Shown piece after piece: positions 1 through 64,000 of a DNA stretch of 64,000 nt (positions are counted from its first letter, which is position 1; every line of letters begins with the position of its first letter). The DNA is taken from NCBI GenBank assembly GCA_964252035.1, contig OZ176204.1; one strand, given 5' to 3'. The notes under the pieces are model-generated. The model worked only from the letters and a program-made list of their open reading frames with translations. It had not been told where the DNA came from and searched no databases. The position numbers were made by a program, and so were the translations under genes. Origin of the DNA: Podarcis erhardii. Lineage: Eukaryota.

Positions 1-134
1 TAGTTATTCCATTGAAATCTCTTCATATGTTGCTCATTTCTATGGTATTCTATGAACCTCTCTTCTATGACTTTGTTGTTAACCAGCTACACAGGTTAGT
101 ATCCAGCATAAAAGCCAATTCAGGTTAATCATAC

Positions 135-250
135 CTTCTTAGGTTTGGGGGACAGCAACTCCTCTCTAAGCGACACATAGACCTTTGATTCTAGGGAATC
201 AATGCAGAGAACCACAGCTCTTGTTTTTTCACCCTGGACAATGTTTTTGC
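135..250 (-). CDS. PDCD11: PDCD11 exon 19
   Basis: 116 nt, [38 protein letters not shown]. Confidence 0.87.
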
Positions 251-3200
251 CTTTAAAAACAAACAAACATGCACCATAAGATTATTGCTTGATATAACTG
301 GGGCAAAATGAAGCAACTGCATTTCAGTACTTCAGTAAGAGACACTATTTATTTACATTACATCACTGATAGCTGAGTCAGGAGAAAAAACAAGAATTCA
401 CTCATGTTTCAGACACACTTCTGCGACTCACTGTTCAAAAAGACTCCACTCTTTGCAATCAATTATAGTATATCAGAGCAAAATATAGTATATCAGGACA
501 AAGTAGACAAGGGGGGGGGGGAGACCACAAAGTATGTCCTACCTCCAAGGTGACTATGAGTAGCCATTATAGTTAAGCCAGAAACAGAGGTGCTATCAAA
601 TAGTGCTGAACCATCAGTGTTGACTTTGCGAGCTGTTAGCATCAGCTTCTGCCCTGGTTTTAATTCACAGACTTTTTGAACCACACCGACATCATCTGAG
701 GATAAAGAAAGAACTAAGTCCCATTTGCAGTATGATGTTTCATCGCTGAACTATAGAAAGTCAGAGTAAGTATAAGAAGGATTAACTATTAAAAATGAGT
801 GGGCTCCCTTATTTTGAGGAATTATGCTCTGGTGCCTGAAAGTAACTTTCTTGCTGTATCTTTATGTCAATATGAAAATGGAAGGAAAAAATGGGGTCTT
901 TTAAGCTCATAGCAAATGAGCTAGTCACCCAGAAACAAAGTGCCAGTCAAAGAAATGTAATCTTTCTCCAACTGCAAGTTAAGCAAAACCCACTTGGCAA
1001 TCACATATAGCAGAAAACCACCCCGAGTGACTAGATGTTTTACCTGAAACTGAATCTTTGAACCTCTCTTTAAATAAAAGTTTGAAAAGTTCCTAGGCCT
1101 CCTGATTTTAGACAAAATGTTGAGAAAAGGTGTTCCCAGCTTGTGCCCCAAAACCAGGACGCTCACATGCATCCACTATGCGTATGTGGCCAACACAAGG
1201 TTTCCATGGGCCATCTTTTATCATCATGACAGCCTTTACCTCTTCCACTCCTGATACTCTTGATCTCCTGCAGCTCCTTAAAGTATTTGTGCAGCAAACA
1301 GAAGCTCTCAGAAACAGAATCCTCGGAGGAGCACTCAGACACCTTCAGGGACAGCAGAATGCGTTGCTTCTCCTCGTCAATGCTGGTCACTTTGGCAACT
1401 ACAGTCTGACCTACCACATAATGGTCTTTGGTGTCTGTCACAAACTTGTCACTCATTGCCTATAGCAATTAGGAGATAAGAACCAATTAATACTGTTCCT
1501 TAAGAGTGCCCTTGCAAGAGAGCTATCAACACTACCAGCCTCAAGACTTCCAGAAAGGAAGGAATGCAATCAAAACAGTTCCAGACAAGAAACCTTTTAC
1601 CTAGGCTGAGTTAGAGACAGCTCTATTAGCTACTTCATGCTAGCAGTCTAATTAACATTTCATTGCTAGATTGTTTGCCTGTCTAAGTAAAGACTAAAGG
1701 TTGCATTTTCAGCTAGCTGAAGATCTTTGGATAACGTTCAATGTGTTTTAAAAGTCGAATTTGTTCTATAAACCTCTATTCTTTGACAGTCAGCTGATGC
1801 CAATAAATTGGGAATTGTGCCATGTATTACTGCTCTTTGGGGAATGCGACAAGTGTATATATGGATCAGCACAAGTGCTTGAATGCTCTTTGGGCGCATG
1901 GCTATGGATGGTTGTGCCAGAAGCGGTTTAGTCATGCTGGTCACATGACCCGGAAAGCTGTCTTTGGAGCAATGCAGGCTCCCTTGGCCTGAAGCGAGAT
2001 GAGCGCTGTACCCCGTAGTCACCTTTGACTGGACTTAACCATCCAAGGGGTCCTTTACCTTTGCCTATGGATGGGGGCCATCTTGAGTGCCTGCATTTCA
2101 AAACATACCACTAGGAAACAGCTTCTCTCACACCACTTGCAAGCAGGAAATTCCTATGTATTATTTACTCCCAAATCCATCTAGAGAACTCATCTCATCA
2201 GGAACTTTTATCCTTGAGTAGTGCAGCATAAGAGATTATTTCAACTAGAAAGCACCCCTTCCTCAACATCTGCGAATAAACCTATTTTAGTAGGGACAAT
2301 GCAACATGCCTTACCGACTTGGGTGCTAGTCCTGTCAGACCATATGGAAACTCCACAAACACACCATAAGGCATGACATTTCTCACAAAGCCAGTCAGCA
2401 GCAATCCAGGCTGGATGTCTGAAAAGCTCTTCACCACCCGTTCCTCCTCAATTGCTGAAATAACCGATGGCTTTCTGCTCAGGGTCTAAACAATGGGTCA
2501 AGGAATAAAATTGGGGAGAAGGAGCATACTGGTAGTTTGGTTTTATTTGGCAGCCACAAAACAAGCATTTCACCAAAGCCTATCAACATAGAGGGGGAGG
2601 TAGGCAGACTGTTATAACACAGGGGATGTAGGACATAATTGTGCCAAAAAGTAAGATCATGTTGCAACCAACCTCCTGATTCCATTCAGATTCCGCGGGG
2701 GGGGGGGGGGAATAAAACGTTCTGTCAGCAACAAGATTCCACGGGATCCCAATTCGCAGGCAGCCATTTTTAAAAAAAAACTGAAGAAAGCAAAGGGAAT
2801 AATTGCTTCATCCAAAAACCAAGGTGGTGAAGATACTAAAGGCTACAAAAACCTTTGCTCACTTCTACTCTCCCTCCATCTAAAAAATCTTCTAAGACAA
2901 TTTCTTTCCTTCAGACTGCATAGACATAGAGAGGTAAAACTGACACAGAATCTTTGAAGGTCACTTGTCTGAGAGACAATATATGCAATGCAATGCAAGT
3001 TAATGCTGTTGTACAACATAAAATGGCTAAATGATTTCACCAAGCTTGGCTGGACTTTACAAGGATACAACATGACCTCCCTTGTCATGGAGGCATAACA
3101 CTCTGTGGAGAATATCATCTGCTTTAAGGCAGGACCACCACAACTTGCTATTGGACACATAGTCAGAGAGATGATTTGTGGAAAGGTAGGCAAAAACATT

Positions 3201-6200
3201 GTCCGGCAAGATTGTAACTTCAAGGCCATCTTCTTTTTTCCTCAGAATTTTTACATCAACAATCTGAGCAAGAGAAAAAAGGCAACACTTTTTTAATACG
3301 TGGAAGACCACCACCTAAAATGCAATATTCCCAGGATAACAAGGTTTCTCAAAATGCAAGCAACTTAAAAGATAAAAGAAATAATCTCAGCAATCAAAGT
3401 TAAAGTCTAGGAGCATTATTATTTTTTTGGAATAACTTTTTATTGGGTTTTATAAACAAGGATCATAGGAATAATAATCAATATAAATAAATAAACCAGT
3501 TCTTATTTGAATATAACAAAAATAGCATAATAAATCTGCAGCAATATCTACAACAAATAGTTCATTATTAATGGTCATTGTATAAGTTCTTGGTTTGTGA
3601 ATTTCTTTTTTAAAAGGAGGTGGGGAACAGGATAGAATATAGTTGACAGATAACATTCATCATCGCATCGCTAAATGCCTAATCAGCTGCCCTTCTGGTT
3701 GTGCTTAGATTAAGTAAGTGCAATAGTCATTTTTACTTAGATTATCAATGAAACAATATAAAGTGTTGGTATACTGATGAACACGGGAGGGGAGTTCAAA
3801 GTGAAGATAATAATTTATATTTAAATTTAAATCTAGACCAACCAGATCGAGCATTTATTCTGATGTGCACAACACTTCAAGTTAGAATAAATGGTTTAAA
3901 TCCAACAGAAATGCTCCATGTTTGCATGAAGTAGTACTATAATTGGGACCCCATAGCACAGTCCTTCTTAAGATATATGATCTGATAATATGATCATTTT
4001 GTATGAAATAAAACCCAAGTTAGTAATATCATAAATTCCTGTCTTTGCTCCTAGCATCCTCAGGGGAATGTCAACAAGGAAAGGGAAGGGACATCTTTTA
4101 GAATAAATTACCCGTCCGGTTTCGTATGTTACTTCTCGCTTCTTTGAAGTCTTTTTTTCTCCACCATCCTCAGCTTGTGCTTCATTTGTCAGCTTGAATG
4201 ACAGCAGCAGTCTCTCCTGCTCAGGCTCACATTTTAAGACAATCACTTTGACCACCTGATTGGCAAAACAAAAGAATCTTCATATTGCAGGCATGTTCAC
4301 TCTCACACTTCAAAAACAGGACCACCTGAATGTGTCCCCAAATATCCCTCTACTGCATCCTATCTGGGTCCTAACCCATTTCCCTCCACTTTAGCTGGAT
4401 AAAACATGGAAGTTCTGTAACTTTCCACTGGCTTTATGCATCTCTCTGTGTTAAAGTAACAAATGTAAGTCATTTTACTAGTAGTTCAAAATCTTTTATT
4501 TAAATGTTTTTCAAGAGAGGAAGAGAGACCACTGCTATGTCCTACTACATAAGCATATCAAGGGTCCTGCGAATTCAGTAACAATAATCTGCCATTCATG
4601 TTCTATCACTAAACAAATGTATGTGCATTAAAGATGCTATGCAAATCTGTTATGCAAATGTGTACAGCTATTAACTAAAAAAAATATATCAAGGACAATC
4701 AGACTTTTTTACTTTTACCCAGCTTTTACCTGGCCTGCATAAAATGTTTCTTGAGGAACAATTGAAGGTGCCCCGCCGAGCTCATTTTTGGGGACAAGGC
4801 CCTTTATGTCGTTGTAGAATTTCACAATGCAGCCAAACTCCCTAGCACAGGCAACAAAACCATGGGTGATCAAGCCTGGCTTTGCATCTTCGTAACTGGA
4901 AAGGGCAGGGAGTTTGGAATTGACAAGTGTTCTCTTAAGCGTCAGAGCAAGTTTCCTTGCTTCAGGATTGCAGGAAAGCACCTGGAGGAGAAGAAGAAAC
5001 TGGAATTATGTATGCCAACTGGCAGGAAACTACAATTGAACCAAAATGAAGGAACGTCCAAAATGTCAGCTTGGAACTCATGGGATCAGTCCTAATACAG
5101 CTGGTACAACCCATCAGCTTAGAAAAATAAGGGCTACGAAAGGTTAGGAGGTAGCTGTCAGAGACAGAGCTCATCCTGTAACAGGACCTGAATAACACTT
5201 CTTTAACTATTCAAAATAGGCATGGGGAATCTGTGATCTGCAAGCTAAATAGGCCACTACATGGGTCCTAATGTGGCTGACAATGTCATTTTCCCAAGGC
5301 ACACCCACCTGCCCAACACTTGATGTCAGATGATATCAGGTGTGGGACAGGTAAAGACATATTTGTAAAGGAGCAATTCAGAGCCTTAAAGTGTGCCCTC
5401 GCTGTTCCTAGGCAAGCAGGGCTTGCATTCAGCACCTTTAAAATACCAAGTGGAGTCAATCCCTTCTAAAGTTAGCAGCAATCATCTGATTGGTGCCGAC
5501 TTCAAGCCCTGCTGGAAGAAGTTGCACTCAGAAGTTGCCTACCAAAAGCAGGGCTTGCAGTCTGTACTAAAGTCAAGGATGTCATTGCTGAAGTCAGTGC
5601 AAAGGAAGAAAGGATTGTAATTTTAGACTCTTAAAGGTCCTATTGTGGGATCCTCTCTTTAATTGGTAATGCTTATTACCTCACCTTTTTAAATATGTAG
5701 CAAGCCAGTTTGAATGCACTGGGGGCCTCTCCTGCTCATTTTGCTGAGTGGGGCCCCAGAATTTTGCCATAAACTCCTGCCTAGACGGAAACACTGTCTA
5801 CATCTCATCCTGTGGACCTGTAATCCTACACACCTGCCAGCAAGTTCCACAGAACTCAGCAAGCCTGACTTCTGAGTAGGTAAAATAGAAATATTAGAAA
5901 TTATGAATACATGTCATTGTCCCCATTTTAGATTCACTACAACTCTGAATAAGCTAGATTGAGAGATAGTAACTAATCCAAGGATTACACAGTAAACACA
6001 ATGGCTGAGAGGGATTCTGAACCTAGATTTTGCACATCCAACCTAATGTTACCCACAGAACCACAGCAGCTCTCATTATGAAGGCAGATTATTGCATGGA
6101 GAAAGCCCCCTTGGTCTCTCCTTGCTAGAGAAATCGATAAAGCAGGGCAAAGCGGTCCCTTACAGAGAGTTCTTACCCGACACCGGACAGTGCTTCCCAC

Positions 6201-9200
6201 ACTGTATTTCTTCTCTGGCTGTTTCAGAAGCACATCTGCCAGATGCAGTCGGGGAACCAGGCCCTTGATGTGCTCAGTCACCTTTACTTGCATGCCAAAG
6301 GGCTTCAGAGCCAACACCGTGCCCTAAAGTCCAAAAGAACGAGGGATCAGAAAGCAAGAAAAACTAGTACAGAAAGAGGAGATGCCCTCCATCTAACTTT
6401 GAGGTAGTGAATGTGGGGCATTCCAAACGTCTGACTCCAACTCCCATCAGCCTCAGCCAGCAAGACAAACAGTCAGAGGTGATGGGAGCTGCAGTCCAAA
6501 AACTCCTTTGGGAGGAAGGTTGGGATATAAATTGGGCAGCCATCTGGAGGGCCCCACATTGGCTACCCCAGCCCCTAAGTGTCCCTCTCCCCTCAGCTGC
6601 TACTACAGCGTTACTTAAAAACCATCGTGAAGGGAAGAGAGACGTAGCTTTCAATAATTACATTTCCCCTTATGTTTATTGTTTTATCATACAGTTTCAC
6701 TGATGCTCATTATTTAAATATTTTTATGTAGACTGCCTGGCAAGGTTTGCCTAAAAATCAGCATATAAATATCTAAACAAAGCATGATTACACAGACTAA
6801 ATGATAGGCAAGTCCATTGCACATAACTTGCACAGACTGATTTCTGTACAATTATTGCAACTGCTTTGCTGGTATACAGTGAAATTAATAGTGTTCCATT
6901 AATGTCACACAGCAGGATTTAGGTTTAAAGAGGCATTAAGCACACAAGTCAGAAGGAAATACTTCCTGGACTAAATTGAACCAAAGCCCTCGTCTCAGGT
7001 TGGTTCAGCAAGATAAACAAGATTCCAAGGATATTTCTCTCTCTCCCTGAACTTACTTCCACCACCTGTCCAGGATGAATATCATGGTATCTCAAGAATG
7101 GAGCCTCAATAATGTGTCTGCAAACAAAAAGAAAGGAAGTGAAAATTGATCTGTGTGGTGGAAGAGAAACAGATGAAAGAGTAAAGAGAACTGATTCCCC
7201 CCCCCCCAACTCTGATTCTTCCTCCTGCCCTTCTAAACAGGTCACCAAGTGAGCTTCATGGCCAAGTGGAGATATGAATCCTGGTCTCCCATGTCCTGGC
7301 CTGCCAGTGTATACCATACTGGCTCTTTTTATATCTGTGCTGTCAGTATGAAACTTGGTATATATATAAACGAGGTAGGGTATCATTGGGCTAAATATCA
7401 TTCACATTGTGTGCCATGATATAGATTGAAACTGGCCTTGGTGTACATGGGGTGGGGTAATGGATGTGTCTGGACAGAAATTCATCAGATGCTAGAATGG
7501 ACCTCAATAGAATTTCCTTTGTAACTGAAGGAGCAAAACATCACCTGAAGGCAGAAAGTTTGGGTGCCTATGGAACCAATTTTTAAAATGTGCAGATGCA
7601 ATCCATTGCACAGGTGTGCATTATGTAGCCATCTCAGTTGTTCTGAAAGCAATGGGACTTATGTCCCAACTGAAATGTATTGATTATCTGTTAGGCATAA
7701 GGAAGTTCCATCTATGCATAGAATTTAAGACATGGAGATATGCTTGAAACATGAGTATATAAAGACACTTCATAGATTGGTTCATTCAAATTGCACTCTA
7801 AAGCTTACTGTTTGAGAGACACCACCATCACATCATCCATTGGGCTGTAGTCAATAATTCGGCATTTATGCTTGCTTCCAGGCTTGAATGCTGCAGGTTT
7901 GAAAGATTTGGCAGTATCTGAAAGATGTTTTATCTGAAAGAGGTATAAAGATAGTGCAGAAAATGAAGATTAAATTATAAATCCAGACAGTTTTCTAGTT
8001 TAGGACTAACCCTGCTGTAATCCAGAAAGCAAAGCAAAGCCTAGATGCTGCATCTGTCTGATTCTACCTTCCAATATGAATCACAATGTGACCACAGAGG
8101 TTATGATCACAATGTAACCACAGATGTTATGATCGCATCTAACAAGGGCGAGCAAACAACAAAAGAATCTAGAAAAGCTCTTTGCTACCTTCAGACTCTG
8201 GGCTCTTCTCAATGCTCCAGCACAAATTAAGACATCATATAACACATTCACAAACAGATGCCAAGACACATCTATGTAACGGGCAAAAGTGCTGGTGTAC
8301 TGCTCTCCAAACATCAGCCATGATGGTTGAAAGGGTCTACCCTCCTACAAGGTGCAATCAGCATTGAGTTACTTACATGTGCAAAAGCTAGGCAGCCACC
8401 ATCCAGCTTGAAGATGGCACCAGTCTTTTTGAGAAAGGTCTCAACTGTGGAGTCTGGAACTACCCTGCCAATCTGATCACTAGACAGCTTGCCAAGTTGA
8501 GTACCAGGCTGGAGGAAAACTGGGCGTAAAGATAGGCGTATTGCCTTAGAGGTAGGATTGTTGAAGAGAATGCATGCTTTCACCTGGAGGGGAAAACACA
8601 GGGGGGGAGAGGTGTTAAGTTTGTAGGAAAAATAGGGAATGTACTGAGAATGGGACTTTACTTCTCTTAAACATTCTAGCCTCCATGACTATGGCGAAAC
8701 CATACAGAGATGCACCCGTTCAATTCATATCTTAACCAAGTCCCGCAGCACAACCTTAACACAATTTAAGACTTGCTATAAAATCACTTACCGTCTGACC
8801 TGGTGCGTAGTTTCTTGTTTTTGTAGAACTCATGTGCATGTAGTCCACAAGTCCAGAGAAGGAAGACAGAAAACTGAGAGAAATTCCAAAAGGAGTCACC
8901 TGGAAATATTCAAAAGGAAACAAAAATTGCCATGCAAGATGTAAAATTAAACAGAAGAATTTCTCTGACAGATCTAGATGAATATTAAATGAAGATTGAG
9001 TTCTAATGTGGCTGTCATGAAATGTAAATGTGTTTTATGGTTTATATGTATTATATGCTTATATGTATACAATATTAATGATTCTTTTGCTAGTGGCTCC
9101 AAATTATGTCTTCTAGTGCTGTAAATCACTAGATTTAATAACATTTTAGGGTGGTAATCAACCAAGTCGTAGGACTTGGAGTAGACACATTGAAATTAAT

Positions 9201-12200
9201 GAACCTAAGTCATGTCCATTAACTTCAATGGGGTAGCTTGACTGGGACTAATGTTGAATATCACCCTATAGAGATTTTTAAAAATCTAGGTCAAGCTAGA
9301 AGAAGGAAAAAAAACCCTCATGTGGTTCAGACACAGGGTCATAGATGTTTCCAACAAAAAGTCTCTATTTTTGCAATTATCCTTTTATTTTAACCAACCT
9401 CAGTAGTCAGACTGGAACAATTCAAAGCTGTGAAAAAGCGGATGCATGTTTTGTTTAAAATGCAGATGTGTTAGAGAATTTATTAATCTCACTGTACTCT
9501 TCCAAGAGAGAAGAAAATAAGATTAGTACATTAATTCATTAAAAAACAGCTTTACCTCCTGAATCTGGGCTTTCACCACCAGCCCAGGTAGCAAATTGCC
9601 AAGGGACCAGTTTTGTTCTTCTGTGGCAATAGCTGCAGCAACCTCCGACTGATCAATGGCCATGCGGATTATCCTCCCACCATTCTTTACTTCTTCAATA
9701 AGGCAGTTGAAGTATTGGCCTATCTTCAGCTCAGTCCCTAAGAGACCAACACATGCAACTATCATCACTTATCAGCAAAGCTTTGACATTACCTTTCTAT
9801 CACTATGGCCATTATTTCCTGGCACCAGCTACTTCTGAAATCCTTTCACATGTTCATCACATTAAAAGGCTTTTCATCCTAGACTGAAATACTTCACCTT
9901 GCATAAAAGGCTTCCTAAACAAGAGAAGCCAGGCAACAGCTGGCTGCTTATAAGTTACTGTACAATGATATGTACTCAAGAATCTCTCTCTCAAACACAC
10001 ACACACAGACACACAGACACACACACAAACATTGGGCAGTAAATTCTGCCTCTGGTAACTCCCAAATCTAAGATTTTACATTCTCTATTTATTTTTTTCA
10101 AGGCATCGGAAAAGTTTATTTGTAGAGACCAGCTGGATATAAATGTTGCCTGCATGCTTTTACATTTCCATATTTTTTTTTAAATATTTTTTAACAGTTT
10201 TTATTTTTAATTACAATACCAATAAACAATACAATAGAACACATCTCTTAACATAGTTTTCTTAACTTCTTTGGACTCCCTCACATCTCCCGCTCCTGCG
10301 TTCCTGACTATAAAATTTTATCCAACAAATTTATCCCCTTATTTCGATTCTTATTCTCTAATTTTCCAATGTTATATCTCTAATTTTAGATATCCTTTAT
10401 TCAAATCTTAAAAATTTAAATATAACCTAGAATTTCCCAAAATTTATCTTTTCTTAAATTTAGCTTATCTTCATATTTCACTTCCTCTAACTTAATGGTG
10501 CCAAGTTATTTATACTCTAGCATCCTTCTTAACATTCATACAATTTACAATATTTTTGTAGATAAATCTTGAATTTCTTCCAATCTTCTTCCACCGTTTC
10601 TTCTCCCAGGTGTCGGATTCTGCCAGTCATCTCAGCCAGTTCCATATAGTCTATCAGTTGCATCTGCCATTCTTCCAGTGTGGGTAAATCTTGGGTTTTC
10701 CAATGCTTAGCGACAAGTATCCTTGCTGCTGTTGTTGCATACATAAAAAATGTTTGGTCCTTCTTTAACACCTTCTGGCCGACAATACCCAGAAGGAAGG
10801 CCTCTGGTTTCTTAGGAAAGGTATACTTGAATACCTTTTTCAGCTCATTATATATCATTTCCCAGAAAGCCTTCACCCTAGGGCAAGTCCACCAGAGGTG
10901 AAAGAATGTTCCTTCATTTTCTTTACATTTCCAGCATTTGTTATCAGACAAGTGGTATATTTTTGCAAGTTTGACTGGGGTCATATACCATCTATATATC
11001 ATTTTCATAACATTTTCTTTCAAAGCATTACATGCAGTGAAATTCAGCCCAGTAGTCCACAACCTCTCCCAGTCCTCAAACATGATGTTATATCCAGTGT
11101 CCTGTGCCCACTTTATCATAGCCGATTTGACCGTTTCATCTTGTGTATTCCATTTTAACAGCAAGTTATACATTCTTGAAAGTACCTTAGTCTTAGGCTC
11201 TAACAATTCCGTTTCTAGCTTCGATTTTTCCACCTGGAATCCTAACTTTTTGTCAAGTTTAAAAACTTCTTTAATCTGGGCATAGTGTAACCAATCTCGC
11301 ACTTTGTCTTTCATTTTCTCCTGACTCTGCAGTTTCCAATTATCTCCATCTTTTTCTAATATTTCCCAATACTTCGGCCATTTGGCCTCCATATTGAGTC
11401 TTTTCCGGGCCTTAGCTTCCAATGGTGAAAGCCACCTTGGAGTTTTATTTTCCAGTAAGTCTTTATATTTTATCCAGACATTAAACACTGCTTTTAAGAT
11501 TTTACATTCTCTAAACCACCCATTTGCTTCTCCCCCTGCCTTAAACCCAGTACTCCTAAGTATAGTTATACCTTTGTTGGCTGACTGCAGGTAGGTCTTG
11601 GCTTTCTGACGAGGCAGAAATGCTTTTGTTGCTTGGATGCCTATGTCAATAAGGTAGCCATGATCTTCCACACTAGAGATGCAGCCAGAGAGCAGCTGTT
11701 TGGAGAAGAAGTGTAAGCTTAAAGGAAATTTTATCAGACTCCTTGTTGTTGTTCCTCCCTCCTCAAGCACTCAAGTTTCCCTGAAAAGAAACAGGACTTT
11801 GGGCTTCCACAAACGAGACCTATACCCTTCACAGCAATATTAGGACAAGATATCTGCACCTGCTGAAATTCTATTCCCTGCATTCTTATAAAAGGCACAA
11901 GAACATTTTCCCATATCAAATCACAAAAAATTAACAGATAATATGTTTTGAGCTCATCTGATGATGCCCATTGCCAGGTTCCCCAGCTACTGAGGTTAGG
12001 GTATGTGATGATACCAGAGAGGTTCTTTTCCATGGAAGCCCCTTTCTAGGTCTGTATACCTGGCACCTACATGGATGACTTTCTGGCACCAAGTAAAGGC
12101 ATTTTTATTTATCCAGACATCTTAATTCATCACAATGAGTTTTTATTACTGCTTCTTTCAATTGTTACTTTACATTTCAAAGCTATTTATCTGCTAAAGT

Positions 12201-15200
12201 GTTATTAATTGTTGTAGTTTTGTGCTTTTTATTTTGCTTTATTGTATTTTATTTTTTGTAAGCTACATGACATAATTTTGAAAAGGCAAGCGTAAACAGA
12301 TAATTCATATGTTTCATACCATGCCAGGTCTCAGAGTGGCAGCATTCAAAGCCTTGTTGACATCTTTGGGGTTGATTGTTAGCTGTATACTCTGACGACC
12401 TGTAGTAGTCTTCTCCACACCAACCACAGCACATCTGACCAGCATTCCTGGGGTAAAGAGATCTGAGAGAGAATTCAGATCCTGCAAAAAGATAGTTTAA
12501 TGGATAAAGACTAAAATAAGGAACATATCAAAACAGCAACAGCAATATCTAGTCACTGACTCTGAAACTTTGGCCAAACAATCTTCTGCTGTAAGCAATA
12601 CAACTGAATTTTTGAACATGCTACGGAAGATGTTGATTACTGAAGGGGTTGCAATGCAGCCATTTAACTATTCAAAGCTTATTTCCTCCAAAATACAGAT
12701 AGCAAGCCAAAAGAAATTCATGTTACTGGCTGTGTGGAGACCCAATGCAGGACTTCGGGGGCAGAGTCTAAAAGGGAACTAGCCAAAGGGAATTTCTAAT
12801 ATTTCCTCTAAATTCTGCCCTTCTCCCTGAGGAGTCCCATTTTCCTCTTCTTCAGACCTTTCATATGTTGTTTCCCTAACAGGGTTTCTTGGCTTTTTGG
12901 GTGGCATTTCGAGTGAGTGTGATTTGACAGCAAAACAAGAGTCAGATAAGAAATTTTTCTCACTGCTATTCCCTCCGGCTAGGTTCCATTTTAGACTCTG
13001 GCCCCAAAGTCCTGCACTGGGTCTCCACACTGAACTTGCAAGCTCCCTTCACCCAACCACAAGTCTAAAACCTCTGCCAGAATAGCTTCAAGTTCTCTTT
13101 TCAATTTATTACATTGGCTTCGCCTCATACACTGGGTTTTTCCACAACTACACCAATATGTCTTCACACCCAGGATAAGGTAATCATTCCCAGATTTACC
13201 TTTCCCCTCACGGTGTATTCATCCCACCTCTACCACCAATTTGTGGCGTTCGTACAAAGCCCCTGGTTGTTTCACGGACTATTGACCTGTACACCACTAC
13301 TTTATTCTTTTGCTGCCACCAATTTTGTGGGGAGGAAACCCAGGGTTCCCCGGTGAAGTATTGCATTTCAGTCAGGTAGAGTTAACAATGAAGATTAAAG
13401 TTTATTTCAAACACAAACAAATTTTAAAATATATTAGAAACACTGTCACTCTATTGCCTCTCAGTCTTGTCCCTGTCTCTAACTCACTCTGACTCCTCTA
13501 TCCCCCCCCCAAAAAAAGAACCAACCAAACTAACTGTCAAAACCTCTGGGGTGAGCCTCAAAATCAGGTAAGCTCTGCCTCTGGGCTTTCTTATTGGTCA
13601 ACCTATTAACCCTTTCTCTCCCTCAATACAAACGTATCCCTAAAGAATGGGCAAACACCACATCAGCATATGTTGTTCCAGACTGGAATGGGATGTGTCA
13701 ATCAAAATCTAGAAGTGTTTTTTTAAAAAAGGTCTATCTTCTTTCCTTTTATTCAATTCCGAAGATATTAATTTCAATGCAAATCCTCCCATTCTTGCAG
13801 TGTGCAAAACACTAAAGCAGGGCACTCCAGATGTTGGACTACAACTCAGAACACCTCTAGCTGTAGCTGTTGGGGATGGCTAACAACATCTGGATGACCT
13901 CAAGTTCCCCATCTTGGCACCAAAGCAAGTCAGGTGTTGTAAAGGCAGCTCTAAATGGTCTTCTACAATGTAGGCCTCTTCACAACAGAGGAGGAAACAG
14001 AGGAGGCAAGAGAATGCCCTGAACAGAAGAAACCTGCTGCTTGGTGGTACTTGCAGAACCCACCAAACAACTACGTAACGCACACGCACCTTGTCTTACC
14101 TCTAAGTGCTCATCTGTAGCCACCTGTTCATTCAGCATCTCATTGTAGGCATCACTTATACGTGTCACTTGCACAAATCCAGTGAGCCCATTGGGCAAGC
14201 TGATCACCAGCTCAAACTGATTAGACTCTTTCACGCATCCTAAGAGCAGTACCCCTGCAGTGAGGGACTGTTTAAAAAACAAGGACAGGTAATAAGCAAC
14301 TTTCAGAATCACTTTTTTCTCCTGTGTTTTACACAACTAGACTGTCCCCCACAGGGGAAAAAGGTATAATGTTAATAAAAGCTGTAAGTCCCCTTTTTAA
14401 CAAGACCTTAAAAAATCCAAAGAAAAGCGGAAGGGGAAAATTACATCATTGCCTTCTGCATGCTATGAATTATCTCTCAATACCACAATAATGTACAATC
14501 TCCTCCTGTCTCATATGCTACTATTTGAAATGGTACTAATTATTGTGTAGTTATTTGCCACAGTGTGAAAATAAGCCATAATACCAATTATAGACCAACC
14601 TCAACTGTTAGAAATTCAAAATGTTTAACACCGATTTTTACAACGGCTTTCTTCTCAATCTTGAGTTTTTTTGGCTTTGTTTCATCTTGATGGTTTTTCT
14701 TTCTTTTCTTGGTCACTTCTTCATGTTGCGTCTAGGACAGTAAAAAAAGAAAAAAGAAAGACATTTCAAGATTTTGAAAAGACAGTTGCTTCCCTAAAAC
14801 AATAGTTTAGTTTTAGAGCTGCAAAGGGACCCATGAATGTAACCTGCAGGAAAGCATGTTTAAGAGAGTTTAATCTTAAGGAAGGCCTGGTCTGAAACTC
14901 AAAGGAGCAGTACAGATCTAAAATTAAACAAGAATGGAGATGCAGTGACATTCCAGTGCTGGATTACAACTTGCATCATTTCTAACCAATGGCCATGATA
15001 GCTAGGGCTGGTGGGAGTTGGAGACCAACAACATCTTGAGATCTACAAGTTCCTGCACTAACCCAGTTTAGTGTTATGGAAGCAAGTGAGCTCAAAATTG
15101 AGGCTGAAGTGCTCTACCTCCTCTCTCTTCTTCTGGCACACATCAAAGGAAGACATTTGAAGCATTCACTTCCAAGTTTAAACTAAACTGACCACAATTT

Positions 15201-15693
15201 GTTGCTATGCCCAAACCAGGCCAAACTCTGGCTTACTGAAATGAACCAAAATCAGAAGCTACAGTTTAATCGGCATGAAACTTGTTTATACAGCACAGGC
15301 ATTTCTATTCTATCCTGAGGAGTTCCCAGAACCACTTATTGTGTTATTCTTAAGAACAATGTCAGTGCATCAATCTGGGCCTATAGCACAGTGATAAAGC
15401 ATATGCATTGAATGCTGAAGAATCTGGGCTGAATCCTTGGCAACTCCAGTTAAAATTGCTACAGGTAAGAGGGTTTGAGAAACACCTCTGTAAGCAGTTA
15501 GAGAATTGCTACCAAGCAGAATAGGCAATAATAAGCAACAAGATCTGACTTAGTGGAAGGCAACTTAATATGTTCACAATTTGCATACTTTGAATAAATT
15601 ATCCTGCTCTACTGTTGACTGACTGGCCGCCTTTTCTTCTTGACTTTTTCTTTGTGGGCCACCTCGAGGGAAATTCTCTTCTACAGATGACAT
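135..15693 (-). CDS. PDCD11: PDCD11 / RRP5 homolog, 5' part (18 coding exons, 924 codons in window; continues beyond left edge)
   Basis: Spliced translation [12 protein letters not shown]...EQDNLF...[15 protein letters not shown]...[12 protein letters not shown]...[10 protein letters not shown] matches remembered human RRP5 S1-repeat region; all junctions GT-AG and in phase; exons listed separately. Confidence 0.97.
543..695 (-). CDS. PDCD11: PDCD11 exon 18
   Basis: 153 nt, [19 protein letters not shown]...THSHLG; in phase with neighbours. Confidence 0.88.
1240..1459 (-). CDS. PDCD11: PDCD11 exon 17
   Basis: 220 nt, [24 protein letters not shown]...[11 protein letters not shown]. Confidence 0.95.
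1912..2064 (+). mobile_element. 5'-truncated Sauria-type SINE
   Basis: catgctggtcacatgacccgg...gagatgagcgc...ggggtcctttaccttt tail; 10-bp TSD ctatggatgg (1902-1911, 2065-2074). Confidence 0.8.
2315..2485 (-). CDS. PDCD11: PDCD11 exon 16
   Basis: 171 nt, [14 protein letters not shown]...[32 protein letters not shown]. Confidence 0.95.
2486..3068 (-). other. U12-type (minor spliceosome) GT-AG intron, PDCD11 intron 15
   Basis: Donor GTATCCTT (3068-3061); branch TTCCTTGAC (2505-2497) with the branch A 13 nt from the 3' end; no polypyrimidine tract. Confidence 0.85.
3069..3263 (-). CDS. PDCD11: PDCD11 exon 15
   Basis: 195 nt, [16 protein letters not shown]...[16 protein letters not shown]; donor gtatcctt. 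Confidence 0.94.
4112..4255 (-). CDS. PDCD11: PDCD11 exon 14
   Basis: 144 nt, [22 protein letters not shown]...YETGR. Confidence 0.93.
4730..4981 (-). CDS. PDCD11: PDCD11 exon 13
   Basis: 252 nt, [20 protein letters not shown]...[16 protein letters not shown]...FYAGQ. Confidence 0.95.
6177..6323 (-). CDS. PDCD11: PDCD11 exon 12
   Basis: 147 nt, [15 protein letters not shown]...[20 protein letters not shown]...VRCR. Confidence 0.95.
7057..7117 (-). CDS. PDCD11: PDCD11 exon 11
   Basis: 61 nt, [20 protein letters not shown]. Confidence 0.92.
7809..7933 (-). CDS. PDCD11: PDCD11 exon 10
   Basis: 125 nt, [34 protein letters not shown]... Confidence 0.93.
8377..8583 (-). CDS. PDCD11: PDCD11 exon 9
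   Basis: 207 nt, [27 protein letters not shown]...CLAFAH. Confidence 0.95.
8792..8899 (-). CDS. PDCD11: PDCD11 exon 8
   Basis: 108 nt, [22 protein letters not shown]...PGQT. Confidence 0.93.
9556..9737 (-). CDS. PDCD11: PDCD11 exon 7
   Basis: 182 nt, [17 protein letters not shown]...[13 protein letters not shown]. Confidence 0.95.
9994..10028. repeat. (AC)n microsatellite, interrupted
   Basis: acacacacacacagacacacagacacacacaca. Confidence 0.85.
10167..11499 (-). mobile_element. 5'-truncated L1 LINE (ORF2 C-terminus, 3'UTR, A-rich tail)
   Basis: Uninterrupted frame 11499-10529 with [18 protein letters not shown] zinc knuckle; A-rich UTR, AATAAA 10205-10200; candidate 9-bp direct repeat ttttacatt (10158-10166, 11500-11508). 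Confidence 0.9.
11572..11695 (-). CDS. PDCD11: PDCD11 exon 6
   Basis: 124 nt, [19 protein letters not shown]...SANK; weak donor gtataa. Confidence 0.95.
12320..12481 (-). CDS. PDCD11: PDCD11 exon 5
   Basis: 162 nt, [20 protein letters not shown]...LRPGM. Confidence 0.95.
12732..13030. mobile_element. About 300-bp element with 52-bp imperfect terminal inverted repeats
   Basis: tgtggagacccaatgcaggacttcgggggcagagtctaaaa... versus ...ttttagactctggccccaaagtcctgcactgggtctccaca; no clear TSD. Confidence 0.55.
13221..13662 (-). mobile_element. LTR-retroelement remnant with tRNA-Leu primer-binding sites
   Basis: Putative LTR 13326-13662 (tgtgg...ccaca); PBS-like TGGTGGCAGC (13321-13312) and TGGTGGTAGAGGTGGGAT (13238-13221). 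Confidence 0.5.
14100..14267 (-). CDS. PDCD11: PDCD11 exon 4
   Basis: 168 nt, [34 protein letters not shown]...EHLE. Confidence 0.95.
14600..14731 (-). CDS. PDCD11: PDCD11 exon 3
   Basis: 132 nt, [12 protein letters not shown]...KHFEFLTVE; ag/gt flanks. Confidence 0.88.
15378..15575 (+). mobile_element. Degraded tRNA-derived SINE
   Basis: tatagcacagtgataaagcatatgc head, gaatccttggc B-box-like, ggaaggcaacttaatatgttc tail. Confidence 0.45.
15589..15693 (-). CDS. PDCD11: PDCD11 exon 2 coding part (start codon)
   Basis: [35 protein letters not shown]; acceptor ttgcag at 15704, donor gtatgc. Confidence 0.92.
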
Positions 15694-16089
15694 GGTTATC
15701 TTTCTGCAATGGAAGCAACAAAGTTATTTGCATATACAAATTGTGTTCAAAAGGGCAAAACCAACACAAACATTTTCTTACATGCAAAGAATGAAGACAG
15801 ACTTTAAAATAACAGGAATAAAATAATTGTTGTGCTTTTGATGATTCATTCTCTAAAACAAAACAACACTCATGAGAGTATCATGACACCAAGAGCTCAT
15901 AAATATTGTTAATCTATAATGTGCAAACACTGTACCACACCTACTCAAACTGAATGTCTACTGGTAGAGATGCAGAAATAAGCTAGTCCTTCCTTTGTTC
16001 TTAAGTAACAAAGAGTTATTTCATGAACCAAGATCCTAAGTATTCAATGCCTACATAAGTGGAGATCAATAAATTGTTTTTTCTATCAT

Positions 16090-16208
16090 TAGCTCAGCTG
16101 GTTAGAGCGTGGCGCCAATAACACCAAGGTCACAGGTTTGATCCCTGCATGGGTGCATCCCAGGGGTTGGACTAGATGATCCTCAGGGTCCCTTCCAACT
16201 CTATGATT
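16090..16208 (+). mobile_element. tRNA-Ile-headed, CR1-tailed SINE (POMSINE-like)
   Basis: A box tagctcagctgg, B box ggtttgatccc, CR1 tail ggttggactagatgatcctcagggtcccttccaactctatgatt; flanking repeat ttctatca. Confidence 0.8.
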
Positions 16209-16599
16209 GGGTCCTCTTCTATCACTCAGCCAAGAAAATAACTCACCTGTTGATTTCTGGCCGTTGTGCAGCTATTAGAGACCCAAAACCTTTGTATTTT
16301 AAAATATGACAAACTAAAAAGAGAGCATTTCACAAACAATATGCACTATTCTAAATGACTTTGCTTCATAACCATACCAGGATTTTAATCATTTACTCCA
16401 CATACACTCAGAAAAATCTAGCAATCTTTTGCTAGTTTTAAAATATAAACATTTTTAGATAGCTCAGAAGGCACAAAGTGGAAGCTGGGGCAGATAAGAG
16501 CACTATTTTTACTCTGTCTTTATGTCCATAAAGCAGCTTTCAATATTAAAAATAATAAAATAGCAAAAACAAATGGGTTAAATCAAGCCCCCCTTCCAT

Positions 16600-17250
16600 G
16601 TCTTCTGTGAGAGATCCTGCAATCAGAAGAGCGGAGGCGCGTCACAGCAAGCACTCCGGCCGCGAACCCGCAAGGCACTCACACAGCCACGCTAGTTCTA
16701 CACGTGCAACCCACCTTGCCGTATTTCTCAATCCCCAGCTCACTCGGACTCGGTCCTTAGGCCACCCTCCTTCCCGTCATTATCCCTCTTTTCCAGAGAG
16801 CTCAGCTTATGTACCTTTCCCCCACGCTTCTTCAACTCACTGGCACGCCTGGGGCATGAGAGCCGCCACCTGCTCCGTAACCCGGAAACGAATTCGAAGG
16901 CCAGCAAAGGGCAACCGGAAGTGGGCTTTACGGAAACCGGGCCGTGGTAGAACTCGCGGGACGGTTTATTAGTCGTCACAGAGCGCAAGGAATCCGGTAA
17001 CTTTGACAAACACGCAAATTGCCCAATCACATCATACCTTTCTGAGGCAGTGCCGCCTTACTCCGTCAGGGCGGCGCGCCTCCCCCAATCAGAGGCAAGC
17101 GGAAAGGACGGCTGTTTGAGCGACGCCATCTTGCACGCGAAGGGCATTGAATGGTTGTTATCGGGAGGAGAAAGCGGGTAATAACTGCGGCGGGCGCTGA
17201 CTTGGCTCGACAGAAGGTTAATTTTGTTGGGGTGTTTTAGTAGCATCTGT
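16600..17250. promoter_or_regulatory. CpG-rich bidirectional promoter of PDCD11 and ATP5MK
   Basis: High CpG density; ETS CCGGAAGT 16915-16922; CCAAT 17023-17027 and 17085-17089; YY1-type CGCCATCTTG 17124-17133; lies between divergent genes. Confidence 0.8.
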
Positions 17251-17848
17251 AAAAAGGGTAGAGGCCCTGTTAGTGTCTTGTGACACACACATGCACCCTG
17301 GTAGAAGTAACCTTCAAAGAGTGCTATGGCAATTGAAATTCAGTTTAGTAAGCCAATAGCTACTGCATAGGTCCAAAGGGTTAGCATTTTTGTGCTGCTG
17401 TTTCCGACCGGGCCGAGGGATTTAGGCTGTCATTTTCTATTCTGTGTGTTGTCTTCAAAACTCGTTATGAATGTCATTGGTTGGTATATAGAGTAATTTA
17501 GCGTTTGATACTCTTTATACGCAGGTTGCTGTTCATATGAAATAACTAAAGTTGGGTCAATGGTTGGTAATAGCTAGCCGAGGTCTAAAGGAGCTTCTAT
17601 TATGTTGATTGAAAAATAATAAGCAGTTTGAACTGTTTAAAGGCTATTATTTCACTAGTAAACGATGATGCATAAAATAACTTTCTGGTTAGTGAAATAT
17701 CCCAATGGAAATATGCAAAACGGAGTGGTTTCCTTTTTCTGAAGTTCTGGTGTTATGCATAGCACCAGACTCTGGTTGGCTTTGCTTATGACTCCGTAGT
17801 GTTCCTGTATCTGCAAGAGGATGAGCCGTCTCTTTCCTTGTTTTCCAG

Positions 17849-17916
17849 ATTTGCAGTGTAAAATCAATCCACCTGTTGAGGAGATACCTCTGTTAATCAC
17901 AGTTGAGAAACATTTG
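17849..17916 (+). other. ATP5MK: Candidate non-coding 5'UTR exon of ATP5MK
   Basis: Acceptor ctctttccttgttttccag and donor gtaagt flank an ATG-free 68 nt. Confidence 0.5.
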
Positions 17917-18634
17917 GTAAGTTGGTCTCCTATACTAGATCTAACTAGTATTCCTCAGTGAATTGATTTGAATGTTCTCGCTGAACAACAGTGATTGAAG
18001 GTCTGTTTGAAAGCCCTTGCTTTCTGCCCAGACTTATGCCTTTAGCTATGACATTGATGGCCTGACTCCTTGGGGTGGGAAACTACAGTTGTTGGTCTTG
18101 TTGATCATTGACTCAACCATGTATAGGTGGTACAGGAGTTGTAGTCTGGAACGATAAGATAAATTTACTGCATGAAGTATTCTAATGTCAATTAAAACTA
18201 TGGATTACATCATTCTTACAAATAGGACATGCAACTTTTATTAGGTTATCTATTATAATTATTATTATTATTACCCATGCATGTGAATAGTGGCAAATCC
18301 GTAACCTGCTCTATGGAGGCTCAGGTGGCTAAATAATTCGTTATTTACAAGCCCATTTTACGTTTCTTGAAGCATTGCTCTTAACTTCAGAAGTAACCAT
18401 TATTGTTTGAAGGTCAGCACTGTAAAATATATTGGTATTAGATGTAGCAAACAATTCAGAATAACAGCTTTGAGTAGATCCTCCTATGTAGTTTTAGTTT
18501 TAGTAGCTAATGCTTTCATGCTCAAATGTAAATAATTGGAATGAATTTGGTCTACTTTGGCTGGAAGATACTGTAGATTTTTTTTTTAAAGATTAAGTAC
18601 TAACTTCCTTTTTTAAAATCTAGGACTAATAGTG

Positions 18635-19318
18635 ATGGCAGGACACGATGCTGGGTCACAACACCAATTCACAGGGTTTCATAAATACTTCAATACCTAC
18701 ACCATGACAGGCAGAAGAAATGTAAGTGTCCAGTTATATAACTGCTAAGAAACAAAGAAGTTGATTCTCAAAAGTTCCTGAATTGATTTGGGAATGTGTG
18801 TGGTGGGAACCTCTGGCACACAGACCGAATTAGGCTTGGCAGGGATCCTAATTTGGTTTGCAAGGCTCTATTCCACAAACCACTTGCCCTGCCTCTGGTA
18901 TCCTGTGGTGTGGCCTTCCCTTTGAAATGCGTTTCTAAGAAGTTTAAATGAAATCTCCTTGGAACACACTTCAGAAGGTGATGTCTTAGCACCCAAGGTG
19001 ATGTCACCTGACAATATTATTACATTAGGTGGACAGGTGGACAGCCCTGCCTTCCTGTCAGATTTGGACATTAGGTGGACAGCCCTGCCTTCCTGTCAGA
19101 TTTGGGCTTTAATAAACTCAGGTACTTTTAATAATCCATTTCTCTCTTTCCTGCACTTAAATAACAGAAAAACAACCCTTTGAAATGTGTTTTATCTGAT
19201 GAATAATATCCTTTTCTGTCTTTAGTATGTTATAGCTACATATACAACGATTGCAACTATCATCCTGTATTTTAAACTGAGGCCTAAGAAGCAAACTCCA
19301 GCCGTGACACAGAAATAA
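18635..19318 (+). CDS. ATP5MK: ATP synthase membrane subunit k (DAPIT/USMG5), 59 aa; coding exons 18635-18721 and 19226-19318
   Basis: MAGHDAGSQHQFTGFHKYFNTYTMTGRRN|YVIATYTTIATIILYFKLRPKKQTPAVTQK*; matches remembered DAPIT motifs (QFTG..KYFN.YT.TGR, LYFKLR); syntenic. Confidence 0.95.
19022..19105. repeat. Short tandem duplication in ATP5MK intron
   Basis: acattaggtggacag...ccctgccttcctgtcagatttgg twice. Confidence 0.85.
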
Positions 19319-20212
19319 GATGGGTAAGTGTCTGCCATATTTTACTGATGCCAGTAGGGCTTAAAACCTCCAGAAATCCAGGTAAATCTCTGTATCTGTA
19401 CATGAAATGTCAAATGCAAGTTTAGGATCTTAAGCACTTGTATTGTTATGAGTAAATCATTTCATAGGGCTTCAAGCAGATTACAACATGAATGAAGTTA
19501 TTTCTTACCAGGAATGTTGTTATCATATGTTGCTGTCTCTCTAATCTCAACTTGAACATAGAAGGGCTTTCTTAAATGGCATAACAAAGTGTAGTGATCT
19601 TGAATTTGTGTAACACTCTGTTCTTCAGCTAATCAAAGACCAGGAGCAGATGCATAGTACCAGAATTTTGATACAGGATATGCAAGGTTAATTTGCTTGT
19701 TTTTGAAACCTGGGATGTTTGCCATGAGTTTAAATTTCATAGATGTCTTAATAGAGTTGGCTAAGGAAAAGTTGATAGTTCAGATAGCAGCAATTGCTCA
19801 GCATGTGCATTTTTATCCTATTTTATATCACTCAGTTCTTCACTGAGTGGCATGGCAAGAGTATCTAAATGCAGAAATAAGGGGAAGTGGTTGCTTTCAT
19901 ATCCTCTTGACATCCAGTTGTGAGCATACCTTTAAGTTCTGCCCAGCTAAATAGCATGTTATTTCATGTCAGCAGTGTATCCCCATTTGTATGATCATAT
20001 ATCTGCTTAATAAGCCTTAAATGTGTGAGCCAGCAAACCAACCAGGAAGTCTTCTGTTAAGTGTAATTTCCCATTTTGTATGAGCCAGGAAACTGGTTAA
20101 TGGCTTCAGAACAAGCCAGTATATGAATTTTCCTGGTTTGGGCAAAATACTGCCACTGTGTGTAGAAGTTGTGCAAGATGTAGTAACTGAATGATGTTTA
20201 TTTTTTTGACAG

Positions 20213-20295
20213 GTTGACATGTTGACACTGGACCACGCACGTAATATAACTAGAAGTTGATGTACACTTCAATAAATCATGAACAGTGATGAAGT
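20213..20295 (+). other. ATP5MK: ATP5MK terminal 3'UTR exon
   Basis: Donor gtaagt at 19324, acceptor tttttttgacag ending 20212, AATAAA 20271-20276. Confidence 0.7.
20271..20276 (+). terminator. ATP5MK polyadenylation signal
   Basis: AATAAA 58 nt into the last exon. Confidence 0.7.
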
Positions 20296-21761
20296 TTGTC
20301 ATCTGTACACATTGCCACTACAGAAGTGACGGTCCTACATATAAACAGCGTACAGAGTTCTAGTGTGTACAATTCAGTTAAGGAGCCCTTTCAATCTGTG
20401 CTGAGAAATGATGGATACATCCTTAGGCATTACTGTATCTCTGGGATACACTGCATTCTGTTCCAAAAGTAAATTATGGCTTTCATTACAACCATTTGTG
20501 TTCCATTTGTAGTAAGAGAGGAACAAACATGATCCTATTTCCTGTGTCTTAAACATGTGGATGGTGCTGAGCAGAGTATGGCACTAATACTAAATGTTAA
20601 TATAACCTGTTTAATCTACAGGCATTCGTCAACATACGGAATTCAATGATCTGGCAGGGCTGCTTTTACACTGAGGATAATGCTGAATGATGGGTGTTAA
20701 GACTACTTGACTGATCTTATTTCTGAGCAAATATGTGTCTGCACCACTCTGCACAGCCTTAATTCAACCCAAAGTGAAATGCAGATAGGTAATTGGGATC
20801 GTGGGTTGCATCCATTGTGGGATAACAAAGCTTTCACTTGCTTTTAACCAATTGTGGTTTATTATGTCCAAATGGAGACAAAATGGGCAGTCTTAACTAT
20901 GGTTTATGAACTGGTCATTCACCAATCCATAGCAAAGATTAACTACTGTTTAGGCTTCAAATGTAACAGTACCTGTAATTAAATTGAAAGTAGAAAGGGA
21001 AGCTTCTAATCTTGCAGTCCTGCAGGAAGTGGCTTGCCTATTTATGTAATGCAAAAACATAATTTAGTGTTGAGACTCAAACCAGGCCTAAATTCCACCA
21101 CTTTCTGCAGTTTGCCTCTTAGGAAACATCCTATGCTGCATATACTGGTACATTTCATCCCAGATGATGTACTTCCAGTGACCTGCAGGCCCCTTCTGAT
21201 GGACAAATGTTCTGATCAGTCACCTAGAGGCTAGTAGTGAGCAGGGTCAAATAATGCAATTTTTACTTTTGTACAGTTTGCTAATTTCTACACACATCCC
21301 TCTAGCCTCCATCCAGGGAATCAAAAGAGGCATTGTTCAAGAGTACAAAGCACAGCCACTAGAATATGGCTGCGGTAGGCTTGTGGCCTAAGACTTGCAA
21401 AGGCCAAGCAGAGGCCCAGATGACTGCATTTGGCTTTCAGGCCTGTGGTTAGATGTGACTAACTGGCTTCCTTGAAACACTGATTTCTATACATACAACC
21501 CTTTTAAAAATCCAGTTGTAAACTTGACAAAGCATTACACCATTTCTGGAATTATGTAAGTGGAAATCTTCCACAAGTAGTATTTAACAGCCTCACTTTT
21601 TTTCCCCTTTAAAATCATGATTCTCTCATTTGCTTTGTCTTTGAAGATAAAAGCTTGTAGTACAAGGGCTGCTTTTGCTGGAACTACAGAATATAGGTTC
21701 AGACGGGTAAAAACAAGGCCCTTGTGAGCAAATGAAACTGAAAGACAGGCACAAAATAGAT

Positions 21762-21767
21762 TTTATT
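21762..21767 (-). terminator. Likely TAF5 polyadenylation signal
   Basis: AATAAA on minus about 930 nt after the stop, followed by U/GU-rich sequence. Confidence 0.55.
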
Positions 21768-22699
21768 ATAAAATATCAAAAGTATAAAACTGTACATAAT
21801 GCAAAACCATGGCAGTATGTTTTTAAACTAATGGATCCATACTAGTTTTCAACAAATTGTGTATAGCTGTGGCACAATTTTTCACAGAAAGCATAAATGA
21901 CACTTATGCTTTGTCATTATAGAAAGGGCTCAAAAAGTATTTCTCCCCCTGGCAAATACTTAAGGGGGGGTGAATCAAGATTCTTGTGGTGGGAGGTTGG
22001 TCTACTTTTTGTATCCAAAATAGTTAGGAACGCAAAAATTCAGTTTTAAAGGTTTTAAGTATTGTTTGCATTTCGTAAAATGCCGCTTACTGGTAATTGA
22101 AGTTTTAGAAATGTTCAATCTTGTTCAATTTGTGCTTTTCAGCTTTGAAGAAACTAGGTTACTCACATAAGTCAGATAACTACTTAGGCCTCTTCACAGC
22201 TTTATAAAGAAGTAACAGCTCCATAGAGACAAATTCCACTCTTGAAGAACTTATATGAACCAGCCTTATTCCGAAAGAAAATTTTGGGTACTTATTAAAC
22301 CTGTGTTAATGCCAAACTAAGTGCTTTTAAATTGTTGTTCAAACAACTTTGCTTTATGCAACTGGCACTACAGTTTTGTAGTGCCTGTTGTCATTTTGTG
22401 GACAAGGTTAAGCAAGGTATTCCCACATACTGTTTACTTCTTTTAAAAAGCCATACCACATTATATGTTTCTTCCCCCATTTTTATGATGTCAGTGTCTC
22501 AGCACTAACACTGGGGTTGGGGTGGGGTTTAAAATAGCAGTTTCTGAAGGTGTGGCTTGAATCATCATCAGTTTGCACCATTTGTTCTGGCAGACAAGTT
22601 CAGTTCATTTGTATAATATGTACATTGTGGTCTTCATTAATTCAAGTTATTCTAAGATATACATGAGACTTGTACAATCAAGTCTTGTAGTTTGGCAGT

Positions 22700-22917
22700 T
22701 CACTGAGGGCTGTATGCTCCAGCGGCAAGAAGCAAATTTCTGCGGGTAAAATGAAGATGTGTGACAGGGGTCGATTTGGACATGTATGTACCCAACAGCA
22801 AGTCTTGAGAGCTTTCAGGCAGGTTTATATGTCCAGTGGCTGTGGTAAAATCATCTGTTTCTAAGTCCTCAAAGGCTTTCACAGCATCCCATAGCTTTAC
22901 CGTGTTATCCATGGAAC
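22700..22917 (-). CDS. TAF5: TAF5 exon 11 coding part
   Basis: 218 nt, SMDNTVKLWDAVKAFE...GAYSPQ TGA. Confidence 0.96.
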
Positions 22918-25900
22918 CTAGGAAAAATGAAAACAACTCTTCTAATTTAACAGGACATAACATTTAATTCTGAATATAAAGAAAAATTTCTGCTATACAC
23001 CACAACCCATTCGTCAAGCTGAGGATCTACAAAACTACTAATCACTTCTTATATTCACTGCTAAGTACTCTGTAGTAGTTAATAGCCTTTCAAAGATAAA
23101 GCCTTTTCAAAAATCCTTCAACCTGCTTACAGGGAGGAGAGGAAGTCCTAATGCATGAGTCGGAACCCATTTCACTCATGCATGGACTCTGTAGAATATG
23201 ACCCAATGTTTCTAAAATTCTGGTAACAGGACAGAAAATGCAGGTCCCACTCTCACAATTTATAGTTTAAAAGATATAAGCTGAAACCCTCATAATAGTA
23301 AAAAATAAATGGAATTATAATAAAGTTATATTTGTATTATATAGTATGAAATCCGTTCACTGGATAGATTGGGGGCTGATGCTAATAAAATTACAGTGGG
23401 GGAGCATGAATAAGCAGGAAGGCAAAACTTCTAAACCCATTTACTTTTTCAAAAAGACCCACTCCTTGTTCATAATAGGTTAAAAAAAAAAAGCCAAATT
23501 CTGAGGGGAAAAATATTTAAAGTATTCTGCAAAGCCTGCTCGAATTTAGCATGGCCACTTTGGTAAATACATAAAGCTTTGCTTCAAAAGGTATATAATT
23601 GCATAAAAGGAAGTTCGGGCCTGGCCTATTAGCCTCAGGTGGTGGATGCTGGGGGATGCAGTGTAGAAGCAGTGTGTTTATGGACAAAGCTGTGCGCCAT
23701 GCGGCCTCTCCTGCAGCCCCCAAGCTATCTGGCTTCCCACAGGTGCAGTACACGATACCTCCCCTCACCATTTGCAAGTCATGTCTGCTTCTATACATGG
23801 AAAGTTGGGTGTGGCACCATCTTGTCCTTTAGGTTCAGTTTTTCTAGTTAACAGACAATGCTAGCAAATTAAAGTATTAAATGAATATGCTTTAACAATT
23901 GCTCACTAAATGGAAGACTGAGATGTCAAAATAGAGACAAGTCTATGATTCCAGATGATAGTATTGTTCCACTAAACAGAGCAAAATTGACTTCAATACC
24001 TGATGCTAAGATCTCTCCATCTCTACTGAATCTGAGTGTGTAGACTGTGTCTGTGTGTCCTTTTAATTCTCCAACCATCAAACCATGCCCAATATCCCAC
24101 AAAAGCACTCTTCCATCTGTTGCCCCAGTTGCCAAGAATCTTCCGTTAGGAGAAAATGCCAATGAATGAACTGGTCCCTGGAACAAAAATAAGCCTATTA
24201 ACAACAACACTTATGCATCACCTTCTACAAGAAGCCTCAAGGTAAATTACACTAGAAATGATAACAATTCAAAGCTACAGAAAATCCTATATATAAAATC
24301 CAAAAACAAAACCGTCAACAGTATGCCTTGTTTTACTTAGCAAGCACCCTTCAAATAAATAATGTCATTTCAGAGCGCACTGCACCACCTCTTCTGAGGT
24401 GACCTCTTACTTCCCAGTGGGAAGTTAAAAGATAGGTTGTGGAGAAACAGTATCTATTCAAAAGGAAACTTTGAACAACAGGTCAGTTTTTAACTAATTT
24501 CTAGTACTGTGTGCAAAGGTTTCAGCCATCTTCTGTTACCATTTTTGTGCAACTAATGTGTTTCAGTGTTAATCTCACATTAATTTACCTTATGTCCTGT
24601 GAAAATTCTGACACAATTCCCATTCAGGACATCCCACAGCCGCACAGTCCTATCTGCTGAGCCTGTAGCAATGTAGTTGGAGTTTGGGTGAAAACGCGTT
24701 GATGTGACATCAGCAAGATGGCCAGCAAAGATCCGCAAAGGCTGGTAGTGATCCGTAGCCCACAAGCTTAAACCAGTACAAAGAACATTTCAAAAATGCG
24801 AAACAAGAAATACATAACAAGACTGCTGATGTCCTGACGGCAAGGGAATGTGTGCTTCACAAGTGCCTCCAAACTAAGCTGAAGAGTCAAGAGAGATGGG
24901 GGGTGGGGGGGGGCAAATTTAATTCTCCCTCTAGTATAAAAAACCCTAAATGGCAATTAGTACTATTTTTAGTCAAATGTCTTATAGGATATATCCTAGA
25001 ACAGGGATGAGGTACCTTTTTGGCACAGCAGGCCAGACATGCAATGGGGTGTGTGTTTTTGCATGTTGTCCTCCCCAAAACCTGATGTCTTAATTTTGGG
25101 TTTTAAAAAGTAGGGGTCGTCTTATATAAGGGTCGTATAGGCAAAGGTAAAGGGATCCCTGACCGTTAGGTCCAGTCGTGACCAACTCTGGGGTTGTGGC
25201 GCTCATCTCGCTTTATTGGCCAAGGGAGCCGGCGTACAGCTCGTCCGGGTCATGTGGCCAGCATGACTAAGCCGCTTCTGGCAAATCAGAGCAGTGCACG
25301 GAAACACCGTTTACCTTCCCACCAGAGTAGTACCTATTTATCTACTTGCACTTTGATGTGCTTCCGAACTGCTAGGTTGGCAAGAGAAGGGTCGTATACC
25401 ATGTACAAAATAAGTTAACTTTGGCATCAATCATCTAATGTCAGGTGACTGATAGGTGGGTTCACCTATCAAAGTTAATCTGAGGCAGGGGGAGGGGTCT
25501 CCTTCACCAGTGCCATTCTGCTGGGAACATACTGGCAAAGCAACAACTATAAGGACTGAACTCTCCATTCACCAGCTGATAAGCAAAGAGTTCAGTCCTA
25601 CTGGCTGAAGGAGTCTGCTTCACCAGCATGTTCCCCACAGGGAACACGGTGGCAAAATAGATCCTTGCAGGATTGAACCCTGCCCCCCCTTCATCAGCTG
25701 ACATCACCCCCTGATATCTGTTGAGATACAAGTGGGTGTTGTTCGGGGGAAAGGACCTCGCAGGCCAAGATTGGCCTTTGGGTTAGAGGTTCCCTACCCT
25801 TGCCCTAAAATATAGCAGACAGCAACAAGGAGATGTCACCAACTGACAAGACAGAACTGCAGATTTACATTGAGATGGGAAACTCATGCTGACTCTTACC

Positions 25901-28900
25901 GAGCCACTCTGTCATGACCTCCAGATATAAAGTAATATCCATAGGGAGAGAACTGTGTATCCCATATAGGGTAGTTGTGTCCTTTGTATCCGACTAGACA
26001 AGAAAAGGTTAAGAGGCTCCACAGTCTGATAGTGCCATCCTCTGAAGATGATAGCAAGTAGTTCCTGACAGAAAAAATAAATCAGAAAAGGTATTTTTAA
26101 GCTATACTCAATCTTAAACCTCTCAATAACACATTTCAAGACATCAAAGCTTTTAATACACTTCAGGAGAGTATTATCCCCATTTTGCATTTAAGAAGCT
26201 AAAAGAATAAGATCACAGCTGAGATGACACAGGAACTAAGGATTTCTTATGTTTACATTCTCTTAGGCATCACACTGATTGGTTACTGTTTGATGCTTGG
26301 CTGATGCCTGATTTGTTTTTAAGAATTAAAATTTAACAATATAACCTCAAAATTATAAACTACCAGGTTGTATCCAACATTGCCTGTAGCCCCCACCCTC
26401 CACACACCCTCAAACTGCTCTGGAGAATTACAGGATTGTCCAGAGATGATGGAGGGGTTTTGGAGGGAAGGGTAAGGTAGCTGAAGCCCAATTGGAGCTG
26501 AAGTCCACTCACGCAACATGGGATGCTGCCCACTTTAAAACATGCTCCTCAGAATGTTATCTCCCTTGTTTCTTAGAAGTTATTTCATATTCATGTTTTC
26601 CATACAATATTTTTAAAACAGTGATACAATATGAAATATAGAACACTCATCTATTCATGTGCATGTGAAGATCTATTGCCCCATATATAATTATATATAA
26701 TTTACTAGTTTAAAATATGTGAAAAGCCTCCTGCATCTAAGAAAGCTTGATCATGCTTTAAAGAAATAAAACCATTATTTTGACAGGTATATATTTCATT
26801 GTCCAATACACAAAAACATTTCAGAGACTATAGCTAGAGGTGGGTTTGAGATTCATAGATATTAAGTGGACATTGGCTTAACCCACTGCACTTTTGTAAA
26901 CAACAATTGTGCAGTACTGTTTCAATTCTAAGCTTTTTGATATTGTACATAGCTCATCTGAAGGATGGGACCTTCAGATTAAAAATATGCTAGTACAGAC
27001 GGAACATTTCGTGTGGGGGTTCTGTTCCTGGCCTCTGCATGCTTTGGTTGCATAAGCATGCCACACCTCTCGTTCCGTTCTCTTCCAGGTCCAAAAGGAC
27101 TCATATGTCAGCAATCACATGTTAACTGGACATGCCTAAAATGGTCACCGCCTGTAGCAGTTTGAGGCTTCTAGCTCATGAGGTTCCTTCTGATGCTCAA
27201 CATAAATTACATAGTCCATGGGATCAGGTCTCATTCATCTATCCTGAGGTGGTAGACTCAAATTGTACAAAAGTCTCCAGAAAAATACTTTTTGTAAGTG
27301 TGGATACTCTGCTTAAAGAATACTGTATTAAGAGATCCCCCCACAAATAACTATTGTTTTACCTATCAGGACTGAAGCTGGTACCATAGACAGGTCCACT
27401 GTGACCATATAAAATCTTCAACTCACTTGCTGTTCTCTCATCCATGATCCTTTCTAAAACATCATCTGATTCTTTATCTATGAGACTGAGATCTGAAAAG
27501 AAAAAACCCTAAAGTTTATCTTCATGTAGATCGCTAGTAGTGCTTGCCAAAGTGCAAATGCCTTTTTTGTATCAGAATACCACCATGGCCGAAATCATGA
27601 TTTTCTGTCAATTTCAATGATACAGACCAAGATGCCCTCAAAATGTGTTTGTCTATAACCTCCATCAGCTCCAGCCAACAGAGATGTGCTGGCTATGCCT
27701 GAAGCAAGCTACAGTCCCAAATATCTGATGGGCATCTGGTTGGGAAAGGCCTTCATTGAAATCTGAAATCTGTGATGTTTATACCAGAGTACCACTGGCA
27801 ACCATTTTGCTAGGCTGACAGGCCTGAACACTTTCAATTGTATTTTCTGCTCCATTCCTGGAACCACTTGATTTTTAAAATCTTCGCATTAGCATATCTT
27901 CCTTAGCAAAAAGACAGTACTCTACAATAAGGAAGTACAATAACACAAAATAAACATTGTCTCATTTCCAAAGTATCACAACATCTTCCCTAAATAGAGC
28001 ATTGATCCTTATGTATAGTTTTTCCCCTGATGTCAGTAGTTATATGTAAAAACAATTTGTATTAATTTGGGTAATTTGATTGCTATTCCAATGGAAGGAT
28101 TTAAACTGAGGAACCTTCCTCCATGTGATCCTCCATCAGAACAGTTAGTGTGTAAATTAGGACGAGAGTTCATTCTGATTACCTGCTGCTGATTTCACAC
28201 TGCGTAGCTTTTTGGGTGTCACAGACCACACTCTGACAGTGGAGTCGGCAAAGCCTCCAACGATCATGCTAGAGTCATCTGTAATGTCCACTGCTGTAAG
28301 GCCCTGTTCATGCAAAAATCACCATTGAAGAAGTTTTATGTGGGCTGAGAATGTAATCACCACACAGTGTTGTTCCCCGAGAATTGGCCATCTACCATTA
28401 GTTTTGAACACAGAGGTGAGAATTACCATATTACAAAATTAACTATACTGTATAGCCATATTTTTTTTTAAAAAAAAATGTAAAGCAAATGTTGCTAAAT
28501 CTGGGCAGAAGTTTTTTGTTTTTAAAGAAAGGATCCACCTTTTGGCTGGCACTGATTTTTTGTAGTCACCATTTACCCAACCCTCCTGAGTCCTCTGGAA
28601 ATGCAGAGGACTTGAGAGAAGGGGAAGAGGTTAATTTTCCACTTTACACCAGTATTTGGAGACACTTGAAATAGTGAGACTCCCTTGCTGTCCATCTCTG
28701 CCTTCCAACCTGAAGTAAGACAAAGCCTTCCTGCCCATGTTTTGTTCAATAAGTGAAAAGCAGAGAAGGGAAGGAATCTTGCTTCATGTGGGGCAACAAC
28801 AAGCCATCATTAAAAGTAAAAGATTTGCAGCCACCTATTATTTAAGCAGCCTTCACAAGGCACTTCCACATTTTTGGTATTAACTATGTGTTATATCCTG

Positions 28901-31900
28901 ACTACAACAAGTGGCCTTCCGGCTCCGCATTAGGCAGGTGGTCTCTGTCCAATTTCCTATGATTCCATCTCCCATTGCAGCCCACAACACTTATTTCCAC
29001 AGCTGTCCTGAGGGCCAGAGGAAAGAGGATGAAAAACCACACTGTGCAAGCAGCATCCCACTCATGCAAAGTCTGGGCACAATCCATTTTTTAAACTGTG
29101 CCAAGATTTGATAGAACAGGTATCTGGGAAGGGCTGGATTATACAGCATATGTTTTGCATGCCAAGTTTAACCCTCAACATCTGCAGGTAGGGCAGGGAG
29201 AGAATGGTCTGAAACTGGGGAGCCACCGCTGCAGACAAGCAGTGGAGGATTAAGCCCACCAAGCCTCCCCCGTTTGGTTGAGGCCATTTTGGCAAAGCCA
29301 CCTCCAGTTGCCCTCCGTCTAATGTCATACTTTGGTATCACTACCAATCCCACAACTGACCTGGTATGCATTAAGGAATGTGTAGAAACAAATGGAAGGC
29401 AGGCAGTCTGGACCAAGACGTACACGTTTAGTGGCTTCTTTCATATTCATTATTTTGTCCAACTTATCCGAATCCTTTAGCTCAGGAAGCGGGATTCTGC
29501 ATACAGAAGAACATACTTAAAACCAAAAACGAAACAAAAGATTCATTGATGCCAGGAAATCACACCTGCACACTGACTGAACAGAGGCCTAAAAATAACT
29601 CAATTTTTGAATGCCTGAGGGGGAAAGAACCCAGAGAACAAGCTCCTTGGGTAGTATTAACTAAAAGATGACAAAATTAGGAAAATCATAACTCTACCAA
29701 TTCTTTTACAATATAAGGGAAGTTACTTTTACGAACACCTCCATATTCATAGAGGAAGGTTTTCCTTCAAATGATACAAGCTTTTTACATCAGTGCAATG
29801 CATCTCCTAATACATGGGTAGGCAAACTAAGGCCCAGGGGCTGGATCCGGCCCAATCGCCTTCTAAATCTGGCACGCGGACAGTCTGGGAATCAGTGTGT
29901 TTTTACATGAGTAGAATATGTGATTTTATTTAAAATGCATCTCTAGGTTATTTGTGGGGCATAGGAATTTGTTCATTCCCCCCCACAAAAAATATAGTCC
30001 GACCCCCCACAAGGTATGAGGGACAGTGGACTGGCCCCCTGCTGAAAAAGTTTGCTGACCCCTGTCCTAATAGAAATAGAACCTCCAAAACATTTTTTAA
30101 GAATCAAATTAACTGAGAAAATGCTTATCAAAATATTGACTATAGTCTAGTTCCTAGATGGTAAACTTTCCTTTGCTCTGTATCACATCAGAGTGCATGA
30201 GGGCTCATATGACTGAATGCTCCTCCATGCAGAAGGAAAAAAAGCCAACCTTCCACACACAAAGTTAGATGTCAGGTAAAAGACCGAGGTAGAGACATTT
30301 TCTGTGATAGCTAGTTTTCTATTCAGCCATGTCAGCTGCCCACTTCAGTCTGAACTGGCGCAGACTAAAGAAGCAAGATGGAAAATGAATTGAGACGTTT
30401 CTACTTTCAGCATTACCTAGTCTGTGGAGGAGCATTTGGATCTTGCTTTTTACTTTTTGATCCCATGCTGTCTTTTTTTGGCTTCTTCTTCTTTGGCTTG
30501 CCCTCCTCATTTTCCCCCTCTTCATCTTCATCATCCAAAGGCAACTCAATTTCTGGTTCTTTTAGTAAGCCAAAAAAGACCTACAAGCCAAAAGAAGAAA
30601 AGAGTCATGTAATTAAAAAAAGAAAAGTTTAATGAAACAGAGAACTGGTAGAGCAGAATAATAAGTTTTATTAGATCAATGCAATTACTTTTAAAAATAT
30701 GAATGTTTCTCTGTGGACCACAACAGCTTTCATTTAAGACATACATCTCTACGAAGAGTGGTCCACCAAAATTCTCAGCAATTTTCAAGTAATTGGGGGG
30801 TGAGGGTGGGAACAATAGTTAAGTTTTAACTGTGCTTTAACATGACATGTAAACTGGACCACTAATCTGCCACAGATGTCAGTGACAAATGTAACTCCTT
30901 AGCCTTTCTGTATCGTATATTGAACAAAGGCCGAACATATGAAAACATCCGATGTAAGTCATCTCTAATGCCAAGACAACGGTCAGAGAGATACTTGCCA
31001 TTTTGGCAAGTAAGGGGCACATAAATTTAAACTGCTTTGGAAAACTGGAGATCTATCCAGAACAACATCCAGTTTAGCACAAGGAGCTGCAGTCAGGAGT
31101 AATGATATGTAAGAGTGCTTAGCTAATTCTTTCTTATCCAGAAGCATACACTGTTAAGCAACTGCAGATCTACAGAAGCCAAGAACTCTCATAGAACTGA
31201 CAACCTATACATCCCTGACAAAATGTTCATGATGTTACGTATTTATCAACCTCATACCTTTGCTTTATTAGCCTCCCGTTTTGCCTCTCCTGCCAAACTT
31301 CCCACCATAGCATCAATCTGTTGTTTACTGCGAGGCATTCCATCAAAGATATCAATGTAAAGATGTTCCTGAACAATATTCCAGATCTGATTGTTCTGTT
31401 TCTCCTGAAGGTGTCTCTTCAATAGCTGATAAGAATCACGGGAAATTCGCAGCACAAACTTGCTCGTTCGAAAATCCAGCATTGTCTCATTCCCTCTCAT
31501 GTGCTCTTTTTTGGTTAAACTTGACAGTACACGCAAGTCATCTTGATAATAACACTCCTGATCTCCATGAAACCTAGAAAAAGGTTAGAATCACACAAAA
31601 GATGTGTAGAGGGACAACTGTCTAAACAACTTAAGTTCTGTGATCTTTAGCATTTTTTATTTTTCTATATTCACACATGACATCTATGTACTATCACCAT
31701 CTTATATTTAATGTATCTAAAAATTATGTTTTATCAATAGTTATGTTAAAAATTCATTTCAATTGAATTTTTCACTCCCATAACTGCTTTTATCTTGTAA
31801 TTTCTTTCATTATCTAAGGGTGAGATCCAACATAGTGCAAGTGGGTGTCCACTTGCACAACAGAGCTTCTTCCTCGTCTACATCTGCCCGTCTCCCCCCA

Positions 31901-33971
31901 CTCACTCCAAAATCTGCTCTGGAGGCTGAGGAGAAGAAAAACTAAGTCCTGTTGCACAAGCAAGCGTAATCATTCTACGTCACCCTTAATGTCCCAGATC
32001 TTTCTCAATCAATTGCTGGTGCAGTCAGTCTAGCAGAACATCTTGAAATAGCAGTAATTTAATAAACTACTTGACTTTCAAGGTAAACCCTTACTACATA
32101 GTTCATTATACCAGAAGAAAGCCACAATTCTAAAGCACAGATGCTGTGAGAAATAGCTAGCTTTTACAAGCAGCAGCCTTTTGTATTAGCCCATAAAACC
32201 AGAACGGACAAGGCTGGAAAAAACATTTCAGATTCCTAAGTAACCACATAAATGTTTAGAAATTCAAGTACCAAATACCTAGGATTTTCCAGCCTTGGGC
32301 ACAGGTAATTTTCCTCTGAAGAGGTCATGTATATATTCGCTTGCTGCCCATAACAGGAGACAATGCAGAGTATTTCATTGGTTCAACTCCCTTAAGTCAT
32401 TGAAATGAGCAATGTTATCAAATGGTTCAGGCCTAGAAGTTTCAGAACTTTACAGACCTCACTACCACTGGCATTTAATTAGCACACACATAAACAAATG
32501 CTGCCTCATAAGAATAATAATTAGTCATTGGAACGCAATAATCTATGTAATAACTGGGAATGTCTTAAGTCATGTTATATGGCATCTATAAATATCCTCC
32601 TAAAATATTGCATATATTTTGTGGTTGCAGGCATCCAGTAGCCCACACTTGCAGGAAAGACCTAACTGACAGGAGAGGGGCTTAAAAATATTTCAGCATC
32701 TCAGGATTATTTTGTTCCTCCTCTGGATGCCTGCCTTAGCGTAAATGTTACAGGCGCTACTTCCAGTTCACACACTTTAACTCAGAACATCTGCAACCAA
32801 CAAATTTATAGATTTATCTAGCTAATAGTGAGAACATGAAAATGGAGACTAAATGAACAAAATGGTATTACTTTTCAAAGAAGGACTTTGCTTCATTTTC
32901 ATGCCCATTGTAGACTAGCTCCAAGTACATATGTACAAAGAGAGGATAAAAAAGCTGCGATAACTCAGCTCGATGACAGTCCAGAGCACATTCAATGAAG
33001 TGTTTCAGTCCACTGTAGTACTCTTCATAAAGCGCTGGGTCTCCTTGCTGATTGTAGGCAGACAGTACTGCACTTACATCTGGCTGATCTTCCACAAAGA
33101 CTCCAACTGCAAGGCATTAACATATAAAGGGTAAATCAATGTTTGCACTCTGTGTAACTATTTCAGCTCTAAACTGTGTAAGCTTCTTGAGACATTAACC
33201 TCTTTCCCCTTTATACTGCTGCATAATTTTTCATGTACAGCAGCAGTGCCATTTTTATCACTTTTAATAAGTAATGACACGAAGAAAATGACTAAGAAAC
33301 ATGCTGCAACAAATTTCTTTTCAACTAAATGTTTACATGAAAAATTGACATCATTCAATCATACCCTAAGCTCAATTGTACTATTACAATCCAGGATCAA
33401 ATATCATTCATAAGCAGGTTATGCAGTCAGTATAGCCCCTTACCTACAACTCCTATCATCCCATGCCATTGGTCATGCTAGTTAAGGCTGATGGGAGTTC
33501 TGCTCTACAGAATATTCTATTAGTGGCGTCAATTCCTCCTATTATACTACTTCCCAAAATGTAGTTATAAAAGGTGATAACTAAGTCTCTCACCTAGTTA
33601 TTTTGAAACTGAAGCTGTAGCCTACACTTTGTATTCCTTCTGTATTATGTGTGGTTTTAAATCTAGTTTTATTGTAGACTTTAACTTTGATTGCTTGGGA
33701 GAATAAAAATATAAACAACAGCTTGGTTTTAAATCTAATTTTATTGTAGACTTTAACTTTGATTGCTTGGGAGAATAAAAATATAAACAACAGCTTTATA
33801 GGTGTGCCCCCAAAGAGCAAGCCGATTAACAAAAAAAAAGTTAATGTATACAGTAATATGTCGTTGTTGTTTAGTCGTTTAGTCGTGTCCGACTCTTCAT
33901 GACCCCATGGACCAGAGAATGCCAGGCACTCCTGTCTTCCGTTGCCTCCCGCACAGTAATATGTACTCCAA

Positions 33972-34031
<60 letters not shown>

Positions 34032-34890
34032 AATTATTTATTTATAGCCTGCCCATCTGGATGGGTTTCCCCAGCCCCTCTGAACGGCTTCCAACAAAAT
34101 ATTAAAATACAATAGTCTGTCAAACATTAAAAGCTTCCCTAAACAGATAAATTGGTCAAGTCATTACCATTCGCAGAACGAATCCTGTGCAATAGCACTA
34201 GGTGACCACAACGTAGAACAGCATGCGAATTTAAAAACTGGATTTTGACCTCAGCTGTCACAAAGCAGCCAGTGCAAATATGAAAGGTCCCTCCTGCGAG
34301 CGACCCCTTTGCTCACCTTTCCCAGGTGGCCCCAAGGCCACTGCGGGAGGCGCCGCGGCAGCGCCCGGAGAGATGGTGGCCCCGCTCTGGCCAAAGGTGA
34401 CCGAACTGAGCAGCACATCCCCAGAGCCGGGGGCGCCGCCGCCGGGCTCCTGCCCTTCCCCGCCATGGGACGCCTGGACTCCGGGCGCCGAGGAGCCGGG
34501 ATCCGCCGCGACCTCGTCGGCGAGCAGCCGGGCCTCCCTGCGGAGGATCTCCTCGGACTCGCGGAGGTTGCTGCGCCTCAGGAACTGCAGCACAGCCAGC
34601 AGCGTCTGCCGGTCGGTGGGCAGCTGCGAAGCGGGCGGCGCAGGGCTGGGCGCCACCGGCGGCTTCGCGTCGGCTCCTGCCGCCAACGGCTCGCCCCCTT
34701 CCGCCAGAGGAGCGGCGGCCGAGGGGGCAGAGGGAGCGGCAGCGACTCCCGCTGCCGCCGTCGCTCCCGCTGCTGCGGCCGGCGACTGAGGGAGAGCGGG
34801 AGGAGGAGGGGGTGGCGCCGGCGGCGCTCCCGCGTCGGGGTCCGGCTTCACTGTGACTGCTTCGGCCGGCTCCTCCGGCAGAGCCGCCAT
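22700..34890 (-). CDS. TAF5: Transcription initiation factor TFIID subunit 5, complete, 11 exons, 804 aa
   Basis: LisH-like DRQTLLAVLQFLRRSNL, NTD2 and WD40 repeats, C-terminus HFTRRNLLLAAGAYSPQ*; exons sum to 2415 nt with consistent phases. Confidence 0.97.
24000..24177 (-). CDS. TAF5: TAF5 exon 10
   Basis: 178 nt, GPVHSLAFSPNGRFLATGATDG...GEILAS. Confidence 0.96.
24589..24766 (-). CDS. TAF5: TAF5 exon 9
   Basis: 178 nt, LWATDHYQPLRIFAGHLADV...RIFTGHK. Confidence 0.95.
25140..25386 (-). mobile_element. Sauria-type SINE
   Basis: Reverse complement of the 40432 copy; 12-bp TSD aagggtcgtata (25128-25139, 25387-25398). Confidence 0.88.
25900..26064 (-). CDS. TAF5: TAF5 exon 8
   Basis: 165 nt, NYLLSSSEDGTIRLWSL...GGHDRVA. 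Confidence 0.95.
27363..27492 (-). CDS. TAF5: TAF5 exon 7
   Basis: 130 nt, LSLIDKESDDVLERIMDERTASELKILYGHSGPVYGTSFSPD. Confidence 0.96.
28183..28303 (-). CDS. TAF5: TAF5 exon 6
   Basis: 121 nt, GLTAVDITDDSSMIVGGFADSTVRVWSVTPKKLRSVKSAA. Confidence 0.96.
29361..29496 (-). CDS. TAF5: TAF5 exon 5
   Basis: 136 nt, IPLPELKDSDKLDKIMNMKE...FYTFLNAYQ. Confidence 0.96.
29813..30064. mobile_element. hAT-type MITE
   Basis: TIRs catgggtaggcaaact / agtttgctgacccctg; perfect 8-bp TSD tcctaata. Confidence 0.85.
30417..30580 (-). CDS. TAF5: TAF5 exon 4
   Basis: 164 nt, VFFGLLKEPEIELPLDDEDEEGENEEGKPKKKKPKKD... Confidence 0.96.
31258..31573 (-). CDS. TAF5: TAF5 exon 3
   Basis: 316 nt, FHGDQECYYQDDLRVLSSL...EAKREANKAK. 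Confidence 0.96.
32872..33106 (-). CDS. TAF5: TAF5 exon 2
   Basis: 235 nt, VEDQPDVSAVLSAYNQQGDP...AKSFFEK. Confidence 0.96.
33653..33796. repeat. 72-bp tandem duplication, TAF5 intron 1
   Basis: Two adjacent copies differing by one base. Confidence 0.9.
33862..33952 (-). mobile_element. BovB (RTE) LINE 3' end
   Basis: gttgttgtttagtcgtttagtcgtgtccgactcttcatgaccccatggacc; 12-bp TSD acagtaatatgt (33850-33861, 33953-33964). Confidence 0.75.
33972..34033. repeat. (AAT)n then (AAAT)n microsatellite
   Basis: About 17 AAT units seen directly. Confidence 0.95.
34034..34145 (-). mobile_element. LINE 3'-end fragment (L2-like)
   Basis: ttatttatttatagcctgcccatctggatgggtttccccagcc resembles a common squamate LINE tail. 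Confidence 0.45.
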
Positions 34891-35130
34891 AATGGAACCC
34901 GACAGCCTCGCCTCCAACTCAGGCAGCCCGCGGCTTTGCGACAGTGAGGGCACGGTATCCAGCCGTGAGGCCAAGGGCTGCTAGCGACAATTAGGGCGGC
35001 GCTTTACGGCACTTCCTGTTCCACTGGAGGGAAATGATTTCAAATAGAATACTGTACTGTAAAATAAAAGGAGAACTGTCTAGCGCAGGTAAATGCTCCC
35101 GATGATTCTGCGACCGTTTACTAGTTTACA
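34280..35130 (-). promoter_or_regulatory. TAF5 CpG island and promoter
   Basis: Very GC/CpG-rich; ETS-like CACTTCCTG near 35010; overlaps exon 1. Confidence 0.7.
34317..34890 (-). CDS. TAF5: TAF5 exon 1
   Basis: 574 nt, MAALPEEPAE...LLAVLQFLRRSNLRESEEILRREA...PPGK; donor gtgagc. Confidence 0.93.
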
Positions 35131-35610
35131 AGAGATTATAGGTGCGGCTTGTACAGAGGGGTCTATTCCCCAGTTGTATATATCCTATGACAAATATAAC
35201 AGGTGAAAAGTGTAACGTATACCACATTTTAAGTTGTCAGTGAGCAGGATTCTGAGATGTCTTTGAGAGAGAGTTCTGTGAAACTCGAATGGTGGTGTAT
35301 TTCTGTCTTCTGCACCCTCACACACTTAAAAGCCAATTCTAAACAACGGGTTGGCTATTTTTAAATTTATTTAGCTGAACCTCGGGATATTATATAATCC
35401 CCTTCTGTAAATTGCCTAGATTTTTCGTAGCGAGTGACCAAAAAGTCAAATATGTAACAATAATGATGTTGTACAAGCACTAAATACTGACCCTTTCACC
35501 AACGCTGGCATCAGAATGATTTCACTATGCACCCATTTCAGTTGTCTAATCAAAACTAAATAAAAAAATTCCTTCCAGTAGCACCTTAAAGACCAACTGA
35601 GTTAGTTCTA

Positions 35611-35895
35611 GGTATGAGCTTTCGTGTGCATGCACACTTCTTCAGATACTGAATGAATAGGTATGAGCTTTCGTGTGCATGCACACTTCTTCAGATACTG
35701 AATGAATAGGTATGAGCTTTCGTGTGCATGCACACTTCTTCAGATACTGAATGAATAGGTATGAGCTTTCGTGTGCATGCACACTTCTTCAGATACTGAA
35801 TGAATAGGTATGAGCTTTCGTGTGCATGCACACTTCTTCAGATACTGAATGAATAGGTATGAGCTTTCGTGTGCATGCACACTTCTTCAGATACT
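35611..35895 (-). ncRNA. Six tandem 49-bp units, each a minimal type I hammerhead ribozyme motif
   Basis: Identical units start at 35611, 35660, 35709, 35758, 35807, 35856; minus strand reads GUAU-CUGAAGA-A-GUGUGCAUGCACAC-GAA-AGCU-C-AUAC. Confidence 0.7.
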
Positions 35896-35935
35896 GGTAT
35901 CTGAAGAAGTGTGCATGCACACGAAAGCTCATACC
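35896..35935 (+). ncRNA. Minimal type I hammerhead motif, plus-strand copy
   Basis: ggtat ctgaaga a gtgtgcatgcacac gaa agct c atacc. Confidence 0.65.
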
Positions 35936-36229
35936 TAGAACTAACTCAGTTGGTCTTTAAGGTGCTACTGGAAGGAATTTTTTTATTTTGTTTTGACCAT
36001 GGCAGACCAACACGGCTACCTATCTGTAATCAAAACTGCTCTTAAGCAGTAGCCAGCGTTAAGTTTAAGAAAACCATTTTATGTATTTTATTACAATAGG
36101 AATCAAAATTCAGTTTTAAGACCAAGTACTGCTGTATTGATGTCGTTGTTATATATTTATTTGTACCCCGCCTTTTCCCGTAACTGGAACTCAAGGCGGC
36201 TTACAGGTAAAAACCCACCTTGAGTACTG

Positions 36230-36960
36230 GCTCACCGTTGCGAGAGAGAGAAAAAACTCAGTTTCCCAGAGTACATAGGGGTTGTATGTGAACGAGGCAG
36301 ATGCCCTAGAAGCGTGCGCGCCAATAGGGCTTTGCGCACGCGCCTTGAAGCTGTAGTCACGTTTAGGGAAGGATCATAGAGATAGGAAAGAAAGGACAGG
36401 AATAGTTCCTTTGGGTGGGAACTGCGTTCGCCCTCGCCGCCCCCCAGGCACTTCCTCGGTTGCTCCTTGTCGGTCGAAGCGGCCCGTGCATTTGTTTCCC
36501 TCAAAGGCGCGGCGATGAGCGAAGAGGTGGAGGCGGCCGGTGAGGGGCTGGGCGAGGGAGAGCAGCAGGACGTCGACGATGAAGAAGCGATAGCGGGTCT
36601 GGAAGCCCCGGGCTGCTCCGGGGAAAACTCCCGCTTCGAAGCGGGAAGCCGCTCAGAGTCCAGCAACGAAGAGATGGAGGAGGATGAGGAAGAGGAAGAA
36701 GAGGTGGAGGAAGAAGCAGCAGCAGCAGCTCTAGGAGGGGGGTCCACGGACCCCTTCGGGGGTTTGGGGATGGAGGAAGGCGAAGATGAGGATGAGGTAA
36801 AACAAGAGGCAGTGCGCTTAAGGGGGAGCACAGGGGCACCCTTGGGTGAAGCAGACACCATGGGGTGAGATTCCGTCGGACTAAGATGGAGAAGAAGCAG
36901 GTTCAAATCCTCCCTCCGCTGGCCTGGGATCGATCCCCATCTATCAGCCTAGCCTACCTC
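36230..36960 (+). promoter_or_regulatory. PCGF6 CpG island and promoter
   Basis: CpG-rich; CCAAT near 36321, NRF1-like GCGCACGCGC near 36333, ETS-like CACTTCCTC near 36449. Confidence 0.65.
36515..36796 (+). CDS. PCGF6: PCGF6 exon 1
   Basis: 282 nt, [10 protein letters not shown]...APGCSG...EEEEEE...GEDEDE; donor gtaaaa; start codon less certain. Confidence 0.82.
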
Positions 36961-39900
36961 ACAGGCTTGTTGTGAAGGTGGAAGTGGGAGGAGGCAACAC
37001 ATATACTTTTTCCTGGAACTCACTGATGAAAGGATGGGGATATAAATATGTAAACAGCACTTCTTATGATGCCCTGTGCCAAATATAGCCAGTGTGGTGC
37101 AGTGGCTAGAGAGCTGGGTAGGGATTTCAGATTCAGATCCTTGCTCAGCTTTGACTTTCCTTGGATACCTCTTGGGCTTCTTTCTCTTACCTAATCTTCT
37201 CCTGTGAGTTCCTTGGGAACGGTGGGATCAGGAACATAGGAAGCTTGCTTATACCAAGTCAGACCATTGGTACATTTAGCTCAATATTGTGCACACTGAC
37301 GGGCAGCCACTCTTCAGAGTTTTGAGCAATGGTCTCCCAAAGCCCTACCTAGAGATGTCGAGGATTGAACTGTGATTTTCTGCATGCAAAGCAGATGACC
37401 TACCACAGAGTTTATGGCCCTTTCCTATATACGTTTTGCTTGCTCTGTGTTTTCTCACAATGTGACATCTTTTGTGTGTCCCCAGTGAAATATTCCTCAC
37501 CATCTCCCATGGCTAGAGACAGTAATGTTTCTGAATACCAGTTGCTGGAAACTGCAGGAAGGGAGAATGTTCTGATGCTCAGGTTCTGCTTGCAGGTTTC
37601 CCATGAGCATCTGGTTGGCCACTGTGATAACAGGATACTGGACAAGATGAGCCATTGGCCATTGGCCTGCTCCAGGAAGCTCTTCTTATGCTCTTAATTT
37701 TATTTATTCTATATGTTTACATATGCTTTCACTTAAATGGTTCCCAAAGCAGTTCACAACAAAATTAAAAAGACCGTGTTCAGGAAAATCCCCACTTCAC
37801 TTCTAATGCTGTGCTTTAATCAAACAATAAACAATATACATCTTTGTATTGCTAACAAGCAAAACTTTTAAAATTGCTATTTCCCTCCTTTTTTCATGTT
37901 TGCAGCGCATGATTAACCTCTCTGAGCTGACGCCATATATAATGTGTTCTATCTGCAAAGGGTACTTCATAGATGCCACAACCATCACAGAATGTCTTCA
38001 TACATGTACGTACTAATATTAATTTCTTACTCAACAGAAGCTTTGATGTTATCTATGCAGAAATATCAAGCCTAAGTACATTTTGGTGATAATGTAAAAC
38101 AATGTTGTATTAATTGTGGTAACTGCATAGTGGTGGATGCCTCTAAGAGGGGCCCTGGAAATTCTAAACAATCCAGCTACAGTATGTCTTGGATTATACT
38201 ACCCCCACCCCAAAATTCTCCATGATCATGTTCTGAAATAAATTAAAATAAATCATTCCTTTATTTGCCTTTCATATTCAGCTTCCTAAATAGATCTTAG
38301 CACATTTTCTTCGACTTAAATAGCTACCCTGACTTCAGCTTCTGCTGCTCCTTAACCTGAATGTCATGGCTAGGCTGTAGATGACCATATGCAGATGCAG
38401 ATCTGGAGTGGGTTCTGTAATCCAAAATCCCTGGAGTCATTGGGTGACAGCTGAAGCCTGAGGTACCGCACACAGATGTTACTGCTGTGCAGACCAAGAA
38501 ATACTAGTTTTCCTTGTATTTATTCCATACTTGTCCAGCCCAGAGTCTTCATATAGCCTGCTGGTTAGGAACCTAGGAAGTTGCCTTTAATCGGGGCAGA
38601 GTATTTGTTTATCTACTCTGCCTGACAGCAGCTTTCTAAGTTCTGGTAGAGGTGTTTCACATGCTCTGGTATTTGATCCTAAACACACACACAATATAGA
38701 TGCAAAAGACTGAACCCAGGGCTTTCTGCATGAAAGCACATGTTCTACCTCAAAGTAGCTTGCTTTAGGTGCAGCTGCTGCACCTGGCTCCTCCCTTTCG
38801 GTTCTTGGACTGTGAGATGATATGCATTTTGACAGTGAAAGGAATAAGGAGTGCCCAGCCAGGCAACAGACCATTCTGTTTGCAGCAGCTGGGAAAGTAA
38901 GAGGGATAAAAGACAGTGGGAAGAGTTGCAGTAATTTGAGGGGGAGGGTTATATACCACCTCAGAGTAGCATTGGGAGTTGGAGCAGCTAGAACAAGCAT
39001 AGGCAAATTCAGCCCTCCAGATGTTTTGGGACTACAACTCTCATCATCCCTAGCTAACAGGATCAGTGGTCAGGGATGATGGGAATTGTAGTCCCAAAAC
39101 ATCTGGAGGGCCGAGTTTGCCTATGCCTGACCTAGAATCAACCTTAATAAAAATTGTATTATTTTATGTAAACATGTTGTGGATCCTTCAGTATGAAAAG
39201 GGAGAGATTGATATCAAGTAAATACATATTGCATACCACTATTCAAGACTTATTCTTAATAACGTTTTTCAGTAAGATTTTAGTAAGCCTTTGAAATTTT
39301 GTATCGAAAAGTAGGGCAGAAATCGATTGAAAAAGTTTTTATCCTCCACACGCACACATTTTATTTCTACAGTTTCTCTGCATTTTAGGTGACACATGCT
39401 ATATATTCTGTGTTATCTTTGGAACTTGTGTACTACTACATTATAGGCCTGTAACTGCAAAATTTATCTTCTACAGTCTGTAAAAGCTGCATAGTAAGAC
39501 ATTTTTACTACAGTAACAGATGCCCAAAATGCAACATTGTAGTACATCAGACGCAACCCCTTTATAATATCAGGTAATATATTTTAATTATAATTGTTTA
39601 TCTATATTTTGTGTGTGTGTATGTAAAAGAAGCAATGGTTTTCAGATAACACTGATATTTCTATTTTGGACTAAAATATATTATTGGAACTTGAAAAATA
39701 CTTCTAACTTGCTATATGCACTGGAGGGAAGCGTTGCTGTCTCATAAAAGGTCTAGCACCTCACACAATTCTTAATTCCCTTTTTTGTTTACCAACAAAA
39801 GTTTTCCATATCCTAAAGATTTGCCTCCCTGGTCTTGAAACTTTCCCACACAAGGGTTGTTTGAGACTTCTTATTTCCTCTGGTGCGCCAGTGCATTGCT

Positions 39901-42900
39901 TCAAAGATGGTTGTAAAGTTGCTTTTGTAACTGAGATATTTTGGCTTGAACCTCAAATCTTTACCAAGATAGGGAAACCTGCAAATCTAGGTATGCCATT
40001 GAAAATAGCTTCTAGTTCCTCTCCTGCGGCTCTTCAACAGTTCACTACCACAACCCATATTCAATCACTAATTTAATTAATCTTTTTATTCTACTTCCGC
40101 AGGCTGGATCGACAGTTGCAAGACATAGTGTATAAATTAGTTGTCAGCTTGGAAGAAAGTAAGTCTTTTATTTTGAGCCTAGTGCTATTTATAAAAATTA
40201 AAGATAAGATTCACCAGAGAATGTGTTAGCTGCAAATTAGATAATTCCTAAATTGCCTTGGTTCTTGATATAAGGGCTGTGTCTGTTTTCTGTGACTGCA
40301 GAAGCATGAACCCCATCATGTAGTTTGTCACACAACCATCTGAGATCCTCAGCTTTCATTTTATAAGGTTGGTAGGCATTTTGGTTGTAGAGAAGAGCTT
40401 TAAATATTGTGACAAAGGAGTCTGATTCTAGAGCCTAGGGCTTGCCGATCAGAAGGTCGGCGGTTCGAATCCCTACGACGGGGTGAGCTCCTGTTGCTCG
40501 GTCCCTGCTCCTGCCAACCTAGCAGTTCGAAAGCATGTCAAAGTTCAAGTAGATAAATAGGCACCTTACCTTCCGGCGGGAAGGTAAACGGCATTTCCGT
40601 GCGCTGCTCTGGTTCGCCAGAAGCGGCTTCATCATGCTGGCCACATGACCCGGAAGCTGTACGCCGGCTCCCTTGGCCAGTAAAGCGAGATGAGCGCCGC
40701 AACCCCAGAGTCGTCCGCGACTGGACCTAACAGTCAGGGGTCCCTTTACCTTTACCTTATATATCTTAACTGCTTCTGTTTTAAGCCTTTTCTCTCTTTT
40801 TGCCGACTTAAGAATCTTTAGATGACACAATACTATAAATGTATGAAAATCCTGCTGAATGATAATGATGGATTCTTTAGTTTGCATGTTTTGTATCTCT
40901 AAACAACTAGTTTGAGAAAATATATCTATACTGGGGTTGGGGGAACCTGTGCTCTCCAGCTGTTGTTGAACTACAACTCCCATCATCCCTGATAGTTCGC
41001 CTTCCTGGCTGGAGCCGGAGGGGGTTGGAGCCCAATAACATACTGAGAGCCACAGATTCTGCACATATCTATGCATTGTATTTTCTATGTGGAGCAAACA
41101 TAGCAAAAATATTTTGTATTCATTTTTTTAGGAGAGAAAAAGCAAATGCATGATTTCTACCGAGAGAGAGGTTTGGAAATACCTAAGCCTGGTAAGTTTT
41201 TATAACAACTATAGTAGCAGCATTGCTATTTAAAAATATGTATGTAAGAATTGTCATGCCGCTTTATTCCAGTGGATCAGGTAGCTCAGCTTTCTAACCA
41301 CAGACTATGGTCAGGCTGATGCTAGGGGATGTCCCATGGGTATGATCATGAAACGTGTTCCAAGTAGGATAGTGTAATTGGTACAGTATTTAGAAGGATG
41401 ACAGATGATTGACTGAGCAATTGTCATTGTTCATTGAACCTGATTAAGCTGTTTAATGTTTCCTTTTCCCACCCCACCAGAATGAAAATAATAGTACAGT
41501 AACTTATCTGCCCCACAAGAGTATTATTAAGCTTAATTAACTAGCTTAAAGATTCTCTTATTAATGTGCTATAAGATAGCAGGGCAGTTTAGAGTTGTGA
41601 TATTCACAAATGAATTATGTAGTTGGCATTTTTTGCTAAGAAGAATTGTGTAGTGATTTTGTTCATGTCTGTGAAAGATAGCTAGGGTTTTTAAGGCTCA
41701 AAATAGAGTGAAGAGTAGAGAAGGGATTACTAGAGTGAAGAGTAGAGAAGGGATTACTAGATGCACAGCACAATATATATGATTAGATCTGACCATCATA
41801 GCAAATGTGACCACTTTCTTGTCTGCGGCACCCTTTGGGAATTTGGGATATCCATTGCTTATGAACTCTTCCTGTGCATTTATGACAACATCAAGGCCTG
41901 TCCAAATTCATCTAATATAGGAGAATACTTGCATCCACCGATAACTTTGGCTTACTAGCCAGTTACTAAGTTAACAGTGATTCTTGTTAAAATGGCAGAG
42001 AACTGTGCTCATGCTGTATCATAGAATCAGAATTGTAGAGTTGGAAGGGAACCTTGAGAGTCTAGTCCAACTCCCTGTAATACAGGAATCTCAACTAAAG
42101 TATCCATGACAGGTGGATGGCCAGCCAACCTCTGTTTAAAAACCTCCAAGGAAGGAGAGTTCCAAGAAAGACTGTTCCACTGTCGAACAGGTCTTACTGG
42201 CAGAAAGTTCTTCCTGATGTTTAGTCAGAATCTCCTTTCTTGTAACTTTAATCCATTGGTTCAGGTCCTAGCCTCCAGAGCAGAAGAAAACAAGTTTGCT
42301 CCATCTTCCTTGTGACAACTACTTGCGTTGTGTTAACTATAGGTTCTTGGCTATAGCTTGTGGTTTAGTAAGATAAGATCTAAAACACAAGGCCCAGTTT
42401 GGATGACATGCTAAGCCAAACCTTGGCTTAGCTCAGCATAGCACAGAAGTTAAAAGGATTGGAAAGGAACAAAGTGGTTGCAAGCTCCTTTCTCCAGCAG
42501 CCCTTGTAATCCATGCAAGCATGGTTTGGCTTACCATGTCACGTGAACCAGGCCAGTGGGTTGAAAGAAAATGTGGGTTAAAATTGTAACAAAATGCTAC
42601 ATTAATCACAGAAAAAACAGTGTTGTCACTCTTGAGTTAGTAAAAACATTTAAATAGCCCCGATAGGAATTAGGCAGTGCATTTCTGAACTAAGATACAA
42701 GTCTGTGTAACTTGTTATTTCATCATGTATCTTGTTGTAGGTGGGAAATATATTCTTTGCTTTCTAGTTTTGTTTCTCTTTCTACTATCCTAGCTGTTCC
42801 ACAGCCAATTGCTATAGCCAGGGGGAGGCCCCGTAAAGTTGTAGGCTCGGTTTTCCGTATCCCTCCAGAGCTTGACATGTCACTACTCCTCGAGTTCATC

Positions 42901-45900
42901 GGGTAAGTAAAAGCAGACTTTTAGTAGATCGAGTTTTAACTTACAAGTAGTGTTTTTAAGACATGGACGTAAAAGGATATGTTGGCCTTGGCATTCAGTT
43001 GCAACATTAGCTTTTTTTGTTTCAGTAATTAGATCGAGAGCTAATGGAAGACATTCAGATTAGCAATTCTATTTGTAGAACTCTTGGCTTACAAAAACCA
43101 TCTCTCCTTTCCCCATGGATGTAGATTCATCTTGAATTTCTGCACTGTTCTGAAAGGCTTTCTTATCTCTACAGATTGATTTATTGAATAAAAGTTCAGT
43201 TCTTACAGAAACAGACTGCAATTTTCTATAGTAGGCACATGTAGAACCCTCATTATACCTTTTCTGATGAAGTGTACAGTATGTGTAAAGACAGTTCTAT
43301 TTTATCAAACCATGCCCGACCAAGCGTTCTGTAACTTGGGGTGCCTAACCTTCTTTGCCTGTTTTTAACCACTAGGTGGCAGTGACAACTGGCAAACACT
43401 GAAGTGATTATTGCTAAAAGACAAGCCAATGTGTTTCTGGACATGTGCAGTAATAGTTTTTCTCTAATTTAACATATCCATTTTGCATCCAACAAAGTTG
43501 CCTGGTCAATGGTAGAGGTTGGTTGTAGACTCAAATTTCTTGAGGGTTTCACATTGGATATTGTCGTCTAAAAGAATGGTGATCTGTACTTTCCCCCCTT
43601 TTTAAAATGAAACACTTGTAATGTTATGAACTATTGCAACCTTAGTTTAAGCACTTATCAAAAGAATTTCCAATAAGTCAAAAATCATTTTGAATACTAT
43701 AGGTGGTTCTCTTTAAGCCCCTCCCCCATTTTATTCTTACAACAATCCCCTGAGGTAGGTTAGGCTGAGAGATGGTGACTGGCTCAGGGAGCATCTGTGC
43801 TGATCGTGGGTCTCAATGGGCCTTAATCCAGCATCACCCTGGTTCAGAATTGCTGTTTGTAATGGTGTGTGTGCCAGTTAACAGTACAGTGGTGCCCCGC
43901 AAGACGAACGCCTCGCAAGACGGAAAACCCGCTAGACGAAAGGGTTTTCCGTTTTGGAGGCGCTTCGCAAAACGAATTTCCCTATGGACTTGCTTCGCAA
44001 GACGAAAATGTCTTGCGAGTTCCTGCGGGGTTTTTTCCCTTTCCCCCCCCTTTTCCTAAGCCGTTAAGCCGCTTATCAGCTGATCCGCTGATAAGCCGCT
44101 TAACAGCTGATCGCTAAAAGCCACTAAACCGCTAATAGCGCTAATCCGCTAAGCTGTCAATGGGCTTGCTTCGCAAGACGAAAAAACCGCTATACGAAGA
44201 TCCTCACTGAACGGATTAATTTCGTCTTGCGAGGCACCACTGTACTTTTAATGAGCAACTTTTAATGTTGTGAACTGCCCTGAGATCTACGGATGAAGGG
44301 TTGTTTACAAATGTAATTACCAATAGTTGTTGTCATAGTAGTATATGTATATCTGTTACACGTTTTGTTTTGTATTACATTTTGTCATTTTCTGGGAGCA
44401 ATTTTGTTTATTACCTCTTCCATATCATTCAATTTATATCTTGAAATGGTCCAGTCCTTCCTATGGTAGTAAAAGGGTATCAGACACCCCAATCCTGGGA
44501 ATGAAAAAACTGTGATATCTTCTGTTTTGGAAATAACATGGTTTTTCCATCTGTCTTTGTTAACCTTTTAGACATTCATGAAGATAAAGGGTTGACTTAC
44601 AGTTTTTTGAAAGATAAAATTCTTGTCTGCAAGTGAATTTGTCTCCATGTATCTAAAGGAAAAGCAGTCAGTCCTCTGAAATACAATTTGACAGCTGATT
44701 GTACATATGATTGTTCTGCTCAGCACCCAGTCTTGCACACTTTTAGATTGATGTCTAAAAGTAGACTTAAATTACATGGTTAGTTCTACTAAAGTCAAGC
44801 TCACTGTTTTTCCTAATACAGAATTCTTCAATATAAAGGTAATACAGTGGCTGTAATTCTATTTGTTTCTGTGTCAGTATAAAGAAAGCAGTTTGTCATT
44901 GAAGCTTTTAAAATTATGCATGTATATTTTAAATACACTGGCCTAGTTCAATAGTTTCCAGTTGCTCCTGAACCAGGAAGCTTGTGCCTACCTGGATCAA
45001 AGCAAGCCAGGATATTAAACTGCATATTTGTGCCTATGAAGCCTATATATGTTTGTCTGAACTGGGCCATTGTCTTCTCCTGAGACCAATTCTCAAAGTG
45101 CGCTGATCTAAACATATATGAAATATGTGGTGAAATAATCTCAAACTTGAGGAATGGTGTTATCAGTATTCTAATTACACCAATATGCGTTCTCAGCAGA
45201 GCAGCAATAGCAAGTGTAAAGCAGTATCTAAATGCTGAACCAGACTGAATGAGGACTAACTATGGAGTGCAGATGGAATTGAAATGGTGGTGATTAACAA
45301 CTTGCCTGACTTAAATGAGGTGACCTTGGCTCTTCCTGGTAGGGTCATCCACACTCTCTAAGGAGGTCTGTTAATTAGGGTTGTTCCTGAATCCAGTTTA
45401 AGGAACTTCTGTGATGATAGTTTTTTCTTATGGATTGCATCTGATTCAGAAAATGTTTCCCCTTCCTTGAAGATAGGAAACTTACCCCTGTGGTGCATGC
45501 CTTAGGAACTACTTGAATCAACTACTGCAGTTTTTCCTTTCACTACTTTTGAAGCCTGTCTAATTGCTACAACTTGTGGTGAGTGCTGCTGCCTGCTTTT
45601 AACAGGAGATTATGATAATGATGATAACTGGTAATGTTCTAAGCTTCCAAGCATAATCCAAGGACCTGAAGAGCATATAAATTACACACACGTGTATCAC
45701 AGAAAAACTCTGTAACTAATGGCATTGTATTGATTTAGCAGTTTGAGCCTGCAAATCCAGATGTAGCTCAGACATATTTATTATGTCAATTCTCTTTTTC
45801 TTTCAGAGCTAATGATCTGTCTGGGAAATTTAAGGTACAAATACTGCTTAAATTTATCTTCCTTTGCTTCATTGTTACGACATGCATAAGTAAAACTAAA

Positions 45901-48900
45901 TGTTGCATTGAGAAAGCCAATGATTCTGTCCGGGAGTATATACTGCTTTTTTGCAAATCTGTAATTTATAAAGATAAAGGAATGTTGCAAAGGCAGGGAT
46001 GTAATATTTTAGTTTGAGGGACCAGGCGCACTGGACATTATGACTGCCTCTGAAGCATGGTCGCCAGCCTGTAGCCTTTTAGATGCTCCAGTCAAACAAC
46101 ATCTGAAGAGTTACTGGTCAGTTGCTCCTGTTTCAAAGAGTGAACAGCTAGACTGTATTCTATAGAAATGGGCTAGTGATTAAACAATGCCCAGAACATC
46201 ATGTTTTTAATTATGTCTGTGAGCTATCTGTGAAGGGTAGAAATTTGTAAAGAAATAAATAAAAATGGTACATATATGTATTTGAGAGCCAATGTGGTGT
46301 AGTGATTACCACCTCAGACTGAGACAATCCAGCTTCTAATTACCACTCAGCCATGAAGCTCACTGGGACCCTTGAACCTATTGCTAGCTCTCAGCCTAGC
46401 CCAACTCACAGCATTGTGGTGAGGATAACATGGAACAGGGAGAACCATCTATGCCTCCTTTAGCTTATGGGAAGAAGAACTAAATACACAAGATACATGC
46501 GCAGTGAGATTGTGGGTGGAAGAGGAAAAATAGTGGAACTGTGGGTTGCAGCTGAACAACATCGTCCTACTGCTGAAAAAAGCTGTTTAAAGGGGAAATT
46601 TGTGAAAATGACTTACTGGTTTCATCTAACAACAACAACAACAACAACAACAACGATAAAGTCCTTGTTAAAGAACCTGATTAGAATTGCCCCCTTCATT
46701 ACTGAACAGCCTTACAGTATGAAATCTGTTTCCTCCTTCCAGCCACTGGAAAAGAAGTTTGTACGGGTTTCAGGAGAGGCAACAATTGGACATGTGGAGA
46801 AATTTCTCAGAAGAAAGATGGACCTTGATCCTGGCTGCCAGGTATGCTGTGCTAATTGTTTGCACCATATCGTTGGCTATGACACTCCTCTACTCTCTTG
46901 CTCACACTGAAAGTCTGCTTCCTAGCAGCAAGAATGCAAGTGAGGTTTTTACCGTTCTCCATGCAGTGCATTTCACAAGGCATTATGTAACTTGGAAAAG
47001 CCACACTTGTTGCATCAAAGAATTTATGTAACACACACTGAGGCAATAGCAAGCAAGCACAGAAGAAGAAACCAAAGAAGAAAAGTCAAATGTAAGAGGG
47101 CAAGCCAATGTGTTGTATTATAAGAGCTTTAAAGTTATTTCCACTCCACCACATAGATTTTTAAATAGCACTTTGCCGTATTTCTCTCTGTGATGTTTTG
47201 AGGGGCAAAACAGAGTTTTCAGTGAAATGTTCGACAACATATCTTTTTGTTTACCTTTTACATGTGCTGTTTGCTGTCTCTGGTTTGCAGCTTTAGCACC
47301 ATTTTTAAAAACAAAATAGCTTCCTTCTATGGCAGTCTCATTTCAGGATCACATAGGCAACATGAAGGTGTCATGTTACCATGTAGCCACTCAGATTTGG
47401 CCCTTCTCCCCTTCAGCATCCCTCCCTCTAACATCCTGGTGGCAACAGCTATGCACTTGTGTACCTTGAAAATCCTGCCTCCGTCTCAGTCCAGGGAACC
47501 TGAATGAGTAGTGAGATGGGACCACTGTCCCGAGCCCATCAAGCATATCGACCATCTCCCCACCTTATAGTGTCATTCCAAAATGGAGGCGATTCTGAAG
47601 AAGAAGTACACATGTTTAGGGTTTCCAACAAGTCAGCCCACCAGGACTCTTGGGCCATTGCTTGAAATGTAGCTGAATATCAGCTGCAGTGTCCATGATG
47701 GCACTCTGTTCCATGGTAGGAACAAAGGATACAGCAGCCATGCCTGGAGCAAATAGGTTGATATTCTTACAGAGGAACAGCTAGGAGCAGCCTCACCACT
47801 GCTGTTGCTAATGAGGTGGAACTCTTTCTGTACAACCCCAGGCCTGCACCTTGTCTGTCTGAGTTATGGTCTCCCTGTCCAGGATTTATATACTGGTAGT
47901 TCTATGCTGTGATTGATCACACAATACCTTACGCTCTGTTGTGGTCTGGAAGGTCAATAGGATAGAAATTCTGTGTCAATAGCTCTAGGTCTAGTCTAAA
48001 ACTTCACCATAAATGGGGGTGTGGTCATGATATTTTAAGATTATAAGACAATGTAAGTACTAATGTTCTTCTCTTATGCCACTGACGACTCCGTCCATCT
48101 TCACGGGCAGAAAAATTGCACTGGTACATCTGTCATCGTGGTGGTGGCATATTTTTTGTTCTGAGAGTGTAGCATGGCTTCTGCCAAATTGTGCAGCTGT
48201 TCAGCAGGTACGACTTGATATTGAATTTCACATTTTATAAAATACAGGATTTAATGGCAATTATGTGCAAGGTGAAAAGGATTCAAGGATTATGTGTCCT
48301 TGTAGTTGCATTAATACACGTGATGCATTTGCACATCTAATTAAAAGAAAGGTTTCTGATTCTGCCTTTTAAAAACATTAATCTGCCCAAATGGTCTGAT
48401 GTGTTAAGACTCCAGCGTATGTTTTGTTACTCTCTTGTAATGAAAATGTACACTAAGTGAATTCATTGGGCACATTTGTAAAACCTACAGTACTGATTTT
48501 GTGATATGTTGTGATCTGTTTTCCAAAGATGGGATAGACATATTTTGTTCTCAACTGTGTCTACAAATGCCTTTGATTGTTCAGGTTTATTTGTTTCTGT
48601 TGATATACCTTCTGTTCATTTTTAAAGTGTGCCTAGATTAATTTGCAGATAGAAGATATGACAATGCATATTTATCCCATCCCATGCAAAAAGAGTAACT
48701 GCAAAACTTCCATCTTCTGTCATTGTTACTGGAACATGCAACACTCTGTTTAAAAGCCTTGTATGCCACAGACTTCAGTTGAACATAAAAGTTGATGTTG
48801 CACTTGTTTCCTAGATATATTACTTGGAAGTAGGCCCCTAAGGATTCCCAGCTTAATTGTGGTTGAGTCCAGAGGAGTTCTTTGCTAGGACACGGCACTA

Positions 48901-51900
48901 GAGAGCCTTGATTTTCTCTCTTCCCATAGGCTGGCAGTTTGTTTATTATTGCTGTTGATGCTTGAAAGTCCTGATCTTGGTCACTGAGGGAATGATTAGT
49001 TTTATGCCTGCAGCAAAGAGACATAATTGCAACATGATTTTTGAATGTTATCAGGTGTTATTTAATTTTAACATGGTCAATCCGAAAACAGTATTTCTCC
49101 TTTTCATACTTGTTTGCTCACTAATTGCAATGAAGTGTATCTGGAATGTCCAGCTTCAGTAACTACTTGTCAGAACATATTGTTGATGTTACTTATTCTC
49201 ATATCGCTCTTCAGTTTTGCTGTACTGCAGGAAGCCCCTATCCTGAAGGCCTGACACAGCCTGTCAAATAGTTTCTTCTGTGTGCTGTCCTTCCAACCAC
49301 ACTGATTTTGGCAATGGCAAAAGAAAAAAGGAGTTATGGTGCTGGGCTGGGAGAAGCACTTCATTGGAGGCTCAAAACACCCTGTCCCTGCTCATCAGAC
49401 AAATTGGATGAGTACCAGAATACTAGGCTGGCAGGAGAAATTTAAACCTCTCTTCCCAGCACTACAGTGGAGATTCCAATATTCTCCCTTCTCATCTGCA
49501 TAGATCGCTGAGGATGGGATTGGGGTTTTTTTCTTGGGGGGGGGGTGACCCACCCCAAGTGGTTGGCCAAAGGTAATTGCAGCCATTGGGCCAAAAATGG
49601 CTGACCACCCCTACTTTCCGGTGTAAATTTATGAGCCCCACTGTTAGAGATAGGGCCTTGGCTGCTATTGTGCCCTGGCTTTGGGATGTTCTCCCCAAGG
49701 CAGCTTGCCTGGTGCCAGCTTAGATGTTCTTTCAGCACCAGGTGAAGACCTTATGTGCTCATGCCTTTTAGACAAGTTTTTTTTTTCTTTTTAGGCTTAC
49801 ATTCTGTAGTCCCAGCTGTCCTGGTTTTAAAGTTTTTATGACTGCTATTGTTTTAGACATCTGCTGAGGCACTCTAGAAGTCTTTGGACTGAAAAGTGTT
49901 ACATTAAGTATTTGCAATTTTTTTTTAAAAAAAATGTTGAATAAACCACGTCTTCCCAACACTTTAGTTGCCATCTTGCCCCCTGGACTCATATACAGTG
50001 GTGCCCCGCAAGACGAACGCCTCGCAAGACGGAAAACCCGCTAGACGAAAGGGTTTTCCGTTTTGGAGGCGCTTCGCTAAACAAATTTCTCTATGGGGTT
50101 GCTTCGCAAGAAGAAAAAATCTTGCGAGTTCCCGCGGGTTTTTTTCGCTCCCCCCCCCTTTCCTAAGCCGCTAAGCCGCTTATCAGCTGTTCCGCTGATA
50201 AGCCGCCTCTCAGCTGATCGCTAAAAGCCGCTAGACCGCTAAGCCGTCAATGGGCTTGCTTCACAAGACGGAAAAACCGCTAGACGAAGAGAATCGCGGA
50301 ACGGATTAATTTCGTCTTGCGAGGCACCACTGTATTCTTCTTGAAATCAGCCTGTGAGCTGCTGTCTTCACTTGATAAGACTGTTGTAGTAATGTCTGAA
50401 AAATATCTGAAATAGTAAGTGCCTTGCCATCCTAATATCAGGACATCCAAAAGCTGCTTTCTGCCTGCCTTTTGAGTGAGAATTAGTGTGGGGAGAGAGC
50501 GACAGTTATAAAGGAATTTGCTATTTCACTGCTTTAGATGTACTAATATAGCTTACAGAAGTGTTCCCTTGTCAGAGGAATCTCTCAGATGAAAGTGTTT
50601 ATTGTAAATGAAGACGGGCTTTGGGGAGATAATTAGAAGTAGCATGGGTTTGATGCATATTCTGCTAGAAATCAGAGTGATTGGGCCCAATATAATATCT
50701 GGTGCACGGTAAAGGCACAATGAGAGCAATTTATAAACAAAGGGAGAATTGGGGTCAATAATTTGTATAAATAGCCAATGCAGTTTTTATCTGGCTCCTC
50801 AGTAGCTGTGTTTACCATGTACAGTCATACCATGGGTTAAAGTCGCTTTGGGTTAAATCTTTTCAGGTTGCGGTGACCTGGAAGTAATGGAATGGGGTAC
50901 TTCCGGGTTTCGCCACTCACGCATGCACAGACACTCAGAATTACATCACGTGCATGTGCAAACATGGCGAATCGCGGCACGGGCAGACGTGCAGGCGCGG
51001 GTTGCGTTCTGCTCATGATGCGAACGGGGCTCCAGAACGGATCCCGTTCGCATCCAGAGGTACCACTGTACAGTGCATAGCTGTCAACTTTCAGATTTGA
51101 AAATAAGGGATCAGCAGCCTCACCTGTCCCGGGGACAGTCTATGGGATATCTAACAATCCGGGATAGCAGCAGGAAGCAGCAAGAAACGGCGCTGGGATA
51201 AGGGAATTTCCCGCAAAAAAAGGGAAGGTTGACACCTATGGTACAGTGGTACCTCAGGTTAAGAACTTAATTCGTTCTGAAGGTCCGTTCTTAACCTGAA
51301 ACTGTTCTTAACCTGAGGTACCACTTTAGCTAATGGGGCCTCCCACTGCCACTATATGATTTCTGTTCTCATCCTGAAGCAAAGTTCTTAACCCAAGGTA
51401 CTATTTCTGGGTTAGCGGAGTCTGTAACCTGAAGTGTCTGTAACCCGAGGTACCACTGTATATCTAAAGTTAATGCTCAGCATCTGAAGCGGAACCAGTA
51501 TCAGAACCCCCAAAACAAGAAAGAACAAATTGTTTGCAAGGCAGGGAGCCAAAGAAAAGCATCATGGTCTCAGGCGGACAAAAGTTCCAGGAAGGGCAGT
51601 TGGTGAGTAGGAGGTCAGCCTGACCGGATCTGCTTACAAGGAGACAAGTTGCTCAGACTGAAGAACAGGCCCTGACTTTATAGAGCCAGATAGAGTTGCA
51701 TTCATCCCCCTAGTCATCTAATGCGGTACAGTGTCAGCTGGTGGAGCTTGTAATGCAACCGGGATGACACTTCGGGATAACATAAGTTAGTGTGCAACTC
51801 TTGCCAAAGATGCTGCTGGGTGGTCAGGAGAGCAAGGTGTTGGAGCCTGACAAAAACTTGACAGATCCAGTGCTTAATGCACAAGTTGCATCCCTTATGT

Positions 51901-54900
51901 CTCATTTTCATCTATTTTTCCTTCCAATTCCAGGCATGCTTACTTGGGAGTAAGCTGCATAGAACTTTGTGGAACTTCTGAGAAACATATGTATTGGATT
52001 GGGGTGTCAGGGAAATAACTTGCATGCATCCAATCAAGGCATATAATTCTTTAAAAACATCAGAAAGGTTTCTTTCCCTTGCTTTAACTAGACTTTGGTG
52101 TGTTCATTAGGGGAATATTTACAGTTATATAATGATCTTCCTGTTTCCAGAAAGGGTCAAATCAGTTATATTCATTTTTGCAACACTAGTGTAACACGGA
52201 TTTGATTCCAAACGTAAAAGTCTAAAATAGATTTAGAACACTGCTGGCAGATGGGATTGCCACCCCCTTATCTGTAATATATTTCCTTACATCACAGGGA
52301 TTAATGGATATAATCACAAATGCTACAGATGCTTCTTAAAAGGGTGGTTGAGAACAAATTGCTTCTTTTCTTTGTATTTCTATTCCCTTGAGTTTTACAG
52401 CTATCACCTGAATCCCACCCGAACAATTAGTATTGAAGCTTTAGGACTTGGCACTGAAGTAGCAGAATTAGGCATTTAATATTCCAAGCACTTTGAGGTA
52501 GAGGGGAAGCAGCTTTGAAATCATTTATTTAAAGCCACTGAAACATTTAATATCTGAAGTCTAGAACTGCAGCAGCGAAGGTCACATCAGGATATCTCTA
52601 GGCAGTCACTTTTGAATTATCTCAGGACTGTGAAGAATTGTTTTACAGCAATGAAATCCGTTAACATTTTGCTTCCAGTGTTAATAAACTGGAATAAATT
52701 CCATCTGATCATAATTTGTGGCATTTAATGGTGTGGATACATAGAGTTGTATCTAGTGTTGTCTGTATGCGCAGAACAGGCTTCCACATGTGCAGAGGGA
52801 CTTCACCGTCCTCTGAAGCCTTCCATGCATTCTCAAAATGTGCTCTGGAGGGTTGGGCTCTGCAGAGCAGATTTTGAGGCCACTCGGGACTGCAATGGGA
52901 AGGAGAGAAAAGTGACCACAGCCTCGGATTCTGCCCATAGGAAACAGGCAGGTGGTCTGAAATGCAGATAAAATATGTGTGTTTGCACCATGGTGTTTTA
53001 ATTAGATGCTAATTTGCCATTTTTTAATGTTTGTAATAAGTTAGGAAGATAAAGAGGGGGAAGTGGGGGAAACACATAGAAATAAATGCAGCTCTAATGT
53101 CCAATTTCTTATGGACTGGACCTAGGACATTTCACTTGATCATATTCTGTTTTGCCTTTCTTTTCTTACTAGCTCCCTCTTTCTGTTTTATCTAGCTCCA
53201 AGGTCCTTGCTGTTATCTCTAGTGTCATTAGATAAAGGGCGGTAATCCACTCTGACAAACAGGAGACAGGCTGTTCAAAAGATGTACCTGAAATGTCTGT
53301 TAGGATTTCTGCTTCCCTAGCCATCAGATGTTTTTCTGCTTCTGCCAAACGTGGCCAACTTTGTTGACACCTCTAAAGATTCTTGAGATTTCTACTACTG
53401 TAAAAATGTTTATACTACGGTAATTTAGCACAATAAAGTGGGGAAATATGTAGGAATAAATACTGAGCAAGCCAGGCAGATAATTTGGAAATGTATACCT
53501 GATAGGTTTAATTATGATAAATTCTGCCCCTAGATGCTATTTTTGACCAAAACAGACTATTACAAATTTCAAGATTGTCCAGTAGCACCTTAGAGACCAA
53601 CTAAGTTTGTTCTGGGTATAAGCTTTCTTCATGCATGCACACGAAAGCTTATACCGAGAACAAACTTAGTTGGTCTCTAAGGTGCTACTGCACAATAGTT
53701 TAATTTTTTTATTTCGACGGCGTCAGACCAACACAGCTACCTACCTGAATCTTAAATTTCAAGGTCTCCTCTCCCACACCTATAGAGTATTGAGTTATCA
53801 GAGAATACCAACACTGCTACATGCTCTTTAATACAAGACCAAGGAACTTCATTTCTGTTCACATGGGGGAAGCACATAAGTCATAATTTTTATCCTTAAA
53901 ATAAAGTTAATTCTGTGGTGTCAAGCAAAGGAGTTATACCAGAAGCCTTCTTCCTAAAAATCCTAATTATGAAACCTAGGAAGGTGAACATCCTCTAGCA
54001 GACTAAGTCAATAAAATCCTCAGTGAAGGAAACAGAACTAACTTCAAACATTTCAAACAGTGAAGATATCTCTGACTCCCTATAGGTTTCCAGGATGTGT
54101 TTTGTTTTTGTTGGATTTTTTTTTAAAAAAACCCTAAAATAATCATCTGCTGACTGGGAGAGGTGGTTCTGAAAATATCCAGAAACATCTTGAGTATAAT
54201 CTGCCTCCTGTTATTCAGAACAGATTCGTACCCACCATAGAATAGCACCAGAGATAAGTCAAAGATGCACAGCTCATTGTTAAGAACCCAGTCAGCCATT
54301 TTCACACTGAGGAAGCTTTTATCAAGGATTGATGGTGAAATTGTCAGTAAAAAAAATGTTTGTTTGTTTGTTTGTTTATTACGTTAATATACCACCCTTC
54401 ATCCACAGATCTCAGGGCAGTTCACAACATAAAAATACAAAATGAAAACACAAAATACATAATAAAACAAAACAAACAACCTAAAGACAACTTGTCTGCT
54501 GCTGCCACTTGCTTCTTGCAAATCTTGCAAACTCCTGAAACTGCAGGAGTTAAAATGTACCCTAGAACACAACCCCAAATCCCCGGTAGTGCAAAAGTGT
54601 TTTGTAGGTAACAAAATCACAGCACATTGATCAACACAGAAACAATTCATTGACACTAGAAAGACTGAACTCTACCGACTTAGATATTAAACATGGACAT
54701 GATCATGACTTGTTGTTCCTATCTTTGTTTCAGTTGCATCACTTGAGATTTCTGTTTGCTGATGGTGTGGATGACTTAAGCAATATCATGCAATAGTTGC
54801 ATGCAATTCTTACATGAATGGACTGTGCACCTCTGTTTAGTTTTAAAGAATCATTCAGAGAGTTGCCAATGATCAGTATCTCTGGGACTTGTTAGTATCA

Positions 54901-57900
54901 AATGAGATACAGATTGCAAATGGCATGTACACAGTGTCCACAGAGAACTGGCGCCCAGGAGCTCCTGCGTTATTTAATTAAAATGATTCTTGGACACCTG
55001 CTCATGTTAACAAGTTTAACCACACCTGTTCTGAAGGGATATTTGCTTTGAACAAATGGAATTTGAACATGGAATTTCTTGAGATATTTATTGACACATC
55101 CACTGAACAGTACAAAATGAAGTTAATATTTGAACAAAGTCCAAAGTCATTGGAGTTAATAAGATAGGAAAAGGATATTTAAAGTAGTTAACAGAGAAGC
55201 AATAAGTCTTACGAAGCTGGGACAGGGGGTGCTGTCTTCAAACGAACTCAATCTGTTTAGGCGTGTGCTTTACATGTTTATAGCTGCTTGTTACTTTACA
55301 GTGCTATTGCAGGCAATGGGTTCAATAAAAACTTGTGTTTTGAAGAGATCTCTTGCCAAATCCTCAAATTGCTTTTTGAAATTGGGACTATAAAAGAGTA
55401 GTTTTGAGGTCCTGGAGATCATTTCTGGAGATGAAATAGATACATAAAATGTGTTCTCAAAGAGCCATTGAGTTAAAACTTTAAAGCCCCTAGCTTGTTG
55501 CAGCTAAAGAAAACACATTTTGATACTTTTTTCTGTTTATTTCTAGGTAGACATAATATGTGGTGATCACCTGCTGGAACACTATCAGACTTTGAGGGAA
55601 ATCCAGCGAGCTCTAGGGGAGAGTGCAGTGCAGGTAAGTTGATGCCACAGCTGCAAGGGAATTGCCTCTGGTGCTCCTGCCTCAGCCTCCCATACACTCC
55701 TTGGGGATATACCCAAGCATGGCATTTGCTGGGAAAGCTTCTGAGTTGTGAACCTTTAAGGCAAAAGTGTGCATGAGTCCAGCAGTGGCAATGGCTGAAG
55801 TGGAGCGTCTGGCTTTTACCAACGTCAAGTTTGCCTGTGTGTACAGATGAGCACCTCCCTTTTGTGTGGAAGACACTGCTCCCCACTGTTTTGGGGAGGA
55901 ATGTTGCAGCAGCACTGTTGAGGCAGGACAAGAGTATTCAAATCTAGCAAAAAAGGGGTGAAGAGAGACAGGTGTCAGGTGCACCAGTTAAACATCATAG
56001 CATGTGTTTCTCCTTCTCTTGCTTACCTGTGTGAGGTGTAGCTGTTGAAGTGGAATGGGGCTGGATATACAGTATGTGTCCAGAGTACCGAAGTGAGATA
56101 CATATTAGGATTGTGAGATAAGAAGCATTAGCAATGTGTTCAGCTTCCCATGTGTGTTCTGAGGCCAAGTGCATCTAATGATCTTTTGATGTGGACAGAG
56201 TGGTCACTGACTTAAGCGAGAGGGAAATCTTATGCCAGGTCTGGCATTGATGTAAAGTTACCTGTCAACCAGGATTGAAGGGCTATAGGATACAGCGCAA
56301 GTGTGCTCCTCCTCTGTACTATTCTGCCTTGCCCATGACTCCACCCCATTTTATCTGTTCTGACAGCATTCTGTTGTGCTGCTGGCATATTTAGAAGCTG
56401 GCCAGGATAGCAAGCCTTCAGCCAAATCCTATAGCATCTTAGCCAACAGAACTTAAGTATAGGACTGCTTCTTAAGTCTAGCTGAGTCTTCATGTAGTGT
56501 TTAAATGGCTTCTACCAGCACATTACTTTAAAAAAATAAACAAATTTCAGGTATCTGAAGAAGTGTGCATGCACACGAAAGCTTATACCCAGAACAAATT
56601 GAGTTGGTCTCTAAGGAGCTACTGGACAATTTTTTAATTTTTTAATATATTTTGACTGCATCAGACCAACACGGCTACCTACTTGAATCTAAATTTCAGG
56701 CTGTTATGGTTTAGAGCGTTGTTGTTTTTAATGAAAGCAGTCTCTCCCAGTCTAAAGACATAAAAGGGTATATCATGGATCTCCTAGTAGGTTGAGGAAA
56801 AGGAAAATTCACCAACTCTGTTATCCTTGGTGAATGTGCTCTGATCTAGGCATACTGCAGGCTAAGCATGTGCTTCTGCATTCACAGATCAACCCTGCTG
56901 AACAGGTGGTTGGCTCTGTCTGCTTTGTATGCACTAATCATTTGTTAGGACAGTGGTGGGTAGAGTGTGCATCTGGAATCAGAACTGACAATGCTGATCT
57001 TGTACTTTAGCATTCAAGAGTATTGTGTACCAGTGATAGCAGGTGCTGGGTGCAACCGCTGCCCATTGTAGGGCAGGATTATTTTGCATACTCTGGTCAC
57101 ATCTAGAACGGCAGTCATTGTAGAAGCCTCTTTCTACACACATATTGTCTTTGCTTGATCACAGCAGTAATGTAGAATTCTTACCACATTTTAAAATCGT
57201 ACAATATAAGGACAATTGAAAATAAAAAAAAATAAGATACATTTTATAATCTGGTGGCTCTTTTAATCAAATATAAGGATAGCTTGCTGAATTACTGAAT
57301 TAAAATAACCTGTTTTACAGGTTGAATTGTTCATTTCTCACTTTGGTGCATAAGTGCTAATTTTGCATTCTAGACAAGGTGTCAGAATGAAGTGTAATCA
57401 GTAGAGAAAGGTGTTATACAGCAGTACATTTTTTTAAAATTTATTTTGCTCATAGGTGATGTTTTGTTTGATGTTGTAGATCTTTTCTAGCCAACACATC
57501 TCCAACATTTGAACACAGTATATGTCAGAAGAAGTCACAATCACAGCATTGCCTTTCACACCTAATAGTAGCCTGTCAGGAAATTGTGACAGACTTATGG
57601 CAAGGCTAAACCTATCATAAGGCACCATTTCTGTATATCCAAACTTCCATGCTAGGGCTGCATATAAAACTGTTGTGATTTGGCTGATTTCAATGGCTCA
57701 ATTATGCAGTCAAATGGAGGTTGCCAGTTGACTCCCTATGGCTTTTGTACAGACTTGCCAATAAGTATGGACCAACCCTATATATAACCCCAAAGCAGTG
57801 CCTGCTTTTTCATTTACTCCAGCAGTTTGTTTCAGGGAAATTGCATTCTATAACACTTCGTCCTGGGATCGAAAGCTGAAGCTTCCTTATTGAGAATGAC

Positions 57901-58618
57901 TCATAGTGTGTTTGTCGTCTTCAAAAAAAGCATATAATGTACTGTACATACAACGGGAATCTGCAGACGGTCAGGTTTCTCCAATACATACATAGGTGTT
58001 CAGGATGATGCATCTGCCATTAACACTTGGCATTTTTGCTAAGCTAAACACTGGTTTTACTGCCGCAAACACTGCCTTGTAAAGTGCAAAGCAGCCCTCA
58101 AACTTAATGGAGGGAGGATTGGATCCTAAGGAGTCTCTGCAATAACTGTGGCTTGATGGAGAAGCTGAGTCAAAAGACAAAGTGGTTGCAATATGATGTG
58201 GAACAGTTCAACAATGGGTTGTGCATTCTGACTGTTAGCCTCTCTTTAAAAGGGATATTACAGTGTTCAGACACAGGCAAACAACTGAATGACTTGTTCA
58301 GTTGTTTTCAAACCACCTCTAAATGGGACTGTACTCACAAAGAAATTACAAGTGGGCTTCATACTCAGCTGTTGACTCCCTTGATCCTCTGTTCATTAAA
58401 TAGCACACTGGGAGATCCTGCATTTTATTATTCACAATCAAGAGCAAATTTTCATTAGGTCTCATAAAGAAACTTAGGTGTGGCAAGGCTTTGTTTTTGC
58501 ATTTGTTTTTACTTGTTTACAAGTGTGATTTTTCTTTCCTACTTTCTAGGATGGCTTACTTGTACTTCACTATGGGCTGATTCTTAGCAGAGATCCCACA
58601 CTTTCAAGGATTTGTTAA
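36515..58618 (+). CDS. PCGF6: Polycomb group RING finger protein 6, complete, 10 exons, 328 aa
   Basis: Acidic N-terminus, C3HC4 RING ([25 protein letters not shown]...CPKC), RAWUL region to [10 protein letters not shown]; exons sum to 987 nt in phase. Confidence 0.96.
37590..37697 (+). mobile_element. CR1 3'-end fragment
   Basis: catctggttggccactgtgataacaggatactggac...gctcttcttatgctctta. Confidence 0.55.
37906..38005 (+). CDS. PCGF6: PCGF6 exon 2
   Basis: 100 nt, [33 protein letters not shown]. Confidence 0.96.
38994..39129. mobile_element. Palindromic hAT-derived MITE
   Basis: Near-perfect self-complementarity; near-TSD agctagaa/acctagaa. Confidence 0.8.
39477..39573 (+). CDS. PCGF6: PCGF6 exon 3
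   Basis: 97 nt, [31 protein letters not shown]. Confidence 0.96.
40103..40158 (+). CDS. PCGF6: PCGF6 exon 4
   Basis: 56 nt, [18 protein letters not shown]. Confidence 0.95.
40432..40757 (+). mobile_element. Sauria-type SINE, near full length
   Basis: B box ggttcgaatccc, gcagttcgaaagc core, ggggtccctttacctttacc tail. Confidence 0.88.
41132..41191 (+). CDS. PCGF6: PCGF6 exon 5
   Basis: 60 nt, [19 protein letters not shown]. Confidence 0.95.
41704..41760. repeat. 27-bp tandem duplication
   Basis: tagagtgaagagtagagaagggattac twice. Confidence 0.9.
42018..42313 (-). mobile_element. CR1 LINE 3' fragment
   Basis: atcatagaatcagaattgtagagttggaaggg tail and agaaagttcttcctgatgtttag body motif. Confidence 0.8.
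42391..42554. mobile_element. MITE with about 30-bp TIRs (possibly PIF/Harbinger-type)
   Basis: ggcccagtttggatgacatgctaagccaaacc / ggtttggcttaccatgtcacgtgaaccaggcc. Confidence 0.55.
42794..42902 (+). CDS. PCGF6: PCGF6 exon 6
   Basis: 109 nt, [35 protein letters not shown]. Confidence 0.95.
43887..44242. mobile_element. Tc1/mariner (Tigger-like) MITE, copy 1
   Basis: TIR cagtggtgcc(c/t)cgcaagacgaa; TA on both sides. Confidence 0.88.
45807..45834 (+). CDS. PCGF6: PCGF6 exon 7 (28-nt microexon)
   Basis: tttcag|A GCT AAT GAT CTG TCT GGG AAA TTT AAG|gtacaa = ANDLSGKFK; restores phase, parallels human ANEGTGHFK. Confidence 0.88.
46284..46480 (+). mobile_element. Old tRNA-derived SINE (Squam3/MIR-like)
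   Basis: gccaatgtggtgtagtg head; ctcagccatgaagctcactgg and ctcagcctagcccaactcacag core. Confidence 0.5.
46628..46653. repeat. (AAC)n microsatellite
   Basis: aacaacaacaacaacaacaacaacaac. Confidence 0.9.
46743..46841 (+). CDS. PCGF6: PCGF6 exon 8
   Basis: 99 nt, [33 protein letters not shown]. Confidence 0.96.
49996..50332. mobile_element. Tc1/mariner (Tigger-like) MITE, copy 2
   Basis: Same TIRs and orientation as the 43887 copy; TA TSD. Confidence 0.88.
50822..51068. mobile_element. Tigger-like MITE
   Basis: ta-cagtcatacc ... ggtaccactg-ta. Confidence 0.75.
51076..51240. mobile_element. hAT-type MITE inserted at a MITE-MITE junction
   Basis: TIR catagctgtcaac / gttgacacctatg; 8-bp TSD gtacagtg (51068-51075, 51241-51248). 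Confidence 0.8.
51244..51458. mobile_element. Tigger-like MITE
   Basis: cagtggtacctcaggtt ... aacccgaggtaccactg-ta. Confidence 0.82.
53574..53753 (+). mobile_element. PLE-derived short element, fold-back inside ribozyme stem II
   Basis: Inverted arms around atgcatgcac; TSD aaatttcaag (53564-53573, 53754-53763). Confidence 0.75.
55547..55633 (+). CDS. PCGF6: PCGF6 exon 9
   Basis: 87 nt, [29 protein letters not shown]. Confidence 0.96.
56552..56690 (+). mobile_element. PLE-derived short element, single copy with intact hammerhead motif
   Basis: tatctgaagaagtgtgcatgcacacgaaagcttatacc...gaccaacacggctacctacttgaatct; TSD aaatttcagg (56542-56551, 56691-56700). Confidence 0.78.
58550..58618 (+). 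CDS. PCGF6: PCGF6 exon 10 coding part
   Basis: [25 protein letters not shown]. Confidence 0.93.
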   Translation, partial: DGLLVLHYGLILSRDPTLSRIC

Positions 58619-60946
58619 AATCCAACATGGAGGGGCTTTGAAGAAACAAATGATCCTCATTCTGGGAAGTGCATGATGAACATTAATGCACAGTTTTCAC
58701 TCTGCATAGTAAGTTAGAATCTGAAAAAAGGAATGCTGTAAAGTAAGCACAGCTATAAATACTGCAGTGCTGTTATGTCATTAACACCTAGCTAGTTCAG
58801 GGAAGAGCAAATGTGTCAAGATGACTGGATTTGTCTTAAATGCGGTTTGTGTATTGGCAGCACTGACTCCCAGGACTTAAGCTTGAAACCAGTATTTATC
58901 TGAAAGACAGTTTCACTGGTGTTCTCAGGGATTATCTCCAGTGTGCAGTGTTTTATTGGAAAAGATGTGTTCTTCTCAGAGACGTTTATTGTACACTAAT
59001 GGTATTGGTTTAGAAATAGGAAAGGGAAACCTTTCAGTTGTGTGCCTAAAATGGGGGGGATAATCACCTTTCAAAAACCGCAAGCATTGTATCTCATGGT
59101 TTATGTGAGTAATAGCATTAAAACATGCAATATCCTATAAATTTGTTAAAATTGGAGAGAAATTGTGTGCATGTTAACTAGACACCAGAATACTGATGCT
59201 ACTCACACAGCGTGGATGTGACAGTAGATTGCACAGGGCTGCCTTTGAGGTCCCTTTGGAAGCCATCATGCAACTGATTATATTCCTATTGAAGACAATA
59301 ACCAGACTTTGTTCTATGAAAGTCTATCAGAAGGACGGCAGTAACCTTTCTCTATCCCCTGCTACTTTCCTTTAAGCCCACTTCTTCTTCTGGTCTGCAG
59401 TCACTACCATGTTTGCCTTTGTCCCTTGCAGCCTCTGCCCTAGCTCCCCTTCTTGCAGATGTTCCACTATATTCTACTCCCTCCCCCCAGCTTTTGTTTT
59501 GCCACCTTTGTAGAAAATGACTATGTCTGTCCCCTTCCATGCATATGAGCTTGAGACTGCGCCCTGTGTTTTCCAGCCAGTAGTAGTAATGCCCTGTGAA
59601 CAATAAAAAAAGCTCTGGTTAAAGAACAACACGATGAAGGAGTTCATTTTTAACATTTCCTGTAACCTAGCCACAGCAATGGTCTTAGTACAAAGATTTC
59701 ATTAAACCTTGCTATACAATGCTTAGTCTTCAACTTTTGCAGACCCAGAATCCACCATTAACCCAAACATGCACCTGGGGATCCATTTCATAGTTTTTAA
59801 CCAAAAATTTATCTAGTAGTGCTGCTGTTGTGACCTCCCTTAGACCAGGCTGTGATATAAAGTGCAAGTGTAAGAAACCCGTGGCCTTTTAGATGACCTT
59901 GGACTCCAACTCCCATCAGCCCCAGCCCTTGTGGCCAGTAGAGACGGATGGTGGGAATTGTAATCCAGCAACATCTAGAGGGCCACAAGTTCCCCACCCC
60001 TGTGATAGTGGTTCCCAAACCACCAGTTGAAGATCAATGGCTTAATCCATTATCACATAGGCAGCAAACAAAGTTTATGCAATTGGAGCGATAGATGGAA
60101 GACACATTACTGATGCCACTCCCGTGCCTCTATAGAAGGTGTCAGATTTTCTTTTGCTAACTTTTAATTCATTACCTGTGCACTTAAAGATTCTGTCCTA
60201 TTGTGGAACTGCTACTCCATAGTCTTAAAGAGGCTTAGATGTGCATTTATGGTGACCTGAAAAGCTAGTTTTTAGACCAAATGTGTGTTGAAGGGTTTTG
60301 CTTTTGAAAATGCCTTTATGAATTCAATTTTGTTACAATAAATTTTTGATGTGGGGATATTCATAAATATCTACCTGTTTTAAATTCAAAATATCCAGTT
60401 TGCGTTCAGTATTTCTAAAAACAACAGAATGGAACAAAAATTTATTTTTGTAAATATTTTTGTCTAATGTTTTAAGGGATGAAGTATTTAAAGTGTTAAA
60501 AAGTAGAAGCCTTCCAAAACTAAAAAAGAAAAGAAAAGAGGAAGTATAATAAACATGCTGGAAAAGCAAAACTAGCAGGCAAGTGAAAAAGAATTTGAGG
60601 CGCATATTGCTAAAAGAAGGAATTCAACAAAGCACTATGGCAATAGTTCTGTCAGCACAAACATTTCAGTTTGCCAGACAGAACAATACCCCCTATCTTT
60701 CCCCTGCATGCTATTCTGGGGTTTCTCCCAACACTCCCCCTGAGCCAGCTGGAGGGGCAGTGGAAGAGGCAGAATGCCCTGTTTTGCTAGCTAGCCACTT
60801 GTGGGGGCCTCCATTAGTGTGACGTGTTAGTTGAATCCCACTCAAAACAATGAACAGAACACGGAAGTACATTAGAGACAGGAAAATAGCCAGGGTGATA
60901 TTTGGATCATTACATAGCAAAGATACAGTAAGACATGATTACTAAA

Positions 60947-61175
60947 CACAGTTACAGATAGGTAGCCGTGTTGGTCTGCCATAGTCAAAACAAAACAAAT
61001 TCCTTCCAGTAGCACCTTAAAGACCAACTAAGTCAGTTCTTGGTATGAGCTTTCGTGTGCATGCACACTTCTTCAGATACCAGGTATCTGAAGAAGTGTG
61101 CATGCACACGAAAGCTCATACCAAGAACTGACTTAGTTGGTCTTTAAGGTGCTACTGGAAGGAATTTGTTTTGTT
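60947..61175 (-). mobile_element. PLE-derived element with a perfect 93-bp-arm palindrome
   Basis: Arms 60989-61081 and 61083-61175, 1-nt spacer; 12-bp TSD atgattactaaa (60935-60946, 61176-61187). Confidence 0.82.
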
Positions 61176-61399
61176 ATGATTACTAAAGAAAGGTAGATAA
61201 ATTAATTCTATTATTTGCTTTGAACTTCAGTGTGAAAGATGGCGGGCAGGTGCTATGTCTCATTCCCCCACTGACCCCAAGAAAGGTATCTGAAAAACAA
61301 AGCTAAATAGAAGTGACGAAAACTGAAGTTGTAGAACTATCTACAAATCACTGGGTCCAATTGAATATTTTCTAACAAAAATATTAAATTTGTTTAAAA

Positions 61400-61552
61400 T
61401 TCAGCTGACAGGAAGGTAACTAATGAAACATTGATTTGCAAAAGGGTTTAAGAGGAAAGGCCATTGCCTTAAATATATTAGAGCTATTATTATGCAACAT
61501 AGAAGAACATGCCTTGCTGAGAGAGAATCAACATGGCTTCTCCAAAAGGGCT
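61400..61552 (+). mobile_element. Degraded CR1 ORF2 fragment
   Basis: One frame reads IEEHALLRENQHGFSKR, resembling the CR1 RT-proximal NQHGF motif. Confidence 0.5.
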
Positions 61553-64000
61553 TTACATTGAACCTAGAAACAGCTGCTCTGGGCTTTAACATGAACCTGG
61601 AAACAAATGGGTAACCAGTGCATTTGTTTTCATCCTTCTGCCTCGCCTTCATTCTGGATGCTTCAAGTAATTGGGTCCCATAAAATGTCATAATTTCTAA
61701 TGTGGCTATTGTGGTAAAGTGATTTTGGGGGGTGAGTGGGGGCACTGATAGAGCTCCTTGCCAGAGACACAAGGGACCCTAGGTACACCTTTGTAAGAAC
61801 CAGTGCTGCTAAAGCTTTACACCAGTATTTATTTGTTTTTGGAAAATAAATAGTGAAACAATTCCCCCACCCAAATCAACAATGCAATGAAATTTTCTAG
61901 TGCTTTCCAACTGTTTCTGTCTATTTGATACTGCTACCTCCAATGTGAGTATACCATACAGTGGTATAATCATTATGGCAGATGTAAGAGCCTTTGTAGC
62001 ATGTTAATAGCCCCGGCTAAGTTTTGGGTTTGTTTATCACTGATATAGTAGTTCTCCTGTTTTATGATCTATGTTTATAATTGTGGTTTTAATTAACTGT
62101 TATATCCTGACCTGGGGTTGCTTTGTAATGCAGGGCAGGCTAAAAATATTTTAAAATAAATAAATTGGTAACACCTGGATTCCTACTCTCTTTTATTGTA
62201 GAATGAAACTTCATTCATATGGTCAAGAAACTAAAGTTCTCTTTCACATTTTTTTCAAGACTAAATTGTAATGCATGAGGCCCTTAGGCTTGAGGACAGC
62301 TGAGCATACCCTGTGTCAGACTGTTTTAAGGCTGGTTGTCTGGTGGCAGAGAGGTAGGATCACATGTTTTTGTTCAGCAATAAACTGTCCATGTTACGGG
62401 GAGGCTGCAGATGTGAGAGTCTTTTTATATTGGCTCTTCAATGTCACTTGATTTCTCGGGCCAGGAAAATTATGAGGTGGTGTGAGAATGCCCTAGCTAT
62501 AATTACCGTAGACTGTAATCTCAAAGCTCTTTTGTCTATGTATGCATATCCAATTTCCAAGAATACTTTGCAAGTGAACTGTACCAGATTTACTCTACTA
62601 TGTGTACAGGGTCTTCTTGGGGTTGGGATGTGTGGATGTTCTGTGTAACCTTGAAGCCAAGCATTGTCAATTCTTGATTTATTTGAGCAAAAGTGTTAAG
62701 GAGCATTCATACACAGGAAAAAGTAACTTGCCTTGAGACTTTGTGCCCAATGAGAGCACAATCCAATGTGTGCAGTTTTTGTTAACCATTAGCTCAAGCT
62801 CCTGAAAATAATGGGAGCCTTGGCCAACAAAAATAAAGGCTTTAAGGGAAGTACAAACCGCTGTACTAGGAATGTGCCCCTTTCTAGAGTGTTGCTCCCA
62901 AAAGGAACACTTTGTTCCGCGGAATCTGTGGCTGAAGCCTCAAAGTAAACTGTAGTTACCAAGTAAATAAATCTCTTGGCACCCAACTAAGCTTTTACAT
63001 TCTAGGAAAATGAATATTAACATCCTTGCTTGTGGCAGCGTGCCTCTGATACAGCCTTGACCCATGCTAGGAAAGATTAAGTCAGAAGACTTTTCAGCAT
63101 CTGCTAGCTAGACAACAGTGGTGCCAGGACTCTGGGCAGACGTCCAGGACCCCACTTGGCAAAATGAACAAGAGGGATGGCTTACCACATGTTGAAGTAA
63201 AAGCCCATTAAGGACAAAGTCTAAAATTACCTAACCACCACTGTTCAACAAGTGCTGCCTTTTGCAAAACACAGGCCCAATCCTTCAGAATACGACTGAG
63301 CAAACCGTTATAAATTTGTGCCATTTGGGTAATAAGCTAATTATTTTGCATATCTATGTGGGTTGGGAAATTAGCTATGTCTTTCCTGCTATCAGGATCT
63401 CTTCCTTCATATTCCCGTTGATTCTAGTGAGTTTGTGAAGACTGCTTGCTACTCCTATCATCTTCCTAAACCTTTTGTCAGCTGCACTTCCCAGACATAC
63501 CAAGATGGTGATGATGATATTTTGCCTCCTGCACATTTTCCTTGAAGTGTTAACACCTTACCCCACAACACAACATTTTACCACTTCTGCTTAGGTATTG
63601 TGTTCTGACACATCTTCTGTCAGCTAGAATTTATGTGCACGTAAATACTTTTTAATTGATGTATTAGATTAATTTAGGGGCCCCCAACTTTTGTTGGGCC
63701 AAGGAACACATCTGGAAATCTAACTTGTGGACACCACACAATACTGCTTTCACAGAAGAGAAACTGACACTGCTCAGAACTCCCACTCCAAAACCAGGCA
63801 AATCACACAAACACACCAGTCAAAACACAAAAAGCAGGCAACAACAACCCCCTGCCCAAAGGCAAACCCCCGCAACCAAACAGCTGACACAAATACACCA
63901 ATACAATTCATTTAAAAAATTGACCAGGGGACTGGTGGACGGCAAGGGCAGTGCCATCCTGGGACCCCAGATTTAATAGTTTGTTATATAGTGTAGGTCT

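What the first reader, a model, noticed from the sequence alone, without database searches (positions are those of the whole stretch)
35611..35935. Tandem array of six minimal hammerhead ribozyme motifs (49-nt period) in the divergent TAF5-PCGF6 promoter gap
Seen: six identical 49-bp units. Each minus-strand unit reads GUAU (stem I), CUGAAGA (core), A, a self-complementary stem II GUGUGC-AU-GCACAC, GAA, a loopless palindromic stem III AGCU, the cleavage base C, then AUAC (stem I partner). A seventh copy lies on the plus strand at 35896-35935. Known: Penelope-like element pLTRs carry minimal type I hammerheads whose palindromic stem III lets two copies cleave as a dimer, as in newt satellite 2, and tandem hammerheads define retrozymes that make circular RNAs. 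Inference: adjacent units supply dimer partners in cis, so a minus-strand transcript could be cut at CUC/AUAC into 49-nt monomers, much shorter than described animal retrozyme units. The array lies about 720 bp from the TAF5 ATG and about 620 bp from the PCGF6 ATG. Upstream antisense RNA from the PCGF6 promoter would cross all six motifs in the active sense, so it might truncate RNA heading into the TAF5 promoter. Possible origins are rolling-circle reverse transcription, telomerase-like template re-use by the PLE RT, or slippage at a hairpin.
Basis: partly seen in the sequence, partly recalled or inferred. Interest (0 to 1): 0.82.

Follow-up and report, generated by a model that had tools for sequence, protein, structure and literature searches.

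The report
Reiterated hammerhead motif in young Penelope insertion
The six hammerhead-ribozyme motifs are really there, but they are the repeated tip of a very young Penelope-type retrotransposon insertion that other sampled animals lack, so a role at the TAF5/PCGF6 promoters is unsupported.

Summary
A perfect 49-bp array lies at 35609-35896 (5.9 copies, 100% identical). It carries six complete minimal hammerhead (HHR) motifs on the minus strand, with a seventh on the plus strand. TAF5 and PCGF6 flank it divergently.

The motif meets every sequence feature published for Penelope-like-element (PLE) minimal hammerheads. No Rfam hammerhead model detects it.

The array is not a free-standing element. 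It is the tip-proximal part of one arm of a canonical PLE head-to-head inverted insertion (35559-36026). That insertion has an 11-bp target-site duplication and a roughly 30-nt "tail" on one arm only. The window holds two more copies of the family, neither with an array.

Contigs from two other samples join 35546 directly to 36027, which is the empty site. Words spanning the unit junction had about zero depth in all four runs laid. The insertion is therefore young and lineage- or individual-specific, and the array has no independent read support.

Interior units keep only 4 bp of helix I. Predicted folds are dominated by a 14-bp inter-unit palindrome and a roughly 102-bp hairpin.

A 2026 preprint already lists vertebrate retrozyme units down to 51 bp.

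Other unchecked first-reader notes in this genome list inverted and short tandem hammerhead pairs.

I read the hammerheads as passengers of a reiterated retroelement end. Interest is modest.

The parts
35548..35558 (.). Left copy of the 11-bp target-site duplication TAATCAAAACT. Its last 7-8 nt also match the element's short 3' end (microhomology).
   Evidence: Identical 11-mer at 36027-36037. Empty-site contigs join 35546 to 36027. The inverted-repeat arm extends to 35550 with 1 mismatch.
35559..35649 (-). Short arm of the inverted PLE-derived insertion. The element is sense on the minus strand and lacks the tail. It contains the first hammerhead motif (35612-35649).
   Evidence: 100-nt arms are 99% complementary. 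Alignment A1 shows it ends at the same element position as the short arm of the copy at 61 kb.
35609..35896 (-). 49-bp tandem array, 5.9 perfect copies. Each unit is 41 nt (the whole hammerhead domain plus UA at the base of helix I) plus the 8-nt filler TGAATGAA. The fillers lie at 35650-57, 35699-706, 35748-55, 35797-804 and 35846-53.
35612..35894 (-). Six complete minimal hammerhead motifs, each 38 nt: 35612-49, 35661-98, 35710-47, 35759-96, 35808-45 and 35857-94. The predicted cleavage site follows GCUC and precedes AUAC.
   Evidence: Descriptor scan, with 0 hits in 100 shuffles. Exact-core search.
35895..35896 (.). 2-nt tip (TG) of the palindrome. It equals the first two letters of the filler.
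   Evidence: inverted pair I6 has 2 nt between its arms
35897..35996 (+). Long arm, the part shared with the short arm. It carries the seventh hammerhead motif (35896-35935) in sense on the plus strand.
35997..36026 (+). The roughly 30-nt 'tail', present on this arm only. It contains the AC-rich stretch CAGACCAACACGG.
   Evidence: Alignment A1. Family contigs end at two places, 35990-35996 and 36029-36030 (table 7). A one-sided 30-40 bp tail is a PLE hallmark.
36027..36037 (.). Right copy of the target-site duplication.
34258..34890 (-). TAF5 exon 1 coding part, with the ATG at 34890. It lies in a CpG-rich block (65-76% GC).
36515..36868 (+). Candidate PCGF6 exon 1 coding part (acidic N-terminus). 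Exon 2 with the RING start lies at about 37900-38010. An RNA contig of a relative reaches 36311.
60951..61176 (.). Second head-to-head copy of the same family. It has a 2-nt tip, no array, the target-site duplication ATGATTACTAAA, and the tail on the left arm.
56550..56690 (+). Single-arm copy of the family. It starts at the hammerhead 5' edge, has the long 3' end, and has U instead of C at position 17.

Best explanation
The locus is a very young, extremely 5'-truncated Penelope-like-element (PLE) insertion of the usual head-to-head inverted kind. Both strands of an AT-rich target (TAATCAAAACT) were used to prime reverse transcription of a roughly 100-130-nt RNA. That RNA's 5' end is the edge of the minimal hammerhead. 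One arm started at the long ('tail') RT start site and the other at the short site. On the short arm, the 41 nt next to the palindrome tip (the complete hammerhead domain) plus an 8-nt filler were reiterated to six copies.

My committed reading, which is inference, has two steps. One junction with its filler arose at or soon after integration. That 49-bp unit was then amplified at the DNA level by slippage or unequal exchange beside a fork-stalling palindrome.

The six hammerheads are passengers of this reiteration. They are plausible but weak dimeric ribozymes. There is no evidence that they cleave, make 49-nt RNAs or regulate TAF5/PCGF6.
For: - Anatomy: 100-nt arms are 99% complementary, with an 11-bp target-site duplication. 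The roughly 30-nt tail sits on one arm only, and both short arms in the window end at the same element position.
- Family ends: contigs of the family begin at 35895-35897 and end at two sites about 33 nt apart (table 7).
- Literature on structure: these are the published PLE hallmarks, namely an inverted 5'-truncated copy, a target-site duplication of about 9-10 bp, and a one-sided 30-40 bp tail.
- Literature on mechanism: a lizard PLE protein nicks and extends both target strands at AT-rich sites and has two internal RT start sites.
- Youth: arms and units are identical. Empty-site contigs occur in two other samples at 0.6-2% flank divergence.
- Passenger status: unit ends cut helix I to 4 bp, against 5-6 bp in native copies. 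All five fillers are identical, so they were copied from one junction. Junction words had about zero depth in four runs, whereas the family arms are extremely abundant.
- Weak ribozyme prospects.
Against: - The sequence motif is flawless in all six units, and tandem copies are exactly what a dimer-dependent hammerhead needs, so activity cannot be excluded in silico.
- Nearest-neighbour energies ignore tertiary contacts, proteins and co-transcriptional folding. They disfavour the double hammerhead for native family copies too.
- Going from 2 to 6 units needs several DNA-level events on a young allele, which is less parsimonious than a single integration-associated event.
- The origin of the 8-nt filler is unexplained.
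- Contigs show presence, not absence.
Confidence: 0.7

Rival explanations
1. One-step origin by the PLE reverse transcriptase. After reaching the RNA 5' end, the enzyme jumped back across the base of helix I and re-copied the 5'-terminal 49 nt (an 8-nt leader plus the hammerhead domain) five more times, in a telomerase-like way. It then switched to the other cDNA.
For: - The array abuts the palindrome tip, where the template ends. The last unit stops after TG, which is in phase with the filler.
- The unit equals the whole helix-I-closed hammerhead domain, so the RNA 5' end and nt 41 are neighbours in the fold (native monomer MFE).
- PLEs are known for template jumps and complex tandem/inverted insertions, and their RT is sister to telomerase RT.
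- One event is more parsimonious for an allele this young.
Against: - Identical fillers require a templated 8-nt leader, yet family copies begin at 35895-35897 without it (table 7).
- There is no complementarity between the filler and the re-entry site (read directly from the sequence).
- The long arm shows no leader.
- No other copy in the window is reiterated.
Confidence: 0.2
2. The array is a functional mini-retrozyme. Minus-strand RNA, for example PCGF6 upstream antisense RNA, self-cleaves through adjacent double hammerheads into 49-nt units and so limits transcription running into the TAF5 promoter.
For: - There are six intact motifs in tandem, sense on the minus strand.
- The double-hammerhead topology is nested and feasible, with an 11-nt loop 1.
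- The array would pass the operational retrozyme definition of the 2026 preprint.
Against: - The insertion is absent from two other samples.
- No RNA contig covers the unique flanks in the one RNA run laid, which comes from a relative that may lack the insertion.
- Helix I is only 4 bp.
- The double-hammerhead fold scores -10.4 kcal/mol against an MFE of -30.6. One unit is locked in a roughly 102-bp hairpin.
- Minimal hammerheads are weak or protein-dependent.
- No Rfam hammerhead hit appears even at E up to 10.
Confidence: 0.06
3. Assembly artefact. The insertion is real, but the six-fold reiteration was created by mis-assembly or read errors at a palindrome.
For: - None of the listed runs holds more than 0.69 of the sampled words.
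- Junction words had about zero depth in four runs.
- Published work notes that PLE tandem/inverted structures cause assembly problems.
Against: - The units are perfect and in phase, with a novel 8-nt filler that errors would not invent five times.
- The runs laid appear to lack the whole insertion, so they cannot test the array.
Confidence: 0.08

Closest known systems
Minimal hammerheads of Penelope-like elements (Cervera & de la Pena 2014, PMC4209133)
   Same: It shares the CUGANGA and GAAA boxes, the unpaired nt between positions 9 and 10.1, and the G10.1-C11.1 pair. Helix II is long and helix I short. Helix III is only a palindrome (AGCU), so two copies are needed. The motif also occurs as opposite-strand pairs and as dispersed solo copies.
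   Different: Here six copies sit 11 nt apart in a perfect array. Helix II plus its loop forms a full 14-nt palindrome that can pair between units.
Canonical PLE insertion architecture (Arkhipova 2013, PMC3846280; Craig 2021; Frangieh 2024, PMC11167929)
   Same: It shares the head-to-head inverted 5'-truncated copies, the target-site duplication of about 10 bp, the AT-rich target, the 30-40 nt tail on one end, and the two RT start sites.
   Different: There is no ORF or full pLTR; only the last 100-130 nt are present. Tip-proximal reiteration of a 49-bp unit was not mentioned in the papers read here.
Animal non-LTR retrozymes (Cervera & de la Pena 2020, PMC7229834; Li, Clavereau & Pollet 2026 preprint)
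   Same: Both are tandem repeats with a type I hammerhead in every unit, are PLE-derived, and mostly have 7 or fewer units.
   Different: Described RNAs are about 170-400 nt and catalogued consensus units are 51-972 bp. This unit is 49 bp, is known from one locus only, is embedded in a palindrome, and has no expression or circle evidence.
Double hammerheads of newt satellite 2 and viroid-like RNAs (Forster 1988, as cited in PMC4209133)
   Same: An unstable helix III is made stable by pairing two tandem copies.
   Different: Those units are hundreds of nt, are transcribed, and have been shown to cleave. Here cleavage is untested and a competing fold is predicted.

Membership tests
PLE-type minimal type I hammerhead motif | Conserved core boxes CUGANGA and GAAA, with H (not G) at position 17 | tested here: met
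   All seven copies have CUGAAGA, GAAA and C17. Copy B has U17.
PLE-type minimal type I hammerhead motif | [quoted passage not shown] | tested here: met
   An extra A follows CUGAAGA, and helix II opens G...C. The features are as listed.
PLE-type minimal type I hammerhead motif | Helix III reduced to a palindrome (15.2-16.2) with no loop; long helix II; helix I of 4-5 bp | tested here: met
   The palindrome is AGCU. Helix II is 5 bp plus a CAUG loop. Helix I is 4 bp in the array and 5-6 bp in native copies.
PLE-type minimal type I hammerhead motif | Covariation across family members supporting the helices | tested here: inconclusive
   Only five near-identical arms are available in the window, so no compensatory change can be scored.
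PLE-type minimal type I hammerhead motif | Self-cleavage as a dimer | not testable with these tools
   Only energies were available. The double-hammerhead fold scores -10.4 against an MFE of -30.6 kcal/mol.
Rfam hammerhead families (covariance models) | Match to a curated hammerhead model | tested here: not met
   No hammerhead family matched at E up to 10 in 34000-37500. Nothing reached gathering score in the whole window. My inference is that the loop-less helix III explains the miss, a feature that made Cervera & de la Pena write a special descriptor.
Penelope-like element insertion | Target-site duplication and an AT-rich target | tested here: met
   An 11-bp duplication is present, the empty site is seen in two samples, and local GC is 37-40%.
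Penelope-like element insertion | Adjacent inverted 5'-truncated copy, and a 30-40 nt tail on one end only | tested here: met
   (two family 3' ends); definitions
Penelope-like element insertion | RT plus GIY-YIG ORF between pLTRs | tested here: not met
   The insertion is 480 bp with no ORF. It is a terminal fragment or non-autonomous derivative, not an autonomous PLE.
Animal non-LTR retrozyme | Tandem repeat with at least 2 consecutive units that each hold a complete hammerhead (the operational definition in the 2026 preprint) | tested here: met
   definition. The unit MFE of -7.8 kcal/mol also passes their -5 cut-off.
Animal non-LTR retrozyme | The unit forms a dispersed, mobile family | tested here: not met
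   Junction-spanning words had about zero depth in four runs, while the family arms are hugely abundant. The caveat is that contigs show presence, not absence.
Animal non-LTR retrozyme | [quoted passage not shown] | not tested
   No RNA run from a carrier of the insertion was available. The single read-laying run was already used.

The most novel reading that the evidence does not exclude
The array may be a natural record of telomerase-like repeat addition by a Penelope reverse transcriptase. On this reading the RT made six reiterated copies of the RNA's 5'-terminal hammerhead domain in a single integration event. The resulting 49-nt units would then be the smallest hammerhead tandem able to cut itself into unit-length, possibly circular, RNAs.
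Probability: 0.12. Interest if true: 0.7.

Novelty: new member of a known kind. Interest (0 to 1): 0.3.

Why it matters
If the array is real, it is the shortest hammerhead-bearing tandem unit I could find against the literature read here: 49 bp against a reported minimum of 51 bp.

It sits exactly where a PLE reverse transcriptase runs off its template. It could therefore inform how PLEs build their tandem and inverted structures.

As a filled/empty polymorphism between two CpG-island promoters, it is also a convenient natural test of whether such an insertion perturbs divergent transcription.

As it stands, it is one young copy of a very abundant lizard repeat, with no evidence of function.

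Tried and rejected
- Rfam at E up to 10 gave only spurious miRNA-hairpin hits caused by the palindrome, and no hammerhead. Rfam at gathering score over the whole window gave nothing.
- The bacterial promoter/terminator scan is irrelevant to a vertebrate locus.
- A single-exon RING regex failed. A looser motif search then found PCGF6 exon 2.
- I looked for the family's hammerhead in the PAc (Anolis Poseidon) supplement. It was not found, so this family is not PAc itself.
- I tried to derive the 8-nt filler from the element, from snap-back copying of TTCA, from the target site, and from the 5' flank of copy B. None gave a convincing template.
- I considered a helix-II-swapped dimer as an active form. 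I rejected it on geometry: A15.1 and U16.1 of one unit cannot pair across 2 nt, and 3-nt linkers cannot span a 14-bp helix.
- The thermodynamic argument cannot separate the array from native copies, because both disfavour the double hammerhead.
- Copy number could not be checked. All runs are held as contigs, the one read-laying run was used, and the samples laid seem to lack the insertion.

Full report
**Observation**

The sequence at 35609-35896 is a perfect tandem array with period 49, 5.9 copies, 100% matches and no indels. A structural descriptor finds six complete motifs on the minus strand. They start at 35612 and recur every 49 nt up to 35894. It finds one on the plus strand at 35896-35935. 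The descriptor required:
- CUGANGA, then an optional unpaired nt
- helix II of at least 4 bp, then GAAA
- a loop-less palindromic helix III, then H17
- helix I of at least 3 bp

One hundred shuffles gave none.

Helix II is 5 bp closing CAUG, because a 2-nt loop is impossible. Helix I of the array units is only 4 bp.

The gene context is right. TAF5 exon 1 lies on the minus strand with its ATG at 34890, and it matches PDB TAF5 residues 1-142 at E 1.3e-11. PCGF6 lies on the plus strand, and its exon 2 matches the PCGF6 RING at E 1.4e-15. Two CpG-rich blocks flank a spacer of 37-40% GC that holds the array.

**What the motif is**

Cervera & de la Pena 2014 defined minimal hammerheads of Penelope-like elements (PLEs). 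The features that emerged beyond their descriptor were:
- an unpaired nt between positions 9 and 10.1
- a G10.1-C11.1 pair
- palindromic 15.2-16.2 with no loop 3
- a long helix II and a helix I of 4-5 bp

All of these are present here. No Rfam hammerhead model scores even at E up to 10, and the only hits are miRNA models responding to the palindrome. Nothing reaches gathering score anywhere in the window. I file the motif under the published minimal-hammerhead class by sequence features only. Catalysis is untested.

**What the array is part of**

The array is not free-standing.
- A 100-nt inverted repeat (35550-35649 against 35897-35996, 99% complementary) encloses it.
- The right arm runs on about 30 nt further, to 36026.
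- The whole 480-bp block is flanked by the 11-bp direct repeat TAATCAAAACT (35548-58 and 36027-37).

The window holds two more copies of the family. One is a single arm at 56550-56690. The other is a head-to-head pair at 60951-61176 with a 2-nt tip, its own 12-bp target-site duplication and no array.

Aligning the five arms shows three things:
- Every copy begins at the 5' edge of the hammerhead.
- Long arms end at ...GGCTACCTATCTG(TAA).
- The two short arms both end at ...TTTTGA.

Thousands of family contigs in four sequencing runs show the same picture. Loose ends pile up at 35895-35897, the 5' end. They also pile up at two 3' ends, 35990-35996 and 36029-36030 (table 7).

These are the published hallmarks of PLE insertions: an adjacent inverted 5'-truncated copy, a target-site duplication of about 9-10 bp, and a 30-40 bp 'tail' on one end only. 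The in vitro work on a lizard PLE adds supporting mechanism. That protein nicks and extends both target strands at AT-rich sites. It starts reverse transcription at two internal sites a tail-length apart, near an AC-rich stretch about 110 nt beyond the hammerhead region.

Here the short arm starts with 7-nt microhomology between target and element (TCAAAAC). Both arms of each pair are identical to each other but differ between the two pairs. Each pair therefore comes from one event.

**Age and population status**

- In run X1 (organism A), one 1210-nt contig maps to 35297-35546 and 36027-36450 with adjacent contig coordinates.
- In run X4 (organism B), a 1018-nt contig does the same (table 8).

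Both are precise empty sites, with flanks 0.6-2% different from the window. The insertion is therefore absent from at least one allele in two other samples. Together with the identity of arms and units, this makes it very young.

Bins inside the array (35686-35783) have depth 0-2 in all four runs, whereas the arms reach summed depths of 1e5-1e6. So the 49-bp junction is not a family feature in those genomes. It also means the six-unit count has no support independent of the assembly. The best run holds 0.69 of the sampled words, which is what flanks plus arms without junction words would give.

**Would it cleave?**

The double-hammerhead topology for adjacent units is nested and possible. Helix I(b) closes an 11-nt loop, AGCU pairs with AGCU, and there are two helix II hairpins. 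It evaluates at -10.4 kcal/mol, against an MFE of -30.6. The MFE is dominated by the 14-bp duplex between the palindromic helix II segments of neighbouring units, with pair probability 0.998.

The whole insert, on either strand, folds as a hairpin of about 102 bp. This buries one unit against the antisense copy, and the other five pair through those palindromes.

The same preference holds for two native monomers: -20.1 for the trans double hammerhead against -39.6. The calculation therefore says the family as a whole is a poor ribozyme by nearest-neighbour rules. It does not say the array is special. The one thing specific to the array is that its unit boundary removes the fifth (G-C) pair of helix I.

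Published data point the same way:
- A Schistosoma minimal hammerhead cleaved weakly, and only as a dimer or trimer.
- The lizard PAc hammerhead cleaved only with its protein, was dispensable for insertion, and left no reads ending at the cut site.
- Only 1 of 9 Xenopus retrozyme dimers cleaved.

**Origin of the array**

Each unit is the 41 nt from the RNA 5' end to just past helix I, plus the filler TGAATGAA. The last unit stops after TG, at the palindrome tip. Five identical fillers cannot be five independent non-templated additions, so they were copied from one junction or from a template.

- Model 1, which I favour narrowly: one jump with a filler happened at integration or during tip repair. 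DNA-level slippage or unequal exchange beside the palindrome then amplified the unit.
- Model 2: the RT re-copied the 5'-terminal 49 nt of an RNA carrying an 8-nt leader six times. Helix I places the 5' end next to the re-entry point, and one event suits a young allele. Against it, family copies lack that leader, and the filler has no complementarity to the re-entry site.

I could not find a template for the filler.

**Comparison and novelty**

Described animal retrozyme RNAs are about 170-400 nt. A 2026 preprint catalogues vertebrate retrozyme consensus units of 51-972 bp, with a reptile mean of 176 bp and mostly 7 or fewer units. It uses a definition (a tandem repeat found by Tandem Repeats Finder with at least 2 complete hammerheads) that this array would pass. 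The array is therefore a new, extreme-small member of a known kind rather than a new kind.

Other first-reader notes in this genome list about 280 hammerhead findings. They include palindromic back-to-back pairs and short tandem pairs. I could not read or check those sequences.

**Function at the promoters**

An RNA contig of a relative places the PCGF6 5' end at or upstream of 36311. Nothing covers the unique flanks of the insertion site in that run. That organism may not carry the insertion, so this says little. Absence of the insertion from other samples rules out a conserved role. An allele-specific effect is possible but untested.

**Limits**

- There was only one read-laying run, all runs are contigs, and no carrier RNA was available.

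Noticed in passing
window 60951-61176: A second head-to-head pair of the same PLE-derived family. It has a 2-nt tip, the target-site duplication ATGATTACTAAA, and the roughly 31-nt tail on the left arm only. Its two arms are identical to each other but differ from the 35.6-kb pair at about 5 positions, so they belong to a different subfamily source.
   Followed up: partly
window 56550-56690: A single-arm family copy with U instead of C at the predicted cleavage position 17 (still an allowed H). It also has several changes downstream of the hammerhead. Its 5' flank ends in TTTCAG, which resembles a 3' splice site.
   Followed up: partly
window 35895-35897, 35990-35996 and 36029-36030: Thousands of family contigs in four runs share one sharp 5' end at the hammerhead edge and two 3' ends about 33 nt apart. 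This suggests a discrete RNA of about 100-130 nt whose 5' end is the first base of helix I. A possible source is short cDNAs made from the 5'-proximal RT start site of PLE transcripts.
   Followed up: partly
window 35970 back to 35904 (run X7, table 5c): One contig from another organism goes back from 35970 to 35904 with AAA between. That is a head-to-tail repeat of about 70 nt of the hammerhead-bearing segment at some other locus.
   Followed up: no
window 36677-36716: A GAGGAAGAAGAGGAA 15-bp repeat (2.7 copies) lies inside the acidic N-terminal coding part of the candidate PCGF6 exon 1.
   Followed up: no
window 35242 and 35265: Organism B's contig has a 12-bp insertion (AACTCATCAGTA) behind 35242 and a 2-bp deletion at 35265 in the TAF5-proximal spacer. 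Run X1 shows half-depth reference-identical contigs there, which hints at heterozygosity.
   Followed up: no
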